Origin: Geosiphon pyriformis uo1
Taxonomy: Eukaryota > Fungi > Glomeromycota
DNA length: 64,000 nucleotides
Direction: 5' to 3'
NCBI GenBank assembly: GCA_016748015.1
Contig: JAAOMT010000694.1
Location: 124,001 to 188,000 of the forward strand
Position numbers and translations under genes: made by a program. The notes beneath the pieces are model-generated. The model had not been told where the DNA came from. It saw nothing but the letters and a program-made list of their open reading frames with translations, and did no database searches. Numbering within the stretch: position 1 is the stretch's first letter; every line of letters starts with the position of its first letter. Shown in pieces: positions 1-64,000 of the stretch.

Positions 1-455
1 GTTCTAAGTAATAAATCTAAAGTAAGATACATTTTCTTGAAGAGAAAAGCTCTTCTTTTATACAACTTGTTGTAGTACTAGTCTATAAACTTGCACTTTT
101 TCTTTTTGCTCAAATTTCAGCAAACTAAAAATACATTTTGATGAACTACAAGTTATTTCGCTGAACTATTGATTAATTTGGGTAAACTATTCATAATTTC
201 GGCGAATTTCTTATAAATTTCGGTGAATTTCTGTAAATTTCGACGAATTTTAGAATGTTACAAAGTTCAGAGTATTGTGTAATTTGATTATCTTACTTTC
301 TGTTATACTAATTAGATTATTTTAATTGAATTGTGATATGTGATAATTGATTAAATAATAAATGATAATTTGAAATGATATTAATATACTAATTAATTAT
401 AGGAATTATAAGGGTAATTTCGTGCTAATTAATAGCTAAAATTTTACTGGTAACA
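1..455 (-). mobile_element. Partial LTR, Gypsy family A (A' subtype), truncated by the window edge; inserted into pol of B0
   Basis: Reverse complement matches the U3 half of the A LTRs (11629-12607) and closely matches solo LTR 58330-59298. Ends ...ctggtaaca at 455. The following ctgggaagcctatcaagtc is homologous to B1 pol near 40630 (WEVYQVS). Confidence 0.9.
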
Positions 456-3400
456 CTGGGAAGCCTATCAAGTCTTGTAAACTAATGAAGATCACAATAA
501 ACTATCACCAATATTATCTTGGAATAACAATAAAAAGGGAAAGCAAAAAGAGAAACTTACCAAAAATATCAACCAAACATGGTGGACTGATGACAATAGT
601 ACTGAGCTGACACCAACTTGGAAGTAAAAAGAGAATAACAAGGAAAAAAAAAAAAAAAAGAAGAAGAGCCAGCACCAACTACTACTATCACTTATATTCC
701 ATACACTTATACTCCACCACAACCATCTAACTATTACTGACTAAAACTAGTATGTGTCAATTGCAACAAAAAATTGTTGTCAATAAACATGTGTTGTGGC
801 AATGATGAGGAATACTATATAGCAACCAAATTTTACTGCTGCCCATGTGTCCTAAAATGCTTTGAATGACCAAAATGACAAGAAAAATGAGACAACAAAT
901 CTTGTCTCACTTGTGAAGAACTCTTTTAAATAAAGAAATATGAAATAACATTCTTGAATGAGGAGGAATCTGTAATGAATTGTGTCAATACACAATTTTA
1001 ATTAGTGACTGAATGAGAAAAAAGATACCTATAAAAGCCACCTAAAAAAGAGCTGTAAAATGCCTAGATAGTTGTCCACACAATAATGACAAAATCTGAC
1101 AAATAGCACTTGCCAAAATTGAAGGAACATTATTAGAAGAAATAAAAACAATCAAAAACAACTCACCAGAATCCATAAAATTCGACTGGAACCCAAACCT
1201 AGATATTATTCTAGAGCCTATAGACTCAGAGCAATTCCATTAGCACTACCAAGAATTAACATCCATTTAAGAAGAACAAGAGCAATAGTTAGAAAAAATA
1301 AATACATAACTATGCAACCATTGTTTGATCTCATGTGATTTTCAATATTGTAATAAGTGTAATCTTATTTACAATCTATTACCATGTATGATCTACACAA
1401 TCCCAAAAGAAAAAGAACCAATCAGCAGCTGCACATCTAAATTGAAATCAATTTTCAATTCCAATTTAAACTTCAACAATGATGATGACAAAAACAATGA
1501 TTCCAGCTCTATGCAAATTGGCAATAACAACAATGATAATTCAGACTCAGATTTAAACTCCGAACAATATATTGTGCTTCTTGATCTTACCAAGAAACAG
1601 AAACTAAAATAGTTCAGCAATAATAATAAAGATATTATGCCAGAACATGTACATAATACTAATGCAGGGTTTGATTTAAGATATCCAGGAAAAGATGTCA
1701 TCAAATTAAAACCACATTTTTACACATACATTGATTTGAAAGTAGCCAAAGAAATTTCAGCAACAACAATGGTTCAGTTAACATCCAGGAGTAGTTTAGT
1801 GAAAAAAGAAATCAATATCAGAAGAGGAATAATTGACACAGAATATGTAGAAAATATTATTGCTATGCTACAAAATGATTCAGAAAAAGCCTACATTATA
1901 GAGCCAAATGAAAAGATAGCACAGACAATATTCTTGCCATTAGTTAAAATAACTCAATTAGTATCAGTAGAAAACAGAAAAGAATTAGGGATTACAGCTA
2001 AAAAGATACAGGGATTCAGATCAATGGATAGAATAAATATATTAGTTAATATGGCAAAAGAAGAAATTATTAACAAGAGAGAAATTATCTCCATCCATTA
2101 ATTAATTTTTATTTCATTATATAACCAGTACATAGTAGTCATAAAGAGAAAAGTAAAGGATTAGATTCAGATTTTTGAGGCAGAAGCAACACTTTGTAAA
2201 TCAAGAGAGATTGAATTAGTCAATTTCTACATACCAGCCAAAAACCACAGCCACATTAAAATTCCTATTTACAACAACATGGAAGATATCATAGAGATAC
2301 CAAAAAAAACTACCATTGAATATTTAATTACTGAAATTGAAAAACAATTACCAAACTCCATTCCAGACTTTTTACAACTGTACAAATATGTAGATATCAC
2401 ATCACAAACAATATACAGATAAGAAAAATGTTATCTGCTCCAACCAAAACAATTGAAACAAATAAACTTGGGAAATCTAGACCCATTACAACATATTCAG
2501 CTTAAGATATTATTCAACAATTTCAACAATATCTTTGCCAGTGAAAACAAATTTGGCAGAACTAACATAATCTAGCATCAGATTAAAACTGAAAATATAA
2601 TGCCAATTAAACAAAGAGCATACAGAGTACCACTAGCCAGCCATGAGATCATTTGTCAAGAAATCAATCAAATGCTTAACAACAGATTAATTCAACTATC
2701 AATAAGCCCATAATTATTACCAATAATATTAGTCCAGAAAAAAAATGAAAAAATCCACTTTTGTGTGAATTACCAAAAACTAAATAAATTAACAAAAAGA
2801 GATAGCTACTCAACTTCAAAGATCCAAGAACTGTTCAACACTTTTGGAGAAAAAAGATGGTTCTCAACTTTAAACTTGGACAGTGGTTACTAGCAAGTAG
2901 TTATAAAACCGGAAGATAAGGAGAAAATGACTTTTACAACACTAGAAGAGAATTTCAAATTTGAAGTTATGCCATTTGGCTTGATGAATGCTCCTGCCAC
3001 ATTTCAACAACTCATGAAAATTGTCTATACTAGACTGCTATAGAAATCAGTAATCATATACTTAAATGACACCAATGTATTCTTAAAAACATTTGATAAC
3101 TATCTGCATCATTTCCAACAAGTATTTAAAAAACTCAGACGAGCAGGATTGAAATTAAATGCAAACAAATACTTTTTTGGCAAAACAGAACTCAAATTTT
3201 TGGGACATATTATAAACAAAGATAATATCAAAACAGATTCAGATAAGATTGAGATTGTTAAAAACTTTTCAGTACCAAATAATCTTACAGAATTAAAAGC
3301 ATTTTTGGAATTTGCTGAATACTACTGTCACTTCATCAAAGACTTTCCAAAATAGCACAATCATTATACCAGCTCCAAACAAAGAACACCAAGTATAAAT

Positions 3401-3860
3401 GAATGGAAAACCAGCAAGAAGCATTCAACATATTAAGAAGAAAGCTTATTCAAGCTTTAGTGTTGATGTATTCAAATTACAGCAAACCATTTATCATTAC
3501 CACTAATGCATTAAGTCAAACATTAAGAGCAGTACTATTGCAGAAAGAACTAAATAGACAAGAACACCCAGTAGCTTATGCCAGTAAAAGCTTAAGTCCA
3601 GCTGAAAAAAATTATGAAACTCCAGCACTAGAACACTTAGCTATCTATTGGACTGTTATTAAATGGAAAAAATACTTGAGTCAAAAGTTTGATGTATACA
3701 TAGATCACAAAGAATTGACTTCAATTCAGAAGCAAGAATTTGAAAATGATTGTCATACTAGATGGAAAATAGAACTTTCACTATTTAATTATACAGTACA
3801 TTACAAAAAAAGAAAAAAAATGGAAATGCCAACAGTTTGTCAAGAATAAAACAAATCTAA
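456..3860 (+). pseudogene. pol: B0 pol remnant: Cys-rich domain, dUTPase (~1605-2030), RT, RNase H
   Basis: ORF fragments 1325, 1637, 3149 and 3403 align to B1/A1 pol. Many TAA/TGA/TAG codons at Gln/Arg/Trp positions. Ends NANSLSRIKQI* at 3858-3860. Confidence 0.9.
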
Positions 3861-3922
3861 AAACATTTTAACTCAAAAATATAACAAAATTTAAACAGTT
3901 GAAAACAAAAATATAACAAAAG

Positions 3923-5290
3923 ATAAACACACAAAAATATCAACAACTCCAACACTATATAAATACTCAATTGTTCAAGGAGAAATTATCTCAAAAAGAA
4001 CAAAACAACATAAAACAACAATCAAAATATTTTATCAACCATCAAAATATATTTTACTGAAAGAACAAAAAAAATCCAAATCAACTAACCAAAGAAAGAG
4101 ACAATATTATTCAACATGCACTCAGATTCAACAGCAGGACATTTCCACAAAAAAACAATCATGAAAAGAATCAGAAAAAGATACTATTGGCCATCTATGT
4201 ATCTAGACATCATCTAATATGTTCAAAATTGTAATGCTTGTCAGAGAAGAGAAAGAACAAAACCCAGTAAGCCATTGAGACCAATCAAAGTGGGACAATC
4301 ATTTAATTGCATAGGAATTGACTTAGTTAGACCATTAACCATAATCAGCAAAGACAACAGATATATTGTAGTAACCATAAACTATCTCACAAAATGGCCA
4401 AAAGCAAAAGCCATTCAAAGAGCAGATGAAAAATCCATTGCTGAATTTATTTATCAAGATTTAATCTGCTAACATGGATATCCAAAAAAATTGTTATCTG
4501 ATCAAGGAACTTACTTTGTGAATAGAATATTAGCAGAACTAAGTCAAAGATTTGGAATTAAAAGACTATTATTATTACTATACTATCTACAAACAAATGA
4601 GTTAATTGAAAGATTCAACAGAATATTATGTAAAGCAATAGCCAAGATCAGCCAAAAAAACCAAGATAAATGAGATTTGTTTATACTATCAGTATTATTT
4701 GCTTATTGGACAATAAAACAAGACACTACACAAACAACACCATTTGAATTAATATACAGTAGAACAACAACATTACCAGTTGAGATAGAAGTCAAAATAT
4801 ATCCAACAAAACCAATAACAGAAGAGAATTTTCAAAAAATATTGTCGAGAAGAATATATGACTTAATGGAGACATTAGAAAACAAATAGCAAAAAACAGC
4901 TGATAATATCCAAAAGTCACAAGAAAAACAAAAAGAAAAACATGATAATCAATTACCAGATAAACCAGTTGAATTCAAGATCAGAAACAAAGTACTCTTA
5001 TATCATACCAAAGCAAAAAAACAATGAAGTGGAAAATTTGACCCCAAATGGGACAGACTATTTCACATAGAAAAAATTCTTGAAAATAGAGCTTATAAAT
5101 TAAAGTCAAACAACAAAATCTTAACCAAAGCAGCACATGAAAATCGACTGAAACTATATCACAATATAGTTATTAGCATTTACCAGTAATATTCTACAAC
5201 TGGGAATATAGAGAATATTAGTCTAACCAGATGAAATTTCATGAGATCTGGAACCAATCATTATTATCAACACAAACATGTCAAATTGAA
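3923..5290 (+). pseudogene. B0 integrase, separate ORF; start codon appears decayed ATG>ATA
   Basis: HHCC (HSDSTAGHF...CNAC), core (IGIDLV, LSDQG, ERFNR), C-terminal GPY/F-like region. ATA at 3923 occupies the position of the B1 ATG at 44125. End coordinate approximate. Confidence 0.85.
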
Positions 5291-5344
5291 CAACCAAAAA
5301 AGTATATAAAGACATGGTATACATGACAAAAGCAACAAAAAAAA

Positions 5345-5975
5345 ATTAGAAATTACCAACAACATACACATATTGGCACAACAACTTTCCCAACTAATTT
5401 AACAACAGAATATGGAAATTACTATTAACCAACAAACTATTTGATACTGAGATACCAGAAAAATATGCCAACATAAAGTACAGAAAAAACCAGAAAGCAC
5501 CATTAACAAAATAATTCTAAAAGTAAAATTGGCAATAAAAAAGCCAACAAATATCACTTCATATTAAGAAATAACTAAGAAAACTTGGAAGTAATAGACA
5601 CAACAATTTCCAAAAAACTTTTGTTACTTTTATTTAGGACAACACTTGAACATCCAGAATTTATACACGGATAAAACAAAACAATTATTTGACACAACAA
5701 TACTACAACAACTAGAACAATTTGTGGAGAAAAACAATTTAATTACACAAACAAGAGCCATTTATCAGTTACACATCAAGTTACAAGACTGACCAGAAAT
5801 CTTACTTAATCCAGCAATAGACTTTATTACTGTTAACCAAATGGGAAAAATAATCAATGCCCAATTTGAAGAATTACAAAACAAGATAACACAAGTAATT
5901 CTCGAAAAAGAGGTTCAAGAAATACTCAAAAAAGGGGAATTAGAATTAGGAGATCTCAACAGAGCTCAATATTAA
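5345..5975 (+). pseudogene. B0 ORF3, unknown function
   Basis: Homologous to B1 45562-46191 (QQLxQLI...TINQQTI...KIINAQFEELQ...DLNRAQY*). Start approximate. Confidence 0.75.
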
Positions 5976-5989
5976 AAAGAAGGAAATAA

Positions 5990-6831
5990 TGTTACTCATA
6001 AAATATAGAAAGTATATTAGCATATAAATTAGCCAATCAAGAGTAGTTATAGTAAATATGGAATTCCAGGATTTTTTTTAAAGGAATTGCAGGATTCTAG
6101 GAATTTCAGAATTCTCATACAAAGAATCACAAAATTCCAGAATTCCAGGATTTCTCTTAAAAGAAATTGCAGGATTTCAGAAATTTTAGGATTTCTGGTG
6201 TGAAGAATTGAGGAATTGAAAAATCTTAATTATGTATATATAGCAGTAATATTAGAAGAAAAAAAAACAGACTTCTCAGTTTAGATTTGATCTAAGCAAC
6301 ATTTCACATTACAAATATCAATAAATAATCATTCATTATCTCAAATCTACTCTTTACTATCAACTCTATATGTTGATAATAATCAATACTTAACACTCTA
6401 AAACAATAGCTCTTGATCATGGCTATTGATGGAATACTAACTTGCAATTGCCTTGACTTATTTTTTTATTTTTTTTTATGTTTTTTTGTTAGTTCTTTTG
6501 TTTTACTAATTGTTTAAGGATTAAAAAGTGCTGAGTTACAAACACCATAGAAACTGGTAAAAGACCCATGAAACAAGAGTAGAAAACTCATAAATTTGAG
6601 AATAGCTTACCAAAAAAATTACCAGCTATCATGCTGAGAAAAAAATTTGATGGAATTGTGATTCCAGGAGACAACTGAAAAACAATTATTGAATCTCTGT
6701 CTATTATACAAAGAACTCCACAAAAACCTTCAGATTACAAAAACTGTCAAAAACCAACAGTATTATATCAATTGAACACCAAGTTACAGGTTTGTTATTT
6801 GCTTTGAGACCCCAAATAATTATCTGTAATA
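5990..6831 (+). repeat. 3' LTR of B0
   Basis: tgttactcata...ctgtaata, preceded by PPT aaaaagaaggaaa. Contains the GGAATTCC-type repeat array and the tatgtatatatagc TATA seen in the B1 LTRs. Confidence 0.9.
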
Positions 6832-7120
6832 TCACAATCATTGGACATTCAACAAAGTGGCTCTCAAACAAGTAGAAGAATTTGTAGAAAAAAGCAACCT
6901 AACACTGAATTACAAAGCAGCATACTACTTATACTCAGCATTTAAATACTGTTCAAGAGTACTACTAGACAGTTCATTAACAACTATTATGGTCAACAAT
7001 ATAGAACAAATAATAAATAATCAATTTGAAAACCTACAAAAAGCAATACTTAATACTACAATTAAATACTATACAGAAAACACAGATTTTACAAATACAT
7101 ATGATTTCGCAGAAGCTTAA
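6832..7120 (+). pseudogene. 3' end of ORF3 of another Gypsy family (D)
   Basis: KQVEEFVEKSNL...AYYLYSAF...IEQIINNQFENLQ...YDFAEA aligns to B1 ORF3 (FVEKNNL...IYRIHTAF...LEKITNAQFEELQ...DFDKAQY). Followed by a purine tract and a TGTTACC-like LTR start. Confidence 0.75.
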
Positions 7121-7137
7121 TTTAAAAAAAAAAAAAA

Positions 7138-8395
7138 TATTACCCAAGTAAAAAAACCAATCCAAAGTTATAAAAAAAATGTGACCAAAAACATGATAAC
7201 ATAAAATAGCACAAAATAATGCAAAAGAATACAGAATATTACATAATAACTTAAGATAACTAGTAATAACATAGAAAAACAAAGTAATAACAGAAATAGC
7301 AAAGCAATAGCTAGCAAGAACAAAACAATTAAAAAGCAATCCTGTAAAACCAAAAAAAATATATAAAAACAAGTAGTTATAAAAGTTAAAAAGACATCCA
7401 AACAAGAATCAATTTTTTTTTCTTATAATTATTATATCTTACACAAATAAAAAACTTATTTGAAAACCACAAAATCATTAATACATGGTTATTAATTATC
7501 TTATGTTTGAATTAAACTAATCCTTGTTTCATATTTTTATTTCAGAACAGATGCTCTTAGCATAAATGTCTTGAATCTTTAATGACTTGGACCAATCACT
7601 TTTGATTATGACAATTAATAATATTAATTTATTTTCTTTTATTTTTTTCTTTTTTTTATTCTTTTTTGTAGAACAGCAACATAAAAAAATTGATTGTCTA
7701 AGAATAAATTTTGTAATAGTCTGGTAAAAAAGGGAGACTTTTTCTAAGTTTAAATATTAACATTATCTTAATAGCTTACCAGAAAGACAAAAAAATACCA
7801 CCAAACCCTAATAACTACACTTATTAGCTTAGAAAAGATAGTTCACATTCATATATAAGACGTTATAACATTATAAAACATTTTTTTGTGCCTTATAACC
7901 AAAGAACTCTATGAGTAAATTTATAACAATTAAACAAACCTTCAAAGATTGATAATACCAACACAACAAACCAGTCTACTGAAAGAAAACCCTCAAAAGC
8001 TCTTTAAAAACCCAAATTTTGAGCACCAAATATTACCACCATATCCCACCAAGTTTATTCATAATATTGAGAAGCAATTGCTTACTCTTGTAATTTATTA
8101 AATAAAGAAACAATTGAAAAGCACAATAATATCTGTTATTGATTCTAATAATTGCCAAGTTAAGACATAGAATAATAGCAGCAATATTATCTTGTTAACA
8201 ATTATGAACTATTTCTCTATCTTTTGATATTTAGAAAAAATTTGTGACTTTGATTTTTATAAGACTAATTATGCACATTGAATTCTTACTTATTCAATTC
8301 ACTCCTTTATTGTAATTCTTTCTTTGATTATTTCTATTATTTTACAATTCTGTTTCTCTTTATTATCCATTAGCTTGTTACTCTAATCCATAACA
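7138..8395 (+). repeat. Probable 3' LTR of element D; its 3' ~150 bp is homologous to C-family U5
   Basis: Starts tattaccc (decayed tgttacc) after an A-tract PPT. 8250-8395 matches the reverse complement of 53762-53900 and ends ccataaca. Could be two LTR pieces, since gttataaca occurs at 7862-7870. Confidence 0.55.
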
Positions 8396-11317
8396 CTATT
8401 TTTGTGGTGGACTTAGTTATTAAGAATGGTTTAAAAAAGAACAAGATGTGGTTGGTTTTGTAGAATATACAAAAGGTTTATAACTTAATTAGCTAAATTC
8501 ATATGCAATAGAATTTAAAGTGTATAAAGATGTGTAAAAAATTTGTTGAATTTTTTGGCAATTTGTATAAGAACTAAATTAATAAGATAATAACAGATTT
8601 TAGTCTCAAATAGTTACAAAGTGCACAATAGTTTGGATTAAAATAAGGTTTTTTCTTTATTTTTTTGGAGAATATTTTATGATTTTCTTTTATATGAAAT
8701 CAGAAAATACAAATATTTGTGTAATTATTGTGTTGATACCAAGTTTGTTGTCAGATTAAAAAGAATAGAAGCCAACTCAGACAGAATGTTATTTTTTATA
8801 ACTAAAGCTTTTATTAATAATACAATTTGAATAGAAAATAGTTATGCTTCTATACAATATATTTTGAATATTGCTAGTAAGTTTTTTTCTATCAATAATG
8901 CTTTAATAAACAATAAAAAAACTGTGGATATTATTATTAATCAAAAAATTAAAATTGTTTCCTTATTTATAAGCAGCTTGTCAATTGCAATCACACAAAA
9001 ATGTGTATTACACAAATATTTAGGAATTTTTTTTAATAAAGAGTTTATTCAAATCCAACTTGGCCAAAGCACATTTCAATGTAAAATTTTTTTCTAATAT
9101 GGTGTTGAAAAAAACTTTCTTAGACAAACAGTTTTTGTATTTAGTTTTAACTGTATTATAGCTAATTATTAATTATAAGACACAATTTAGTTTTATCTTG
9201 AAAAATATATACAACAAATAAAATGTTTTAATAAAAAAAAACTCAAGACCAAAACTAATTTGCTAAGAGATTTTTCTAGTAAATTCTTGTATTATTTATT
9301 TCTATATGAGTTGAAATCATTTAAACAAATGCAGACTAAGAATAAGATCACATTAGTAATAATATTTTTTAACACTATTGGTATTCTTGACAGGTTATTT
9401 AAACACTATTTTCTAAATTTACAGATTTTGAAATGGGTGTCTTTAAATTTTTTGCAATTCCCTATGAAATTAAGAGTTAATTCAGTGAATAATTTTTTAG
9501 TAGAATTGGTTAAACTTTTTTTAAACAACAAAATTTTTTTGGTTAACAATTTACTTAGTGTTTTTTGTTATATAAGCAGATTTCCAATGTTAGTAATTTT
9601 AAAAGCTTCTTATTATCATAACATGATTAATTTATTGAAGCATTATAAGATGGTTTTTGGTGATAGGCTTTTAAACAAACATGGGATAATTGTGAATTGG
9701 AAAACATTTTGCCATTGGAAAAAACTAGATTTAAAGGATTTAATATTATATTGGTTTGTTATTGCTTCTGAGTTTATGTCTGCTTCTTGCTATAAATTTT
9801 TTTAGACATTATTGTTTGATGATCTTGTGATGTTTTAAATTCAGATAATTTCTTGAATGCTTAGAACTGTTTGTATTAAGTTTGGTCTGAAAGTTTTAAT
9901 GTATACACTAATAGATCTCTAAAAAATAAAGATTTGTCTTCTATGGCTTGTAAAATGGTAATTTATTTTTTGAATGTTAACTTGAGTGTTAAAATAAAAA
10001 TTTAGGTATTGGTTTTATTAACAATAGTGGAATTATAAGCAGTTATAATAGCTTTGAAATATGTTCTTTTGTTCTGTTTAGTGGTTTTGTACTTAGATAG
10101 TCAAGTGATAATAAATATGTATACTTCTAATTTAAAGCTTTGGTAGCCTGATTTTTATAGTGCCTATTGGTTAAAGCATAGACATATTGTTAATTTAATT
10201 AAGAATAAAGATTTAATAGCTAGGTAAATTAAAATTAAGAGCCATTTAGGTAATATAGGAAATAACTGAGTAAATGTATTAACAGAAGTTGTAGTTCACT
10301 CTCACTTGTTTTTTGTTTATTGAGTTTATAAAAGGTTTTTGATGGCTAATAGCAAAACAATATTAAAAATTGCTTATTATTTTGTATGTAATATTTACAA
10401 GTCAATTAATTGTGCCAACTAAAAGACTGGTTTTAACATTGAGATTGTAGCTAACTCATTTAATTGTATTGTTAATTAGCAATACATAGTATTAATTTGA
10501 CATTCAGATTTTCATATACATACAGATATTATTAATAGAGCATTTTCAGGTCTGTGCACATATTTTATAAAGGCTGTACATAAAAAATTGTTGGTTGCTA
10601 TTAAGAAAAGGCTTTATGATAGAAGTTATCCTGGTGTTTTATGTTTAATATGTAATAAAATAGAGTTTTTTGATCATGCCTTTATATGTCCAAGCAATAC
10701 CAATTCTTGTAAATATGTGATGCAAAAAATGGTCTCTTGTTAAAAAGTCTTAGTTAATACAAACAAGTCTTTGGTATCAATAATTGTTTAAGATCTTTTG
10801 TTGAATTTATTAAATATTAATCTGTATAAGCTTCTTGATAAGAGTTTTGTTTTGAAAAGATAATATGAAAAAACAGTAAAAGTTTTTAAAAATAGAAAAA
10901 AAGATGTTTTGATTGTGGTAAAATTTGTTTACAAGTTTGTTATATATCACAAAACTATAATATGGATTTTTAGATCCAAGTTTAGAGTAAATATAAAAAG
11001 CAGTAATTTGATTAATAATACAGATGTAGTTTCCAAGCTTTTATGTTCTAAGTCTTCTTAATTATTAAGTAACATCATTTGTTTACTTAGGATTGATAAG
11101 ACATTTGTAATTAGCTTTGGTTTTTAGAGTTTTTATTTGTTTTTTTTAAATTTGAATGATGAAGTTTTAATTTAAATAAGTGTATAGTGTGGTCTTAATT
11201 GGTCTAAGTAACTAGTTTCATGTAAAAAGCACATGAATTATATCTAGTTAAAAGCTTTTAATATGTTTTTTTGTACTAGATAGTAATTAAACTACACTTA
11301 TAAAACAATAAAAAAAA
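8396..11317 (+). mobile_element. Non-LTR retrotransposon (LINE) remnant: RT, RNase H, C-terminal CCHC, 3' UTR, poly(A)
   Basis: IFVVDLVIKNGL..MWLVL*NIQKVYNLI (RT motif QDxxKAYD), HKYLGIF, VYTNRSL (RNase H YTDGS), IKSHLGNIGNN*VN (KGH..GNE.AD), CLICNKIEFFDHAFIC; A-tract at 11302-11317. Confidence 0.88.
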
Positions 11318-11508
11318 TTACATGTAATATTAAAAATATAAATGTTTTTACTATGGTGCAAATTATTTATAGTTATCAAACAATTTATATAATTTTAAAT
11401 TGTATCTAGTCTTCCAATTTTAATAATATTAAAAAATTAAACTGTAAATATAATAGATTAAGTTCTTTTTTTTACATTTATGGTTTAGTTTTTTGAATTA
11501 TATTATAT

Positions 11509-11628
11509 TGTTACAGATTGAAGTAACAAGCTAACAAATAGTAAGAAAGAACAAGATTGTAGAGTGATAAAAATAATCAAAAAGAATTCAACTTCAAAGA
11601 GTGAATTGAATAAGTATGGATTCAATAT
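11509..11628 (-). repeat. C 3' LTR, U5-end portion (split by A1)
   Basis: Matches 48190-48309 and 53762-53881. Confidence 0.9.
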
Positions 11629-12607
11629 TGTTACCAGACGAAATTAGAGATATTATTTAGCATGAAATTATCTTATAATTCCTATCATTAATTAGCATAT
11701 ATTATTGTTTCAAATAATTACTTATTACATTAGCAAAAATGTCCGAAATTATCATTTAATTAATAACCCGAATTGTACACAACACAAATGTAACCTAATT
11801 GTGATGATCAATCATGCAATACCCCAAACTATGTAACATTTAGAAGTTTGCCGAAATTTGTAGAAATTTGCCAAAATAATTGATAGTTCACCGAAATATC
11901 TAATAGTTTGCCGAAATAACTTGTAGTTTGCCAAAATGTATCTTTAGTTCAGCAAAATTGTAGAAAATAGCAAAGTTCAAGTTTATAGAATAGTGTTACG
12001 ACAAGTTGTATAAAAGAAGAGCTTCTCTCTTCAAGAAAATGTATCTTACTTTAGATTTATCTCTTAGAATCATTCCTATACACACAAAAAAAAATAAATA
12101 TCAAATAATTTGAAAAACCAAATTCTTTAATTATTATACTTGGAAAATTCCCAAAACCCAACTAACATTTCAAAATTGATTAGCTACCAATTTCAGTAAA
12201 CTGTTAGTGACTCCAGGCCTGGATAGAAAACGTTCCCTTGATAAAAATCTTATTTCTTTTACATTTCTTTTATTTTTCTTTTCTTTTCTTATTACAATCA
12301 TTAGGGTAGCCTACAGACGAGGTTCCTATAGAAGAGTTGACTTTCACAGCAAAGTAACTACACATTTTTAGTGAGCTTCCAGATGAGCAATTTCTGGGAA
12401 AGAGTTGATGTTTACTACAACGTAACTACATAAAGTAACTGGCAAGGAATTGGCCATTCCACTTATAAGCCCAGCAGTTCAAATTATAGGAGATAATTTG
12501 AAGATAAATTCAGTTACTGGAGGTTCAACCACATCCAGAAAACGTGAATTTACAGCAAATAAGTATCAACAACATTACAGAAAAGAGACCAAAAACCTCC
12601 GGTAACA
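11629..12607 (+). repeat. A1 5' LTR
   Basis: tgttaccag...ccggtaaca. U3 repeat array 11841-11960. TATA-like tataaaag near 12009. Confidence 0.97.
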
Positions 12608-12609
12608 TT

Positions 12610-12620
12610 TGGTGCTCTCC
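12610..12620 (+). promoter_or_regulatory. Primer-binding site TGGTGCTCTCC
   Basis: 2 nt after the LTR; begins TGG, complementary to tRNA CCA. The same motif follows the 5' LTRs of A2, B1, B2 and C. Confidence 0.88.
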
Positions 12621-12649
12621 CACAGAAATAACACAGCAACAAATTCAAA

Positions 12650-15600
12650 GTGGTGACCGCCTCAGACATCACAACTTTAGAGTAGTATCAATTGATTTAC
12701 ACACACTGCAAACAACGATTTGAAATATGCGATGGAATCATAGCTTTTAAGAAAACACTTTTTCAATACATCGAAAATCAAATCAACGACTACCTCTTTG
12801 GGAACTATAACATTACAACAGTTAAAAAAGATCTTCTTGAGAACATACTATACTATTCCAACACTGAATCAGAAAACATTAGTGCTGAAGCTTGCGCTAC
12901 TTATTTTGAGGAACTCGATTATAATATCATTCGATTCTGTAAAGAAAAATATCTTGCAAATGCACAATTTGCCTTTGAACTCGAATCTGAACCTGAAACC
13001 AGTAGCAACAAAAGACAAAAAGATAACCGACCTGTTCACACAACACCTAATACTCCCAAAATATTATTCAAACATCTACAAACACCTGAACAAGAAACCA
13101 GCTCAAAACTTCCACTTACTATTACACCTTTTCCAGCTTCACTTGCACAAGCACAAACACCTAATTCACCCTTGAATTGATTTGCAAGACCAGAAGATTT
13201 TACATCACTCAGAAGTCCCACCAGATAACAAGAACCCCTTCAAACTAGTTCCAATCTCCTTGATTTTCTAGCTGAAAATCAAAGTGAACACTCTGAGACA
13301 GTAGCAAATGAAGAAAACAACTCTGAAATAACCGAAGAAGAATCAATAGACAGTGAAAACAAAGAAGACAAAATGACAACATACATTGCAAAAATCCCTG
13401 AATTCAATGGAGAAGATATTGAGATCAGCTCTCAAGAATGGCTCGACCAAGTTACTAAAGCTGGAGATGCAAATGGATGGAATGCTGCCAGAATGTTAAG
13501 AACAATTCCCTACTTTCTCAAAGGAACAGCAGGAGAATGGTTTGAAAACCTTGCCGCCCCATTCAATGATTGGAATGCTTTCAAAGCAGCCTTTCTTGAA
13601 CAGTTCACCAACAATAATACCTCTATCACTTTTCGCAATCGTTTTTGAAATATCAAACAAGAACCCTCTGAATCCGTTATGACTTATATTAGAAAATTCA
13701 ACAAACTTCTCAGACGGATTCGCCAACTCGAGACAAACAATTATTATTCCGATGCTCAAATCTTGGATCAATTTATTGCTGGTTTAAAAGATAAACTAAT
13801 TAAAAAGGTTTGCCCACATGCGCCAGAAGATTTAAACTCTACCATACAGCATGCAAAAAGATACAAAATGGCCATGGAAAAGGTCAATTATACAAAACTT
13901 GTAAATTTGGCAATTGGAGAAACCAGCTCAGCAGCTGAGGAAAAAATTGACCAACTCACAAAGAAGGTCGAAAACTATTTTACCAACCAACAACAACAAC
14001 AACCTCAAAGATATCAACCACCCCAAAAACGAAATCAAAATAACTTTGCACCACTTTCCAATAACCAGCCCCAGAATTGCCATTACTGTGGAATCTCTGG
14101 CTACTGGAAAAGAGATTGCAGAAAGCTACAATGAGACCAACAAAACAGGGGTAATCTATGTTACTCTCCACTACAGCAATCTTATTATCAACCATTACCA
14201 TCAGCCTACTATCCACCAAGACCCCAATACCAAAATAACTATTATCAGCCCACCCCACAACTAATCCAACAGCAATACCAACAACCACCCACACAATAGT
14301 ATCAAGTACCTGCTTGAAGACTGATTACACAAAATCAATTTACACCACAAAACTGATACCAAGTAAACAACAATAGAATCAGTTCGAACAACCAATTAGT
14401 TCTCCGAAATTCCACTCAACCAAGACCTAACCACTACCACACTCAATCCAGTTATTTAACAATGCCAGAAGAACAGGATTTTTACCATACTGCACTCTCA
14501 GAAGGTAAAGCTGCAGCACAACAACAACAAAACCCTTCTCATAACCACACCACTATTCCACCAGCCTGAATTGCTGAAAATGCCAATCTCTCTGATATCT
14601 TTCCTTTCGAATTTGAAGCAAATGAATCACCATTCTTGCTTAGCAATGCAGCAGCTAATGAGCAAAAAGCCATCACTGCAATGTACACAGAAGCTGAAGT
14701 AGAAGGAAAGCCAATTCACTTGATCCTAGACAGTGGATCCGCCGGAAGCATTATCACCTACCAGTTAATGCAACAGTTGAAAAGAAATGTCGACCGACCA
14801 GCTCAAACAGTAATTGTCACTGCCAATGCCATAAAAAAGACACTAGTAGGAGAAATTGACAATTTTCTATTTACTCTTGATGGAATCACCATTCCAGTCA
14901 AAGTTCTTGTAATGGACACACCCTAGTACCAAGCTCTCATCGGAAATGATTGGCTTCAAAAAGCCAATGCTAATCTGAATTGGAAAACACAAGAATTAAC
15001 AATCTCTTACCAAGGACAACACGCCCAGGTATCTGCCATTTGTGGTACATTCAACAAACATTCTGAAAAAGCCCTGGCTTTTGAATTTGAACCAGAAGAA
15101 GAAAAACCAATAATCGAAACATTCATGGCTCTTGGATCAATGTCCAACTGGGCCGATGAAACAGAACAAGAACATTTTACCCCACACTCTGAACCCGAAA
15201 CCTTTGAATGGAATATTCCTTACTTAAAACCTGAACCAAGAAAACAATGCCCCTATATTTCCTTTAAATGTAAGGACTGCCACAAGAAACTATTGTCAAT
15301 GGGAGCCTACATTTCACCTGAAGAAGAATATGAGAATCATACTTGTTATTACTGTAAGGCTTGCCACAGAGAGCAATGGGGTCATCTAATAAAAAAGAGT
15401 GGAAAATGGGACAACACTCTTTGTTTGACTTGTGGAGATATGCTACCAGAAGAATACAATTGGATTGATGTAGCAATGAGAGAAGGCGTCTGTGATCAGA
15501 CCTGCCAATATACTTTATCAATTTCAGAAAAAGTAAAAAGAGAAACACCCTTTAATGCAGCATACAACAGTGCTCTCAACAAACTTTATTACTACCCTCA

Positions 15601-18031
15601 TGATGCCAAGATGATTTTCGACTTAGCAATGGCATTAATTAATGGACCTACCAAAGAAAATGTTCGTCAAATGAAGGAAGCAGAATACATTGAATACACT
15701 ATAGAATTAGCTGGATTTGATTATGAAGATGAAGTAGAAGTCTACCACCAAATTGCAAGTTACACCTACCCGACCCAAGAAGCTCAAATTCAATGATTAG
15801 AGCAAATGAACATTAGGCTATGTGAAGAATGCATTATGCCTTGCGATGAACAATGGTGTCCTGAATGCTATGCTCTTAATATCCCCTTGCCCAGCGAAAA
15901 TGATGAGAATGAAATTGAATTTGGAGAATCTAAAGAAATAGAAGAAATTGAAACAACACCCATCTACCTTATCGAAAATCAGCCTGCCTTATAACTTAAA
16001 TACTTCAACAACAACGGGCAAGGAATAAAACCTGAAAAAGCACATGAAATTGATGCTGGATATGATCTAAGATATTCAGGCAAGGATACTCTTATTCTTA
16101 AACCCAAATTTCTCACAAAAATCAATCTCAAAATTGCACTCGAAATCCCACCAGGAACAATGGTTCAAATTGCCTTCCGGTCCTCTCTGGCAAGCAAAGG
16201 AATCAATGTCAGAGGAGGAATAATTGATGCTGGATATACTGGAAACATAACAGTGATGCTTCAAAATGAAACTGACAAACCATTCAAGATCGAACATGCT
16301 GAAAAAATTGCCCAAGCTATTTACCTACCCTTAATCAACATTTCGGGTTTGCAACTAGTCAATCAAAGAGAACAATTAGGAAAAAACAATAAAAGAACCC
16401 AAGGTTTTGGTTCAACTGGACAATTCACAGTTCTAGTTAATATAGCTCTTAACACACAGAACGAATCCCACCAGATTCTCAGACTCACACAACCGATTAC
16501 TATCTCACCCTTTGGAAAACATCCAGAAATCTACACCTGCTCAAAGCCAACAACCACACAACAAATTTTTGAGTCCAATGAACAAGTCTGCTTGGAACAT
16601 AATATTTTAATTCCAAACATTTATATTCCAGAAGGAACAAAGAAAGTCCGAGTTACTTTTTACAACCCCAATAATTACCCCATAATTTTATTAAATAATT
16701 TAGAAATTGGAGTTATTCACAGTAATATATTTTAACAAGAATTATCCCAAATAGTTCCCAATTTCTCTGAAATTATTGGACATTCAATACCAAAAACCAA
16801 CCCAAACCCCAGCTCTGAAAACTACCATGTTGTCATGGAAAAACTATCTCGAATCAACATAGGACAACTTGAACCACAACAACAGACCCAGCTCAAAGAG
16901 CTAATTACAGAAATTACTGACATTTTCGCTGAAAACAACAATGACTTAGGAAGAACTGATTTGGTTCAACACTAAATCTATACAGAAGATACCAAACTAA
17001 GGCAACAACAAGCCTACCGAGTTCCCCCAGAAAGTCACCAATTTATCTGAAAAGAAGTACAACGGATGCTTAACAATGGGCTTATTCAATCAATAATGAG
17101 CCCATGGGCCTCACCTGTGGTTCTAGTTAAAAAGAAAAATGGAAAGATACGATTTTGTGTTGATTATTGACAACTCAACAGTATCACCATTGGAGATGCC
17201 TACCCTCTTCCACGAATTGATGACATGTTGGATGCCCTTGGAAAGTCCAAATACTTTTCAACATTGGATTTAGAGAGTGGATACTGACAAGTTGCTATGG
17301 ATCCCAAAGACCGCCCCAAAACAGCATTCACCACTCAAGGAGGAAATTACGAGTTCAATGTAATGCCTTTTGGATTATGCAATGCACCAGCAACATTTCA
17401 AAGACTCATGGATGTTGTTTACAAAGGCCTCCTTTGGAAATCAGTAGTAGTTTATCTTGATGACACTGATGTTTATTCACCATCTTTCGAGCTACATTTA
17501 ATTCACCTGCGAGAAGTTTTTCAATGATTACGGAAAGCAGGATTGAAACTGAACATTGAAAAATGCTACTTTGGAAAAACAAGTTTAGCTTTTCTTGGTC
17601 ACATTGTNNNNNNNNNNNNNNNNNNNNNNNNNNNNNNNNNNNNNNNNNNNNNNNNNNNNNNNNNNNNNNNNNNNNNNNNNNNNNNNNNNNNNNNNNNNNN
17701 NNNNNNNNNNNNNNNNNNNNNNNNNNNNNNNNNNNNNNNNNNNNNNNNNNNNNNNNNNNNNNNNNNNNNNNNNNNNNNNNNNNNNNNNNNNNNNNNNNNN
17801 NNNNNNNNNNNNNNNNNNNNNNNNNNNNNNNACTTTTATCTCAGACCCAAAGAATTCGATATTATCACTAATAATATTGGACTTAAATGGCTTCAAAACA
17901 AAAACACCCAGCTGAATGCAAAACAAACCCAATGGACAGGATTTTTAGCTAATTACCAATACATCGTACACTACAAACCAGGAAAACTCCATACCAATGT
18001 TGATTGTCTCTCAAGAATGAGGCAAGATTAG
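12650..18031 (+). pseudogene. gag-pol: A1 ORF1: Gag (N-extension, capsid, CCHC), aspartic protease, Cys-rich domain, dUTPase, dUTPase-like domain, RT, RNase H; one frame with point stops
   Basis: ORF pieces 12692, 13373, 13679, 14636, 15125, 15806, 16160, 17297 and 17543 are all in one frame. Motifs: CHYCGISGYWKRDC; ILDSGS; AGYDL/RSS/GIIDAGYTG/IAQ/GFGSTG; MPFGLCNAPATF, YLDD; NVDCLSR. N gap at 17608-17831. Confidence 0.93.
15995..16420 (+). pseudogene. dut: Trimeric-type dUTPase domain within A1 pol
   Basis: All five dUTPase motifs are recognisable: DAGYDL, RSSLA, GGIIDAGYTGNI, KIAQAI, RTQGFGSTG. Confidence 0.95.
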
Positions 18032-18080
18032 AAAACAAAACCAACACCCATTTGAATTAACAGCATCAAAACAACAAACA

Positions 18081-19466
18081 ATGAACTCCAAAAACTACAA
18101 CAATCTCAAACAATATTTGGAGACATTAACAATCCCACCAGATTGGTTCCTAGACAAAAAACATCAGTTACAACAACAAGCCAAACAATATTTTCTACAC
18201 AACAACATTATCTATCATCGAAATTTCAAAAACCCAACCAAACCACTCAGATTAATACAAGAACAGGAAAAAGAGACCATTTTATACAATATGCACTCAG
18301 ATCCTTCATCAGCACACTTCGGAAAAGATAGCACCACCCAAAGAACATTAGAATACTACTTTTGGCCTCAAATGAGAAAAGACATTCACGAATATGTCGA
18401 ATCTTGTGATAGTTGTCAAAAAAGAGGAGAAACTTGCCCTACAGAACCTTTAAATCCAATCAAAGTTGGACAGCCTTTTGACAGAGTTGGTATCAATTTA
18501 GTCAGACCACTATCTATCACCACTCAAGGAAACCATTATATTGCAGTAGCTATAGACTATCTTACTAAATGGCCTGAAGCCAGAGCCATTCAATGAGCAG
18601 ATGCAAAATCAGTAGCAAATTTCATCTACGAAAACATCATTTGTAGACATGGATGTCCAATTGAACTTTTATCCAATCAAGGAACACACTTTGTGAACAA
18701 CCTGATACAAGAAATTTGTGAACGATTCAATGTCAAAAGACCTCTGTTTTTGCCCTACCATCCACAAACAAATGAACTTGTGAAACGTTTTAACAGAACA
18801 TTGTGTGAGTCATTAGCCAAAGTCTCAACCAATTTTGAGCAAGAATGGGATCTCTTTATTCCATCAGTGTTACTAGCATACAGGACATTAAAACAAGATA
18901 CCATGAAACACACACCATTTGATTTAACTTATGGAAGAACAACAATGTTACCAATTAGTTTCACAGTAGAAACATACCCAGCACAACCAATCGATGAAAA
19001 CAATTTCCAAGAAACATTTCAGCGAAGAGCCTACACTTTGCTTAGCACATTGGAAAAAAAACGATGAATAGCAGCCACCCATATTAAACACTCCCAAGCT
19101 CAACAAAAAGAACAGCATGATGACAAATTGCCTTCAGTCACCAATAAATTCAAAATTGGAAACAAAGTTCTCTTACACAGAATTAAAGCTGAAAAACAAT
19201 GGAATGGAAAATTTGAAAATAAATGGGATGGACTATTCTTTATCCATGAAGTCCTAGGCAATGGATCATACAAGCTAAGACTTGATGACAAAATCCTAGC
19301 AAAAGTTGCACATAAAGATCATTTGAAACACTATCATTCCAGAAACAATCCTGAACTATTAATTCTACAAATTGGTACACATTTCTCTTTGGTCAGTCCT
19401 GAAGATATTCCCTGAAACTTAGAACCAATAGTTGTCATTGAACAACCTTCCAACCTGAACACTTAA
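18081..19466 (+). pseudogene. A1 ORF2: integrase (HHCC, DDE, GPY/F-like), own ATG, 461 codons with point stops
   Basis: HSDPSSAHFG...CDSC; VGINLV (D>N), LSNQG (D>N), VKRFNR (E>K); WDGLFFIHEVLGNGSYKL. No chromodomain seen. Confidence 0.92.
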
Positions 19467-19582
19467 TTTAATTTTACTAGTTATTCTCTTATAATTTAGA
19501 AACAATCTCACAAAAACAAAACAAAAATAACATAAAAACCCATACACCAAAAATAATTTTCTTTTATTTCAAATCGCTTATA

Positions 19583-20302
19583 ATGACTATTCATCAAAAC
19601 ATTCAACAATTATCCCAAAAACTAATGTTAGCTTTAAAAACAATACCCGAATTATCTATTACTGTTACTGGAAACCACATTAATTATACCCAAACAGAAG
19701 TAGTTACAAATTTAGCCCCAAACTCACGAAAATATCACCCATATAAGAAGAACACAAGAAGTTATTCTGGAATTCACCTGCCAAAACTTTTAAAGCTTGC
19801 TTTAAGAGAAAACCTAATGCTCACTCCAATTAGTATTCCACCAAATGCTACAATTCAACAAAAACTTCAACTGTGTCTTAATGAGGAAAACACTGAATAT
19901 CCTCCAATCTATAGATATTTCCACATTGGAAAAACACTCTACAAACGGAAACTGGAACTTACAACAGCAAACCTCACAAAAGAAGCTATTCAAAAACAAT
20001 TCCACAATGAATTCAAGACAACAGCTGAACCAACAAACAGTCACTACAAGCTCAGAACTGCTCTTAGACTTTATGACCTATTCCACACCTGTGAAAACGT
20101 ACTGCAAAACCCAATTTTTCAACCTTTAAAGATTCAATATATTGAAAAGCTCACAGAACTGAAATTTCAACAATTTTCAGACCAAATTTCTTCAATAATT
20201 TTGGATTATTATCTGGAAATAATAGACAGTACTTAGACTTCGACGGAGCTCAGTCTTGAGGAGGAGGTTATGTTACCAGACGAAATTAGAGATATTATTT
20301 AG
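19583..20302 (+). CDS. A1 ORF3, unknown non-Env protein; 217 aa open, ancestrally about 239 aa running into the 3' LTR
   Basis: Open 19583-20236. TAG at 20234-20236 is TGG in A2, which extends the frame through the PPT to TAG 20300-20302. Homologues in B0, B1, C and D. Confidence 0.8.
20258..20267 (+). promoter_or_regulatory. Polypurine tract of A1
   Basis: gaggaggagg, 3 nt before the 3' LTR. Confidence 0.9.
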
Positions 20303-21249
20303 CATAAAATTATCTTATAATTCCTATCATTAATTAGCATATATTATCGTTTCAAATAATCACTTATTATATTAGCAAAAATGTCGGAAATTATCATTTA
20401 ATTAATAACCCGAATTGTACACAACACAAATGTAACCTAATTGTGATGATTAATCATGCAATACCCCAAACTATGTAACATTCAGAAGTTTGCCGAAATT
20501 TGTAGAAATTTGCCAAAATAATTGATAGTTTACCGAAATATCTAATAGTTTGCCGAAATAACTTGTAGTTTGCCGAAATGTATCTTTAGTTCAGCGAAAT
20601 TGTAGAAAATAGCAAAGTTCAAGTTCATAGAATAGTGTTACGACAAGTTGTATAAAAGAAGAGCTTCTTTCTTCGAGAAAATGTATTTTATTTTAGATTT
20701 ATCTCTTAGAACCATTCCTATACACACAAAAAGAAATAAATATCAAATAATTTGAAAAACCAAATTCTTTAATTATTATACTTGGAAAATCCCCAAAACC
20801 CAACTAACATTTCGAAATTGATTAGCTACCAATTTCAGTAAACTGTTAGTGACTCCAGGCCTGGATAGAAAACATTCCCTTAATAAAAATCTTATTTCTT
20901 TTACATTTCTTTTATTTTTCTTTTCTTTTCTTATTACAATCATTAGGGTAGCCTACAGACAAGATTCCTGTAGAAGAGTTGACTTTCACAGCAAAGTAAC
21001 TACACATTTTTAGTGAGCTTCCAGACGAGCAATTCCTGGAAAAGAGTTGACGTTTACTACAACGTAACTACATAAAATAACTGGCAAGGAATTGGCCATT
21101 CCACTTATAAGCCCAGCAGTTCAAATTATAGAAGATAATTTGAAGATAAATTCAGTTACTGGAGGTTCAACCACATCCAGAAAACGTGAATTTACAGCAA
21201 ATAAGTATCAACAACATTACAGAAAAGAGACCAAAAACCTCCAGTAACA
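20271..21249 (+). repeat. A1 3' LTR
   Basis: Direct repeat of 11629-12607. Confidence 0.97.
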
Positions 21250-21858
21250 ATGTATAAGATCAGTCTCATAAAATATCTCAGTCATTATACTTTTCAAAGA
21301 TAACTGGGGAATCTGAAGGTAGAGAGATAGTCCATACTGTCAACAAATGATCATGCCTGGTATAATTTTATGCCTCATGTCGGCACTCTTAGAATTCAAT
21401 ATCAGGTATCAGATGTACTCTTCAGTCATGTTTTATTCAATAATTTTCAAATGCTATAATACATGTTTCAAGAAAAGAGTAAGAAATAACCAACAAGTAA
21501 TCTTTTATCTTAAGATATTTAGATACTTGAAAGTAGAAAAAGGAAAATTAGTGATAAAAAAAAGATTGAAATGAAAGTTGTTATTTTATTTATTTTATTT
21601 CTTTGATTTTTGACATGTATTTCTACAGCTAAGAGATTCATTGTTTATATAATTATTAAAAGTGGTCAATGATCAGGTCAATGATCAGATCAACAATCAA
21701 GTCAATGATCAGGTCAATAATTAGATTAATAATCAGATTAATGGTCAAGTTATTGATTAGATCAATAATTACTATCTAAAAATAGGGTGGTTAATTATAT
21801 GACATTAGTGGCTAATACATGTAATAACTAATAAAAAGTATGAGTTTTAACCATAACA
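21250..21858 (-). repeat. C 3' LTR, main portion
   Basis: Matches ~48306-48929. 12-bp AATGATCAGGTC-type tandem array at 21663-21772. Ends ccataaca. Confidence 0.92.
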
Positions 21859-21867
21859 TTATTTTCT

Positions 21868-22505
21868 TCAAAGAAATTGAGCTTTAGTGAAATCAAACTA
21901 TTTATGGAATAATTTATTTGAAAAGTTTTGTCTAATTCAAAGTTAACTAGTTTATTAAAGTTTTTGGTAAATAAAGTGTATAATATTTGAGGCAAAATAA
22001 GTTTTATATTTAAGAGACCAAATCTTTGTATTAGAGTTTTGGCTTTTCTAACAATAGTTAAAACTCTTGAAACATCTAACTATATAATGTCCAAAATTTC
22101 TGTCTGTATCTCTAAAGTTGTTTTTTTTATTAGTTTCATATCCTCTATAATTTTATCAAAGCAACCATAGAGTTTTAATTGTCTTTTATATAACAAGTTT
22201 TTGTCTATGAGCAAAATTTTTTGGATTGTTTTTCTAATTGTGCCAGAAGGTAAAAGTATAGCTGCTGTTATACTTTCCAACAGATATTTATTCATTTTGC
22301 TACCAATTTTTTCTCTTCTAGTAGTGGTTTTCTTGGATCTAATAACAATATGTGTTCTACTGTTATCAGTTATGATAGTCTGTTTTCCAATAGTCAGAGT
22401 AGTATTTGGATAGTTTTTAATCTAATACTCATAAAAAGTATAGAAAGTGTTTTGAATGTTTTGATTCAGAAAATAATTATTCATGTTGATTGAAGATACC
22501 TCCAT
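21868..22505 (-). pseudogene. C ORF3, decayed
   Basis: LNQNIQNTF...YPNTTLTIGKQTI resembles the A/B ORF3 N-termini. Ends FDFTKAQFL* just before the PPT. Confidence 0.6.
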
Positions 22506-22599
22506 TTTAAGAATAGTGCATTTATTTATACTGAATTTTTGCTGATTATTTGAGTCAGTATTATTACAACAGACAACCAATCAAGTTGTTTATAATATT

Positions 22600-23835
22600 T
22601 TTTGAGTCATATACTATAAACAGAATAATTATTGAAGATTGTTCTGAATTGATCTTAAAGAATATAAGAATCATTGTTTAAAACTTTGTTGATTAAAAAG
22701 GGTTTTTTTCACTGGCTAGAGAATTTATTACCATAGACATTGTTTCTGTCTAAACAATATTTCAATACTAAGTTACCAACACTTAAGAAAAGTGTTTTAT
22801 AAGTTTTTTTTTTCTTAAGCTTTTCTTGAAACTATTTTATTTTTTCAAAGACAATTATTTGTGTTTCTATCAATGAGTCAAGAATGGTATCAAGTTTTCT
22901 TTGTAAAATGTCTTTATAATTCCCTATTGTAATTTCTTCAAAGGGTATTGTTTCAATGTCAGTTTCTATTGGTAGTGTTGCCATGTATCTATAGAACAGA
23001 TAAAAAAGTTTATAACTTATTATGTTATGGTTTACAGTTCTATAAACAAACAAAGCTGAAGGCAGTACTTTGTTCCATAAGTTTGTTTCTTCACTGGTTT
23101 TGGCTAAGGTTTCACATAGTGTTCTATTAAAATGTTTTACTAAGCTATTTGTTTAAAGATAATAAAGGGAGAAAAAATTATAACATATTTCCATTTTTTT
23201 ACAAAGCTTTTTAACCAATGTACTAAGAAAAGCTCTTTTTCTATTAGATAAAAGTTCTTTGAAGCAGTCATAATGGCAGATAATATTTTTATAAATAAAG
23301 TTAGCTATTGAGACTGCTGTTTGATATGAGATGGCTCTTGCTTTTACCCATTTTGTAAGATAGTCGGTAGCTGTGATAATGTATTTGTTGCCATTAGGAG
23401 TTATTGTTAAAGATCCAACAACATCTATACCAATTTTGTCAAATGGTTAACCAACAGAGATTGGATGGATATCTTCTTTGTGATTAGGTTTTTTTTTTGG
23501 CAGGTGTTACAAGTTTTAATGTACTTAGCAATGTCTTTTTCCAAGATATGCCAATAATAATAAGCTAAAGTTTTCTGAATTGTTTTTGTTTTTTTAAAAT
23601 GTTCAGCTAATGGGTTAGTGTACATATTATATATTACAATTTCTTTTTTTTCAAATCTGATGACTCTTTGAGAACAGTCAAAATTTTTTTTATTTTTTTT
23701 ATATAACTGGTTTTGGTAAATCAAATAGAAATTTGATTGTTTGCACAAATGTTCTCTTTGCTGTCAAGTGTATTTTGGTGGGTATTGTCTTTTACCCAAA
23801 AATTCTATTAAGACAGAATAGTTGTCCAAGTCCAT
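22600..23835 (-). pseudogene. C integrase with ATG at 23835
   Basis: MDLDNYSVLIEFL...MYTNPLAEHF...CNTCQ; GIDVVGSL; ATDYLTKWVKA. 3' end approximate. Confidence 0.85.
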
Positions 23836-23895
23836 TATTATGTTTATTTATAAGAGAGTTACTAATAATTAAGTTGGTTTGGTTAAGAGGTTGTA

Positions 23896-26800
23896 CTATC
23901 TCTGAATGATAAGTTTAGAGAAAGCATCAGTATTTTGATAATTTGCTCTTTTGTGGTGTTGAATATTATAGTCAAATTCATCCAAATGGAATATCCAGTG
24001 AGTTATTCATTTATGTTCTAACTTTTTTTTATTGTGCAGTTAAACCAAGGCTTAATAATTTGTTACTATTAGAAATTTCACACCAAGAAGATATTGGTTC
24101 CAGTAACTAGTAGTCCAAATTACTGCTAAGCATTCTTGTTCAATAACTGAATAGTTCTTTTCTGCTGGTATAAGGATTCTACTGGCATATACTATAGCAT
24201 GTTTCTTGTCATTTTCATCTTTTTAGAAGAGAATAGCACTAAGTCTATAGCCAGATATATCAGTGTGCAGGATAAAAAGTTGGTTTAAGTCAGGTTGTTT
24301 AATGATTGGTTCAATAACAAGTTTTTCCTTTAGAGTTTCAAAAGCTTTTTGTTGATAAGTGCCCCAATGATAATTGACATTTTTTCTAAGCAGCTGATTA
24401 AGAAGAAAGACGATTTTGAAAAAATCTTTAATAAATTTGCAATAATAAGAGACCAAACCAAGGAAAGAGCATAGTTCAGGAACATTCATGAGTTGTCTAA
24501 TGTTTTGGACTTTTTCAACTTGGGTCAGAAAAAATTCCATCTTTTGTAATAAAATGACCAAAAAACTGGGTGGATTGTTATCTAAAAAGAGATTTAATTG
24601 GGTTTATCTTGAGACCAGCATTTCTAAAGAGATCAAAAACCTTTTGCAAGTGTTCCAAATATTCATTCCAGGTTTTTGAGTATACCATTATATCATTTAA
24701 ATAGACCAGAACAAAGTTTTTTTTTACTGATTCAAACACTTTGTTTATTAGGTATTAAAAGATGGAAGGAGCATTAATGAGACCAAAAAGCATGACTGTG
24801 AATTTGTAGATGCCATACTTAGTAATGAAAACAGTTTTCTTTCTACTTTTTGAATCCATTTTTACTTGTCAGAATTCAGCAGTTAAGTTAATGGTTAAGA
24901 AGAAAACAGCATCATTAAATTTGTCTAATATTGCATTAATTTTGGGAAATAGATACATGTCTCTTATAGTGATGGTATTTAATTGGCAATAGTCAACACA
25001 AAAGCATAAAGTTCCATTTTTTTTGAATACCACTACAACTAAAAAAGCCCATTCACTCCTGGTTTTTTGTATGAATCTAAGATTTTTTATTCAGTTTATC
25101 TCTTTTTTGATGAACTCATTATTGTGCTGATTAGATTGATAAGACTTCAAATAGATGGGGTGAATTTCTCTGATAGTAATGGTGTGTTGTATTACATAGG
25201 TTTATCTAAAGGTATTATCTTCTTTTGAAATAACTGGGCTATTTTTAGCCAACAGATTTTTAATGTTTACTTTTCTTTCTTTAAAAAAGAGTTCTCTTTG
25301 TTCTATTACAAGTAATTGAATTTTAGATAGTTTATTTTTAAAAGATTTTTGTACTTCTCTTAGTTCTTCTCTGGGTACCAAATTAATTGGCTCCTAATCT
25401 TTGTAATAGATTAGGCAAAACTTGTATTTATCACTAAAAAAATATAAAAATTTATTACATCAGCACCTGGTACAAGAACCATACCACCAATAACTGTATT
25501 TGGCTTTCTTGCTAAATTTTCTGTCAAAGGTTCTTCTGAGTATGTCATAGTAGGGCCAGCAGATTAGCTTGTTATTTACAATGATTTTTTTTCTGTCAGC
25601 TTTGACATTATCTAATGGCTTGTTATTACTAATAAAAATGATATAGATGAGTTCAGCAGTTTCTTTTTGTTATTCTTGATCTTTTTTTTCATTGTTTTCA
25701 TTATTATTTGATTTATCTAATTGTTCTTTTTTTTGGATGCTGAAGGGGTTGTTTAATAACAAAACTTAACTACAATGGACTTTTTACCACATCTGATAGT
25801 TAACTCACAAAGTTCATAGTTAAGTAATACTTTGGCTTTCTTGAGTCATTTATTGTTAACAATTATGGTATACTCTTTTGTTTCAGATACTTTCATGTCA
25901 GTCTTAATGCTGATGTTATTAATATGAACAAGAACAGCTTTGGTTATACCAAGCCCTTTTTTTTTGTTACCATACACATTGGTTATTAGTCTGGTTGAAT
26001 GTTTATCAATTTTTCTACCAATGGCTTCCAGAAAGTGTTTGGCAATTACACTAACACATAATTTACTGTCTAGAATCAAGTCAATAAAATAACCAGCCAT
26101 TTGGGCTTTGCAAATAAAAAAAGTAGTATTGCTGTTGTTAGCAAGTCCAGCTTGGTGAAAGTGCTTATTGGTTTTTGGTGTTTTTTCTTTAAAATCAATG
26201 ATTTGCAAAGATCTTTTCTGAATTGTGGATGAGTTATTAACTGGCCAAAAGTAATGTGAGCTGGGGTTTCTATGAAATTTTTAATAACAGAATAGAGACC
26301 AGATTTTTGTACAATTTTTGGAGATTCCAACTTTGAAAAGTTTTTAAAACTTTAGCCTTTGGTGGTTCATTGTTATTAGCAGTTGATGTGGATGCTTTGT
26401 TTGGGTCTAGAACAAAATTAATCTTGGCTTTTTTCTTTTTTCTTGTTAATTCAGAGGTATTAATTGCTAGTTTATCCATGTTATGGTCATTATTAGTTAA
26501 GTTAAAAACAAAAAAAGGGTTTTTTTCTGATTGGCTTGTACTCTCACTTTTTAAAGATGTGCCTACCAGTTTAAAGACTGATAAACAGTGGCTTCAACTA
26601 AAGGATCTTTTTCAAAAAAATTAATGTTGCCATAATTGGGTCTTTAATTGGAGACATTGTTGTTAATAATTTTGTTGTTTTAATTGTTATTGTTTCTAAA
26701 AACTGGAAGAGGCAAAGGAGGATTGTTGCAATTTCTAAAGAAATGTTCAGTTAATCTACAATAATAACATACAGATAGACCACAATTTTGTTGTTTTTGA

Positions 26801-27037
26801 TAAGAGGATTGCTGGAGCTGATTAAAATGAGATTTAAATCTGGGTCTTTGACGTTGTTGATTTTTTCTAACTGTTTAGACTAAGAGTTCTAATAATTAGA
26901 CAAAATTGATTGTGAGTCTATTTATCAACTGTTTATTTGGGTCTGAAGTTTGGGTAGCAAAAAAGATAGCAGCCATAACAGAAGCAGAAGCCATAACAGA
27001 AGCAGGAACAAAAACTAGAAGTGTAGATTCTAGGTGT
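23896..27037 (-). pseudogene. gag-pol: C gag C-terminus, -1 frameshift site, pol (PR, short Cys motif, RT, RNase H)
   Basis: Zinc knuckle remnant near 26740-26780. Slippery T TTA AAC at 26575-26569. LILDS (protease), VLVYLND (RT), SFLGLVSYY, FILHTDISGY (RNase H). Ends NTDAFSKLIIQR*. Confidence 0.88.
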
Positions 27038-27908
27038 TATTACTCATAGAAATATAGAAAATATATATTAGCATAGTTATTAACCAATTAAAAGTAGATA
27101 TAGTAAAATGTGAAATTCCAGGATTCCTCTCAGAAATTGCAGAATTTCAGAAATTATAGAATTCTCACAAGGAATCGCAGAATTCCAGAATTCTAGGATT
27201 TTTTTCAAAGAAATTGCAGGATTCCAGAAATTCCAGGATTCCTGTTGTGAAGAATTGAGGAATTGAGGAATCTCAATTATGTATATATAGCAGTAAGATT
27301 AGAAACTAAAAAAACAGACCTCTCAGTTTAGATTTCATCTAGATAATTTTTCAAACCACAAATAAATAACTGTTTGTTATCTCAAACTTGCTACCACTAT
27401 TAACACTTCATGTTGATAGTAATTGATACTTAACCACACTGGAACAATAGCTCTTGATCACGGCTATTGATGGAATACTAACTTGTAAATTGCCTTGGCT
27501 TATTTCTTTTCTTTCTTTATTTTCTTTTCTTTTCTTTATTTCTTGCTTTGATTTTATTGTTGTTTACTAACTCTATTAAGGATTAACACACAGGGTACTG
27601 ATGTTAGGATAAACGTGACTGGTAAAAGACCCAGAAATAAGGGTAGAACACTTGATTAAGGATAGCTTACCAGGAAGAATACCAGTCATTAAGCTGAGAA
27701 AAAAATTGACAAAACTGCGGTTTCGGGAAGCTATAGATAAAACTATTACCATTGAATCTCTGTTCATTATACAAAGAACTCAACCAAACCTTTCAGATAC
27801 AAACTTTTCAGACACAAACCTTCAGATCATTATTAACTGCAACTAGATTTGAGTACCAAGTTATGGGTTTGTTATTTAATCCAACACCAGAAGTAGTTAC
27901 CTGTAACA
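27038..27908 (+). repeat. B1 5' LTR
   Basis: tattactcata (TG decayed to TA)...ctgtaaca; repeat of 46205-47054. Confidence 0.95.
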
Positions 27909-27967
27909 TTTAGTGCTCTCTGTGAAGTATAATTCTACAAAGAACCAGTACCAACACAAATCTAAAA

Positions 27968-29395
27968 GTAGCAGAATCAGAAAACATAGAAGCAAATCAT
28001 TTAAGATTTACGAAATCTTTATTTTAACACTACTGTTAACATTTGGGATTAAATCACAATCACATATCAGTGGAATTAGCTTTCAATTTCTATGTTAATA
28101 AAAGAATTGCCTATCTGTTAGGAACACCAGTAAATATCGAATCAATAAGAGAAGCCTTTTATAGTGAATTAATTTAAAATACCAACCTGCCAACAAATCA
28201 CAATTTCACCTCCATCATCATGGAAATCAACAAAAAAATTGAACACCATACACAGCAAAAATACGCCATTACTTACATGAGCAAAGACAAAGAAAAACTG
28301 CAAACACCAGCAGTAACACCCAAAAGAATACAACCACCTACTTGGAAGAAAACAAGAGTTGAGTCCTCAACTAATCCATTATATCACTATACACTTGGAA
28401 GCACCATTAATATTACATCTACTGGCGTGGCCATATCAAACACAACACCAGCATTTGGATGATTCCCATTCCAAAGTAAACAAAGGAAAGCAGAGTTATT
28501 AGGATCATATGGTATGTATTTTGAAAGATTTAACTTGCAATCATCAACGCCATCAAGACTCCGATCATCACCGCCTCCCCCAGATTTCGGAATTTCTGAT
28601 CTATGAGAAATAATGGAATCAAAAGAAAAGGAAGAAGAAGAAGCTGAAGATCAAAAATTTACTTATCAAAACCCAATTACTGAAAACCCGGAATTTGAAA
28701 CCCCGAATCTTCAAACCCAGCAAAATCTAAACCCAGAAAATCCAGAAATTGAAACTCCGAATATTCAGACACTGCCAACTTAGGATAATCGAATCCCCGA
28801 TTTAATAAATTAACAAAACTTACCTCCAGTAATTGTTATTGATCAACTACCAATTAATCCAATAGCCAAACCCATACAACTGCCACTTCAACTACCACCC
28901 CAACAACCCATGCAACAACAACCATTTCAACTACCACCATAACAACCCAACTTAGGTCCAATGGCTTACGCACCAATTGCAAAACTTGACAATTTTACTG
29001 GTGAAGAGAACAATGCTCAAATATGGCTCAATAACATTGAAAAAGCCATAATGGCCAACAGATGGAACAATGGTAGAGCCCTTCAAGCGATCCCCTATTT
29101 TCTTAAAGATACTGCCAATTTGTGGTATCAGAGTCTAGCCGCCAAACCACAAATCTTCAATGAGTTCAAAACAGAATTCTTGAGATATTTTAGTAATAAC
29201 AATAGTATTAATTGCTTGACCAACACATTTACCACCATCAAACAAGGGGACACAAAAGCAGTCACCACTTACTTGGAACGCTTCCATAGAAATCTGTGCC
29301 AAATTCAGGCAATCCAAGCTGATTACTTTACAGTACCACAGATCTTGAACCAGTTCATCAGAGAATTGTGCAGTAGCATCCTTTAGCAAGTACAT
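27968..29395 (+). pseudogene. gag: B1 gag 5' part (N-extension, Pro/Gln linker, capsid)
   Basis: ORFs 28220 and 28961 are in one frame. MAYAPIAKLDNFTGEE...WLNNIEKA...AIPYFLKDTANLWY is a Gypsy capsid-like region. Continues at 39217 (QVH|PIHPVDL). Confidence 0.88.
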
Positions 29396-30360
29396 TGTTA
29401 CCAGAGGTTTTTGGTATCTTTTTAGTTCTTGTATGTTTATTGTAATGCTGTTAATTCATGACTATGGGAAGTGTTTGAACCTCTGATAACTGAATTTATC
29501 TTCAAATTATCTCCTATAATTTGAACTGCTGGGCTTATATGTGGAATGGCCAGTTCTGTGCCAGTTGCTTTGTGTAGTTACATTGTAGTAAACATCAACT
29601 CTTTCCCAGGAATTGCTCATCTGAAAGCTCACTAAAAATGGGTAGTTATTTTGCTGTAAAAGTCAACTCTTCTACAGAAATCCTGTTTGTAGGCTACCCT
29701 AATAATTGTAATAAAAAAAGAAAAGAAAAATAAAAGAAATGTAAAAGAAATAGAATTCTGTCAAGGGAAACGTTTTCTATCTAGGCCTGGAGTCACTAAC
29801 AGTTTATTGAAATTGGTAGCTAATCAATTTCAAAACGTTAGTTGGGTTTTGAGGATTTTCCAAGTGCAATAATTAAAGAATTTGGTTTTTTGAATTATTT
29901 GATATTTATTTAAGAATGGTTCTAAGTGATAAATCTCAAGTAAGATATATTTTCTCGAAGAGAAAAGCTCTTCTTTTATACAACTTGTCATAACACTATT
30001 CTATGAACTTGAACTTTGCTCTTTTTTACAATTTTGCTGAACTAAAGATACATTTCGGCGAATTACAAGTTATTTCTGCAAACTATTAGATATTTCAGTG
30101 AACTATCAATTATTTTGGCAAATTTCTACAAATTTCAGCGAACTTTTGAATGTTACATATTTTGGGGTATTACATGATTGATTATTGCACTTAGGTTACA
30201 TTTGTGTTATGTACAAATTGGATTATTAATTAAATGATAATTTCGGACATTTTGCTAATGTAATAAGTAATAATTTGAAACGATAATATATGCTAATTAA
30301 TGATAAGATTTATAAGGGTAATTTCATGCTAAACAATATCTCTAATTTTGTCTGGTAACA
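29396..30360 (-). repeat. A2 3' LTR
   Basis: tgttaccaga...tctggtaaca (10-bp terminal inverted repeat); repeat of 38234-39212. Confidence 0.95.
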
Positions 30361-31048
30361 TAACCTTCTCCTCAAGACTGAGCTCCATCAAAGTCCAAAT
30401 ACTGTCTGTAATTTCCAGATAATAATCCAAAATTATTGAAAAAATTTGGTCTGAAAATTGTTGAAATTTCAGTTCTGTGAGCTTTCCAATGTATTGAATC
30501 TTCAAAGGCTGTAAAATTGGGTTTTGTAGGACGTTTTCACAGGTGTGGAATAGGTCATAAAGTTTAAGGACAGCTCTTAGTTTATAATGACTGTTTGTAG
30601 ATCCAACTGTTGTCTTGAATTCATTGTGGAGTTGTTTCTGAATAGCTTTTTTTGTGAAGTTTGCTGCTGTAAGCTCCCATTTTCATTCATGAAGTGTTTT
30701 TTCAATGTAGAAATATCTATATATTGGAGTATAGTTATAGTTTTCTTCATTAAGACACAGTTGAAGTTTTTGTTGAATAGTAGCATTTGGTAGAATACTA
30801 ATAGAAGTGAGCATTAAGTTTTTTCTTAAAGCAAGCTTTAAAAGTTCTGACAGGTGAATTCCAGAATAACTTCTTGTGTTCTTCTTATATGGGTGATATT
30901 TTCGTGAATTTGGGGCTAAATTTGTAACTACTTCTGTTTGGGTATAATTAATGTGGTTTCCAGTAACAGTAATGGATAATTCGGGTATTGTTTTTAAAGC
31001 TAACATTAGTTTTTGGGATAATTGTTGAATGTTTTGAGGAATAGTCAT
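30329..31048 (-). pseudogene. A2 ORF3, 239 codons, ends inside the 3' LTR
   Basis: Near-identical to A1 ORF3. Internal TGA at an Arg position. C-terminus ...DSIWTLMELSLEEKVMLPDKIRDIV*. Confidence 0.82.
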
Positions 31049-31170
31049 TATAAGAAATTTGAAAATAAAAGAAAATTATTTTTGGTGTATAGGTTTTTAT
31101 GTTATTTTTGCTTTGTTTTTGTAAGATTGTTTCTAAATTATAAGGAGATAACTATAATAATAAATTTAAG

Positions 31171-32555
31171 TTAAGTGTTCAAGTTGGGAGGTTGTTCAAT
31201 GACAACTATTGGTTTTAAATTTCGGAAAATATTTTCAAGATTGATTAAAGGGGAATGTGTACTAATTTGTGGAATTAATGGTTCAGGATTGTGTCTGGAA
31301 TTATAGTGTTTCAAACAATCTCCATGTGCAACTTTTGCTAGGATTTTGTCATTAAGTCTTAGCTTGTATGATTTGTTGCCTAGGACTTTATGGATAAAGA
31401 ATGATCTATCCCATTTATTTTCAAATTTTCCACTCCATTGTTTTTCAGCTTTAGTTCTGTGTAAAAGAACTTTGTTTCCGATTTTAAATTCATTGGTAAC
31501 TGGAGGCAATTTGTTGTTATGCTGTTCTTTTTGTTGAGCTTGAAAGTGTTTAATATGGGTGGCTGCTATTCATCATTTTTTTTTCAATATGCTAAGCAGA
31601 GTATAGGCTCTTTGTTGTAGTGTTTCCTAAAAGTTGTCTTTATTAATTGGTTGTACTGGATATGTTTCTATTGTGAAACTAATTGGTAATGTTACTGTCT
31701 GTCCATAAGTTAAATCAAATGGTGTGTGTTTTGTGGTATCTTGTTTTAGTGTTCTATATGCTAGTAACACTGATGGAATAAAAAGATTTTATTTTTGCTC
31801 AAAATCAGTTGAGACTTTGGCTAATGATTCACACAATGTTCTGTTGAAACATTCTACAAGTCTATTTGTTTGTGGATGGTAGGGTGAAGATAATAGTCTC
31901 TTGACATTAAATTGTCCACAAATTTCTTGGATTAAATTGTTCACAAAATGTGTTCCTTGATCAAATAAAAGTTCTATTAAGCATCCATGTCTACAAATGA
32001 TGTCTTCGTAGATAAAGTTTGCTACTGATTTTGCATCTGCTCATTGAATGGCTCTGGCTTCAGGCCATTTGGTGAGATAGTCTACAGCTACTGCAATATA
32101 ACGGTTTTCTTGGTTTGTAATAGGTAGTGGTCCGACTAAATCGATACCAACTCGGTCAAAAGGCTGTCCAATTTTAATTGGGTTTAAAGATTCTGTAGAG
32201 TGAGTTCCTTCTCTTTTTTGACAACTATCACAAGACTTAATGTATTCATGAATGTCTTTTCTCATTTGAGGCTAAAAGTAATATTCTAGTGTTCTCTGAA
32301 TGGTGCTGTCTTTTCTTAGATGTGTTAATGAAGGATCTGAGTGCATGTTATATAAAATGGTTTTTTTTTATGTTCTTGTATTAATCTGAGTGGATTGTCT
32401 GGGTTTCTGAAGTTTCGATAATAAATCATGTTGTTGTGTAAGAAATATTGTTTGGCTTGTTGTTGTAACCAATGTTTTTTATCTGAGGACTAATCTGTTA
32501 AGATTGTTAATGTCTCCAAATATTGTTTAAGATTGTTGTAGTTTTCAGGATTCAT
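31171..32555 (-). pseudogene. A2 ORF2 integrase, own ATG
   Basis: MNPENYNNLKQYL...CDSC...VGIDLVGPL...DYLTKWPEA. Confidence 0.92.
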
Positions 32556-32601
32556 TGTTTGTTGTTTTGTTGTTAATTCAAATGGGTGTTGGTTTTGTAT
32601 T

Positions 32602-35600
32602 CTAATCTTGCTTCATTCTTAAGAGACAATCAATGTTGGTATGGAGTTTTCTTGGTTTGTGGTGTACAATATATTGGTAGTTGGCTAAAAATCCTGTCCA
32701 TCGGGTTTGTTTTGCATTCAGCTGAGTGTTTTTGTTCTGAAGTCATTTGAGTCCAATATTATCAGTAATAATATCGAATTCTTTGGGTCTGAGGTAAAGA
32801 TTGAAGTAATGTAGAGCCCAGATTACTGCTGCAGTTTCTAATTCTGTTGCAGGATAGTTTTTTTTGGCTGGTTTCAATGTTTTGCTAGCATAAGCAATTA
32901 TTCACTCATTTCTATTGTTATTTAACTGTGATAGGATTGCACCAAAAGTGGTATAAGAGGCATCTGTTGCTAACTGGAATCAGTTGCTGAAATCTTGGTA
33001 GGTAAGAATTAGAACTGTTATTAGTTTTTCTTTGAGGATTTCAAATGCATTTTGGTGTTCAGCAGCCCATTTGTATTTGACGTTTTTTGTGGTAAGCTGG
33101 TTGAGAGATTTTGCGATTTCTGAGAATCCTTTGATAAACTTCCAATAGTAGGAGACTAACCCTATGAATCCTCTTAGTTCTGTAGTGTTTTGAGAAGTTT
33201 TGAAGTTTTTGACAGTGCTGATTTTTTCAGAGTCTGGTTTGATTCCATTTTTACTAACAATATGACCAAGGAAGGCCAAGCTTGTTTTTCCAAAGTAGCA
33301 TTTTTCAATGTTGAGTTTCAGTCCTGTTTTTTGTAATCATTGAAAAACTTCTCGCAGGTGTTTTAAGTGTAATTTAAATGATGAAGAATAAACATTAGTA
33401 TTGTCAAGATAAACAACTACTGACTTTCAAAGAAGGCCTTTGTAAACAATGTCTATGAGTCTTTGGAATGTTGCTGGTGCATTGCATAATCCAAAAGACA
33501 TTACATTGAACTCGTAATTTCCTTCTTGAGTGGTAAATGCTGTTTTGAGGCAATCTTTGGGATCTATGGCAACTTGCTAGTATCTACTCTCTAAATCTAA
33601 TGTTGAAAAGTATTTGGACTCTCCAAGAGCATCTAGCATGTCATCAATTTGGAGAAGAGAGTAGGCATCTTCAATGATGATACTGTTGAGTTGTCGATAA
33701 TCAACACAAAATCGTATCTTTCCATTTTTTTTTTTAACTAAGACCACAGGTGAAGCCCATGGACTCATTGATGTTTGAATAAGCCTATTGTTGAGCATCT
33801 GTTGTACTTTTTTGCAGATAAATTGGTGACTTTTTGGAGCAACTTGGTAGGCTTGCTGTCACCTTGGTTTGGCATCTCCTGTATAGATTTAGTGTTGAAC
33901 CAAATCAGTTTTTCCTAAGTCATTGTTGTTTTTGGCAAAGATATCAGCAAATTTTGCAATTAGCTCTTTGAGCTGGTTCTGTTGTTGTGGTTCAAGTTGT
34001 CCCATGTTGATTTAAGATAGTTTTTCCATGACAACATGGTAGTTTTCAGAGCTGGGGTTTGGGTTGATTTTTGGTAGTGAGTGTCCAATAATTTCAGAGA
34101 AATTGGGGACTGTTTGAGGTAATTCTTGTTGAAAGATATTACTATAAATAACTTCAATTTTTAAGTTATTTAATAAAACTATGGGGTAATTATTGGGGTT
34201 GTAAAAAGTAACTCAGACTTTTTTTGTTCCTTCTGAGATGTAAATATTTGAGATTGTAATATTATGTTTCAAGCAGATTCGTTCATTGGACTCAAAAATT
34301 TGTTGGGTGGTTGTTGGCTTTGGGCAGGTATAGATTTCGGGATGTTCTCCAAAAAGTGAAATAGTGATTGGTTGGGGAAGGCGTAAAATTTGGTGAGACT
34401 CATTCTGTTCATTGAGAGCTATGTTTACTAGAACTGTAAATCATCCAGTTGAACTAAAACCTTGTGTTCTTTTTTTGCTTTTTCCCAATTGTTCTCTTTG
34501 ATTGACTAACTGTAAGCCTGAAATGTTGATTAAGAGTAAATAGATAGCTTGGGCAATTTTTTCGGAATGTTCAATTTTGAAAAGTTTATTGGTTTCATTT
34601 TGAAGTATTACTGTTATGTCACCAGTATATCCAGCATTGATTATTCTTCTTCTGACATTGATTCCTTTGCTTGCCAGAGAGGACCGGGAGGCAATTTGAA
34701 CCATTGCTCCTGGTAGGATTTCGAGGGCAATTTTGAGGTTGATTTTTGTGAGAGATTTGGGTTTGAGAACAAGAGTATCCTTGTCTGGATATCTTAGGTC
34801 ATATCCAGCATCAATTTCATGTGCTTTTTCAGGTTTTATTCCTTGTCCGTTGTTGTTAAAGTATTTGAGTTGTAAGGCAGACTGATTTTCAATGAGATAG
34901 ATGAGTGTTGCTTCAATTTCTTCTGTTGCTTCAGATTCTCCAAATTCAATTTCGTTTTCATCGTTTTCACTGGACAGGAGAATGCTAAGAGCATAGCATT
35001 CAGGACACTATTGTTCATCACAAGGCATTATGCATTCTTCACACAATTTAATGTTCATTTGCTCTAGCTGTTGGGCTTGAGCTTTTTTGGTTGGGTAAGT
35101 GTAATTGGCAATTTGGTAATATACTTCTACTTCATCTTCATAATTGTATCCAGCAATTTCAAAGGTGTATGCAATGTATTCTAATTCTTTCATTTGATGA
35201 ACATTTTCTTGAGTGGCTTCATTGATTAAAGCCATTGCTAGATTGAAAATTATTTCAGCATCGTGAGAGTAATGGTACAGTTTGTTGAGGGCACTATTGT
35301 AAGCAGCATTAAAAAGGGTTCCTCTTGTTACTTTTTCTGAGATTAAAAGGACATATTGGCATGTTTGATCACAGACTCCTCCTTTGAATGCAACATCAAT
35401 CCAGTTGCATTCATCAGATAATTGTTCTCCACAAGTCAAACAGGGTGTTCTATCCCATTTTCCACTTCTTTTAATTAGGTGTCCCCATCATTTTCAGTGG
35501 CAGGATTTGCAATAGTAACAAATATGGTTTCCATATTTTTCTTCAGGTAAAATACAAGCTCCCATTGATGAGAGTTTTTTGTGGCAATCTTTGTATTTGA

Positions 35601-38187
35601 GTAGAATGTAAGAGCATTGTTTTCATGGTTCTGGTTTTGAATAGAGAACATTCCATCTGGGTGTTACTGGTTCTTTTGTTTCAAGAGAATTGTTTGTTAA
35701 AAAATACTGTTGTTCAGTTTCATCAGCCCAATTGGAGGTTGATTCCAGTGCCATAAATGTTTCAATAATGGGTTTTTCTTCTTCTGGTTCGAATTTAAAA
35801 GCCAGGGCTTTTTTGGAGCATTTGTTGGATGTACCACAAGTGACAAGTACCCAAGCATGTTGTCCTTGGTAGGAGATTGTTAACTCTTGTGTCTCCCAAT
35901 TCAAATTAGCATTGGCTTTTTGGAGCCAATCATTTCTGATGAGAGCTTGGTATTGAGAAGCATCCATGACCAGAACTTTGACTGGAATAGTAATTCCATC
36001 AATTATGAATGGGAAGTTGTCAATTTCTCCTACTGAAGTCTTTTTCATGCCATTGGCAGTAACAATGATTGTCTGAGCTGGTCAGTTAACATTTTTTTTT
36101 AGCTGCTGTATTAATTGATATGTGATAATGCTTCCAGCAGATTTACTGTCTAGGATCAAGCGAATTGGCTTTCCTTCTGCTTCAGTTTCTGTGTACATTG
36201 CAGTGATGGCTTTTTGCTCATTAACTGCTGCATTGCTAAGCAAGAATGGTGATTCATTTGCTTCAAATTTGAAAGGGAATATATCTGAAAGGTTGGTGTT
36301 TTCAGCAATTCTGGCTGGTGGGATTGTAGTAGGAGTATAGAAAGAGTTTTGTTATTGTGCTGCAGCTTTACCTTCTGAAAGTGCAGTATGGTGAAAATTC
36401 TGTTCTTCTGGCATCATAAGATAACTAAGTTGAGTATGATAGTGGTTGGGTCTTGGTTGAGCTGAATTTTAGGGAACCAATTGGCTGTTCGAATTGATTC
36501 TATTGTTGTTTACTTGGTATTGGTTTTGTGGTGTGAACTGATTTTGCGGAATCAATCTTCGAGCAGGCACTTAATAATGTTGTGTGAGTGGTTGTTGGTA
36601 TTGCTGTTGGGTTGGCTGTGGAGTGGACTGATAATAATTACTTTGGTATTGGAGTCTTGGTAGATAGTAAGCTGGTGGTAGCGGTTGATAATAAGATTGC
36701 TGTGGTGGAAGGTAACATTAATTACTCCTATTTTGTTGGTCTCATTGTAGCTTTCTGCAATCTCTTTTCCAGTGGTCAGGGATTCCACAGTAATGGCAAT
36801 TTTGAGACTGGTTATTAGAAAGTGGTGTGAAGTTATTTTGATTTTGTCTTTGGGGTGGTTGATATCTTTGGGGTTGTTATTGTTATTGTTAGTTGGTGAA
36901 GTAGTTTTCAACTTTCTTGGTTAATTGGTCAATCTTTTCTTCAGCTGCTGAGCTGGTTTCTCCAATAGCCAGGTTAACAAGTTTGGTACAGTTGGCTTCT
37001 TCCATAGCCATTTCATAGTTTTTTGCCTGTTGAATAACAGTGGCTAAATCTTCTGGTACATGTGAATGAACTTTCTTAATAAGTTTGTCTTTTAGTCCAG
37101 CAATGAATTGATCCAAGATTTGTGCATTGGAGTAGTATTTGTTGGTTTCTAATTGCCAAATCCTTCTAAGCAGTTTATTGAATTTTCCAAGATAAGTTAT
37201 AACTGATTTACTTGGTTTTTGCTTGATATTTCAGAACCAATTTCGAAAAGTAATAGAAGTGTTATTGTCAGTGAACTGTTCTAGAAAAGCAGTTTTGAAT
37301 GCTTCCCAGTGTTCTGGTGGGGCTTCCAAGTTTTCAAACCATTCACCAGCTGTTCCTTGTAAGAAGTATGGAATTGCTTTTAACATTCTGGCAGTGTTCC
37401 AACCATTTGCATCTCTTGCTTTTGAGACTTTGTCAAGCTATTCTTGAGGACTGGTTTTACTGTCTTCTCCTGTGAACTCAGAGATTTTTGCGATATATGT
37501 GGAGGCCATTTCTTTTTTGTTTTCTGAGTCTTTTGTTTCTTGTTCTGATTCAGTCTCTTCACTTCAATTTTCTGCTAAGTAGTTAATAAGATTTGTGCTG
37601 GTTAATATTGGTTTTTGTTGTTGAATAGGGCTTTTAAGTGACTGAAAATCTTCTATTCTTGAAAACCGAATAAGTGGTAAGCTTGATGTTTGTGGTTGAG
37701 CAAGTGAAGCTGGAAATGGTGTGATTGAGAGTGGTAATTTAAAGCTGGTTCCTTGTTCTGGAGTTTGTAAATGTTTGGCAGTGGTTTTAGATGTATTGGG
37801 AGTAGTTCTGAGTTTTTGTTTCCTTTTTCCTTTTTCTTCTTCTGTTTTCAATTCAAAACCAAGAGAAAATTTCTGTTCTACTGGGTAATTCTCTTCACAA
37901 TACTGAATGATATTGAAGTTGAGTTCTTGGAAATATGTTTCAAGTGTTTGACTGTCAAAATTCTGAGTGTTTAGATGAGAGTAATGTACTAAGCTTTCAT
38001 ATAAGTTGTGTCTAACTTCTGAAATGTTGTAGTCTCCAAAAAGATAATTGTTGATGCAATTTTCAATGTACTGGTAAAGTGTTTTCTTGAATGTTTCAAT
38101 TCCGTCTGAGATGTTAAATCTCTGCTTACAGTGGATGTAGATTAACTGATAATACTTTAGAGTTTTTGAATCTGTTTGAGTCATCAC
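32602..38187 (-). pseudogene. gag-pol: A2 ORF1 Gag-PR-Cys-rich-dUTPase-RT-RNase H
   Basis: Colinear with A1 ORF1. dUTPase at ~34442-34870. Ends NIDCLLRMKQD*. Confidence 0.93.
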
Positions 38188-38233
38188 TTTTGAAGTTGTT
38201 GTTGCTGTGTTATTTCCATGAGAGAGCACCAAA

Positions 38234-39212
38234 TGTTACCAGAGGTTTTTGGTCTCTTCTTAGCTCTTGTATGTTTATTGTAATGCTGTTAATTCACGAT
38301 TATGGAAAGTGTTTGAACCTCCGATAACTGAATTTATCTTCAAATTATCTCCTATAATTTAAATTGCTGGACTTATAAGTGGAATGGCCAGTTCTGTGCC
38401 AGTTGCTTTGTGTAGTTACATTGTAGTAAACATCAACTCTTTCCCAGGAATTGCTCATCTGGAAGCTCACTAAAAATATGTAGTTACTTTGCTGTAAAAG
38501 TCAACTCTTCTATAGGAATCTTGTCTGTAGGCTACCCTAATGATTATAATAAGAAAATAAAAGAAATGTAAAAGAAATGTAAAAGAAATAGAATTCTGTC
38601 AAGGGAAATGTTTTCTATCCAGGCCTGGAGTCACTAACAGTTTACTGAAATTGGTAGCTAATCAATTTCAAAATGTTAGTTGGGTTTTGAGGATTTTTCA
38701 AGTGCAATAATTAAAAAATTTGGTTTTTCAAATTATTTAATATTTATTTCTTTTTGTGTGTATAGGAATGGTTCTAAGTGATAAATTTAAAGTAAGATAC
38801 ATTTTCTTGAAGAAAAAAGCTCTTCTTTTATACAACTTGTCATAACACTATTCTATGAACTTGAACTTTGCTCTTTTCTACAATTTCACTGAATTAAAGA
38901 TACATTTTGGTGAATTACAAGTTATTTCTGTAAACTATTAGATATTTCAGTGAACTATCAATTATTTCGGCAAATTTCTACAAATTTTGGTAAACTTTTG
39001 AATGTTACATATTTCGGGATATTGCATCATTGATCATTGCACTTAGGTTACATTTGTGTTATGTACAAATTGAGTTATTAATTAAATGATAATTTCAGAC
39101 ATTTTGCTAATGTAATAAGTAATAATTTGAAATAATAATATATGCTAATTAATGATAAGATTTATAAGGGTAATTTCATGCTAAACAATATCTCTAATTT
39201 CGTCTAGTAACA
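38234..39212 (-). repeat. A2 5' LTR
   Basis: Followed on the minus strand by tt-TGGTGCTCTC (PBS). Confidence 0.95.
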
Positions 39213-39216
39213 ACAT

Positions 39217-42200
39217 CCAATACATCCAGTTGACCTCCCAACCACTGTCACCCACACCAGAGATTTTGAAGCAGCCAAGCTAGAAGCCAATCACACCCAA
39301 GCTGTAAATTTAATGATGAATGGATCATTTGACTTGGATTCCAAACTAAAACAATTTAGTAATACAATTAATCAGAAACTAGAGGGATACTTAGCTGACA
39401 ATTGTGCAATTTATTAACCACCACAATGACACAATAATTCAGGGAACACGAATTGTTTCCAAAATCAGCCATGTCCATCAACATCATCGTCATTATTGTT
39501 ACCCAATCAGCCGTGGCAGCCAAAAACGTGTGTTTGCCACAACTGTGGTAAACAAGATCACATTAGAGCCAACTGTTAATTTTATAACAACAATCCATGA
39601 TCGAAAAATCAATATTGAAACTCTGATTGCAGATTTCAGACTCAGAATTACTACCCAAATCAAGACCAATATCAAACCACTTATCTGCCAATGATGCAGC
39701 AACCAATTTATCAACCACCAGTATATCAACTTCCAATTTATCAACCACAGCCACCAGTAATTTATCAGCTGCAGCCCCAAATAATTTATTAGCCCCAACA
39801 ACCAATTCAAACACCACTCCAAAACTCCACTCAAATGACATTAGGAAACCCAAGATCTAGAATCACTCAAAACTGGAGATTGGCGATAGTTGTTCATCAA
39901 CTGATCCCCAGCTTCTCTTACCAATCATTAGGCTCTTGACAGTAGAATCTGGGTACCAGTTCCACCCAAAACCCGAATTCCCAGAACTATTTAAGTCTCC
40001 TGGTTATCCCAGAAGATGCCACCACCAACAACTTGGAATCCAACCCACCCCAAACAACACTCACCAACAATATTTCACCAATAATGGTCACCAAAAACAA
40101 ATCTCTCGCAGCCATCTTTTCTTTTAAATTGGAGAAAACCATCAACCCACCTTTGTTCAGTAGAGCAGCACTCAAGGAGAAACCCATCACTGTGATGTAC
40201 ACTGATGTGAAAGTTGATGGTCACTCCATCAAACTGATCTTAGATAATGGATCAGCTGGCAGCATCATCACAAGACAACTCATAGATCAATTAGGTTACC
40301 AAGTTGATTGCACTGCCAATGCCAAGATTATTACAGCCGATGGAGCGACCAAAACACCCATTGAAGAGATTAATGATTTCCCCATAGAAGTCAATGGCAT
40401 CATAGTATCAATCAAAGTACTTGTCATGGAAGCCACTCAATACCAAGCACTCATTGGGAACGACTGGCTGTCCAAAACCATTGCAATCCTAGATTGGAAC
40501 ACCCAAGAGCTCCAGCTTAGCCAGAACGGTCAACACACACGGGTACCAGCCACATGTGACCACTTCAAGCTCATCACCACGCCATCAACACCACTTATCA
40601 AATTCAAGAAAGAAAAAGCGAAACCCACTTGGGAAGTGTACCAAGTCTCATGAACTAACATTGATTACAACAAACTGCTGCCAATACTTGTCTGGGACAA
40701 CAATGATAATGGAAAAGAGAAACAAAGAGAAAAACCTACCTGAGAAGCCACCATCAACACTTGGACTGACAACAATCAAAGTGAGATGTTACCAATTCTA
40801 GATTGGAAAGAAAAAAACAAGGAAAAAGGGAAAGGAAGAGAAGAAAACATACTTGAAGAAACCACCACTGCAGAAGAAATAACTAGTGGCTGGGAAAAAA
40901 AATACTTACATGAACCAATAAAAGAGCCACCATATATACTTCTCAAATACAAGGACTGTAAGAAGAAACTGTCCTTAATGAGAGCTTGGGTAGCACCAGA
41001 TAAAGACTATTGGATGCGAATCCATTACTATTGCAAGCCCTGCCATAGGGAACAATATGGCTACCCAAAAAGACAAGGCAAATGGGATAACAAACCATGT
41101 CTCGCTTACGGCGAACAATTACTTGATGAAAGAATGTGGAATAACATTCCTGGTCAAGGAGGAACGTGCGATGCTTCATGCCAATACATGATCCTCATCA
41201 GTGACTGGGTAAGTCATGGTATGCCCATCACAGCAGCATGGCACTGAACTATATCCCGCCTAGATGGCTATCCACACGACGAGGATGAGATCTGGCAAAT
41301 GGCCAACGCCAAAATAAAAGGTGCTTCGTCCAGTGAAATTCTAGAGATTAAGAATAACTCTTTAGAACCAACAGACATTGTTTTGGTTTTCAATCTGGAT
41401 GTCTTTATCGACTTAGAAAACAGCCTAGAAGAATTCCATGAACACTATCAGAATCTAGCACCCATAAGAGAAGAGCAAGAACAATGCTTGGAAGAAATCA
41501 ACACCCAATTATGTAACCACTGTTTGATTCTATGTGACTTTCAATTCTGTGATGATTGTGACCTCATCTACAATCCACCACATGCATGATCTACATGATC
41601 CCCAAAGAAGAAAAACTAATCAACAGCTGCGTATCAGAATTGAAATCAAGTTCCAACTCTGATTTAAACTCTGACAATGATAATAACAAAAATAATAGTT
41701 CCAGCTTCATTCAAAATAGCTATGACAATGATTCCAACTCAGATTCAAACTCCAATTCAAACTACAAACAATATATCACACTCCCTGACCTCACCAAAGA
41801 GCAAGAACTGAAATGATTCAGTGATAATGATGAAGGTATTATACCAGAATGGGCACATGATACTGATGCAGAATTTGATCTAAGATATCCAGAAAAGGAC
41901 GCCATCAAATTGGAATCCCATTCACACACTTGCATTGATCTAAAAATAGTACTGGAAATTTTAGCAACAACAATGGTTCAATTAGCATCTAGGAGTAGTT
42001 TAACGAAAAAGGGAATAAACATCAGAGAAGGAATAATTGATGCAGGATATATAGGAAATATTATTTCTATGCTACAAAATGACTCAGAAAAGACCTATGT
42101 TATAAAGCCAAATGAAAGAATAGCACAGGCAATATTCCTGTCTTTGGTAAAAATAGCTCAATTAGTTTCAGTAGAAAATAGGAAAAAATTAGGAATAACA

Positions 42201-44063
42201 ACAAGAGGGATACAGAAATTTGGATCAACGGGTAGAATAAATGTACCAGTCAATATGATGGAAGAAAAATTATTGGCCAAGAAGAAATTATTTCAACTGG
42301 TCAAACAATTTCTATTCTACTATAGCCAATATATGTTAGCAATAGAAAGGAAAAAGAAGAAGCAAGAACAGATTTTTGAAGCAGAAGCAACCCTTTGTGA
42401 ATTAGGAGAAATTGGACTTATGAATCTACACATACTAGCCAAGAGCCATAACCATATCAAAATTCCTATCTACAACAACACCAGAAATATTGTAGAGATA
42501 CTGGAAGGAACCACTCTCAGATATTTAACCACAGAAATTGAAGATCAAGCACCAAACAGCATTCCAGATTTTCCACAGCTTTGTGGATATGTAGACATTA
42601 CATCACAAATCATCTACGGACGAAATGAATGTTATCTGTTACAGCCAGAACAATTGGAACAGATGAACATGGGAAATCTAGACTCACTTCAACGAATGTA
42701 ACTAAAGATGTTACTCAATAATTTCAATGACATTTTTGCCAGTGAAAACGAATTTGGCAGAACTGATATTATCCAGCATCAGATCAAGACTGGAGGTGCA
42801 ATGCCAATCAAACAGTGAGCATATAGGGTACCACCAGCCAGCCATGAAATCATTCATCAAGAGATCAACCAAATGCTTGACAATAAATTAATTCAGCCAT
42901 CAATGAGCCCATGGTTGTCACTAGTAGTACTCGTCCATAAAAAAAATAGAAAAATCCGATTTTGTGTAGACTACAGGAAACTCAATGGTGTAACTCATGA
43001 AGACAGCTATTCAACTCTATAAATACAAGAACTATTCGACACTTTTGGTGAAAACAAATGGTTCTCAATATAAGACTTAGATAGTGGTTACTGGCAAATA
43101 GCCATGGATCCAGCCAACAAAGAAAAAATAGCATTCACCACAAGAAAGAGAAACTTTGAGTTTGAAGTTATGTCATTTGGCTTAATCAATGCTCCAGCTA
43201 CATTCCAATGGCTAATGAAAATTGTGTATATTGGCTTATTGTGGAAATCAGTAGTTGTATACTTGGATGACACCAATATGTTTTCAAAAACATTTGATGA
43301 TTATCTACATCATTTCTAATAAGTGTTCGAAAGACTACGATGAGCAAGATTAAAATTAAATACAACAAAGTGTTTTTTTGGCAAAACAGAACTAAAATTT
43401 TTAGGACACATAGTTAGCAAAGATGGCATAAAAACAGATCTGGAGAAAATAAAGATAGTAAAGAACTTTCCAATACCAACCAACATAACTGAGCTGAAAT
43501 TATTCTTGGGATTTGTAAGCTATTATAGACATTTCATAAAGAACTTTTCAAAAATAGCACAATCACTCAATGATCTTCAAACCAAAAAGGCAAAGTATGA
43601 ATGGACTAAAACCCAGTAAGAAGCATTTGACATCTTAAGAAGAAAACTTATTCAAGCTCCAGTATTGATCTATTTAGATCATAGTAAACTATTCATTATC
43701 ACCACCAATGCATCAGATCAAGCATTGGGAGCAGTACTATCTCAGAGAAAACCAGATGAAAGAAAATATCCAGTCGCATACACCAGCTGAGATTTAATAC
43801 CAGCCAAAAAGAACTATGGAACATCAGAATTAGAACATTTAGCAATCTATTGGGCAGTTATGAAATGGAAAAAATACTTGAGCCAAAAGTTTGAGGTGTA
43901 CACAAATCACAAAAGATTAACATCACTCCAAAAATAAAAATTTGGAGACAGAAGACAGTCAAGATGGAAAATGGCTCTTTTGATATATACTTATACTATA
44001 CATTATAAAAAGGGAAAAGACAACAAAAATGCTGACAGTTTGTCATAAATGAGACAAATCTAA
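39217..44063 (+). pseudogene. gag-pol: B1 ORF1 3' part: Gag CCHC, PR, Cys-rich domain, dUTPase (~41808-42233), RT, RNase H
   Basis: CHNCGKQDHIRANC is in frame with protease ILDNGS (39217 and 40033 share a frame). Also YYCKPCHRE, GIIDAGYIG, FGLINAPATF, YLDD. Ends NADSLS*MRQI* at 44061-44063. Confidence 0.92.
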
Positions 44064-44124
44064 GAACATTTCAACCCAAAAATATAACAAAACCAAAACA
44101 ATATTCACAAAAATATAACAAAAG

Positions 44125-45507
44125 ATGAACACACAAAAATATCAACAACTTCAACATTATATAAATACTCAACAGTTCAAGAAGAAATTATCTCAACCAG
44201 AACAAAAGAGGATCAAACAACAATCCAAATATTTTATTACTTACCAAAATATACTTTATTGAAAAAATAAAAAAGATTCAGATCAACCAACCAGAGTAAT
44301 TACAGAACCAGAAAAGAAGACAATACTGTTCAACATGCACTCAGATCCAACTGCAGGACATTTTTATAAAGAAGCAACCATGAAAAAAACCAGAAAAAAA
44401 TACTATTGGCCATCAATGTATCCAAACATCATCCAATATGTGCAAAATTGTGATGCTTGTCAAAGAAAAAGAGGAACAAGACCCAGCAAACCATTGAGAC
44501 CAATCAAAGTGGGACAACTATTTGACCATATTGGAATCAATTTAGTCAAACCATTGACAATTACCAGCAGAAACAACAGATATATTGCAGTAGCCATGGA
44601 CTATCTTATTAAATGGCCAGAAGCCAAAGCAATTCAAAGAGCGGATGCAAAATTTGTTGCTGAATTTGTCCATCAAAATCTGATTTATCAACATAAATGT
44701 CCAAAAGAACTATTATCAGACCAAAGAACCCATTTTGTGAATAGAACATTAACAGAACTAAGCCAAAGATTCGGAATTAAGAGACCACTATCATTATTAT
44801 ACCATCCACAAACCAATGGATTAGTTGAAAAATTTAATAGAACATTGTGTGAAGCAATAGCAAAACTCAGCCAAGAAAACCAGGATGAATGGGATTTGTC
44901 TATATCATCAGTATTATTTGCTTATCGAACAATGAAACAAGACACCACACAAGCAACACTATTTGAATTGATATACAGTAGAACAGCAACATTACCAGTT
45001 GAGATAGAGATTAACACATATTCAACTAAACCAATAACAAAAAAGAATTTCCAAGAAATATTGTTAAAAAAAACATATGACTTAATGAAAACATTGGAAA
45101 ACAAACGAAAAAAAGCAGCTGATAACATACAAAAGTCACAAGAAAAACAGAAAGAAAGACATAATAATCAACTACCAGACAAACCAGTTGAATTTAAGAT
45201 TAGAAACAAAGTACTCTTACATTGTACCAAAGTGGAAAAACAATGAAGTGGAAAATTTGATCCCAAATGGGATGAACTATTTCACATAGAAGAAATTCTA
45301 GAGAATGAAGCTTACAAATTAAGACTGGATAACAAAATCTTAACCAAAGCAGCACATGGAGATCGACTGAAACCATATTACAATATCACACCACCATTTA
45401 CCAGTAATATTTCACAATTAGGAGTACAGAAGATACTAGTTCAACCAGAAGAAATTCCACGAGATCTGAAACCAATCATCATCATTGACAACAACATGTT
45501 AAATTAA
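44125..45507 (+). pseudogene. B1 ORF2 integrase, own ATG
   Basis: MNTQKYQQLQHYI...HSDPTAGHF...CDAC...LLSDQ...NGLVEKFNR; 460 codons with point stops. Confidence 0.92.
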
Positions 45508-45561
45508 TTCATCAAAAGAAAATATAAAGACATGGTAGATGCAACAAGAAATATCAGAAAA

Positions 45562-46191
45562 ATGGAAATTACAGACAACATCTACTCACTAGCACAACAA
45601 CTCTTTCAATTGATTCAACACCAAGAGATGGAAATTACAATTAATCAACAAACCATCCAATATCAAGACACTAGAAAAACATTGTCACATAGAACACAGA
45701 AGAAAACAGAAAATACCATTGACAAAATCATTGCGAAAGTAAAATTAGCAATAAAAGAGTTGACAAAAGAGTCACTATACCAAGAGTTGACTAAAAAAAC
45801 TTGAAATTAATGAATACAACAATTTCCAAAAAACTATTGTTATTTTTACTTGGGACAGCACGTGAATATCCAGAATCTATATATGAATAAAACAAAGTGA
45901 TTATTTGACACAAGAATACTACAACAATTAGAACATTTTGTGGAAAAGAACAACTTATCCACACAGGCCCAAACTATATACCGAATACACACAGCATTTC
46001 AGGATCGACCAGAAATCTTACTCAACAAAGCAATGGATATGGTTACCAGTAATCAATTAGAAAAAATCACCAATGCTCAATTTGAAGAATTACAGACTCA
46101 AATAACACAAGTAATTCTCGAAAATAAAATTCAGGAAATACTTCAAGAAGGAGAATTAACAGAGTTAGATTTCGACAAAGCTCAATATTAA
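45562..46191 (+). pseudogene. B1 ORF3, unknown function, frameshifted
   Basis: MEITDNIYSLAQQL aligns with A1 MTIHQNIQQLSQKL. C-terminal LEKITNAQFEELQTQITQVILE aligns with IEKLTELKFQQFSDQISSIILD. Confidence 0.8.
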
Positions 46192-46204
46192 AAGGAGGGA
46201 ATAA

Positions 46205-47054
46205 TGTTACTTATAGAAATATAGGGAATATATATTAGCATAGTTATTAACCAATCAGAAGTAGACATAGTAAAATGTGGAATTCCAGGATTCCAGGAAT
46301 TACAGAATTCTCACAAGAAATCACAAGATTCCAGAATTCCAGAATTTCTCTCAAAGAAATTGCAGGATTCTAGGAATCCTAAGATTCCTGTTGTGAAGAA
46401 TTGAGGAATTGAGGAATCTCAATTATGTATATATAGCAGTAGAATTAGAAACTAAAAAGACAGACCTCTCAGTTTAGATTTCATTTAGACAACTTTCCAA
46501 ACCACAAATAAATAACTGTTTGTTATCTCAAACTTGCTGCCACTATCAATACTTCATGTTGATAGTAATTGATACTTAACTACACTGGAACAATAGCTCT
46601 TGATCATGGCTATTAATGGAATACTAACTTGCAAATTGCCTTGGCTTATTTCTTTTCTTTTTTTATTTTATTTTATTTTCTTTATTTTTTGCTTTGATTT
46701 TATTGTTGTTTACTAACTCTATTAAGAATTAACACACAGGGTACTGACGTCAGGATAAACATGACTGGTAAAAGACCCAGAAATAAGGATAGAACACTCA
46801 ATTGAGGATAGCTTACCAGGAGGAATACCAGCCATCAAGCTGAGAAAGAAATTGACAAAACTGTGGTTTTGGGAAGCTACAGATAAAACTATTACCATTG
46901 AATCTCTGTCCATTATACAAAGAACTTAACTAAACCCTTCGAATACAAACTTTTTAAACACAAACCTTTAGATCACTATCAATTGCAACTAGATTTGAGC
47001 ACCAAGTTATGGGTTTGTTATTTAATTCAACACCAGAAGTAGTCACCTGTAACA
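46205..47054 (+). repeat. B1 3' LTR
   Basis: tgttacttata...ctgtaaca, after PPT aaaaggagggaa. Confidence 0.95.
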
Positions 47055-48137
47055 GTGCATTCTTTGATTGTCTTCTATTTTCTGAGCAAGTTCAATAGCC
47101 ATATCTATTGTAAGATTATCTTTTAGAGCCAGGAAGGGCCAAAAAGCATAGAAAAAATTAATTCTCAATCTTTTTATAAAAGAGTAAATTTTTTGCTCTT
47201 CTGTCCAGTTTCTTTCATAGTTTATCTGCTTGATTAACTTTCTGATTGCTTTGGCATATTCAGTTACAACTTTACCAGGATCTTGAGTTCTTTTTTCTAA
47301 TTTTATGCACTATTTGGATATTAAGATAGAAGTTCTAAATTTTGTTTCAAACTGGGTAGTAAAAGAGATGTTGTTTTCTTTAGCATTTGCTAGTGTTCAT
47401 TTAATAATTTTTTGCTAAGCATTAGCATTGGTTTCTTGTGAGAACCAAATAGCAGAAGAGCCTTGAAGATAGCCACCAATGATTTGAAACTTATATTTAT
47501 TATCATATTGGTTGATTGTAACAGCTCTTTTAAAGTCATCTAACTATTCAATTGAATTTTGTGTATCACTTCTAAATAATAGTAATGAGATATTATTTTT
47601 TTATTCTAAAGCAGTTTGTATGCCTTGGAGGGCAACCAAAATGTTTTGTTGTATAGAATTATTAGCCATTGGTTCAGGAGTAGCTGTTTGTGTGGAGTGT
47701 TTTAATTCACTTAAGAAGAGATTAAAAACAAAAGCAGTTTAATAGCTTTCTTCTTCTGTTTCAAAGAGTGTTTTAGTTAGTTGATGAGCAGCAATCCAAA
47801 TATGAATTTGGTGATTTAGGTATTCAGAATCAGGGGGCTGTTGTTCAAAGATTGTGGAATATAAAAACTAATTAATGCTGTTGTTTTTTTCTTTAAAGTT
47901 GTCTTCAAAATAAGCTTGGTCAAAATAATAGGTTGTATAAGCTATATAAGTTTTAGCTAAATGTTCATTCAGGAATCAGTTCCAAAAGTCTTGGAATTGT
48001 CTACTAGATTGTTTTTTAATGGGAAAGCAAATCAAACAGGAGAACAAAGGATTAAATTCAATAAAGTTTAGATTGTTTTTGTTGTTTGTTTTAAAGTGTT
48101 CTTCTAATTGTTGTGACAAGTATAAATAATCATTCAT
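47055..48137 (-). pseudogene. gag: C gag 5' part
   Basis: MANSIQQNILVALQGIQTAL...SIE*LDDFKRAVTINQYDN..FQIIGGYLQGSSAIWF is capsid-like; joins 27033 in frame. Confidence 0.8.
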
Positions 48138-48189
48138 ACAATAGAAAACAAAGTGAATTTTGACAATATTACAAGGAGCACCACTTTTA

Positions 48190-48929
48190 TGTTATAAGTT
48201 AAAATAACAAGTTAATGGATAGCAAAGAAGAACAGAATTGTAGGATAATAAAAGAAATCAAAAGGAATTCAACTTCAAAGAGTGAATTGAATAAGTATGG
48301 ATTCAATATGTGAGATCAGTCTCATAAAATATCTTAGTCACTATACTTTTCAAAAGATAACCAGGGAATCTGAAGGTAGAGAAATAGTTTGTACTGTCAA
48401 CAAATAATCACACATTGGTATAATTCTATGTTTTATGTTGGCACTCTTAGAATTTAATATCAGGTATTAGATGTATTCTTCAATTACATTTTATTTAATA
48501 ATTTTCAAATGCTATAATTACATGTTTTAGAAAAAAGATAGAGAATAACCAACAAGTAATCTTTTATTCTAAGATGTTTAAATACTTAAAAGTAGGGAAA
48601 GAAAAATTAGCAATAAGAGAAAGATTGAAATAAAAGTTGTTATTTTATTTATTTAATTTCTTTGATTTCTAATATGCATTTTTACAGTTAAGAGATCTAT
48701 TGCTTATATAGCTATCAAAAGTGGTCAATAATTAGATCAATAATCAAATTAATGATTAGGTTAATAATTAAGTCAATGATTAAGTTATTACTTAGGTCAA
48801 TAATCAGGTTAACAGTTAGATCATTGATCAAATTAATGATTACTATCTAAAAATATAGTGGCTAATTATATGACATCAGTGGCTAATACATGTAATAACT
48901 AATAAAAAGTATAAGTTTCAACCATAACA
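48190..48929 (-). repeat. C 5' LTR
   Basis: tgttataag...ccataaca; PBS lies 6 nt inward of the LTR. Confidence 0.92.
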
Positions 48930-51900
48930 ATATTTTATAAAGTTATTAAAGTTTAAAATTAGCCACTTTTATTATTAATTTTTAATTTTCAGATGCCAAT
49001 CAATTAGATTTTAGCCAATCAGCAATCATTAAAATTATGTTACCATGTGATAAATTATCAAAGTATTATCATTTTTAGAAAGGCTTTTAATTAATATTAA
49101 TCTAATCTTTAAATGATTACTTTTTTATAAAAATATAATATTTCTCAGTTTGCATGTCTTCTACTGATAACATGGTATTATTAATTATGAATATTTTATT
49201 CATATTACTATTATATTTGGTTGTCATTATTAAAACAGAAACTCAATATTGTTTACATTAGATACTAAAAAAATTGTAAAAGTACTATGAGCAATTGTTA
49301 AAGAATTTGGAAATGTTATTTGTGCTCTATTTGTAACCTTGTATCCCTTTTAATAAACATCAAAAACAACCAGCTTTGGTGTTGAGAACAGCAGATTTAA
49401 GACAAAAATTAGAATAATTGTGACATAATTGGCTATTAGCCTAAAAGTAATACTGTAAGTAAAATTTTTAGTATTAAGAGACATTACAAAAAATTAATTA
49501 CTTATTTTAACTTTTATATCTTAAAACAAAGATACAGCTTAAATTTTATGAAAAAATTAATGTAATTAATTTTTTAATAAATGGACTCTGCAGTAAATTA
49601 TAAATGGCTTATCTTTTTTGCAGTATTATATACTATAATATTTGAAACACATGTCTTAGAGTGGACAATACTATTTGATAGCTTGGTAGATATCTTTAAT
49701 TTGTTTTTATCTGTGGTTAAAAAAGTCTGCCAAATACTTTTGTAAACACTATAATTGTTAACTTTCATGTAATTTTTAGGTTTTTTTGTATAGTAAGTTC
49801 AATATCTGTCTTATTATCTAATGTTTAATTAATAATTTATATTTTATTAAAGTTGGTTTCCTCTTTTACATGTTTGTTTTTATTATGTAGATATATTAGT
49901 TTAGGCAAATATAAGGTTTTTTTGGAGATTTTGGAATAAAGTCTTCAAAATAGATCAGAAGAACTGGATAAAGTAATGTTATAGTCAAAAACAATTAATC
50001 ATATAACTTGACCATTAAATTAGACAAAATATATAGCTGGCTGATATTGTATTATCCAAAACTCTAATTTTCAACTTTATTTTCCCAAATGTTCTATTCT
50101 GCATATGCTGATTTTCAAAGACATTTGTCAGTTTTTGTTGTTGTATAGTGACATATGATGAAGAAGATATGAATGAAAAAAAAATTTGTTTATTTCAAGT
50201 TTTTGACATATTATCAAATGGTTTTTAATTAAGAATATGCTGTATAAAAAAAATCAAAGCAGATTTTGCTGAAAAACTTTCTATAATTTATGATGTTAAA
50301 TAATGTATTATGTATATTAATATAACTTTAAACACAAGAAGAGTATTTTCTCAATCATTAATAGTAGTAAAAAATTTTAATGCCACCATATATAAAGATT
50401 CATATACATAGATATTATTGTCATCAAATTTTTCAAAATATTCTATAAATAAATTTCATGAAATTAATTATATAATAATTTCAAAACAAATGTTATTTCT
50501 CAAACATAATCTTTATGTACATAATATAACATTTTCTTACAATATTTTACAACATATGTTCTTTAATGACCAATGTTTTGAACACTTTTTTTTTGTAAAA
50601 TTTTAGGAATAGATTGTGTTTTATCTGATAAGAAAAATAATTAAAAGCTTAAAAATGTAAAACATAAAAGTAGTATTCATAATTAAAAATTAACTTGATC
50701 AGATTTGAAAAAAAAATCTATAAATCATTTTTGCAATCTATAAAAGATAAAAAACAGTAAGCAACTTTAAAAATTTTGACTAGTATTATTTTTATTATAA
50801 TATGAATACTTATTTTGAATTCACAAATAACTTTTTAATAATTATAATATTATATTTTAAAGAATTGCTTAGATTTAAAAATATACAAAATTCTTTGTAA
50901 TAAAGATTTCTGGTTAAATTTAATATTTAAATGATAAATTATACCAAAGAGAAATATAATAACTAAAATACCTATTATGTATTTAATTTAATTATAATTT
51001 AGTTTTAGAATTAGTTTCTTAGACTATAAAAAGAATTTTAATTGTTGAATATTTCAACAACTTATTAGAATATAATATATAATAGCTTATTATAATAATC
51101 AAAAAACTTATATTAGTTGATGTTAATTTAGAAGAATCAAGTTGGAATTAAAAAATCTTTGGCTTTATCTTAATTAAGAGAACTAAAATTGTCTTAAAGC
51201 TTATAATCTTAAATAACTCTTTTTTGTTAATATTGTACATTTTTTAATAAGTTTATTTTGATACAAAAAATATATAAAACATATTAATTTAAGTAGATAA
51301 AACCCAAATTTTTTTATAAAGGCTTAATAAATTTCTTACTTATAAGAATTTGACATCTTTGAAAATGTGTAAATTATTATTAAAATACATGGCATTTTCA
51401 AAATCAATTGCAAGTTCTAATTGAATTCATAAATAAATAATATTTTTTTCAAATTTTCTGTTAATATAATATAAAAAACATATGTTAAATGTTAAACAAC
51501 TAGTGGAAAAGAAGTGCATAGTACTAACCTTAATTATATTTAAGGATCTTGGCTCTTTAATCACATTATCCATAAATAATTCAGCATATTGTTGACTACT
51601 AAATATGAAAATGAGAGATCACAACTAGGCTGTAATACTAAAATTGAAATCTATATTAAATATTCTTACTTACTATCTTTTTGATCAACAATCATTTGCA
51701 ATAAATCTTTTATCAGTTCTGAAAGATTTGCTTCAATTTAAAAATTAAATTTTTTTTGAATTGGTTATTTAATTATCAATGTTAGACTTTTTTGCCCAAA
51801 TTTTTTGTCATAAGTCAAAAAAATTTTTGTGATAACTATTTTTATTGATGTTACCTGAATTTTCAACTCAAATGATTTCCTTAATTCCAATAAAAAAATT

Positions 51901-53561
51901 TTTTTAATGAATACTAAAAGAGCTTTTTTTGATTGCTTCTTATTCAGAACTACATAACAGAAATTAAAATTTAAATTGGAACCAAAGAAATTTAAAGAAT
52001 ATATATATACTTAAATTAAAAATACTATTTCCATTGTGATACAATTTTGTTGTATAATATTACATGGTTTAAATTCTTTAATTCTGTCCAAGCACCAATT
52101 ACACATTAGATTAATATTACATTACATAAAAAAATGCCACTTTATTCTAAAGAAAAAAGAAAAATTAAAGATCAAGTTAGAAATACAAAAGAATCATATA
52201 AAAAAACACATCATACTACTTTAATAAATAATTATGATATTAAAGTAAATGAATTTAACAAACTAGATGTTAGTAATAAAAAGTAAATAACAATAATAAC
52301 AGTAAATAAAAGGATACAGAAGATATAGAAACTGTAATTAAAATAAATACAAAATTAAAAAAACTCAGTTTAGTATGAAAAATGACAATTATCTAGAAAA
52401 AAAGATGTAAGATTCTTACATAACAAAAAAAATACCAAAGTCAATCTATTATAATAAATATAGACCAAATGATTTATTCACCAAAACAGCAGTCAAAATT
52501 AAAAAAATTACCACTTTTTTAATATTAGTAATGCTCAAATTACAGACTTATAATGGCCCAAATCTAATGAATCTTCAAGCAATTCAGAAAATAAGATTAA
52601 TTCATATGCTAATCAAATAAAAAAAAAGCAAAAGTTAAAAGAACATTTAGAAAAACAACATACTCAGTTAACTGTTTTCAAATATAATTAAAAAAAGCCA
52701 TTTTTGAATATTTTATTTTGTTAAATAATAATAATAGACATAGAAAAATTAATGCCAGTTTGAAAATTGTCTAAAAAATTTTTATTGATGATAGTGTATA
52801 GAAAGCACAAAAAATTTGATATTTTGTAAAGTATTGGTTGCTTAATGATAAGCTTTCAATATTAAAACATAAAAAACACCAAAAAATAATTAGAATAATT
52901 AATAATGAAGACATTGTGAAAAGATGTTATATTTGAATTAGAAACCAAAACTTCAATGTTATTCCAGCCACATTTAAAAAATTCATCAAACATGAATTGT
53001 TTTCTAATATTGGAATAATGAAAAAAAAAACTATTAGTCTTATAACTGCAATAAAATGGCTCAAAATTCTTGGTTATTTATTCTAACAACATTATCAAGG
53101 CTTATATTATGATAAACATAAAAAAAATAATGTCTTGAAATCTTAAAAAAAAATTTAGAAAAAATATATGAGCATAAAAAATATATGTCAAAATATAAAA
53201 GTGAATTTATAAATTGAATATGTTCTAATTTATTTAATAAAGAAAAAGAAAGAGTTTTTGTAGTCCATAATAAATGCATCTTTTATTCAAATAATGATAA
53301 GCATGGCATATAAGCTAAGCATAAAAATTTGTTACTAAGAAAAAAAAAATAGAAAATCAATAATAATCAGTAAATTTCTAACTAAAATTAATAGATGTTT
53401 ATATTTACAACAAAATAATATAGAAAACTATTTTAATATATCAGAAAAGACACAATGCTATTTACAATCTGGTATAAATTAAGATAGTTATTAAACAGCA
53501 AACTATTTTCTTAAACAAATTAAATATAAAGCAATTCCAATTTTTGAGAAATTATATCCAG

Positions 53562-56500
53562 TATTACTCATAAAAAATTAAGAAGTTTAATAATATAAAA
53601 AATAGCCAATTAAAAATAGGCATAGTAAAAAAAAATTGCAGGATTCTAGAAATTTCAGATTTTTTTTCAAAGAATTGCAGAATTCCAGGAATTTTAGGAT
53701 TCCTGATTAGAAGAATTAAAGGAATTTAAAGAATCTTGTATAACATTAATTATGTAAATATTGTTATGAGTTGGAATAACAAGCTAACAGATAGCAAGGG
53801 AGAACAAAATTGTAGGGTGATGGAAATAATCAAAGGAGATTCAACTTTAAAGAGCAAATTGAATGAGTATGAATTCAATGTGTAAGATCAGTCTCATAAA
53901 ATATCTCAGTCACTATTCTTTTTAAAAGATAACTGGAGAATCTAAAAGTAGAGAGATAGTCTGTATTGTTAACAAATGATTACACTTGGTATAATTTTAT
54001 GCCTTATATTGGCGCTTTTAGAATTCAATATCAAGTATCAAATGTGCTCTTCAGTCACGTTTTATTCAATAATTTTCAAATACTACACTTATACATTTCA
54101 GAAAAAAGGTAAGGAATAACCAATAAGTAATCTTTTATCTTTTAAGATGTTTAGATACTTGAAGGTAGAGAAAGGGAAATTAGTGATAAAAAAATGATTG
54201 AGATGAAAGCTTGTTATTTTATTTATTTGATTTCCTTGATTTTTTCATGTTTTTCTAAAGCTAAGAGATTCATCACTTATATAGCTGTCAAAAGTGGTCA
54301 ATAATCAGATCAATGATCAGGTCAATGGTTAGGTCATTGATCAGGTCAATGATCACTTTCTAAAAATAGTGTGGCTAATTTATGTGACATCAATGGCTAA
54401 TACATGTAATAATTAATAAGAAGTATAAGTTTCAACCATAACAATATAATAAGAGTATTAAAAACAGAAAAAGTCAGAATTCTATTAAAACAAAAATCCA
54501 AGTTAGCAATAACTAATTAACTAATATTTTTCTCTTCAAAAAATAGTTTTTTATAATTTAAAGCAGAATTATTAATATCAATAAACATACTTATTATTAT
54601 CTAATCCATGTTATTGTTGCTTAATTAACAAATCTTAATCAATTTTTTTACTATCAATAACTCATATTGATAGTTATTAATACTTAATTACACTAGACCA
54701 ATAATTCTTAATTATGACTATTGATAAGATACTAATTTTTTATTTTTTTTGTTATTTTCTTTTATTTTATTTTATTTTATTTGTTTACTAATTGATTAAG
54801 AAATAACATGTAAAGTTATCAACATTAAAAAAACTGGTTAAAGACCTAGAAAATAAGGATAGAAACTCAGAAATTAAGAATAGCTTACCAAAAAAAACTG
54901 GTCATTAAGCTGAGAAAAAAATTCACAGTAATTATTTCAGAAGAGTATTAATATTATAAAAAAACTGACCATTAAGCTAAGAAAAAAATTCATAGAACAA
55001 AGTTCCAGAAGAGTACTAAACAACTATTGAATTTTTGTTTATTATACAAAAAACTTCACCAAAACTTTCAGATCATGAAAATTTTCAGAAACCAATATTT
55101 ACCAATAGCTATTGAATACCATGTTATAAGTTTGTTATTTATTTGACCCACCCAAATAATTACCTGTAATATTTGGTACTTCTTGTAAAATATAATTCAA
55201 CAAAGAATCAGCACCAACAGCAATCATTTAGAACAGTGGCAGAATCAGAAGTAATAAAGACAAATCACTTAAGATTTGCAAAAGCCTTATTCTAATACTA
55301 TCAAACTTATTTTGGACTGACTAATAACCATTGGCCAACAGAATTAGCCTTTAATTTTTACATTAACAAAAAATTAAATCTTACTTGGAAGACCAAGAAA
55401 ATCTAGAAACCACACTCAAAAATTTCTATAATAAATTACTCTAAAACACCACTCTTTTACAGAATTATCTGTTTACTTTATTAATCACAGAGATAAATAG
55501 AGAAATTAAGAAACACACTCAACAGAATTTTCTTATTATCTTTGTAAACAATAAAAGAAAAAAATTACAAACCTTTATAAAAACATCAAGAAAAATACAA
55601 CCACCTATTTGGAAGAAATCAAGAGTTATTTTATTTATTCATCCATTATATTACTACATATTAGGAAGTACTATCTATATACTATTTAGATTCATATTAC
55701 AACTAATAGCAAAAACACCAATAATATAAGTACTATTTCAAATAACCAAAAAAAAGCCAGATTATTAAGAATCTACAGTAATTTTTTGAAAGATTTAAAT
55801 TGCAACCAACAATTCCATTAAGACTTTGATTATTGCCACCTTAATCAGATTTTAGAGTCATTAATCCTTGGAAAAGAACTGACTTAGAAGAAAAGAAAAA
55901 CAATAATCAAGAATTTAATTATTAAAATCCGATTTTAAAAAACTTGAAAATACAAACTCTGATTGTTTCAACTTAGCAAAACCCAATCAATTCAAACCTG
56001 CTTCTATTGTTTCTTAAAACTTACCTACAGTAATTTTAATTAATTTACCATCAATTGTATTATGTGTTATTTAACAACAAGCTTAGCAACAACAACTTTA
56101 GCAGCAACTACTACAACAACTGTTATTAATAATATACACACTAATTGTTAAATTAAAGAAATTTACAGACAAAGAAAACAATGTTTAAGTCTTGTTAAAT
56201 AATATTACTAAAGCCATTACAGCCAATAATTAAAATAATGCTAGAGCTTTTTAGGCAATCCTATATTTCTTATAAAATACTATTAACTTATAATATCAAA
56301 GCTTAATCCAGAAACCCCAAAAATTTAATGCCTTTAAAACTGAGTTTCTAAGATATTTTAGTAATAATAACAGCATTAATTGTTTGACAACTGCCTTTAC
56401 TACTATTAAGCAAAAAAATACTGAAGCAGTTACTATATACTTAAGATGCTTTTACAAAAATCTGTGCCAAATACAAGTAATTGATGTGAATTATTTCATA

Positions 56501-57275
56501 CTGCCACAAATTTTAAACCAATTTATTCATAAACTGCATAATAATTTTTTACAATGTGTAGACTTATTATATCTACAAATGCTCTAAGATGCAATTATAC
56601 ACACCTGAAATTTTGAATTAGCTAAACTTAAAGCTAATTATGCCCAAGTTATTAATTTAGTGATGAACAAATTATCTGATTTAAACTTGAAATTAAAACA
56701 ATTTAGTGATTCCATTAATCAAAAATTAAAGAGATACTTAGCTAACAATCAAGTTATTTATTAGCCTTTATATTATCATAACAATCAAGAAAACTCCAAT
56801 TATTTCCAAAATTAATTACATTCATTATTATTATCAACATCAAATTAACTATGACAACAGAAAACATATAATTGTTACCATTGTGGTAAACAAAAACATT
56901 TACAAATAGACTGCCAATTAAGATTAAATAACCAATGATCAAAAAATCAATATTGAAACTCTGATTGCTGATTCTAAACTCCAAATTACAATCCAAATCA
57001 AGACCAATATCAGCTTTATTACACCTAAATAATACAATAACCAATATATATATTTCTAATCTATCAAACTTCAACACCAATAATATATTAACCATAGCCA
57101 CAAATCATTTATCAATTGCAACAACTTCAAATACTGCCACAAAACTCAACTTAAATGGCACTTAATAACCCAAGACTAATACACATTCAACAAAACTAAA
57201 GATTGATGATAGTTGTTTATTAATTGATTTTTAGTTCATTAAGCCAATTATCAGAATTACACCAGTGGAGTTTAA
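53562..57275 (+). mobile_element. Truncated Gypsy B2: 5' LTR (53562-55171, containing a C solo LTR), PBS 55174-55183, decayed gag
   Basis: LTR homologous to B0/B1. tggtacttct PBS. Gag GTG-GCA-GAA-TCA (55236)...FKTEFLRYFSNNNSIN, colinear with B1. Confidence 0.85.
53762..54443 (-). repeat. C-family solo LTR
   Basis: tgttatgag...ccataaca; perfect TSD ATAT (53758-53761, 54444-54447). Confidence 0.93.
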
Positions 57276-58099
57276 TGTTACAAGTAATTATTTAAGATGT
57301 TAATACAAATAACAAACTCATAATTTAATACTTAATAACTGTTGATAATATTAGTTTCTGAAAGTTTTTATGATCTGAAGATTTTGGTTGAATTTTTTGT
57401 ATAATAGACAGAAATTTAAGTATTGTTCAATAGTCTTCTAGAATGTTTATTTTATCAATTTTTTTCTTCAGCATAGTGGTCAGTTTATTCTAGCAGTTAT
57501 GCTTTTCTGATAAGTTATCCTTAATTTTTGAGTTCTATATTCTTATTTTTGGGTCTTTTACTAGGCTATTCTTAATGTCAATGTATTTAATGCTTAATTC
57601 CTTTAATTAGTTAGTAAACACAAAAGCAAATAAAAAATAAAAAATAAAAAATAAAAAATAAAAAATAAAAAAAATAAAAATTAATATTTTGTTAATAACC
57701 ATGATTAAGAGTTATTGGTTCAGTATAGTTAAGTATAGAATATTATTAACATGGAGTGTTAATAATAAAAAAATAATTAATATTTCTTAATTAAATAATG
57801 ATAACATGGATTTAGACAATAATAAGTATTTTATTAATATTTAATGATTTTATTTTAAGTTATAAAATACTATGTTTTTTTGAAGAGAGTGGTAATAGAA
57901 TAATTAGTTATTGTTAACTTAAATTCTGAACTGTTTTCTCTGTTTCTAATACTCTTGTTATATAAGATTTCTTGGATTTCTTTAATTTTTTAGCCAAAAA
58001 TTCTGAATTTTCTAGAATTTTAATATTCCTTTTTTACTATGTCTATTTTTAATTGGCTATTTTATATACTATTCTAATTCCTAAATTTTATAAGTAACA
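57276..58099 (-). repeat. B-family LTR in reverse orientation with non-matching flanks
   Basis: tgttacaag...aagtaaca; reverse complement aligns to the B2 LTR. Flanks TTAA and CCAT. Confidence 0.85.
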
Positions 58100-58329
58100 C
58101 CATATTTGTTTTTGATAATAGCTCTAATTATATACTATTTAGTAAAAATGCTTTAATTGCAAACAGAATGAATTTAAGTCCAAATGGAAAGCAATCATTA
58201 ATGTAAGATACTTTTTTTGGATTAAATAATTAATTACAATTAATAATCTTCTTAAAAACATATTCAAATAAAAAACTTTGAGGATTGCCTAAAAAAATTA
58301 AACAAGTATTAATAGAATAAAGAAAATAA

Positions 58330-59298
58330 TGTTACTAAAGATTTTTGGTCTCTTTTCTTAAATATTGTTAATGTCTGTTTATTGTGAATTCACGTTTTTT
58401 GGAAGTAGTTAAACCTCTGATAACTGAATTTATCTTCAATTATCTTCTATACTTTGAACTGCTGGGCTTATAAATGGAATAGCCAATTCTATGCCAGTTA
58501 TTTTGTATAGTTATATTGTAGTAAATGTTAACTTTTTCTTAAGAATTGCTTGTTTGAAAGCTTACTAAAATGTGTAATTACTTTGCTGTAAAAGTTAACT
58601 CTTCTACAGAAATCTTATCTGTAGGCTATCTTAATACTTATAATAAGAAAATAAAATAAAATAAAAAAAATGTAAAAAAAATAGAAATTCTGTTAAGAGA
58701 AATGTTTTCTATCCAGACTTGAAGTTACTAACAGATTATTGAAATTAGTAGCTAATTAATTTTAAAATATTAGTTGGGTTTTTTTTTGTGAATTTTAAGT
58801 ATAATAATTAAGGATTTGGTTTTTGAATATTTAATTTTTATTTAATTTTATAAGAATATATAAGAGATGATTTGTTCTAATTAAGATATCTGAAATAAGA
58901 TATTATGATAAAATATATTTTCTTGAAAAGAGAAGTTTTTCTTTTATACAACTTGTTATAGTACTAATCTTTGAACTTGCACTTTTCTTTTTGCTATAAT
59001 TTCGGTAAACTAAAGATATATTTTGGTAAACTACAAGTTATTTTTACAAATTATTGATTATTTCGGCCAATTTTTATTAATTTTGGCGAATTTTTGAATA
59101 TTAAATAGTTTAGGGTATTGTTTAATTTGATTATCTTAATTTCTATAGTACAAATTAAGCTATTAATTGAATAATAATATTTGATAATTTGATTAAATAA
59201 TAAGTGATAATTAAAATGATAATAATATATATTAATTAATAATAAGAATCATAAAGATAATTTCATGCTAATCAATAGTTAAAATTCTACTGGTAACA
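58330..59298 (-). repeat. A'-family solo LTR
   Basis: tgttactaa...ctggtaaca. Flanks ATAA/ATAG; ancestral ATGG would restore K-W-P in the transposase. Confidence 0.9.
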
Positions 59299-60654
59299 AT
59301 AGCCATCAAAAAAATTAGTATTAGAATGCCAAAAATGCAAAGAAAAAATCAAAGATTCTTTAAAAGTTTTTTGTTGTACATGTTAAGTAATATCTTTGAA
59401 ATCTGATTTTCTTGCTTAAAAAAATGCAATTGAAGAATTAATTAAAAGTATGGGACATAAGTGCATTTTTTCGAAAATTTTATTGTGAATTAAATTTTAT
59501 TGAAAGATATTGAAAAGTTACTAAAAAATATGTACATAACAAATGCAATTATTTATGGAAAGGATTACAAAAAACAGTGCTTAAAAGTCTTGAATTAGTA
59601 TCTTTAATAACTATTAGATGATTTTCCAAAAAATATTGGTGTTATATAAATCTTTATAGAAAAGATTTTAGTGGAAAATTAGTAAATCTTATAAAAAAAT
59701 TAGATAAATTAAATAATATTCAAAATTTGTAATACTGTATTTGGTTTTATATTAAAATTTAATAAAAGTTTATTTTTTATTATAAATAATATATTAAAAA
59801 CACATGTATATTAACCAATAAAATTTAATTATATAAATAAAAACACATGAAGATCATCATTTAAAATTTCGGACTGATTTACATTTTTGATAATTATAAA
59901 TAGTTTGCAATATAAGTAAAAAAATATTATTAAATATAAAAATAAAAACAATATAATTTTAATTATTATAAAAATTAAATTAAAAATAAATATTAAATTA
60001 TAAATTATAAACAAGTTTAATAAGATTCATATTTTTACTTTAAATATAAACTTAAATTTTTTGGGTTTTAATATAATAATTATTATAAATAGCAGTTGGC
60101 CAAATATGTTTTTAAGATATTAGAAATTCTAAATTAATTTTTGTTAATTTGCTTAATTTTTAAAAACAAACAATTAATTATTATTCTTAAATTATATACA
60201 AGTTTTTTTTTAAAAATTAAATTAAATTAGACTTTAAATATTAATTTTTTTATTATTAAAACAGTTAATATTAGTGTTTATATAGTTTTAAATAGTAATT
60301 TTAATAAAAATAATAACAAATATAATATTAACTTTAAAAAATACTCAAATTTGGATTTATGTAATTTTTTAACTAATTGTTTTATAGTCAAATTCTTATA
60401 TAGTATAATTTTAAAGATATAAAAAAGATTTTTAATTATGTTTTTAATAATTTATTGTTAAATATTATTATTAAAATATATATTTATAATATTTTAAATT
60501 TTTTAATATAAATTACAAAGTTATTTTAGTTTTAATTAACTTAAATAGTCTTTTTAATGCTTATTTAAATGCTGTATATAAGTAAATAAACAAAAATTAT
60601 TAGAAAAACAAATTCAAAAATACAGAAAATACCAAATAAAAATAGTTTAAAGAT

Positions 60655-63600
60655 TTGTTTTTTTTTTTGTTTTTTTAACGAGTGAGATCCAAACATTACC
60701 TAGTACTATACATTATAATAGATCTAAACTAGGTGTAAATTATGCATTTTCTATACATAACCAGTCACTCAAACTGATCAAGACAACACTAAATCCTTAT
60801 ATAAATTGAGACTGATACCTGAAAAAAATAAATGTAAACTATAAAAACCAAAACCAACACCAAATGCTTCAGCAATACTTAGCAATTTAATTACACCAAC
60901 AGAAAGCATTGATAACAGCCCAAAAATTAAAACTGAAGCTAAATTATCAACTGGAATCAGCCTATTTTTTTCTATGAAAGCATGATATTTAACATAAACT
61001 AATCAAACCTTATCTCTAAATGTAAGACAAAAGTTATGCACAAAGTTCACAACCTTTTAAACCACAATCTTGGAATCTCCAAAAATAGAAGCAGTTTCCT
61101 GAAGCCAATTTTTGAAGACAAATTTTTTACAAAGAGTTGTGCACACTACAACATTTATTATACAAGAAGACAATAATTGAGACATATAAGAAGAAGAAAG
61201 AAAAAGACCAAAAAGTATATACCATACAGCTGTATAGACATCCAACAATCAATGGCAAACAAAATCATCAATTCTACAAGAAAAAGCATGGTCCAAAACC
61301 TCAACATTGCCACAATACAAACAAGATACACTGGAATAACATTTGTTATATAGGCACTTTTGAACAACAACAGACAACTGATAATGTAAAGCCTTCATAA
61401 AGTATATACAAACACCAACAATAGACTTACTAGTAAAACCAACAGCCATGTGTAAATCGGGATGTTACACCAAAAATAAACTAAGCTAATCAACATCTGA
61501 AAACAAATTACTACTCAAAATTCTAGAATCAAAACCAATTTCCCAACATGTACAATGAACAGCTTAAAAGATCCTATAAACAAAATGTCTAGAACTACCA
61601 AAAATAACACTTTCTTTAGCCATAATAAAATATTTATCCACATGGGAGAAAAAATACCAATGAGAAAGAGAAGCAACATTAGCAAATACATTAGCATGTT
61701 TATTATTTAAGACTCTTGAGTAATCTTTTACTTTGTGCTAGTTAATATTCAAATTCTTTCTTCTAATAACATTTATAATGTGCTGATACTTAACCCAATA
61801 CCAATTCCGAAAATCCAGACACACCAGATCCAATTCCAACTTACATGCATCCAAGGCAGTTTAACTGTCTGTAAAAAAGCAAACTGAGCTTAGAAAGGAA
61901 ATACACTCAAGAGCCAAAGCAATTGCTTGCATTTCTGTCAAAGTAGATAACATCAAACCAGAGATTCTGATTCCTAAATCCAAGCCAATATTATCAAAAA
62001 AAACTGCAGCACCAGCTTTTATGTTAATGCTTTCCAAGTCCTTTAGAGATCTATTTGTATAGACAGAAAGGCTGTCAGCTACAACATCCAACAAATAATC
62101 ACAAACAAGCCTAAACTTATGAGACTCCAAAACATTCAATGGCTCAAAAGCATTTAAAAAAGAGGAGTAGACAAAAGAAGAAGCCACACCACCCAAAAAT
62201 TCAATGAAAAGCTTAAACCAATTGGGAACAGGACTACACAGATCCAACTTTTCCCAATGTTTGAAGGTTTTTCAATCAAAAATAACATCATTATGACTGC
62301 AAAGCTACTCCACAAATACAATGCTATATTGCTAAAGCAAAAAAACAAACAAAAAGAAATTAAACTTACCAAGCACTTCTAACATAGAAGTACTATTCTG
62401 AAAATGGAAAACATTGCTCATTAGACCACCCAGAGACAAATTGTACTCATAAAAAACACAAAACACACCAGTTAAGAAGTTATTAGATAGACTGATCCTA
62501 ATGTAAGCCAGAGAACTTAAAGGATGCACCAGACACCAGCACAAAGCTTGCAAGTTGTAAGATCTGTGTGAAAACAAATGACCTAATATCCTGTCAGAAT
62601 TTGCAAAACACACAACAGAAGCCAATTTGCCTTCAGTCTATACTTGCTCAAAAGTCTTAACACCATACAGAAAAGAATGATAGAGCATATTACTAGGAAA
62701 ATTGAGAGGCAGACCAGCTTTTAACTTCAAGCCCTTGCAAATTAAAGCATTCTACTTGTTGCATACATTAATAGACATTGTTACGGGATGGTTTTCTTGT
62801 TATATTTAATTGCTGATATCCCGCTTTAATTGCAATCAGTCTTTCGTGAGTTCCTCAATTCTATTTGTGTGATAATGTCACTGTTACACTGAAGGCTTTC
62901 TTTTTACTGTTGCAATGTAAGTTATTCTTTAATTCTTGATTGTTGTGTGTGTTTATGTACTCCTTCTCAGAGGCTGAACTGAAATCTATCCACTGTCTGG
63001 GGTCTTCTCTGAGGCTATCCTTGCAATTGCCTGATGTGTTTCTCTAATCTAGAAACACAGAATGTTAATGGTCTTTAGCGCTTTTCTAATTCTCACAATA
63101 AAGCTTTTATCAATTAGTAACAACGTGAATAATCTTGATCAAGGATTATTCTTCCAAGGNNNNNNNNNNNNNNNNNNNNATTTAATTTGAAAGTATGATT
63201 TAAAGTGGAGTTTGTTAGATAAAATTGGATCTATTGCTTGATAAGTTATGATTTTTATTACTTGATTGATTCTTTTCCAATATTAAAACTACTGTATATA
63301 TACATGTTTGTAGTTCTACAAGAAAATACTTTCTTTTTGATATTTCAACCTGGTGCTTGCTGCTATCACCAGTTGGTGTTGGCTGCTATTGTAAACTGGT
63401 GCTTGCTACTATCGCGAGATGGTGTTTGCTACTATGTTAATCATTACCTTTCTAAGATTATTACTGTGCTATATTATGATTGAATAGTTTGTATTATTTT
63501 TATGATTCTTTTTGCTAAATTCTTAAACCGTAACAACATGAAGCTAAATAATGTTTAGTAACTAATAATAGGATAAAGAACTACTAACACCAAATAAAAA

Positions 63601-64000
63601 AACTGCTTATTCGAAATAGTTTTCTTTAAAACAAGGTTGGAAAAAAACTGAACATTTGAATGTGCCTTAGCCAAGCTAAGCTTAGACAACCCCTTAATAA
63701 ATAAAAAAATATCCAGGTAATAATAGAACTCTCCTCTTTTTGTGATGAAAATAGGCAAATCACTGATTAACAAAAAAGGACTTGTAACTCTGGAATTAAT
63801 AAAAATGATCACAGTCTTGTCATTATTAATTAAAATGTCATTAATTCAAAAAAATTTACTAGCAACATTGAAAATATGCTGTATAGTACTTTGATTACTG
63901 CCAACTCAGATAGTATTATTGACAAAAGCACTAGCAGCAAAAAAAGAAGACAATCCAGCCTGAGATTTAACATGACTGGTCTTGAAAATAAAATGAAAAT
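60655..64000 (-). mobile_element. LINE remnant (RT C-terminus, RNase H, CCHC, 3' UTR, poly(A)), same family as 8396-11317
   Basis: YLDIFL..GLSKLSLAKAH; SLSVYTNRSL; TEMQAIALAL; FFTDS; CLYCGNVEVLDHAFSC. Stop at 60791-60789. T-tract at 60655-60676. Confidence 0.9.
62779..63535. repeat. E-family LTR inserted in the LINE (apparent solo LTR containing an assembly gap)
   Basis: tgttacgg...ccgtaaca 8-bp terminal inverted repeat. Perfect TSD ACAT (62775-62778, 63536-63539). LINE frame is continuous across the site (FSFM|SINVCNK). Ns at 63160-63179. Confidence 0.85.

Follow-up and report, generated by a model that had tools for sequence, protein, structure and literature searches.

The window analysed here, a 64,000-nt stretch of the Geosiphon pyriformis genome, contains a complete LTR element of 9.6 kb on its forward strand, referred to as A1. 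The 5' LTR (11629..12607) is 979 nt long, begins and ends with TG...CA, and is followed by a TGG primer-binding-site-like stretch, and a polypurine tract lies just upstream of the 3' LTR (20271..21249). The two LTRs are identical at 948 of 979 nt, and the flanking tetranucleotides, ATAT and ATGT, resemble a target duplication of 4 nt in which one position has changed. Between the LTRs, on the same strand, lie a decayed ORF1 region (12686..18031, including a gap of Ns at 17608-17831) for Gag, protease, dUTPase, RT, and RNase H; an integrase ORF with its own ATG (18081..19466), which carries an H2C2 motif, a core, and an SH3-like end; and ORF3 (19583..20236), which encodes a small helical protein. 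Pfam matches fall in the order Gag, protease, dUTPase, RT, RNase H, a gap, H2C2 zinc finger, and integrase core. The A1 integrase ORF is interrupted by three decay TGA stops. The corresponding ORF of a second element, B1 (44125..45507, forward strand), is also decayed and is followed by an ORF3-like frame; the catalytic triad is mutated in both A1 and B1.

ORF1 of A1 ends with a TAG (18029..18031, forward strand) that is read directly and lies three codons past a DxLSR motif. The spacer between this stop and the integrase ATG (18032..18080) is 49 nt long, A/C-rich, with 4% G, and free of AUG, and it has no stable fold (-0.4 kcal/mol, z -0.76). Further junctions of a stop, a spacer, and a start are found in four other copies. 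On the reverse strand, A2 (32553..32604) has a TAG at 32604-02, a 46-nt spacer, and an ATG at 32555-53, and C (23833..23898) has a TAG at 23898-96, a 60-nt in-frame spacer, and an ATG at 23835. On the forward strand, B1 (44061..44127) has a TAA at 44061-63, a 61-nt spacer, and an ATG at 44125, and B0 (3858..3925) has a TAA at 3858-60, a 62-nt spacer, and a start at 3923 that has decayed to ATA. A sequence-only reading of the window had proposed these five junctions, and all of its coordinates were exact on direct reading. Its description of the spacers as G-poor, with an A at -3 of the integrase start, also agrees with the sequence (2-5% G; A at -3 in five of five starts). A folding calculation leaves the window spacers unfolded. 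The in-frame TAA reported ahead of the B-family integrase lies three codons upstream of the start in B1, and in both B0 and B1 the integrase frame is open for only two codons upstream of the start. The +1 frame stays open beyond the ORF1 stop in family A, for 20 codons in A1 and 19 in A2. The spacer of C is in frame, as had been noted; the caveat attached to it, that its stop might reflect decay, is weakened because three stops, the TAG and two TAA, lie in frame in this region, making decay in C less likely than had been allowed.

The copies in the window are dead elements. It had been argued that decay stops vary between copies whereas the junction stop is fixed, but this argument is weak, as 7 of 18 decay stops in A1 also occur in A2 and 3 of 14 in B1 also occur in B0. 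The A1 count includes the TAG of ORF3, which was scored as decay because family members read on; other copies of this ORF extend 22 codons further, into the 3' LTR. In B1, an extra decay TAA lies at 44046, within the LSR motif. Because the copies are dead and their decay stops are partly common, the window alone proves little. Alignment of 12,321 sequencing-run contigs to A1 gave no change of the stop or the ATG among the 40 of 327 differences listed. For contigs aligned to A2, the stop and a control decay stop are too close to the ends of the stretch for a reading; in the ATG, the G is changed in 4.4% of the depth, and the sole spacer indel listed is 3 nt.

Intact relatives are more informative. 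The DNA context was examined in the best 80 of 575 confirmed metagenome loci; three weak loci in viral contigs were left out of the analysis. The integrase N-terminus is covered in 45 of the 80, with an ATG at profile position 1 in 22 loci, a fusion in 18, and truncation or decay in 5. Loci with an ATG are at least 39% identical to the query, and fused loci at most 36%; in 14 of the 18 fused loci, the RNase H-integrase linker has 21-26 residues. Every ATG locus that carries RNase H on its contig has a stop before the ATG (12 of 12), with long open frames on both sides and ORF1 pieces of 231-1479 aa. Across 17 loci, the spacer ranges from -8 to 727 nt, and its length modulo 3 is 0, 1, or 2 in 4, 6, and 7 loci, respectively. 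The integrase frame is closed within the spacer in 15 of these 17, the exceptions being L007, whose open spacer preserves the reading frame, and L018, where the ORFs overlap. The survey of related Gypsy elements that the sequence-only reading had called for yields intact relatives with the same junction.

Predicted proteins show a similar pattern. When the B1 integrase was used as a query against proteins of 179-573 aa, 515 matches were obtained; among the 120 listed, 92 start at a Met at position 1 and 17 at an internal Met (position 18), the D-D-E triad is kept in all 120, and none carries RNase H within this size range. Because such a range is blind to fusions, longer proteins were also searched, giving 41 matches, of which 3 exceed 40% identity. 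All three are NCBI gene models, and the point at which RT and integrase are joined differs in each. In P0122, the C-terminal part of RNase H and 23 residues of integrase are missing; the protein matches P0065, a stand-alone integrase of the same species, at 344 of 353 positions. We infer that the three joined models are artefacts of predicted introns. An unfiltered profile search (150 representatives at 50% identity) found no fused form among the 17 best single-domain scores. Judged only by the protein start, a stand-alone integrase is carried by Rhizophagus, Entrophospora (as fragments in a cluster), two Paraglomus species, and Lichtheimia ornata, that is, Glomeromycota plus one member of the Mucorales. 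In Rhizophagus irregularis, the integrase ORFs P0013 and P0032 are intact, and expression of Gypsy elements is reported for this species (10.1101/2021.03.30.436303).

These data indicate that integrase is almost certainly a separate cistron whose own AUG follows the RNase H stop, and the claim that this separation is by design, rather than by decay, is borne out by the 12 of 12 intact loci and the 92 of 120 proteins. That the junction exceeds chance is evident from the intact relatives and not from the window. Decay or assembly error in dead copies would account for a stop in the window, where the copies are full of stops and many are common between them, but is scarcely credible, as intact relatives, whose frames are open and whose triad is complete, have this junction in 12 of 12 cases. 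Integrase might instead still be fused to RT-RNase H by +1 frameshifting or readthrough, at least in family A. Here the open +1 frame of 19-20 codons in A1 and A2, which spacers of 46 and 49 nt preserve, the open in-frame spacer of L007, and an in-frame UGA-CUA upstream of RT in three relatives would fit; UGA-CUA is described as a known readthrough context (PMC3542737), and readthrough is apparently used elsewhere in the lineage. However, an open frame is also obtained in 45% of A spacers after shuffling, an in-frame stop is present in sister family B, and 15 of 17 relatives are closed, with all three frames seen. The near-identical proteins P0174 and P0175, from one cluster, differ in frame upstream of the Met, and fusion would make a conserved Met in good context unneeded. 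Such a route is very improbable. The open +1 frame of family A stands as first described, and the frameshift caveat based on it is largely removed because all three frames occur among the spacers and family B is closed; for family A itself, the open frame and the sole listed indel of 3 nt leave a small chance of local frameshifting.

The relationships of the split elements were examined in trees, which place family B as the sister of family A. In the integrase trees, which are quick, unrooted, and AT-biased, split elements cluster strongly, requiring 5-6 state changes as compared to about 27-31 in shuffles; for P-numbered proteins, "split" denotes a Met at position 1, with no DNA context. All relatives found are Gypsy-type; the trees contain no Copia, Bel/Pao, or retrovirus outgroup. 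Trees forced to a single origin scored higher than free trees and were not rejected (p-AU 0.72 and 0.79), indicating that the free searches were incomplete and not thereby proving one origin; P0383 and P0325, likely fragments with an internal Met, were dropped from one of these tests. Truly fused elements, P0124, P0359, and others, lie inside or beside the split clade together with a plant group that we take to be Athila-like. A single origin is not rejected, yet these fused elements make re-fusion or several origins of the split layout possible as well.

The third ORF was claimed to make the design tricistronic. ORF3 is indeed real, being a conserved helical protein in 10 relatives, but it is not general: L003, L014, L018, and L022 lack it and have a polypurine tract and LTR-like DNA after integrase. 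The lineage is therefore bi- or tricistronic. The window ORF3 matches that of the relatives weakly (probability 47%, E 0.0002, 83 columns), and among the matches listed, all 120 homologues are from Geosiphon pyriformis, with identities up to 92%. No Pfam family matches ORF3 at E <0.01. Its structure is predicted confidently (pLDDT 91.7); the model has no Foldseek match at E 0.001, with a best Z of 5.0 over 69 residues, and an Atlas search gave mixed leads only. The absence of fold matches to this predicted model does not show that the fold is new.

The spacers bear on how integrase would be translated. Among 16 spacers shorter than 200 nt, a cutoff set after inspection of the data, only 1 AUG is seen as compared to 10.8 expected (dinucleotide shuffle, P 0.0002). 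In 5 of these 16, the upstream ORF is assumed to be ORF1, with no RNase H on the contig; when they are removed, 1 AUG is seen versus 6.5 expected (base shuffle). Out-of-frame AUGs are not depleted in the last 60, 150, or 300 nt of ORF1 (10 versus 10.1, 28 versus 27.1, and 52 versus 50.9), nor are AUGs downstream of the last ORF (79 versus 71.9) or in the three long spacers of 278, 365, and 727 nt (22 versus about 23). The depletion thus starts at the ORF1 stop and ends at the integrase AUG, the pattern expected of ribosomes that scan after termination. A purine occupies -3 in 22 of 25 starts (background 0.54, P 0.0003). At the RNase H/integrase junction, one of 17 loci, L018, has a start/stop overlap, ATGGATAA, and L012 has an ATGA overlap at its integrase/ORF3 junction. 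The integrase/ORF3 spacers (n=10) contain no AUG, with 4.7 expected, a weaker test because ORF3 starts were chosen as the first Met.

These observations suggest a mechanism in which ribosomes on full-length RNA would terminate at the end of ORF1, scan the short AUG-free spacer, and restart at the integrase AUG. ORF3 may be reached by the same coupling of termination and restart. The new Met would have replaced a protease-cleaved linker, and the free integrase would have to join the particle or the cDNA through non-covalent contact with Gag, RT, or RNA or, alternatively, meet the cDNA after uncoating. The separate packaging route proposed in the sequence-only reading would be a logical consequence of the layout. 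Of the routes named in the sequence-only reading (reinitiation, internal entry, and a subgenomic RNA), the AUG pattern favours reinitiation, which is the probable main route to integrase as judged from these sequences. Reinitiation after a long ORF, as described in PMC5972666, mostly requires an upstream element or a transactivator. Across the junctions, a search for a universal splice acceptor and for a common upstream motif found neither, and no upstream element is common to the loci. An RNA with its 5' end near the ORF1 stop would give an identical AUG pattern.

Integrase might instead be produced from an mRNA of its own, either transcribed from an internal promoter or spliced to an acceptor close to the end of ORF1, in which the spacer would form the 5' leader; such a leader would equally be expected to lack AUG and to end in a favourable start context. 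The long AUG-rich spacers of L003, L017, and L033 fit this route better than they fit scanning, and a TATA-like word is present in the spacers of C and L023. That word, however, is no more than about 30 nt from the AUG, and the sequence around it is AT-rich. AG is not enriched in the spacers (64 versus 61.6) and is missing from those of L007, L011, and A2, a result at odds with an acceptor used throughout. The onset of AUG depletion is at the ORF1 stop, a boundary that has no necessary bearing on where a transcript starts, and the overlap in L018 suggests coupling. A separate mRNA is unlikely. Internal ribosome entry, in which an A-rich unstructured spacer or a conserved RNA fold would recruit ribosomes without ORF1 translation, is less likely still. 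The unfolded window spacers are compatible with it, as is a covarying two-helix motif found in nine loci, where it ends 2-15 nt before the AUG. In this motif, 7 of 10 pairs have two-sided changes, a value reached in 0 of 500 shuffles, and the L028 copy was found independently. A comparison of 18 loci with Rfam (L016 and L018 were left out for size) yielded nothing at E up to 1, and the motif has no match in viral contigs. Against internal entry, the motif occurs in a single subclade and not in the window, no spacer sequence is common across the lineage, and a fold downstream of the stop may serve coupling, as described for SART1 (PMC5972666).

Taken together, the layout is real and apparently new for Ty3/Gypsy organisation, with a mechanism that we infer from the sequences. 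Our literature search found no description of a separate-integrase layout in the full text available, although subscription journals, Repbase reports, and supplementary TE libraries could mention one. A tentative synthesis, held at somewhat less than even confidence, is an old Ty3/Gypsy lineage extending from Glomeromycota into Mucorales that would be polycistronic: Gag/Pol made by UGA readthrough, free integrase and ORF3 made by serial reinitiation after long ORFs, a hitherto undescribed structured RNA helping in one subclade, integrase loaded without a Gag-Pol tether, and some nested fused elements arising by re-fusion.

In LTR retrotransposons and retroviruses, integrase enters the particle as part of Gag-Pol; when HIV integrase is supplied in trans, its delivery is as a Vpr fusion (PMC9144474). 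A successful natural lineage with a free integrase would mean that this tether is dispensable. It raises the questions of what guides free integrase to the particle or cDNA and, where no overlap exists, how fungal ribosomes resume translation once a 1,000-codon ORF has been read. LTR elements are reported to make up 41% of the Geosiphon genome (PMC11952901). The layout also matters for annotation. In deposited annotations, such integrases appear either as genes of their own or linked to RT through predicted introns that do not agree with one another, more than 100 Geosiphon "hypothetical proteins" are ORF3 of these elements, and pipelines that demand a single pol frame would class intact elements as broken.

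Several known systems share parts of this organisation. Ginger and GingerRoot DNA transposons carry a Gypsy-like integrase as a stand-alone ORF; here, in contrast, the ORF is part of an LTR element and comes immediately after RT-RNase H, and an identity as a Ginger-type DNA transposon is ruled out by the RT-RNase H and LTRs that flank it. Caulimoviridae, which are not known to carry LTRs or integrase, are likewise reverse-transcribing elements with closely spaced cistrons. Their TAV transactivator is described as supporting reinitiation across up to 700 nt (PMC5972666). Nothing ties ORF3 to TAV: its model has no clear match, and ORF3 is missing from four split loci. LINE-1 and SART1 are also retrotransposons in which a second ORF is reached after ORF1; reinitiation across a 63-nt spacer is proposed for LINE-1 ORF2, and a downstream RNA structure serves ORF2 translation in SART1 (PMC5972666). 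They differ in being non-LTR elements whose ORF2 holds RT, with no DDE integrase and no particle to load.

Among RNA viruses, start/stop overlaps of the AUGA and AUGnn-stop forms are described as serving reinitiation in caliciviruses and fungal victoriviruses (PMC3542737). As in victoriviruses, hypoviruses, and caliciviruses, an enzyme ORF lies downstream of a long ORF, and overlaps occur in L012 and L018; unlike in those viruses, the junction is mostly a 30-190-nt spacer, with no common upstream motif. Reinitiation of the calicivirus (TURBS) type does not describe these elements, as UGGGA occurs upstream of the stop in 1 of 20 90-nt windows and overlap is confined to the single locus noted above. 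The closest known organisation is that of canonical Ty3/Gypsy elements (Metaviridae), with which A1 and its kin share TG...CA LTRs, a primer-site-like stretch, a polypurine tract, Gag followed by the order PR-RT-RH-IN, and an integrase with H2C2 and D-D-E. Ty3/Gypsy pol is described as a single polyprotein cut by protease (PMC3248453). Unlike in that arrangement, integrase here starts at an AUG of its own and is not part of the polyprotein, dUTPase follows protease in families A and B, and many members carry an ORF3 of no known family. These elements are best classed as a variant lineage of Ty3/Gypsy and not as canonical members.

In nine metagenome loci related to the Gypsy elements of the window, a covarying and conserved two-helix, RNA-like motif ends 2-15 nt ahead of the integrase AUG. 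The motif, which has the loop CANNGUGA with UGAAAG upstream, lies at L005:4461-4503, L006:20-62, L009:583-625, L012:183-225, L013:488-530, L019:173-215, L020:6-48, L027:490-532, and L028:17-59. It has no match in Rfam and is not present in the 64-kb window. Pieces similar to it are contained in the 727-nt spacer of L017. The 365-nt spacer of L003 (L003:2490-2854) carries a lysine-rich frame of ~69 codons, counted from its first methionine, which may represent an additional cistron between the RNase H and integrase coding regions.

ORF1 of these relatives can run well past RNase H before its stop, by 314 residues in L005 (L005:2-4438) and by 586 residues in L017 (L017:3361-6702). Three relatives that are otherwise open have an in-frame TGA followed by CTA, 5' of reverse transcriptase (RT; TGA at L003:870-872, L018:1585-1587, and L017:3358-3360). 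This UGA-CUA context is likely a site of programmed readthrough that sets the Gag:RT ratio. In L016, by contrast, the gag and pol frames overlap.

In A1, a decayed complete element of family A, the ORF1 frame reaches ~230 codons 5' of the capsid-like domain (window 12686-13370), an extension with no obvious in-frame AUG. Families A and B share a cysteine-rich stretch of ~350 residues with repeated CxxC motifs between protease and dUTPase (window 14927-15994), for which Pfam gave no convincing family. ORF3 of family A (window 19583-20302) normally crosses the polypurine tract and reaches into the 3' LTR; it is open in many copies, whereas Pol and integrase are broken in A1. A protein search found 206 clusters for ORF3; among the matches listed, all 120 homologues (P0475-P0594) are annotated as Geosiphon hypothetical proteins.

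Three proteins (P0124, P0162, and P0359) have RNase H and integrase truly fused and are placed in trees among elements whose integrase has its own AUG; each could be a re-fusion or could preserve the ancestral state. One stand-alone integrase belonging to this fungal lineage, P0275, was deposited under an Acidobacteria metagenome bin and is probably mis-binned fungal DNA. In the L080 element (L080:7980-10648), integrase lies 5' of RT-RNase H, a Gmr1-like domain order.
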